The notes under the pieces are model-generated. The model saw only the letters and a list, made by a program, of their open reading frames with translations, was not told where the DNA came from and ran no database searches. A stretch of DNA of 19,312 bases, taken from the NCBI GenBank assembly GCA_963666315.2, contig CAXXHG010000002.1, forward strand, positions 1-19,312, read 5' to 3'. The number at the start of each line of letters is the position of its first letter. Position 1 is the first letter of the stretch. The translations under genes were made by a program, and so were the position numbers. This stretch comes from Candidatus Binatia bacterium (lineage in GTDB: Bacteria > Desulfobacterota > Binatia > Bin18). Positions 1 to 19,312 of the stretch are shown here, in pieces.

Positions 1-2
1 TT

Positions 3-566
3 ATGGATGGCGGCCATGAGGTCAACGAAGTGTTCTTTGACGATGTGCGCGTCCCGGCCAAGAATCTCGTCCACAAAGAAGATGACGGCTGGACCGTTGC
101 CAAATATCTTCTCGGCCATGAGCGACTCGGCACCGGGAACACTGGCGCGTCAAAGCGAGAAGTGCTGCGGTTGAAAGAGCTGGCGACACAGCAGCTCAAA
201 AACGGTACCCCTCTCATTGAAGATGCGCGTTTCCGCGACCGGCTGTCCCGGGTGGAAGTCGAGCTTATGGCTTTGGAGATCACCAATCTCCGTTTTCTGG
301 ATCAGATGCGGGGCGGGAGAGCGCCGGGCGCGGAAGTGTCGTTGCTCAAGATTCGAGGGACGGAAATCCAACAGGCGCTCACGGAGCTGATGCTGGAAGC
401 GGTCGGGCCGTTCGCGCAGCCGTTTCGGTCGCTGCACGCCACGGATTTTGACCAGCGCACAGCCAATATCGCCCCGCGCTACTGCAATTACCGCAAGACC
501 TCAATCTATGCAGGTTCCAATGAGATCCAGCGCAATATCATTTCCAAGGCGTCACTTGGTCTGTAA
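3..566 (+). CDS. pimC: Acyl-CoA dehydrogenase, PimC-like large subunit (5' partial; begins before the window)
   Basis: ACAD motifs EVNEVFFDDVRVP, GWTVAKYLLGHER and C-terminal SIYAGSNEIQRNII; followed by a second ACAD, as in pimCD. Confidence 0.8.
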   Translation: MDGGHEVNEVFFDDVRVPAKNLVHKEDDGWTVAKYLLGHERLGTGNTGASKREVLRLKELATQQLKNGTPLIEDARFRDRLSRVEVELMALEITNLRFLDQMRGGRAPGAEVSLLKIRGTEIQQALTELMLEAVGPFAQPFRSLHATDFDQRTANIAPRYCNYRKTSIYAGSNEIQRNIISKASLGL

Positions 567-593
567 ACCGAGTCTGTAAACTGGCTTGTAAAC
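559..593 (+). repeat. Three short direct repeats (TGTAAAC core) starting at the stop codon
   Basis: gtctgtaaac 559-568, gtctgtaaac 572-581, cttgtaaac 585-593; period 13 then 12 nt. Confidence 0.7.
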
Positions 594-606
594 AGGAGAC
601 CGCAGC

Positions 607-1740
607 GTGAATTTCGACTACAGCGAAGAACAACAACTGCTGACGCACAGCGTCCGGCAATTCCTGACCAAAGAATACACCTTTGCCGCTCGCAGCGAGA
701 TCATCGAGTCCGACCAGGGCTATAGTGAGCACGTCTGGGCAACGTTCGCCGAGATGGGCCTGCTGGGTCTGCCCTTTGCGAGTGAGGTGGGTGGCTTTGG
801 TGGCACTGCGGTAGACCTGATGCCGGTCATGGAAGCGATTGGCGACGGACTCATTGTCGAGCCCTATCTGGCCAGCGTTGGTCTGGGTGGACAGCTCATT
901 GCCAGGGGCGGCAGTCCGGCCCAGCGGCAAGAGCTTCTACCGGCTCTCATCGCAGGTCAGTGCAAGTTGGCGTTCGCCCAAACCGAACGCGAGGCGCGCT
1001 ATAATCTTACCCATGTCGCCTGTCGGGCGGAGAAGACCGATAACGGCTATACGCTTGAGGGCGAGAAATGTGTCGTCCTGCACGCGCCCTGCGCCGATAA
1101 ACTCATTGTATCGGCGCGCACTGCAGGTCAGACTACCGACACGGACGGCATCAGCCTGTTCGTGCTAGACGCCAGCGCACCGGGTGTGACGCTCACGTCC
1201 TATCGCACGATTGATAATTTGCGCGCCGCGGATGTGCGTTTTGCCGGGACGGTTGTTCCCGCCAATGCGCTGCTAGGCCAGGAAGGCCAGGCCCTACCAC
1301 TGATCGAAGAAGTGGTGGACTATGCGACTGCCTTAGTCTGCGCCGAGGCGGTTGGGGCCATGCAGTTTGCGAATGACACGACGCTTGAATACCTCAAAAC
1401 TCGGAAGCAATTCGGAGTGCCGATTGGTTCGTTTCAGGCCCTGCAACACCGCATGGTGGATATGACGATCATCCACGAGCAGGCCAAATCCATGGCCTGT
1501 CTGGCCTGTGTGAAGGCCGACAGCGCAGATGCCGACGAACGCCGTCGGGTCATATCCGCGGCAAAAATCCATATTGCAGACTCGTGCCGTCAGGTCAGCC
1601 AGGAAGCCGTTCAGTTGCACGGCGGCATGGGCATGACTGAGGAACTGAAGGTCAGCCACACTTTTCGCCGGCTGACCATGATCGCCCAGACCTTTGGCGA
1701 CGCGGATCACCATTTGGAACGTTTTGCCGCGTGCGGATAA
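607..1740 (+). CDS. pimD: Acyl-CoA dehydrogenase, PimD-like small subunit
   Basis: MNFDYSEEQQLL start (GTG, RBS AGGAG), RKQFGVPIGSFQALQHR, QLHGGMGMTEE; C-terminal QTFGD typical of the non-catalytic partner in heteromeric ACADs. Confidence 0.8.
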   Translation: MNFDYSEEQQLLTHSVRQFLTKEYTFAARSEIIESDQGYSEHVWATFAEMGLLGLPFASEVGGFGGTAVDLMPVMEAIGDGLIVEPYLASVGLGGQLIARGGSPAQRQELLPALIAGQCKLAFAQTEREARYNLTHVACRAEKTDNGYTLEGEKCVVLHAPCADKLIVSARTAGQTTDTDGISLFVLDASAPGVTLTSYRTIDNLRAADVRFAGTVVPANALLGQEGQALPLIEEVVDYATALVCAEAVGAMQFANDTTLEYLKTRKQFGVPIGSFQALQHRMVDMTIIHEQAKSMACLACVKADSADADERRRVISAAKIHIADSCRQVSQEAVQLHGGMGMTEELKVSHTFRRLTMIAQTFGDADHHLERFAACG

Positions 1741-1759
1741 AGGGGAAGGGGTTGTCCTG

Positions 1760-3022
1760 TTAAGCAACCGACAACGACGGTCGGTTGTTCAATGTGTCCG
1801 GGTCGAAGCCGGCCGTGCGTTTATACGAACGGGAGATGTCTTCCAATTCTTGTTGGCTGATTACCTCGTCAAGATTGGTAAAACCGTCCGGGGCGCGTTG
1901 CTCGACAAGCTCCATGCACTGTTCCGGTCCGACCTTCCGATTGGCCTGCACAACTGCTGCCGTAGCCGGGCGACGCTCGGCATCATAGGCTGTCACGGCG
2001 TGCTCAATTGAGGACTGAAGCGCGAGTTGCCGGGCCAATACGCGCGCGTCAATAATGGCCTGGGAGGCGCCGTTCGAGCCGACCGGATACATGGGATGGG
2101 CCGCGTCGCCCAGCAGCGTCACCCGCCCGAAGTCCCAGGTCGGCAGCGGGTCGCGATCGACCATCGGATATTGGTAAATCGTCTCAGCCTGCCGCATCAG
2201 CGCCGGCACATCGAGAAAATCAAAGGTAAACGAAGTGAAGGGAGCCAAGGCTTCTTCGAGACGCGCCGTGTGTGCCCAGTCTTGCAGGGGCATGGGTTGA
2301 TCGTCAGCGACCTTGAATTCCGCCACCCAGTTGATGAGCGCCCGGCCCTGGTCTGCGTGGCGTTTTGAAATCGGATAGACAACCACCCGCCGCTGAAAAT
2401 AACCGGCCATCAGCATCGTGCGGCCCGACAGAAACGGCTCTCCCACGGTCACCCCACGCCACATCGTAATCCCGTTCCACTTGGGCGGACCTTCGTCAGG
2501 GTAGAGTTGCTGACGGACGACCGAGTGGACGCCGTCACACGCCACAAGCAGGTCGGCCTCGATACGTCGCGCGGATGTCTTCCGGGCTCTATCGACGAAC
2601 TCGCCCCAGACCCTTCCCCCTGCCTGCCCGAAGCGGACTAAATGGTGGCCGGTGTGGACCCGTGTCTGGCCGAGCCGCTCCAATACGGCCTGGTGGAGCA
2701 CTTGCAGCAGCTCGCCGCGATGAATCGAGAACTGGGGCCAGTGATAGCCCGCGGTGCGGCCGCGAGGCTCGCCCCAGATGCGCTGGCCGTGTTTGGAGTA
2801 GAAGACCAACTCGCCGGTGGGAATGCCAACCGCGGCGAGATCATCCAGCAGGCCGAGTTCGGTCAGCTCGCGAACCGCGTGGGGTAGCACGTTGATGCCG
2901 ACTCCCAACTCACTGATAGTGTGAGTGGATTCATACACCTCCACATCGGCGAGGCCGGCGTCATGTAGCGATAGGGCCAGCGTCATGCCGCCGATACCCC
3001 CACCGATAATGGCGATTTTCAC
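1760..3022 (-). CDS. FAD-dependent monooxygenase (group A flavoprotein hydroxylase, salicylate hydroxylase/PhzS-like)
   Basis: GxGxxG (IIGGGIGG), DG motif (ACDGVHS), GD motif (LLGDAAHPMYP). Start reassigned to GTG at 3022, preceded by GGAGA. Confidence 0.9.
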   Translation of the reverse strand: MKIAIIGGGIGGMTLALSLHDAGLADVEVYESTHTISELGVGINVLPHAVRELTELGLLDDLAAVGIPTGELVFYSKHGQRIWGEPRGRTAGYHWPQFSIHRGELLQVLHQAVLERLGQTRVHTGHHLVRFGQAGGRVWGEFVDRARKTSARRIEADLLVACDGVHSVVRQQLYPDEGPPKWNGITMWRGVTVGEPFLSGRTMLMAGYFQRRVVVYPISKRHADQGRALINWVAEFKVADDQPMPLQDWAHTARLEEALAPFTSFTFDFLDVPALMRQAETIYQYPMVDRDPLPTWDFGRVTLLGDAAHPMYPVGSNGASQAIIDARVLARQLALQSSIEHAVTAYDAERRPATAAVVQANRKVGPEQCMELVEQRAPDGFTNLDEVISQQELEDISRSYKRTAGFDPDTLNNRPSLSVA

Positions 3023-3078
3023 AATGCGTCTCCCAAACTGAGCGGACCCTAGCGCAAATGACGATGCTGTGTAGCCGC

Positions 3079-3158
3079 CCGTCATTCCTGCGGAAGCAGG
3101 AATCCAGGTTCCCAGTCCCCTCCGCCCGCTGGATGCCGGATCACGTCCGGCATGACGG
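3079..3158. repeat. REP/RIME-like palindromic intergenic element
   Basis: ccgtcATTCCTGC-ggaa-GCAGGAAT hairpin, then ATGCCGGA-tcacg-TCCGGCATgacgg hairpin; outer CCGTCAT/ATGACGG and inner ATCCAG/CTGGAT inverted pairs. Confidence 0.8.
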
Positions 3159-3195
3159 CAGCCCTCTGCACGGCTAGAGCTTATCGTAAAACGCT

Positions 3196-4251
3196 CTAGA
3201 CATCGCGCACGTGCGGCAACACTTCCTTGCCAAAACGTTCCAGCGAGCGCAGCACCTTGTCGTGCGCCATGCCGCCGAAGTTGACCTCAAACAGCATATA
3301 GGTCAGGCCCAAGCCTGCCTTGATGTTCTTGATGCGTTGAACACAGCGCTCGGGACTGCCGAAGATTAGTCCATCGCCTTTGTCCATAACGTCGTAGTTG
3401 AGTTGAGAGAAGATATCGCCGAGCCCTTTGCCATAGGCTTTGTAGTCTGTCGACTGCCACGGCTTATCCAGGCTGGCGAAGAATTTGAGATACCGGTCTA
3501 ACTCTGTTTCGGCTTCACGACGTGCCTGAGCATCGTCTTCGGCTACATACAGATGGTAGGCGCCCTGCACTTCTCTTTGAGCCGGATCGTGCCCGTTGTC
3601 AATTAAGGTTTGGCGATACAAATCGACACGCTCGCGGAGCGGTCCAAAGGTTGGATAGGCGAATGGGACAAGCATGACGTTATAGCCCCGCTCGCCCGTC
3701 CAGATGAACGACTCTTGTGAGGCCACGGCGGCAGCCCAGATGGGCGGGTGGGGTTGCTGAACCGGCTTGGGCAGAGTTTTGACATGATCGATGTTGAAGT
3801 AGGTGCCCGTACACGTGACTTCGTCTTGGGTCCAGGCTTGGAGGATAATATCGAGCGCCTCGTGGTAGCGGCCCAGGCTGTCGTCCGGATTAATCCCGAA
3901 CAGGTCATACTCGCGGCGCAGGATGCCGCGGCCGATACCGAAATCGAGCCGTCCGTCGCTGAGGACATCCAGCATCGCATATTCCTCGGCCGTCTTGATC
4001 GGATTGGTCAGCGGCAACAGCGTCACCCCGGTGCCAAAGCGGACGCGCTTCGTTCGCTGGGCAACCGCGGCGGCAAAGATCGGCGGCGAGGGAAACGCAT
4101 AGCCGCCGACGTAGTGCTCCGCAAACCAGATGCTATCCAGACCGATTTCTTCACACAGGTCGATCTGCTCCAGCATTTCGCCGTAGTAATGGCTGGACGA
4201 TTTGTGGCGCTCTTCGTAATAGTCGGGAATATACAACACTCCGAATTTCAT
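3196..4251 (-). CDS. LLM-class (luciferase-like) flavin-dependent oxidoreductase
   Basis: WFAEHY, AEEYAMLDVLSDGRLDFGIGRG, PKPVQQPHPPIW; RBS AGGAGG. Confidence 0.92.
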   Translation of the reverse strand: MKFGVLYIPDYYEERHKSSSHYYGEMLEQIDLCEEIGLDSIWFAEHYVGGYAFPSPPIFAAAVAQRTKRVRFGTGVTLLPLTNPIKTAEEYAMLDVLSDGRLDFGIGRGILRREYDLFGINPDDSLGRYHEALDIILQAWTQDEVTCTGTYFNIDHVKTLPKPVQQPHPPIWAAAVASQESFIWTGERGYNVMLVPFAYPTFGPLRERVDLYRQTLIDNGHDPAQREVQGAYHLYVAEDDAQARREAETELDRYLKFFASLDKPWQSTDYKAYGKGLGDIFSQLNYDVMDKGDGLIFGSPERCVQRIKNIKAGLGLTYMLFEVNFGGMAHDKVLRSLERFGKEVLPHVRDV

Positions 4252-4278
4252 GCTGTCCTCCTTTTGATTACATATTGA

Positions 4279-5268
4279 TTACATATCAATCGGATAGGGC
4301 GAGAGCTCTCCGCTATCGTATTTTTCAGGCAGACCCGGCGTCGCGTTTTCCCAGACCAGCAGCATGGCCCGCTTGGGCGAAAAGCCCTGGTGCCGGATAT
4401 CGGCCGGCATGGCAGCCACATCGCCGGGGTTCATGACAACTCTGGCCCGAGGCCGCCCGGTTTCCTTGTCGCTCACCTGCCAGGTGATTTGATCGCTGAC
4501 TTGGATAAACCATTCCACCCGATCATTACCGTGAATGACGGGCAAGGCGTGTTCCTCTGTGGTCGGGCAAAACAGGCTGTTGCGACACACGGAAACAACG
4601 GAAGGATTCCAGGTCACGTCAGAGCGGGATAGATACTTGAAGAGATTAATGGCGTGCACTTCGTTCTCAAAGCCCGGCTCGGCCTGAATCTCCGGTTCGT
4701 CCTGTTCGACATCGGCAAAGGCACGGTTGATCGGGTAGCCGTTTTCATCCGAGCGGAGCGAGGCATCGCCCGGCAAACCGGGCATACGCCGACACGTCTC
4801 CCGGTTGCGCTCAATGGCCGCGGTATTGCTCCCGTTCTTTTTGCCGAAGACGGTGGTGCCGGTTTCCACGGGCGCGGCAAACGGATCAAAGCCGGCATTC
4901 GTCCAATCGGTCAGCATGGCCTTGAAGGTTTCGAGAATCTCCGGCGTCTCAAAGGTCTCGACATAGTCGAGGCCGGAGTCATGATAGCCATCGTTATAGC
5001 GCCCGGCATACAGCTCTACGCTGCCATACCGATTGCGGGTGCCGAGTACCGCATCAAAATTGACCCAGCCGTAAAAGAACCCCCAGGCCACATCGCGCAC
5101 CAGGGCCCTGAGAAACGCGTCCGCCGGCATGGTGTGGGAGAGTTGCGTCTCTCTGGCCGGCCAGCCCGCGGTGACGAAATACTCGTCGCGTGAAAAAGAA
5201 AACCTGCCAAGTTCAAAACTCTTGTAGCCGGTCCGTTTGTCGGGTGCCGAGGCTTTAACATCGCTCAT
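4279..5268 (-). CDS. hapD: Hydroquinone 1,2-dioxygenase large subunit (HapD/PnpD/HqdB type)
   Basis: FLRALVRDVAWGFFYGWVNFD, SLFCPTTEE, PVIHGNDRVEWF and MPADIRHQG (His/Glu/His iron ligands). Start at 5268 with RBS AGGAG. Confidence 0.9.
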   Translation of the reverse strand: MSDVKASAPDKRTGYKSFELGRFSFSRDEYFVTAGWPARETQLSHTMPADAFLRALVRDVAWGFFYGWVNFDAVLGTRNRYGSVELYAGRYNDGYHDSGLDYVETFETPEILETFKAMLTDWTNAGFDPFAAPVETGTTVFGKKNGSNTAAIERNRETCRRMPGLPGDASLRSDENGYPINRAFADVEQDEPEIQAEPGFENEVHAINLFKYLSRSDVTWNPSVVSVCRNSLFCPTTEEHALPVIHGNDRVEWFIQVSDQITWQVSDKETGRPRARVVMNPGDVAAMPADIRHQGFSPKRAMLLVWENATPGLPEKYDSGELSPYPIDM

Positions 5269-5279
5269 GGTCTTTCTCC

Positions 5280-5780
5280 TTAGGCTGCGCAAATATCCGC
5301 CCATTTTTCGACTGTGAGCGGGCCTTGCAGCGTTTGCAGCAGAATAACACCCGGCTGTTCGGCAATAAACTGATAGGCCGCCCCTGCTGGGAGCAGGGCC
5401 TGATGTCCGCGCCGGAGTTTCATCCAGCCCATCTTTTTGCCGGTGGGCGGTCCGGGCAGGCGCACCGACCCTTGAGTGTCCTTTGACACAACGGAGTCCG
5501 GCGCGTCGAGTTTGACCAGATGGATCTCTACTTGTCCGTCCATCACCACCGCGAATTCATCGTGCGCCGCCGTAAACCAGTCCGAGCGGCCTTCGGCGCG
5601 CAGGACCTCGACCACGTACTCCATATTTTTCGCCACGGCTATTTTTTCATACGGCTGTGCGCCAGCGGCCACTTCAAAGACATTGGAAAAGGCATAATGC
5701 CGAGCCTTGTCATTAATAATTTCGACTCGGCCTTTCTCGTACCGTTCCAGCGAACCAAACACGGTCGTGTATTCCGACAT
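5280..5780 (-). CDS. hapC: Hydroquinone 1,2-dioxygenase small subunit (HapC/PnpC/HqdA type)
   Basis: YTTVFGSL..YEKG.VEII, HYAFSNVFEVA, AHDEF, GHQALLP, TVEKWADIC; directly upstream of the large subunit. Start at 5780 with RBS GGAGG. Confidence 0.9.
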   Translation of the reverse strand: MSEYTTVFGSLERYEKGRVEIINDKARHYAFSNVFEVAAGAQPYEKIAVAKNMEYVVEVLRAEGRSDWFTAAHDEFAVVMDGQVEIHLVKLDAPDSVVSKDTQGSVRLPGPPTGKKMGWMKLRRGHQALLPAGAAYQFIAEQPGVILLQTLQGPLTVEKWADICAA

Positions 5781-5814
5781 ACCGATCCCTCCCTCCATCG
5801 ACATATACCCTCTG

Positions 5815-6813
5815 TCAGCAGCGTTGTGCTACCGCAACCATGCGCGAGACTTTGCCAATCGCAATATCAGTGGTGCGGCGACCCAGGCCGCAGGACGGCG
5901 CAATCCACAGTCGGTCTGCGGCGACATATTTGAGCACTTCACGAATGCGCTCCTCAATCTGCGCGTTGGTCTCGACCGGCGCTTTGACATCAACAATACC
6001 GGCAATGACCTGCATGCCTGACGGAATATCGCGCAGACACGCCCGGTCGGCCCATTGGCCGGGGTGGGAGCATTCCAGGTGGACCTTATCAATCACGCCG
6101 GCCAGCCGCTCAATATAGGGCAGCAGGGCGTGCAGATTATGGGTGGTGACGGCCGACTGCGAGCCGAGGTCGCCCAGGCAACAGTGGATGGTCTTGAGCG
6201 CGTCCACTCCTTCAAAGCTGCGGGCAATCAAATCGGCCGCCTCTTCGGGAGTCAGGCGGCCCAGGACGGAGCGAATGGCGACCGTGGGAATATCCAGTTG
6301 GATCTCTCGGACTTTGGCCGCCGCGAGCCCGCGCAACTCCCGGTTCACGATCTCGATTGCCCGCGGAAGCTGCGCCCGGACCGCCTCCGTCCATTTGAGG
6401 TGTCCGAGCACTTCTAAAGGACCGGGGACGGCAACTTTATCCAGGCGCGGTTCAATGTGAGATTCGCGGCGGAAGGCATCGAGATAGCCCAGACCGCGGG
6501 GAGCCTCAATATCGCCGCTCAGTTCGTAGCGGGCCACATCCGTATACGTCCGTAATGCGTCGGCTTGCGGTTTCACCAGGCGGACCCCGGTGAGTTGGCG
6601 GGGGATGTGTTGAATGAAGACCTCAGCGAAAAACTCGCCACCCGTGAACTGAGTCACGCCGGTCGCCTGCTGCTCACGGATGGCCACTTCTGCCGCGCCG
6701 CTTAACGTCGGTCTGACGAGCATGTCTGGCAACTGTCCACGGTGATACTGTAACAAACGGTTACGGTACTGTTTAGGCAGAGGCCAACTTCCTACGACCG
6801 TTGTGCGGATCAT
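5815..6813 (-). CDS. Cobalamin-independent methionine synthase II family (single-barrel, MetE C-terminal-like) protein
   Basis: TTVVGSWP start, IQLDIP, Zn-type HxC (TIHCCLG), GIVDVK, APSCGL. ATG at 6813 overlaps the upstream TGA (ATGA). Confidence 0.85.
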   Translation of the reverse strand: MIRTTVVGSWPLPKQYRNRLLQYHRGQLPDMLVRPTLSGAAEVAIREQQATGVTQFTGGEFFAEVFIQHIPRQLTGVRLVKPQADALRTYTDVARYELSGDIEAPRGLGYLDAFRRESHIEPRLDKVAVPGPLEVLGHLKWTEAVRAQLPRAIEIVNRELRGLAAAKVREIQLDIPTVAIRSVLGRLTPEEAADLIARSFEGVDALKTIHCCLGDLGSQSAVTTHNLHALLPYIERLAGVIDKVHLECSHPGQWADRACLRDIPSGMQVIAGIVDVKAPVETNAQIEERIREVLKYVAADRLWIAPSCGLGRRTTDIAIGKVSRMVAVAQRC

Positions 6814-7220
6814 GGCAACTCCCGTCCTGCGCCATCGCCTTCCTGATATTCGTCCCAAGTCAGATTCGGGCCGTCGAGCAGAAGAGAACAACGATTCAAG
6901 ACATTCCGTCCAAGAATGCCGTAGTCCTGAGTAGTCAGAAGAAAGTTGCCACGAAAGACTTTCCCGATAAACCGTACTTCCAGACGGACTGCGGTCGCCA
7001 GGCTCTGCGTGCCGTCGAATCCTTCGAGTGCATACTGGCCGCGTTCGTCTTTTGGGTCGATGACAGACGCAATGGGAAGGCGAGGCAAAAGGGAAACGTC
7101 AGCACCACTATCAAGAAGTACCGGCACGCGGTGAATAGACGCTCCACTCCTGGGCGAATGGACCGTCACCAGGGCTAATGGTGCCGGTGGGTCAAACTGC
7201 GAGGCGTCATATTTTGGCAT
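6810..7220 (-). CDS. Retropepsin-like (clan AA) single-domain aspartic protease
   Basis: LLDSGADVSLLP catalytic motif and ILGRNVL motif; 136 aa. Confidence 0.85.
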   Translation of the reverse strand: MPKYDASQFDPPAPLALVTVHSPRSGASIHRVPVLLDSGADVSLLPRLPIASVIDPKDERGQYALEGFDGTQSLATAVRLEVRFIGKVFRGNFLLTTQDYGILGRNVLNRCSLLLDGPNLTWDEYQEGDGAGRELP

Positions 7221-7419
7221 CGCTCACATCTTCGACTTCCATCTCGAAATGTTGAGCCTGTTCCGGATGAACGAGACGAGGGCTGTGGATGCTTGCGGGT
7301 GGGCGGGTGGCTTCCTCGTGTACCGTCAGCCACACGCAGCAGTTTCCCGGCAAATGTATGCCCGCAGGCAGCACGACTTGGCCATTTGCTATAGTGCACT
7401 CATAGATTTTGTCAGCCAT
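7207..7419 (-). CDS. Small hypothetical protein; N-terminus resembles AF2212/AbrB-like swapped-hairpin antitoxins
   Basis: 70 aa, YECTIANGQVVLPAGIHLPGN..VWLTV pattern; overlaps the protease start by 14 nt; TATAAT on the minus strand at 7455-7460. Confidence 0.65.
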   Translation of the reverse strand: MADKIYECTIANGQVVLPAGIHLPGNCCVWLTVHEEATRPPASIHSPRLVHPEQAQHFEMEVEDVSDAKI

Positions 7420-7454
7420 GACCTGAGCCTTCGTTCCAGTATTTCTCCGGCATC

Positions 7455-7460
7455 ATTATA
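7455..7460 (-). promoter_or_regulatory. Putative -10 box for the leftward operon
   Basis: Perfect TATAAT on the minus strand 35 nt upstream of ATG 7419; best -35 (TTGATC, 7476-7481) has only a 15-nt spacer. Confidence 0.45.
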
Positions 7461-7539
7461 GTGCTATCAGACAAAGATCAACGCGCTGCTATCAAAAGGG
7501 AGTAACCAGACAACCAACCTGTCACCAGAGGAGGGAAAT

Positions 7540-8445
7540 ATGATTCACGTCACAGAGCTCGGCTATATGGGGATTGGTGTCAAAGACCTCGACACCTGGA
7601 AGCATTTTGCGGCCAATATTATCGGTTGGGAAATTGTGGATGAAGGCGAAGACGACCGCTGCTACGCGCGCCTGGACTACTGGCATCATCGGATTGTCCT
7701 GCACGACGACCCCAGCGACGATCTGCGCTACCTGGGCTTTCGGGTTGCCGGGCCCGAGGAGTTCGGGCAGATGCAGCAGCAGTTGTCCGAGGCGGGCATC
7801 GCCTACCGCCTGGGATCGCCGGACGAGGCCGCCGAGCGCCGCGTGCTGGAGGTGTTGAAACTCGCCGACCCCAACGACAATCCGGTCGAGATTTTCCACG
7901 GCCCGCAGGTGCAGTTCAGCCAGCCTTTCTATCCCGGACGTCGCATGCACGGGCGGTTCAAGACCGGCGTGGGCGGATTGGGACACTGTATTGTCGGCCA
8001 ACAGGATACGGATGCGGCCTATCGCTTTTATCGTGCCCTGGGCATGCGCGGCAGCGTGGAATACAAGATTCACAGGGGCAAGCAGGTCATCGCGCCAGTT
8101 TTTATGCACTGCAATGAGCGTGACCATTCCGTGGCCTTTGGCATCGGCCCATCCGAGCAGCGCCTGAATCACATTATGGTCGAGGTGGACAATCTGGACG
8201 ACGTGGGCCTGACCTACGAGATTGTTCGTGAGCATAAGGTGCCGGTTGCTATCACCCCCGGCAAACACTCCAACGACCATATGTATTCCTTCTACTTCCG
8301 CACGCCCTCGGGCTGGCTGATCGAGTATGGCTGGGGCGGACGACCCGCGACGCATCAGTCCGAATACTACGTGCGTGACGTGTATGGTCATGCGCCCGAA
8401 GAGGGCGGTTTTGACGCACGGAGCGAATCCCGCAAGGCCGGGTAA
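7540..8445 (+). CDS. nahC: Type I extradiol ring-cleavage dioxygenase, NahC/BphC-like (VOC fold)
   Basis: ELGYMGIGVKD, RLDYWHHRIVLH, GLGHCIV, FMHCNERDHS, RLNHIM, TPSGWLIEYGW (His/His/Glu Fe ligands); closely resembles 1,2-dihydroxynaphthalene dioxygenase as recalled. Confidence 0.85.
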   Translation: MIHVTELGYMGIGVKDLDTWKHFAANIIGWEIVDEGEDDRCYARLDYWHHRIVLHDDPSDDLRYLGFRVAGPEEFGQMQQQLSEAGIAYRLGSPDEAAERRVLEVLKLADPNDNPVEIFHGPQVQFSQPFYPGRRMHGRFKTGVGGLGHCIVGQQDTDAAYRFYRALGMRGSVEYKIHRGKQVIAPVFMHCNERDHSVAFGIGPSEQRLNHIMVEVDNLDDVGLTYEIVREHKVPVAITPGKHSNDHMYSFYFRTPSGWLIEYGWGGRPATHQSEYYVRDVYGHAPEEGGFDARSESRKAG

Positions 8446-8475
8446 ACGTGGCGGCGCAGAGAGAGGAGGCCGGGC

Positions 8476-9441
8476 ATGAAAATCGATGTTCACACCCATT
8501 TCTTATCCGGGCATATCGCCCGCACGCTCGAAAAACGGAGTGACTTTCCCTACACCCGGCTGGTAGACGGCACGTATCACTTTCACTGCTGTCAGGGCCT
8601 GACCATTCCCATGCTGCCACCTTTATACGACATGCAGACCAAGCTGGCGCATATGGATGAGGCCGGTATCGACATCTCCATCCTCAGCCTTGCCGTGCCG
8701 GGTCCGGACCGGGTAGGGGGCGCTCAGGCGGATGAATTGGCCCGGATTGCGAACGATCTCCTGGCCGAACTCATTGCGGCTCACCCGGACCGTTTTTGGG
8801 GTTATGCGACTCTGGGCTTTGGGGACACCGAGGTGGCGCTCAGAGAACTCGACCGCTGTATCTCGGAGCTTCACTTTCGGGGTCTTCAACTGTATTCCAA
8901 TATCAACGACAAGCCGCTCGACTCTCCCGAGTTCCGTCCCATTTTCGCGCGTATGGCCGAGCTCGGCCGGCCCATTTTTATTCATCCCACCGTGCCTTTG
9001 AATCAGCGCTATTTGACGGACCTGGTGCCGGTGCCGGTGCTGGCGTTTATGGTTGATAATACGCTGGCCGCCATGCGTCTGGCTCTGTCCGGGATGCTGG
9101 CAGACTATGCTGACGCGCCGATCATCATTCCCCACGTTGGCGCCACCGTGCCGTATCTGATGGGTCGGCTGGACGGCATGCTGGGGGCTTTTGGTGGGGA
9201 GGATGTGGTGAAGGAGCCGAGTCGATTTCTGAAGAAACTGTATATGGATACGGTCGCCTATGAGCCGGAACCGCTCGAATGGTGTCTGTCGCTGATGGGC
9301 GCCCAGCAGCTCGTGCTGGGCACGGATCATCCCTACGGCTCCTGGCAGCGGCCCATCGAACTGGTGGAGAAGCTGGCCTGCTCCGATGACGAGCGTGAGC
9401 AGATACTACACGGCAACGTCGAACGTTTGTTTGCGGCGTGA
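8476..9441 (+). CDS. Amidohydrolase_2 family protein (ACMSD/LigW-like decarboxylase or hydratase)
   Basis: IDVHTH (HxH), PIFIHP, IPHVGATVPY, LGTDHPY; RBS GAGGAGG. Confidence 0.88.
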   Translation: MKIDVHTHFLSGHIARTLEKRSDFPYTRLVDGTYHFHCCQGLTIPMLPPLYDMQTKLAHMDEAGIDISILSLAVPGPDRVGGAQADELARIANDLLAELIAAHPDRFWGYATLGFGDTEVALRELDRCISELHFRGLQLYSNINDKPLDSPEFRPIFARMAELGRPIFIHPTVPLNQRYLTDLVPVPVLAFMVDNTLAAMRLALSGMLADYADAPIIIPHVGATVPYLMGRLDGMLGAFGGEDVVKEPSRFLKKLYMDTVAYEPEPLEWCLSLMGAQQLVLGTDHPYGSWQRPIELVEKLACSDDEREQILHGNVERLFAA

Positions 9442-9475
9442 GTAGAAGTCTCGATTGCGGTGAGGAGGCGCGTCC

Positions 9476-10132
9476 ATGCTGAGCGGTATGAAACGATTGC
9501 TGTGTCTGCGTTGGACCGTAAAAACATTCTGCGCCGTTCTGGTATTGCTCGCTTGGGAGCAGGCTGCGGGGCATGATTTCTCAGAGCCGGTCGTAGGCCC
9601 GCATGAGCGGGCCAAGGACCTGAACTCGGTCTATGGACGGTATGAAATCTATGAGGCAGTCGAGTATCGGGGCTCGTGGCAGACGACCGCAGCCGAGGCA
9701 CAGGCCCAGGTGGGACAGGAACTGATTGTGACCACCAACCTGTTTCGTTTCCTCGGTAGACGAATCGAGAACCCGACGTATACCGTGTGGTTCTATCCTG
9801 ACCCACCTGGGGAAGGAGTGGTGGTTCCTCGGAATGAGTGGTGGAGCAGCATGTATGGGTTAAGCGAGGGGCAAGCGGGCGGGGATGAAGTCATCAAAGT
9901 CTACAAGCCGGGCGGTGGCGGCCCCCAGAAGTACTTAGAGATTATCGGGACGAACGAATTATGGACAAGGTTTGACGGGTGGTACTACAAAGCACGCAAG
10001 ACGGACCGCCCGGTGCTGTCAGCGGGGCATGCAGATTATTGCCAAATCATGGGGCCGTGCAGTGCGGGGCAAGGGGACTGTGACAGCGAATGTCAAAGCG
10101 AGCTGACGTGCGTCGATGATGCATGCCAGTAA
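9476..10132 (+). CDS. Secreted hypothetical protein, copy A, with truncated Cys-rich C-terminal module
   Basis: RBS GAGGAGG; hydrophobic N-terminus ending QAAG; high similarity to 11729-12448; tail YCQIMGPCSAGQGDCDSECQSELTC. Confidence 0.75.
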   Translation: MLSGMKRLLCLRWTVKTFCAVLVLLAWEQAAGHDFSEPVVGPHERAKDLNSVYGRYEIYEAVEYRGSWQTTAAEAQAQVGQELIVTTNLFRFLGRRIENPTYTVWFYPDPPGEGVVVPRNEWWSSMYGLSEGQAGGDEVIKVYKPGGGGPQKYLEIIGTNELWTRFDGWYYKARKTDRPVLSAGHADYCQIMGPCSAGQGDCDSECQSELTCVDDACQ

Positions 10133-10190
10133 ATGACATGCAGATGACAGTGGACGACAACGAAAACATCGGGACGTTTGAGGTACGGAT

Positions 10191-10811
10191 ATGTGGAGAA
10201 TGATACGCTTCTGCGTCGTCCTGCTGCTAGTGCTCCTCGGCGGTCATGTGGGAGCGCAGGATAGTGCGGAGATCATCACCGTCACAGGCATGTATTCGAG
10301 TAGTCCGTATGGGGAGTATCAAGAGATATTGAGGCCGTGTGATTCCTCAGAAATCTGGGACATAGCGACCGACAGTCCGGCTTTCACTGCGCTCTCGCAG
10401 ACATATGAGGGACTGGATAGTGCACAGTTGTCGAAGTCTGATGCCCTCTTTGTAGAAGTGCGCGGGCGCTATACCGCCTATGAAGGGGAGTCTCACTCAG
10501 ATGGGGTCTTTGAAATCACCGAATTCGTGCGTCACAGTACGACAGCGGTGGACATTGCTGCCTGCGACCCAGAGTGCGAAGATCTTTATGGGGCGGATGC
10601 GCCCAGATGTCTGGCCCAAGTAGACGGGCAATGCGGGAGTACGCGTAATAGTTGTGTGACGGGAGACCTTTTTGACCATGATGAGGCAAATCTGGCGGAC
10701 ACAGCGACCCATTATCGCTGGGAATGCGTGGGGAGTTATGGAGGGGATAGTGTCGTCTGCACGGCACCCAAAGCCGGGCTGCGGGGGGCCGAAGCTGACG
10801 AGCCGGAATAA
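10191..10811 (+). CDS. Secreted protein with possible NlpE-C-like OB domain and Cys-rich C-terminus
   Basis: Signal peptide MWRMIRFCVVLLLVLLGGHVGA; GMYS...RPC...LSQTY...LFVEVRG pattern; tail DGQCGS...WECVGSYGG...VCTAP; RBS GAGGT. Confidence 0.7.
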   Translation: MWRMIRFCVVLLLVLLGGHVGAQDSAEIITVTGMYSSSPYGEYQEILRPCDSSEIWDIATDSPAFTALSQTYEGLDSAQLSKSDALFVEVRGRYTAYEGESHSDGVFEITEFVRHSTTAVDIAACDPECEDLYGADAPRCLAQVDGQCGSTRNSCVTGDLFDHDEANLADTATHYRWECVGSYGGDSVVCTAPKAGLRGAEADEPE

Positions 10812-10870
10812 CAACAGTTCTGTGTAGCGTGAGGACTGTGAGGGGTGGCATCTCTCTTGTCAGGTACTCC

Positions 10871-10886
10871 TTTTGTGCGTACAAAA
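10871..10886. promoter_or_regulatory. Putative toxin-antitoxin autoregulatory operator
   Basis: TTTTGTGC|GTACAAAA, a 16-bp palindrome with one mismatch, 27 nt upstream of the antitoxin ATG. Confidence 0.55.
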
Positions 10887-10913
10887 CAAAAGAAATATGC
10901 CAGGAGGACGACC

Positions 10914-11195
10914 ATGCCGACAGCAGCCGAGGCTAAACAGGAACGGTTACAAATCCGGCTTGACGCCCAGGCGAAGAGTATTTTGCAGCGGGCTGCCGGG
11001 CATCGTCATAAGACGCTCAGCCAATTCGTACTCGGCACGGCCCTGGAAGAAGCCGAGCGGATCATACGAGAGAACGAAGTCGTCACCCTGTCCGGTGCGG
11101 ATTGGCAAGTGTTTTATGACGCCCTGACCAACCCGCCTGCACCGAACGCCGCCCTCCGCAAAGCGTATGCCCGGTACCGGAAGGCCAATGGGTGA
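10914..11195 (+). CDS. DUF1778 ribbon-helix-helix antitoxin (TacA/AtaR family)
   Basis: KQERLQIRL, LSQFVL, F.DAL.NPPAPNAALRKA; ATG 10914 after AGGAGG; GTGA overlap with the toxin. Confidence 0.9.
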   Translation: MPTAAEAKQERLQIRLDAQAKSILQRAAGHRHKTLSQFVLGTALEEAERIIRENEVVTLSGADWQVFYDALTNPPAPNAALRKAYARYRKANG

Positions 11196-11710
11196 CAGTG
11201 GTGTCCGCTTGGCGCATTGCCCCGTTCAACAGCAAGGTGCATGACCGGTCCACCTTTTCTTGTGGAGCGTCAGAGCTTGATACCTACATTCGTCGGCTGG
11301 CTTCGCAGGATATGCGGCGGGACGTTGCACGGGTGTTCGTGGCGACCGGCCCTGATGCCGAGGCCGTAGTCGGCTATTACACGCTGAGCGCGGCACACTT
11401 CCGCTGCGAAGCATTGCCTGCGGACCAGGCAAAACGGCTTCCGTACTATCCGGTTCCCGGAGCGCTGTTGGGACGCCTCGCTGTCGATAGCAGCCAAGAG
11501 GGCCTAGGGTTGGGCGCGTCCCTCTTGATGGATGCGATTGACCGCGTTCACTCGGCCAGCCAGATTATTGCCGTGCAGGCGTTGGTGGTTGAGGCTCGGG
11601 ACGATTCCGCGGCCGCGTTTTATCGGAAATTCGGGTTTGGCGTATTCACTGATGACCGACGACGCTTGTTTCTCCCGATGGCAACGATCCGGCGGCTGCT
11701 TGCCGGGTAA
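11192..11710 (+). CDS. GNAT acetyltransferase toxin (TacT/AtaT family)
   Basis: HDRSTFSCG..ELD.Y, VGYYTLSA, PGALLGRLAVD, GLGLG, AFYRKFGF. Confidence 0.92.
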   Translation: MTVVSAWRIAPFNSKVHDRSTFSCGASELDTYIRRLASQDMRRDVARVFVATGPDAEAVVGYYTLSAAHFRCEALPADQAKRLPYYPVPGALLGRLAVDSSQEGLGLGASLLMDAIDRVHSASQIIAVQALVVEARDDSAAAFYRKFGFGVFTDDRRRLFLPMATIRRLLAG

Positions 11711-11728
11711 AGCAGATGAGGTGATGAC

Positions 11729-12448
11729 ATGCGACTCAAACGCTTGAGAATCGTTCTGCTGCTGTTACTACTACTCGTGGCCGGGCGGGCCGTGGGATAT
11801 GCACCGGTCCAGGAGTATACCCCGCCGTATGAAGTGACGGATAAGGACCTGAACCCGCTCTACGGGCGGTATGAGATTTATGAGGCATACAAGTATCGGG
11901 GCGGCGTTACCACGGCCGCCGAGGCCCAGGCATGGGTGGGGCAGGAACTGATTGTGACGGCCTCCTTGTTTCGATATCCCTCGGGTTTGCGGATCGAGAA
12001 TCCGACCTATACGGTGTGGTACTATCCCGACCAACCGGAAGGGGAGGTGACACCTCGTAGTCGGCGGTGGAGCAGCGCTTATTTTGGCTACCAAGGGGAA
12101 GCCCACGGGGATGAAATCATCAAAATCTATAAGCCGGGTCGCAGCGGTCCCTCGAAGTACTTAGAGATCATCGGGACGAACGAATTATGGGTCCGTCTTA
12201 GCGGGTGGTACTACAAGGCGCGCAAGACGGACCGCCCGGTGTTGTCACCGGGGCATGATGATTACTGCCAAGTCATGGGGCCGTGCAGTGCGGGGCAAGG
12301 GGACTGTGACAGCGACGCGGAATGTCAAAGCGAGCTGACATGCGTCGATGGGCGGGGAGCCAGCTACGGGTTTGCGGCGGATGTGGGCATGTGTGTGGCC
12401 GACGACCACGGCAACATTCCTGGGAGCGCCGCCTCAGACGGACAATAA
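11729..12448 (+). CDS. Secreted hypothetical protein, copy B, with full Cys-rich C-terminal module
   Basis: Signal peptide MRLKRLRIVLLLLLLLVAGRAVG; paralogue of 9476-10132; tail YCQVMGPCSAGQGDCDSDAECQSELTCVDGRGASYGFAADVGMC. Confidence 0.8.
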   Translation: MRLKRLRIVLLLLLLLVAGRAVGYAPVQEYTPPYEVTDKDLNPLYGRYEIYEAYKYRGGVTTAAEAQAWVGQELIVTASLFRYPSGLRIENPTYTVWYYPDQPEGEVTPRSRRWSSAYFGYQGEAHGDEIIKIYKPGRSGPSKYLEIIGTNELWVRLSGWYYKARKTDRPVLSPGHDDYCQVMGPCSAGQGDCDSDAECQSELTCVDGRGASYGFAADVGMCVADDHGNIPGSAASDGQ

Positions 12449-12466
12449 CAGGAGGTCGGACTCGGA

Positions 12467-12503
12467 CTTCCGCATGGGGCAATATATCTACCGCATACGG
12501 AAG
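12467..12503. other. Intergenic stem-loop
   Basis: CTTCCGCATG ... CATACGGAAG, 10-bp arms with one mismatch; no clear poly-U tail. Confidence 0.45.
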
Positions 12504-12560
12504 GTGGGACTTCACAAGCTGCTCCCGCCCCCGTACAGTTCCCCCAGACACAGGTGAAGC

Positions 12561-13353
12561 ATGAGTCCTACCATCCAGTCGCGCCGGTTGACGCTGCACG
12601 GCGTACAACTTGACGTATATGAGCAGGGACAGGGCCGCCCGATACTGGTCTTACACGGCGAAGATGGGCCGTGTCCCCAGGCCCCGTTTTTTTCTCTCCT
12701 GGCCAAGCAGGGCCGGGTGATCCTGCCGACCCATCCCGGCTTTGACCAGGCACCCGATGCGGCCGATATCGACACGGTGGATGACCTGGCCTATCTCTAT
12801 CTCGACCTGCTCGACGAGTCCGATCTCCGCGAGGTAGTCGTCATCGGCTGCTCGCTCGGTGGCTGGATAGCTGCCGAAATGGCGGTGAAGTCTACGGCTC
12901 GTCTCAGCCAACTGGTCCTGGTTGCGCCGCTCGGTATCAAGGTCGGTGACCGGGAGACGCGCGACATCCCGGATATTTTCGCCCTGCCGCCGGAAGAGGT
13001 CACCCGGCTGCAATACCACGATCCGGCTCCAGGCCGCGGTCGATTACGCCAGCCTGTCCGATCTTGAGCTCACCGCGATTGCCCGCAACCGGGAAGCGAC
13101 CGCCCTGTATGCCTGGGAGCCGTATTTCCATAATCCCAAGCTGCGCCAGCGCTTGTATCGGGTCGCTCTTCCGACGCTGCTCGTCTGGGGGGCGAGGGAT
13201 CGTTTTGTGACCCCCGACTATTATGGCACGGCCTATCGTGACGCTATTCCCGGTGCGCAGTTCACCGTCATTGACCAAGCCGGACACTGGCCGCACCTGG
13301 AACAGCCGGAAGTCTTCGCCGAGCGGGTCGGAGCGTTTCTTGCCTCAGTATAG
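12561..13353 (+). pseudogene. Alpha/beta hydrolase split by a +1 frameshift (pseudogene or sequencing error)
   Basis: LVLHG and GCSLGG nucleophile elbow in the first frame; LVWGARD and AGHWPHLE in the second. Removing one C at 13029-13030 gives HDPAQAAVDY and one continuous ORF. Confidence 0.85.
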
Positions 13354-13370
13354 ATAAAGGAGCCGTGCCC

Positions 13371-14535
13371 ATGCGCGCCTGGCATTTCAGCGAAAACGCC
13401 TATCATCTCCTGCCCGATGCGAAAGAGTACGACTCGATCCGCGTCACCCTCCCCAATCGCTACTATGACCCGAAAATCGGCGCCGACCTGTATCACCGCT
13501 TTATCGACGAATGGTTGATTGCCGAGGAACTGGGGCTCGACATCATGGTGAACGAGCACCATCAGACCGCGACCAATCTCAACCCGGCCGGCCCCGTCAT
13601 CATGGGCATCCTCGCCCGTGAAACCAAAACGGCTCGCCTGCTGATTCTCGGCAACCCGATTGCCAACCGGCGTGAGCCCGTGCGCGTGGCGGAAGAGATG
13701 GCCATGGTCGATGTCTACTCGCGCGGCCGTCTGGAGGTGGGCTTTGTGCGCGGGGTGCCGTATGAAATGTCGGCCGGCAACCATCGACCCACGCGCATGA
13801 TGGAGCGCTTCTGGGAAGCGTATGACTTGATCCTCAAGGCCTGGACGAGTCACGATGGGCCGTTCAACTGGGAAGGTAAATACTTCCATCACCGTCAGGT
13901 CAACATCTGGCCCCGACCCTATCAGGAGCCACATCCGCCCGTCTGGATCACGGCGCTCAGTCCGGGCTCTGCCCAGACGGTTGGTGAGCGCGGTAATATC
14001 GTGGCCTGCTTTTTGACCGGCTTCGATGGGTCAAAGCGGGTGTTTGACGCCTATCGTACGCGCCGGGCCGAACTCGGCCTGCCGGCTGCCGGCCTGGATC
14101 GTTTTGCCTATGCCGCCCTGGTGTATACGGGTGAGACGGATGAAGAAGGCTATGCCGGGGCGCGCAAGCTGATGTGGTACGTGGAGGCCAATAAAGTGCC
14201 GTTCCAGTTCACCAGCCCGCCGGGCTATCATCCGCCGGCCGGCCATGGCCGGGGCGATGAAAGGACCGGCCTCGGGCGTGTTCAAGATGTTCCAGAACCC
14301 GAAGCTGGAGAGCTTTATGGAACACGGGCTGGTCTTTGCCGGCAACCCGGATTCCGTCTACCGGCAGATCGTCAAGTTTTACGAACACGTGGGCGGCTTT
14401 GGTCAACTCCTGCTGATGGGCCAGGCCGGCTTCCTTGACCATCAAGAGACGGTCACAGGCATGAAACTCTTTGCTCAGGAAGTCTATCCGCGTCTGAAAG
14501 AACTTCAGCCGGCAGTTGCGCTTGCAGAAATGTAG
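13371..14535 (+). pseudogene. LLM-class flavin-dependent oxidoreductase split by a +1 frameshift (pseudogene or sequencing error)
   Basis: MVNEHH, RVAEEMAMVD..SRGRLEVGFVRG, PRPYQEPHPPVW; the C-terminus (AGNPDSV, LFAQEVYPRL) is in another frame. Removing one G at 14241-14242 joins them. ATG 13371 is well spaced from AGGAG. Confidence 0.88.
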
Positions 14536-14555
14536 TTTTGAGAAGGAGGTTGAAT

Positions 14556-14972
14556 ATGAAGGTTCCGTTTTCCGGTGGCTGTGCGTGCGGCGCTATCCGC
14601 TATAGCTGTGCCGCCGAACCGCTCTATATGGGGAATTGTCATTGCCGGGACTGCCAGCGCGCAACCGGCAGCGCCTATTTTGCGGCGGTCATCGTCAAAC
14701 AATCTGACTTTTCTCTCACGGGCGAGCTTGCCTGGTTTGAGAAGCAGGCCGACCGCGGCCACACCATGGGTCGTGGGTTCTGCCCTTCCTGTGGCTCTCC
14801 CGTCTTATTAACGAACGCCGCTACGCCAGACTTCAGGGTCCTGTACGCGGGCAGTCTTGACGATCCGAGCTGGTATCAACCCCAGCGGGATATCTATGTA
14901 GCCAGTGCCCAACCGTGGGATGTCATGCATCCGGATGTGCCAAAAGTGGACGGCATGCCGGAGTCGCTTTAA
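14556..14972 (+). CDS. GFA/CENP-V family zinc protein
   Basis: GGCACGAIRY, CHCRDCQRATG, FCPSCGSP; RBS AGGAGG. Confidence 0.92.
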   Translation: MKVPFSGGCACGAIRYSCAAEPLYMGNCHCRDCQRATGSAYFAAVIVKQSDFSLTGELAWFEKQADRGHTMGRGFCPSCGSPVLLTNAATPDFRVLYAGSLDDPSWYQPQRDIYVASAQPWDVMHPDVPKVDGMPESL

Positions 14973-15040
14973 CTCATGCCAAATTATGGGAGGCTCGAGT
15001 CGTGTCTCAGCTTCACCTTTCCCTCTGCCAGCGCAGTGCT

Positions 15041-15070
15041 CCCCTCCCTGGCCCTCCCCCTCACGGGGAC
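15041..15070 (+). repeat. Degenerate palindromic intergenic repeat (CCCTC...CCCTCCCC-n-GGGGA type)
   Basis: cccctccctggccctccccctcacggggac; TCCCC/GGGGA hairpin preceded by a pyrimidine run. Confidence 0.5.
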
Positions 15071-15095
15071 GTGTGATGCACCTTTCTTGCCCAGC

Positions 15096-15136
15096 AATCC
15101 CCCTGCGCTGCCGCGCTTCCCCCTTTGCAAAGGGAG
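15096..15136 (+). repeat. Palindromic intergenic repeat, left copy (AATCCCC...CCCCCTTTG/CAAAGGG)
   Basis: aatccccctgcgctgccgcgcttccccctttgcaaagggag; related inverted copy at 17329-17360. Confidence 0.65.
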
Positions 15137-15198
15137 CACTCTTCCTTCCTGACACAAAAGAAAACTAGTAGTCAAATTTGCATGCGCGAGGAGAAGAA

Positions 15199-16104
15199 AT
15201 GATGGCTGACTCCGATCATCGCACTTTTTCCCAGCGCTACGGGTACGAGCCTTTACCGGAACCTATGCGGCTTGAAGAACTATCAGATGATCTGAGACGA
15301 GAAGTTTGGAACACCACCCGGCAGTTCCTTAAAGCAATAAAGGGTGGGGGGTATTATTTCTCGTATGAAGTGAAACAGTTTATGGAGCACGTTTTGGGTA
15401 GAGTCTTGAAAAAACCAGAAGACGACATCAACACTGATTATGACCCAGTACATGACCTTTTCAAGCAAATACTCCTTGCCCATGATTTTAACGTAGTGCT
15501 TGACCTTATTGAAACCGTAGTAAACGAAGGCAAACAAAGAGAAATAGCCCCCCATTATAGTATCCTAGCAAATCGTATCAAGGCTGTATTTGAAAGCCAT
15601 GCTGCGGCATATCGGCTCTTTTTGGTAGGTATAGACGCGGCGCATTCCCTATTTCAATTTTTTCCACAGAGCAGCGAGGAGCAAGGAAAGGCAACGCAGC
15701 AGGCGATTAAGATAATCCATGATGGTGGCATGACAGGCGCGGCAACACATCTGCATGACGCGACGAAAAAAATCAGGGATGGAGATTTTGCGGGTTCAGT
15801 TGCGGACAGCATTCATGCCGTTGAATCTGTGGCTCGTATGATTGATCCGAAAGCAAGCAAAGAACTCGGTCCAGCGCTTACCTCCCTGACCAACGCCGGT
15901 GTCATCAGGCACGCCGCCCTCAAGAAGGCGTTTGCTAAGCTCTACGGCTATACCAGTGATGAACAGGGGATTCGTCATGCGCTTCTTGAGAAAGATTCGC
16001 CCGATGTCGATATCGACGAGGCGGTGTTCATGTTCGGGGCATGCGCGTCCTTTGCTGCCTACCTCGTGAATAAATACCAGAAAATAAACCGCAGCAGAGG
16101 GTAG
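15199..16104 (+). CDS. AbiJ-like protein (AbiJ_NTD4-type N-terminus plus HEPN-like C-terminus); candidate anti-phage defence
   Basis: FSQRYGY...ELSDDLRREVWN N-terminus; C-terminal SIHAVESV...LYGYTSDEQGIRHA; RBS GAGGAG; lower-GC 5' half. Confidence 0.75.
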   Translation: MMADSDHRTFSQRYGYEPLPEPMRLEELSDDLRREVWNTTRQFLKAIKGGGYYFSYEVKQFMEHVLGRVLKKPEDDINTDYDPVHDLFKQILLAHDFNVVLDLIETVVNEGKQREIAPHYSILANRIKAVFESHAAAYRLFLVGIDAAHSLFQFFPQSSEEQGKATQQAIKIIHDGGMTGAATHLHDATKKIRDGDFAGSVADSIHAVESVARMIDPKASKELGPALTSLTNAGVIRHAALKKAFAKLYGYTSDEQGIRHALLEKDSPDVDIDEAVFMFGACASFAAYLVNKYQKINRSRG

Positions 16105-16224
16105 GGGCAGGCCGATTTTGTTACTATTGACAGTCTATGGATATCGCCCAAAATAGACGCAGCCCCGAGAATGTTCCCGAGGCCGCGTTAAAAACAGACG
16201 GTGTGATAATCTTGAGAGGCAGTT

Positions 16225-16854
16225 ATGGCTGAACAAAAGGTAAAAAAGTGGTTCGGAACGACTGATATTAAACTCAATCTGAATCTGACAGCTGTTTGGG
16301 TTTGTGTGGCAGCCCTTATCGTTGGGATACTTATCTATCTGTTCGCAAAAGCCTCGCCTGAAAATCGTTCAGTCTATGTATTCATGGCTAGTGCTCTTGG
16401 CTTCCTTACTGGTATTATCACGTTACTCGCAAGACTGTCTCAAGGCGAACTGCATTTGGAACAGGCTAGACGCACCGCCGCGTTGGACTTTATCATTCGT
16501 TGGACGGACCCAAAGTTCGATGATACCCGTCGAAAAGGACGAGATATCTATGAGGAGCTAAAAAAGGCGCGAGAAGATAGGCCAATCAAGTCAGAAGAGG
16601 AGCTATTTGCCGAATTGCGGCGAGATAAGGAAAAATGGGCCAATTTTGTCGATGTGGCTAACTTTTTTGAAACATTAGGAATTGCATTCCACCATAAACA
16701 GGTGGATGAAAGAATAGTCAAAGATTTCTTTCGGGGAATTATTGCTGGGTACTGGAATGCGTTTAGACCTGTAATAGATAAGAGAAGAGCCGAGCAAGAA
16801 AATCCTCGGCTCCTTCAATGGTTTCAGGCCTTACACGACGAAAGCGGGAATTAG
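16225..16854 (+). CDS. Membrane-anchored DUF4760-like protein
   Basis: Two N-terminal hydrophobic helices; VANFFETLGIAFHHKQVDERIVKDFFRGII..YW...I..RR motif; RBS GAGG; low GC. Confidence 0.75.
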   Translation: MAEQKVKKWFGTTDIKLNLNLTAVWVCVAALIVGILIYLFAKASPENRSVYVFMASALGFLTGIITLLARLSQGELHLEQARRTAALDFIIRWTDPKFDDTRRKGRDIYEELKKAREDRPIKSEEELFAELRRDKEKWANFVDVANFFETLGIAFHHKQVDERIVKDFFRGIIAGYWNAFRPVIDKRRAEQENPRLLQWFQALHDESGN

Positions 16855-16886
16855 AACGCGGCGTCATCTCCTTCGTAGTAGCACAT
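16851..16886 (-). CDS. Putative 11-aa micropeptide MCYYEGDDAAF
   Basis: ATG TGC TAC TAC GAA GGA GAT GAC GCC GCG TTC TAA on the minus strand; RBS CAGGAGGGAG at 16891-16900; TTGACA at 16942-16947; stop overlaps the DUF4760-like stop (TTAG). Confidence 0.5.
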   Translation of the reverse strand: MCYYEGDDAAF

Positions 16887-16977
16887 ACGACTCCCTCCTG
16901 ATGGATTAGTATACTTTTCTTGTATAGCGGAATGCGCCAATTGTCAAATGAAAAATCTCTGTAGTGAGGAGAACGCA

Positions 16978-17208
16978 ATGAATGATGAACACGTAATAAG
17001 AGTACTCGATCTGCTGAAAGTCTGGTTTCCTAGCACTAGAAACATATCGGACAATGATAGGAAGAAAGCAGCGATTCTCACAGGAACGCTTGAGGAAACC
17101 GCTTTTAGGAAGATAATCGAACGTGCTTGGGAGGGAGACGTTGGGGCTATCCGCTACCTAGAAGAGAAAGGCTTTATTCACTTACCAGACGCGACGGTGA
17201 CACAGTAG
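16978..17208 (+). CDS. Small hypothetical protein (76 aa)
   Basis: ATG 16978 preceded by GAGGAG; no recognised motif. Confidence 0.55.
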   Translation: MNDEHVIRVLDLLKVWFPSTRNISDNDRKKAAILTGTLEETAFRKIIERAWEGDVGAIRYLEEKGFIHLPDATVTQ

Positions 17209-17328
17209 CGTGGTGCTATTGGTTGGATTAAGTATATTATTTCCGATAAAAACCTTCAATCCTCGCCTTTTTATATCCACTAAAAGCAAATCTGGCACTT
17301 TGTCGTTGTGTCAAACAAGGTGAGTAGG

Positions 17329-17360
17329 TCCCTTTGTAAAGGGGGGACTGAAGGGGATTT
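17329..17360 (-). repeat. Palindromic intergenic repeat, right copy (inverted relative to 15096-15136)
   Basis: Reverse complement reads aaatccccttcagtcccccctttacaaaggga. Confidence 0.65.
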
Positions 17361-17415
17361 CCCAAGCGGCGTGTTGCACGGTGTGGGATTATGCGTCCGG
17401 CGGAGCGTAAGCCGA

Positions 17416-18390
17416 CTACAGGTCGCGCACGCTTGGCAGCACCTCTTCCGCAAAGCGCTGCATCGCCACCTTCACGTGCTCGTAGAGAACGGTTCCGCCG
17501 GGGTTGAAGGAACAGATCAGGGAATCCAATCTGGCCCGTTGCTGCACCTCTGCAATCCGGTCTATGCACTCCTGCGGGTTGCCGAATATGGCCATGTTCT
17601 CTTGCGCAGTCTCATATGTGGTGCGCTGGCCTATCGGGTGACGGGCAAAGCTGTCGGCCATCTGCCTGCGCACCGCGGCACGATTCTGAGCCGTGAAAAC
17701 AAAAAATACGGCCGATACCTGCGCATTCCCCGCGGTCCGTTTGGCCGCTGAATCACGGTACAGCCCGAGATGGGTCAGAAAATCGTCCGGCCAGGGATGA
17801 ATAGGCGCGGCCATTAACAGGCGTAAGCCGCGCCGCCCGGCAAACTCGGCCGTGTCCGGACTATTGGCCGCGATATGCAGCGGTGGGCCGGGCTGCTGAA
17901 GCGGCTTGGGAACGACGTTGACGGACTCGAACTGATAGTGCCGGCCGTGGTAGGTGAGCGGGGCATCGGCCCAGGCCTGTTCCAGGATATCAACCGCTTC
18001 TTCCAGTCGGGTGGTGCGTTCTTCCCACGGAATACCAAAACCGTCGAAATTGTGATTCCACGTCCCCCGCCCGATGCCGAAGTCCAGCCTGCCGCCGCTG
18101 ACAATATCAACCGTTGCGGCCTGCTCCGCCACGCTGACCGGATTGTGCAGCGGGAGTTGGCTGACGCCAATACCCAGGCGGATACGCTCGGTGCGCCCCG
18201 ACAGCGCCGCGGCGACAACCAGCGGGGCCGGCATGGTGGAAAAACCGGCGTCAAAATGGGCCTCCGCCAGCCACGCTGAGTCAAAACCCAACCGGTCCGC
18301 GTAGACAATCTGCTCGAAAGTCTCCTGATAGCGTTTCGGAACAGACTGCCCCGGAGCGCAGGGTAACTGATAAAAGACGCCGAACTGCAT
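17416..18390 (-). CDS. LLM-class flavin-dependent oxidoreductase
   Basis: AWLAEAHF, VAEQAATVDIVSGGRLDFGIGRG, PKPLQQPGPP, RFAEEVLP. Confidence 0.92.
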   Translation of the reverse strand: MQFGVFYQLPCAPGQSVPKRYQETFEQIVYADRLGFDSAWLAEAHFDAGFSTMPAPLVVAAALSGRTERIRLGIGVSQLPLHNPVSVAEQAATVDIVSGGRLDFGIGRGTWNHNFDGFGIPWEERTTRLEEAVDILEQAWADAPLTYHGRHYQFESVNVVPKPLQQPGPPLHIAANSPDTAEFAGRRGLRLLMAAPIHPWPDDFLTHLGLYRDSAAKRTAGNAQVSAVFFVFTAQNRAAVRRQMADSFARHPIGQRTTYETAQENMAIFGNPQECIDRIAEVQQRARLDSLICSFNPGGTVLYEHVKVAMQRFAEEVLPSVRDL

Positions 18391-18435
18391 GAGTGCGTGT
18401 ACTTCCTTTGAATGATGTCTTGGTCGTCCGAAGGT

Positions 18436-18870
18436 CTAATCTAGCTGTCCAATCTGGCGGAGGACAGTGGCTTGATCCCAATAAATGCGCTCAGCCGACA
18501 TTTTGCCGGCACGGAATTGCACGATCAGGACAATGTCAAACTCGATAGGCTTATTGGTCGGTAGAATGCCGGGCAGAAACCAATCCATCTGCTGAGTATG
18601 GATGAGCTGGATGTGGGCCTCTTCGACAATATAGTCATCCGTGACGACTTGATTGGTTGTGGTGTGGGTCCACGAGGGCGGGATCGAGGGAATAAACTCG
18701 TCTCGGTAGAGTGGCCTCAGCTCAGTCTTGCCTTTGCCACCCCAGCCGGTTGGCACGGTCAGGACCGAAGCGTCCTCTCCCATTGTGGACAGCGACAGGT
18801 CCTCGTCTTTGACCATGAATTCGCCCCGAATATGGTCATTCCAGAGTCTCAGATTCTCTTGCGCCGACAT
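18436..18870 (-). CDS. SnoaL-like / NTF2-fold (ester cyclase family) protein
   Basis: HTQQMDWFLPGILPTNK, AERIYWDQATVLRQIG; RBS GAGGAGG. Confidence 0.82.
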   Translation of the reverse strand: MSAQENLRLWNDHIRGEFMVKDEDLSLSTMGEDASVLTVPTGWGGKGKTELRPLYRDEFIPSIPPSWTHTTTNQVVTDDYIVEEAHIQLIHTQQMDWFLPGILPTNKPIEFDIVLIVQFRAGKMSAERIYWDQATVLRQIGQLD

Positions 18871-18885
18871 GCCGCCCTCCTCGTT

Positions 18886-19312
18886 CTACCGAATACCGTA
18901 CTTCCCCGGTGAGAGAATACCATTGGGGTCCAAGGCTTTTTTGAGGTCCGAGCACACCTGCGGAAAGGTTTCGAGCCGTTGCATGGCTTCCGCCTGAAAA
19001 TCGAGCGGGGCGCGTGAAACCGGATAGCCCGCCTCCGTATACGCCGTCAGCAGTTCTCGGTAACAGCGACTCATACGTTGGCATTCCTCAGGGTCTTGGC
19101 GATTAAAGATAATGATATGCAAGGCCCGGCTCAGGCGTGGTCCACATACGTATTCGGTGATGTACTCGAAGCCATGCTTGTGCAGAATACGGCGGGACAA
19201 GGCTTGGTGTTCGTTGGCGATACTCCCAATCATAGGCATAGCCGGAAGAAACCAACACGCCCCCCCGCCCGGCCGCCAGTTGAGCAGTCCGAGTTCCTCT
19301 CGCGTGGGATGG
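18886..19312 (-). CDS. VAO/p-cresol methylhydroxylase (PchF)-family FAD oxidoreductase, C-terminal part (begins beyond the window)
   Basis: Frame is open to the window edge: HPTREELGLLNWRPGGGACWFLP...HKHGFEYITEY...ALDPNGILSPGKYGI, matching the PchF C-terminus pattern. Confidence 0.85.
   Translation of the reverse strand, partial: HPTREELGLLNWRPGGGACWFLPAMPMIGSIANEHQALSRRILHKHGFEYITEYVCGPRLSRALHIIIFNRQDPEECQRMSRCYRELLTAYTEAGYPVSRAPLDFQAEAMQRLETFPQVCSDLKKALDPNGILSPGKYGIR

Follow-up and report, generated by a model that had tools for sequence, protein, structure and literature searches.

Can an open reading frame of 11 codons, which runs tail to tail into a gene for a membrane protein of the DUF4760 family, be a gene in its own right, and if so, what might its product do? 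The question is raised by a locus within a 19,312-nucleotide stretch of DNA from a Candidatus Binatia bacterium (hereafter, the window, meaning the whole stretch that was analysed), for which an earlier note, made by reading the sequence, had proposed a module of two parts: an acidic micropeptide and a DUF4760-like membrane protein. To our knowledge, genes of 7 to 11 codons fall under every annotation cut-off, and very few of them are known to be functional.

The micro-ORF and its genomic setting

The features of the locus are collected in Table 1. Every coordinate given in the earlier note for the minus-strand ORF, the spacing of its Shine–Dalgarno (SD) sequence, the TTGACA, TATACA and TATACT boxes and the overlap of the stops was reproduced: the DUF4760 gene ends with TAG at 16852–16854, and the tetranucleotide TTAG (16851–16854) is common to both convergent stop codons.

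Table 1. Coordinates of the features at the locus, numbered from the first nucleotide of the window
Feature	Position	Strand	Details
Promoter-like site upstream of DUF4760 gene	16127..16154	+	TTGACA, 16 nt, CAAAAT; 10/12 consensus matches (consensus match only)
DUF4760 gene	16225..16854	+	209 aa; Pfam PF15956, E 1.3e-23
Micro-ORF	16851..16886	-	ATG 16886-16884, 11 sense codons, TAA 16853-16851; product MCYYEGDDAAF
Shine–Dalgarno sequence AGGAGG	16894..16899	-	7 nt to micro-ORF ATG
TATACT box upstream of micro-ORF	16908-16913	-	Read from sequence
Candidate promoter of micro-ORF	16921..16947	-	TTGACA 16947-16942, 15-nt spacer, TATACA 16926-16921

The stop-to-stop frame that holds the micro-ORF spans only 30 codons and offers no other plausible start. 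Within the window, the arrangement AGGAGG-N5-9-ATG occurs eight times against an expectation of 0.72, a number reached in none of 200 shuffles, and each of the remaining seven sites either coincides with the start of a long ORF in the ORF list or is in frame with one. Moreover, the minus-strand RNA around the SD and initiation region shows unusually little structure (z = +2.68), less than any of 200 shuffles. The existence of the micro-ORF and of its translation signals is established and, judged by these sequence statistics, it is more than a product of chance. Its predicted peptide carries a net charge of −3 and has no hydrophobic stretch.

The promoter suggested by the boxes in the earlier note remains a candidate: both boxes and the 15-nt spacer are present, but the site does not appear in the output of a sigma-70 consensus scan, because the scan covers spacers of 16–18 nt, and its only part that can be aligned in relatives is TTGACA, in one of the two (G012). 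A single contig from the one RNA run matches the window; it lies over the next gene (17025–17181), and such contigs are strandless. The lack of cover over the micro-ORF carries no weight.

The AbiJ-like neighbour named in the earlier note agrees with what was found, and a defence-island setting is supported: the adjoining upstream gene matches AbiJ_NTD4 and the PADLOC model PDC-S32 (E = 1.6e-56), and the locus sits inside an island of low GC content (about 45% versus 60%), for which no bounding direct or inverted repeats were found in the flanks. In PADLOC-DB 2.0 that upstream gene alone gives a hit, neither DUF4760 nor the 76-aa neighbour being matched, so that a defence role is suggested by the neighbourhood only. 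The neighbours differ in each relative examined, and the pair is therefore self-contained.

Conservation of the micro-ORF and its linkage to one DUF4760 subfamily

The closest relatives are found in two genomes of the same genus, G014 and G012, whose DNA is, respectively, 76 and 68% identical to the window over the gene. Their micro-ORFs (MRCYEGDDAAF and MICYEGDDAAI, respectively) keep the ATG, the SD sequence, the length and the overlap of the stops. Across the seven codons of the YEGDDAA core, these three sequences differ at five sites, all of them third positions, with no amino-acid change; as the same wobble positions are those of the plus-strand frame past the DUF4760 stop (xAASSPS-stop), this synonymous pattern cannot separate the two strands. 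A stricter core pattern found no further carriers among 28 genomes of the genus. Additionally, a near-identical copy of the locus (X2) has three differences from the window over 16056–17400, none of them listed for the micro-ORF or for either stop, and one sequencing run (X5) contains a relative that is about 81% alike over 16623–16887. The DUF4760 gene itself is broken in G012, by a TAG where the related sequence P0003 has Tyr, and in G014, by a −1/+1 indel pair, the micro-ORF being intact in both; that an ORF of 36 nt should survive next to a broken gene of 630 nt is what target size alone predicts.

Further afield, a soil metagenome contains loci (L136/L137) whose DUF4760 protein is 32% identical to that of the window by tblastn (27% in the multiple alignment), and here again a convergent ORF led by an SD sequence is present, which overlaps the DUF4760 stop in the same way and encodes a peptide that ends in YFDGDDAAL. 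Compared with the core of the window peptide, the L136 peptide scores 31, the highest score that six-frame scans gave among 2950 control 3' regions being 28. The other distant peptides score between −2 and 14, and a score of 14 is reached by 468 of the 2950 control regions, so that the motif common to the clusters is loose and defined post hoc. Selection at the level of the peptide is evident in three clusters. The peptides of L138 and L142 have C-x-D-I-S-D-P in common, written with alternative codons (GAT/GAC, CCC/CCG and a serine switch, TCC/AGC) and placed in another register with respect to the DUF4760 stop, and those of L130 and L135 have K-E-L-D in common, with three synonymous changes in four codons. 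The SD sequence is kept in every relative, and the DNA outside the micro-ORF cannot be aligned between clusters.

An ORF of 5–30 codons with an ATG and an SD sequence, sought by these fixed criteria where the DUF4760 gene ends, is present at 11 of the 15 loci of the subfamily, the window included: eight are convergent and three co-directional, and the sample represents about 8–9 lineages. Among other DUF4760 subfamilies, the corresponding figures are 1 and 2 out of 26, among the long ORFs of the window's own genome 62 and 111 out of 2950, and among control loci 16 and 17 out of 943. No such ORF was found at L129, L140, L141 and L169; L140 has a co-directional ORF with a weak SD sequence (MKLTIFDGDPGF), spotted by eye. 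At L129, a convergent ORF of 45 aa has a signal-peptide-like N-terminus; it was weighed as a homologue and left uncounted. In all 11–12 cases, the micro-ORF is downstream of, or convergent on, the DUF4760 gene, and in cluster D and at L140 it occupies the same strand, between the DUF4760 stop and the terminator. By hand count, 10 of the 11 peptides are net negative, compared with 14 of 81 control peptides.

Like the micro-ORF itself, the conservation of its peptide and the link to this subfamily are established. The check suggested in the earlier note, a search beside DUF4760 homologues for short opposite-strand ORFs with a ribosome-binding site, is positive at the eight convergent loci, to which the three co-directional ones are added, and the module of two parts that it had postulated is thereby well supported. 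Since similar tiny genes adjoin distant relatives of the DUF4760 gene, the two genes probably work as a pair.

The locus scan was built on a 5-row alignment, one of 43 rows being too diverse. At the level of proteins, 312 representative DUF4760 clusters were identified. A metagenome scan returned distant relatives only (21–34% identity), and plasmids, phages and viral contigs yielded no relative of the DUF4760 protein. Three weak matches in 351 Acidobacteriota genomes and one in 301 Bacteroidota genomes all belong to other subfamilies and have no acidic micro-ORF, and the family of G283 (165 genomes) contributed one extra locus, L169, without a clear micro-ORF. A search of 596 Gb of genome contigs with a back-translated core pattern gave at least 111 stretches; the 111 that were listed all fall within long unrelated ORFs, as expected by chance.

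The DUF4760 protein and the proposed action of the peptide

The larger partner, which the earlier note had called DUF4760-like, is a member of the Pfam family, matching profile positions 13–139 of 141 with 84.1 bits (cut-off, 25). Its AlphaFold2 model (mean pLDDT 89.8) has helices at residues 19–42 and 45–93; the layout is that of two N-terminal hydrophobic helices followed by a five-helix domain, which, to judge from the charged residues that flank the helices, is probably cytoplasmic. Within the domain, N146 and E149 are invariant in 43 aligned sequences. Two basic positions distinguish the micro-ORF-linked subfamily: residue 102 is K/R in all 13 linked proteins versus 20% of the others, and residue 106 is R/K in 77 versus 15%, respectively.

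The C-terminus also sets the subfamily apart: the tail after the last conserved Leu is only 5–11 residues long (except in P0002, which has 14 through a stop-loss read-through), compared with 13 to about 130 residues in other subfamilies. In L134, L145 and nine related loci (L154 and L157–L164), the tail ends in an acidic C-terminal helix. When the tail of L157 was cut from its own domain and docked back, the score was 0.45, compared with 0.00 for the best of three controls; the runs agreed in at least 73% of contacts, with a partner pLDDT of at least 60 and a 9-row alignment. Of 80 solved complexes, 58 pass the docking mark, as do 2 of 110 mismatches, although scores of 0.60 or under include only 7 of the 80 complexes, yet both of the passing mismatches. 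The result lends weak support to a docking of this tail on its domain; tail and domain belong here to a single protein, of another subfamily, and bear on the micropeptide by analogy only.

Searches with the DUF4760 protein found no match by sequence profile in the PDB, nothing at E = 0.001 or better with Foldseek against the PDB, and DUF4760 clusters only in the ESM Atlas; an inspection of longer homologues brought no further domain that was informative. By structural alignment, the helical domain (residues about 77–209) is best matched by the EP domains of plant EDS1, PAD4 and SAG101 (Z = 9.9, 9.3 and 7.6, respectively; rmsd 3.3–4.1 over 122–127 residues; next unrelated match, Z = 6.1), although helical bundles with Z under about 13 may share only a common arrangement. 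The identity is 7–12%, there is no sequence-level signal and Foldseek gives E values of 1.9 or more; moreover, unlike the EDS1 family, DUF4760 has no lipase-like domain, and there is no TIR gene nearby. In the literature collection covered, DUF4760 occurs in a single paper, as a table entry, and functional studies of it were not found; searches on micropeptides in phage defence and on bacterial EP domains found nothing relevant.

The reading that we favour, with a probability of about one half, is that the 11-codon ORF is a real gene of an undescribed family of acidic micropeptides, which would be translated in vivo and act on the cytoplasmic domain of the DUF4760 protein. The family would comprise genes of 7–26 codons that are inherited with one DUF4760 subfamily and invariably adjoin the 3' end of its gene, some convergent with an overlap of the stops and others co-directional, ahead of the terminator; in their predicted products, the acidic core usually follows a hydrophobic or aromatic residue, and the C-terminus is frequently hydrophobic. 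Made in the cytoplasm, the peptide would act in trans on the helical domain of the membrane-anchored protein, where the basic residues specific to the micro-ORF-linked subfamily are located. The orientation of the micro-ORF flips while the type of peptide is kept, which fits a trans-acting peptide product rather than an antisense RNA.

As to the form of this action, the most likely, although we propose it tentatively, is that a short-lived peptide holds the membrane protein inactive, following the logic of toxin–antitoxin or abortive-infection systems: loss of the peptide supply, for example on phage shut-off of host expression, would free a membrane-damaging effector. A comparable pair is SpoIISA–SpoIISB of Bacillus subtilis, in which a membrane toxin with a cytoplasmic domain is countered by a small protein antitoxin. 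Both are self-contained two-gene modules, and here too a small separate polypeptide is proposed to restrain the cytoplasmic domain of a membrane-anchored protein; however, the peptides here are of 7–26 aa and SpoIISB of 56 aa, our searches revealed no relation in sequence or fold to DUF4760, the gene order and convergent overlap differ, and the toxicity of DUF4760 is only putative. MgrB, AcrZ and MgtS, transmembrane peptides of 30–50 aa that modulate membrane proteins, likewise resemble the small regulator proposed here, but they are not known to be tightly linked to their targets, whereas the DUF4760-associated peptides are shorter, soluble and always adjacent. A more elaborate version, which we think rather unlikely, is that of a conflict module in which the acidic micropeptide, detachable and encoded in trans, stands in for the acidic C-terminal tail found in cis in other DUF4760 proteins. 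Because the peptide would turn over rapidly, an EP-like membrane effector could sense a stop in host gene expression and then kill or arrest the infected cell.

Alternative explanations and implications

The alternative that survives best, although we regard it as doubtful, is that the micro-ORF acts in cis as a translational sensor: stalling or destabilization of ribosomes on it would control the 3' end of the DUF4760 mRNA, or an antisense RNA, with Mg2+, translation inhibitors or infection as the trigger. Termination is slowed by Asp-Pro ahead of a stop codon, and the leader peptides of cat-86 (MVKTD...) and cmlA (MSTSKNAD) act on the peptidyl-transferase centre. The DUF4760 micro-ORFs resemble such leaders, MgtL and cases of intrinsic ribosome destabilization in being tiny ORFs with a conserved peptide and an acidic or proline-rich N-proximal sequence. 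Negatively charged sequences with intermittent prolines are reported to destabilize translating ribosomes (10.1101/2021.02.02.429294, PMC9718836). Compositions that would suit destabilization or a termination stall are present among the micro-ORFs (EGDD, DADDP, DISDP-stop and DPP), the peptides being very short, acidic and often with proline (DISDP-stop, KDTADPP, DADDP and FDGDPGF), and the DUF4760 cistron always has the micro-ORF at its 3' end. However, the known leader and arrest ORFs lie upstream of their target genes and work through switches between alternative RNA structures, whereas those described here are downstream or convergent, in either orientation, and the RNA gave neither a fold signal for a structured element (z = −0.14 and +2.68) nor a match to an Rfam family. 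Moreover, sense and antisense arrangements would hardly be served by one cis mechanism, and the peptides of cluster A and L136 contain no proline.

It is improbable that the peptide is instead a substrate or precursor that DUF4760 modifies, exports or senses, in the manner of microcin C, a RiPP or a signalling peptide. A tiny SD-led ORF tightly linked to one protein family would suit such a role, and the invariant polar residues N146 and E149 could be catalytic or ligand-binding. There is also a precedent in mccA, the 7-codon microcin C gene, which is followed in its operon by genes for an adenylating enzyme and an exporter, and which illustrates that an SD-led ORF of a few codons can yield a functional peptide, so that genes this small can be real. 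Yet a Pfam scan of neighbours in the window and at six other subfamily loci found no conserved gene for a modifying enzyme (adenylating or RiPP-type enzymes included), transporter or exporter, or peptidase; neither a leader nor a signal sequence is present in the peptides, whose C-termini and whose cysteine or aromatic positions differ among clusters; and no similarity of DUF4760 to an enzyme was detectable by Foldseek, structural alignment or the PDB profile search.

That a minus-strand transcript over the 3' end of the DUF4760 gene is the functional element, with the ORF incidental, seems very improbable. Eight of the 15 loci are convergent with overlapping stops, a TTGACA box lies upstream in both the window and G012, and the type I pairs txpA/ratA and bsrG/SR4, with their convergent 3' overlap, provide a precedent in which one partner is likewise very small. 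In those pairs, however, the small partner is a hydrophobic membrane toxin with an RNA antitoxin, whereas the product of the DUF4760-linked micro-ORF is hydrophilic and acidic and it is the large partner that is the membrane protein. Furthermore, the micro-ORF is on the same strand in three to four lineages, without antisense overlap; conservation tracks codons, through third-position changes and the TCC/AGC serine switch; the ATG and SD sequence are kept everywhere; and the DNA beyond the ORF is not alignable between clusters. The antisense transcript that the earlier note had offered as an alternative is thus disfavoured as the conserved function, the micro-ORFs of cluster D and L140 being on the DUF4760 strand.

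Least credible of all is that the conserved plus-strand codons extend the DUF4760 C-terminus, by stop read-through or as the remnant of a longer ancestor: P0002 (71% identical) does continue as ...NQKAASSPS, the frame past the stop reads NAASSPS, KAASSPS or MAASSPS before a second stop in three genomes, and its wobble positions are those of the micro-ORF, but the stop is present in six of the seven cluster-A sequences (the window, G012, G014, P0003, P0004 and the X2 copy), conservation of CAT (the ATG of the micro-ORF) and of the SD sequence extends past the second stop, the DISDP peptide of L142 is encoded over the final four DUF4760 codons and in another register, and the co-directional loci are left unexplained.

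The comparative evidence thus points to a whole family of such tiny genes, tied to one DUF4760 subfamily. As the pair is small and self-contained, the idea that an acidic micropeptide acts on the DUF4760 protein is directly testable in a laboratory strain. If the peptide does regulate or neutralize the membrane protein, it would provide the first functional handle on DUF4760, add a very small class of partner to toxin–antitoxin and defence biology, and warrant systematic screening of micro-ORFs at the 3' ends of genes. Were the reading as a conflict module to hold, its small partner, at 7–26 codons, would be among the shortest conserved protein-coding genes known.

The micro-ORF and its closest relatives

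The 11-codon micro-ORF described in the earlier note is borne out by our reading of the sequence, together with its coordinates, its Shine–Dalgarno (SD) sequence and spacing, and the overlap of its stop codon with that of the convergent DUF4760 gene. Its stop-to-stop frame comprises only 30 codons and holds no better start. The motif AGGAGG-N5-9-ATG occurs eight times in the window (0.72 expected from shuffles), and the remaining seven sites all lie at, or in frame with, long-ORF starts in the window's ORF list; the motif is, therefore, a specific translation-start mark in this genome. The micro-ORF observation is confirmed, far beyond chance. The promoter suggested for it is putative: all three boxes are present, but the promoter scan does not list the candidate. 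Around the micro-ORF, the minus strand folds with less structure than every shuffle (z +2.68; +1.32 in G012, a relative in the same genus), which would suit an open initiation region. An RNA element was rejected on this value, the plus-strand z of −0.14 and the lack of any match to the region in Rfam.

Features of the window around the micro-ORF
Feature	Position	Strand	Remarks
C-rich segment	15100-15135		~35 nt
Low-GC island	~15150-17400		three small genes
AbiJ_NTD4 / PDC-S32-like gene	15178-16104	+	Pfam AbiJ_NTD4; PADLOC PDC-S32, E 1.6e-56
Hairpin with T-rich tail	16157-16188	-	14 bp, GC-rich; terminator-like
DUF4760 gene	16225-16854	+	Pfam E 1.3e-23
DUF4760 stop TAG	16852-16854	+	TTAG common to both stops
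Micro-ORF MCYYEGDDAAF	16886-16851	-	ATG at 16886; 11 sense codons; TAA 16853-16851
SD AGGAGG	16899-16894	-	7 nt to micro-ORF ATG
TATACT box	16913-16908	-	5' of micro-ORF
TATACA box	16926-16921	-	15-nt spacer to TTGACA
TTGACA box	16947-16942	-	5' of micro-ORF
76-aa ORF	16978-17208	+	SD GAGGAG
Metatranscriptome contig (run X20)	17025-17181		exact cover, inside 76-aa ORF

Of 41 related genomes searched at the DNA level, two, both in the window's genus, yielded the DUF4760 gene: G014 (76% identity) and G012 (68%), with similarity extending beyond its stop in both. Alignment and the extracted codons show the micro-ORF to be intact in G014 (ATG CGC TGC TAC GAA GGA GAT GAC GCC GCC TTC TAA) and G012 (ATG ATC TGC TAT GAG GGG GAT GAC GCA GCC ATC TAA), each with an SD 6–7 nt 5' of the ATG. 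Within the core YEGDDAA, five sites vary among the three genomes, all at third positions and with zero amino-acid changes. This synonymous pattern signifies coding constraint, although it leaves the strand undecided when taken alone, as the wobble positions coincide, in antisense phase, with those of the plus frame past the DUF4760 stop (NAASSPS, KAASSPS and MAASSPS, each ending at a stop). What singles out the minus strand is that the ATG and SD are conserved past this second stop, together with the evidence from distant relatives. The large gene is itself broken in both genomes, by an in-frame TAG where the close homologue P0003 has Tyr (G012; locus L127, 1501-2130) and by a −1/+1 indel pair, with loss of the final ~30 residues (G014; locus L128, 1489-2103).

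Recurrence across the DUF4760 subfamily

In protein databases, the close subfamily forms four clusters at 90% identity, and 312 representative clusters with E of at most 0.001 make up the wider family. Loci came from whole-genome searches of the class (10 of 401 genomes), of the phylum with PF15956 (21 of 401) and of the family of genome G283 (7 of 165), and a further 11 from JGI metagenomes. The subfamily was delimited by E below 1e-45 in an HMM built from representatives, giving 15 loci after duplicate removal; pairwise identity between its clusters is only 17–32%. Exact duplicates (L137, L144, L146, L147, L148 and L170-172), fragments with no HMM hit (L153, L166 and L173) and L145, with too little downstream DNA, were dropped before counting. 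The fixed criteria were an ATG, an SD core from a set within 18 nt upstream and a length of 5–30 codons; convergent ORFs have their stop −20 to 0 from the gene's stop, and co-directional ones start within 60 nt.

SD-led short ORFs at the 3' ends of genes
Set	Convergent	Co-directional
Subfamily loci	8/15	3/15
Other DUF4760 subfamilies	1/26 (hydrophobic peptide)	2/26
ORFs >=250 aa, own genome	62/2950	111/2950
ORFs >=250 aa, 111 unrelated loci	16/943	17/943

Micro-ORF peptides of the subfamily
Cluster	Locus	Orientation	Peptide
A	window	convergent	MCYYEGDDAAF
A	G014	convergent	MRCYEGDDAAF
A	G012	convergent	MICYEGDDAAI
B	L136/L137	convergent	26 aa, end VYFDGDDAAL
B	L139	convergent	MRYTYRDADDPLI
C	L138	convergent	MYCFDISDP
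C	L142	convergent	MICNDISDP
C	L143/L144	convergent	MMKDTADPPRTNLTSTGF
D	L130	co-directional	MCKELDL
D	L135	co-directional	MMVKELDY
D	L132	co-directional	MAFGLDF
none	L140	co-directional, weak SD	MKLTIFDGDPGF

The earlier note had proposed looking for convergent, SD-led short ORFs beside other DUF4760 genes, and their presence at eight subfamily loci has a binomial probability near 1e-10 (by hand, p ~0.02), a figure that kinship among the loci makes too optimistic; per lineage instead of per locus (4 of ~9), it is ~2e-5. Pure chance is a negligible source of these micro-ORFs. The convergent ones overlap or abut the DUF4760 stop, and the co-directional ones are placed between that stop and a terminator-like hairpin. 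The peptides of L138 and L142, whose DUF4760 proteins are 55% identical, share C-x-D-I-S-D-P through GAT/GAC and CCC/CCG differences and a switch of Ser codon family (TCC/AGC); those of L130 and L135 (52%) have K-E-L-D in common, four codons that differ by three synonymous changes. Against the window core YEGDDAAF, the L136 peptide scores 31, the control maximum being 28, in one of 2950 six-frame regions. For the remaining distant peptides, scores of −2 to 14 fall within the control range; what ties them to cluster A is their position, SD, size and acidity rather than their sequence score. Net negative charge was counted by hand in 10 of 11 micro-ORF peptides, compared with 14 of 81 control peptides.

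No convincing micro-ORF was found at the DUF4760 3' ends of L141, L169 and L129. The last of these, a 262-aa gene in G023, is overlapped at its 3' end by 18 nt of a convergent 45-codon ORF of another character, with an SD, a signal-peptide-like N-terminus and EGADY in its C-terminal part.

The DUF4760 protein and its surroundings

The plus-strand gene, DUF4760-like in the earlier note, is a clear member of the family by its Pfam match. The AlphaFold2 model of its product (43 sequences; mean pLDDT 89.8) has hydrophobic helices at 19–42 and 45 to ~70, the second continuing into a long helix that reaches residue 93; beyond it lies a five-helix domain. The N-terminal Lys and the Arg after helix 2 suggest that both ends are cytoplasmic, and the cytoplasm is where a peptide lacking a signal sequence would reside. 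Foldseek gave no match in the PDB at E 0.001 or better. An exhaustive structural aligner, applied to residues ~77–209, ranked first the EP domains of PAD4, a second EDS1-family chain and EDS1 (Z 9.9, 9.3 and 7.6; next unrelated match 6.1), although such values for helical bundles may mean only a common arrangement, and no sequence-level support was found. In plants, the EP domain of PAD4/EDS1 binds TIR-made nucleotide signals. As a lead from the model, the DUF4760 domain is possibly a bacterial look-alike of this domain.

The micro-ORF-linked proteins differ from other DUF4760 proteins in a conserved W93 and P96 and in the frequency of a basic residue at positions 102 (13/13 versus 20%) and 106 (77% versus 15%). 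Their tails past the last conserved Leu are 5–11 residues long, except in the metagenomic homologue P0002, where a lost stop gives a 14-residue read-through (...NQKAASSPS); those of other subfamilies run from 13 to ~130 residues. In L134, L145, L154 and L157-L164, the tail end is acidic and amphipathic (e.g. EEFLDEEITL, EEIKEFLNDELKLKV and EEEELNRFIEEEKTALSD). These proteins have one transmembrane helix, and their long tails end in a conserved EE-x-x-x-F-[IL]-[DEN]-[DE]-E stretch, a tail missing from the micro-ORF-linked subfamily. The comparison hints that the micropeptide may stand in, in trans, for an acidic tail carried in cis by other subfamilies. As a docking analogy, the L157 protein was cut into domain (38–144) and tail (145–182), using a custom 9-row alignment. 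The predicted complex has weak support, scoring 0.45 (best of three controls 0.00); the runs have 73% or more of their contacts in common, and the partner's pLDDT is 60 or higher. Of 80 solved complexes, 58 reach the docking mark, as do two of 110 mismatches, and passes at 0.60 or below comprise only seven of those complexes and both mismatches. We give the L157 result little weight, as halves of one protein, here from another subfamily, tend to pass.

The AbiJ-like neighbour of the earlier note matches both AbiJ_NTD4 and, over nearly its full length, PDC-S32, which PADLOC lists as a candidate single-gene defence system. As a neighbour it is independent, since its protein occurs apart from DUF4760 in the relatives G021 and G005. 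A GFA-family gene lies on one side of the low-GC island (GC ~41–54%, versus ~55–65% on both sides) and a luciferase-like monooxygenase gene on the other, with no flanking direct or inverted repeats found. The C-rich segment just before the island resembles a short dispersed repeat, with 89–100% identity to many scattered sites in genomes of the genus; the hairpin separates the PDC-S32-like and DUF4760 genes. The 76-aa ORF, divergent from the micro-ORF's putative promoter region, has no match in Pfam, PHROG, NCBIfam or PADLOC; the X20 contig hints that it is transcribed. Neighbours differ at every locus: an IS1595-family transposase directly downstream (G012), DUF1329 genes (G014), valyl-tRNA synthetase (L140) and otherwise unknowns.

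Possible modes of action

The most likely reading, at a probability of about 0.5, is that the micro-ORF is translated into an acidic peptide that would act in trans on the cytoplasmic DUF4760 domain. Action in trans fits the flips of orientation with peptide type kept, the co-transcription in cluster D and the pairing of acidic peptide with basic helix. Within it, our tentative preference is for a labile peptide that would neutralise a membrane effector, following toxin–antitoxin or abortive-infection logic, on account of the sporadic distribution, the low-GC island beside PDC-S32, the transposase beside one copy, and the fact that in two of three genus genomes the large gene has decayed while the small one is intact. 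The last argument is weak, because a 36-nt target is struck far less often than a 630-nt one. A type I toxin was rejected, the peptide being hydrophilic, as was a classical leader peptide, the micro-ORF never lying upstream of a gene.

Rather improbable is a ribosome-borne sensor acting in cis; the acidic and proline composition of the peptides fits, such nascent chains being described as destabilising ribosomes (10.1101/2021.02.02.429294, PMC9718836). That the peptide is a substrate or precursor is unlikely, given that the micro-ORF lies outside any recognisable RiPP or microcin cluster and that the neighbours vary by locus. We give very little credence to antisense RNA acting alone, and least to a plus-strand tail of DUF4760, which is excluded at L142, where the micro-ORF extends over the last four codons of DUF4760 in another register.

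At the level of sequence, the existence and linkage of the two-part module proposed in the earlier note are supported, but not its mechanism. In a full-text search of about 8.4 million papers and preprints, the sole match lists a DUF4760 protein in the genomic-island table of a Serratia strain, and nothing relevant was found on micropeptides in anti-phage defence or bacterial EP domains; on these grounds, neither the micro-ORF family nor its link to a DUF4760 subfamily seems to us to have been published within the full texts searched. Small partners of membrane proteins, maybe toxin–antitoxin-like, are already known in general; the novelty here lies in the size class of 7–26 codons, in the convergent layout with its conserved stop overlap and in the protein family.
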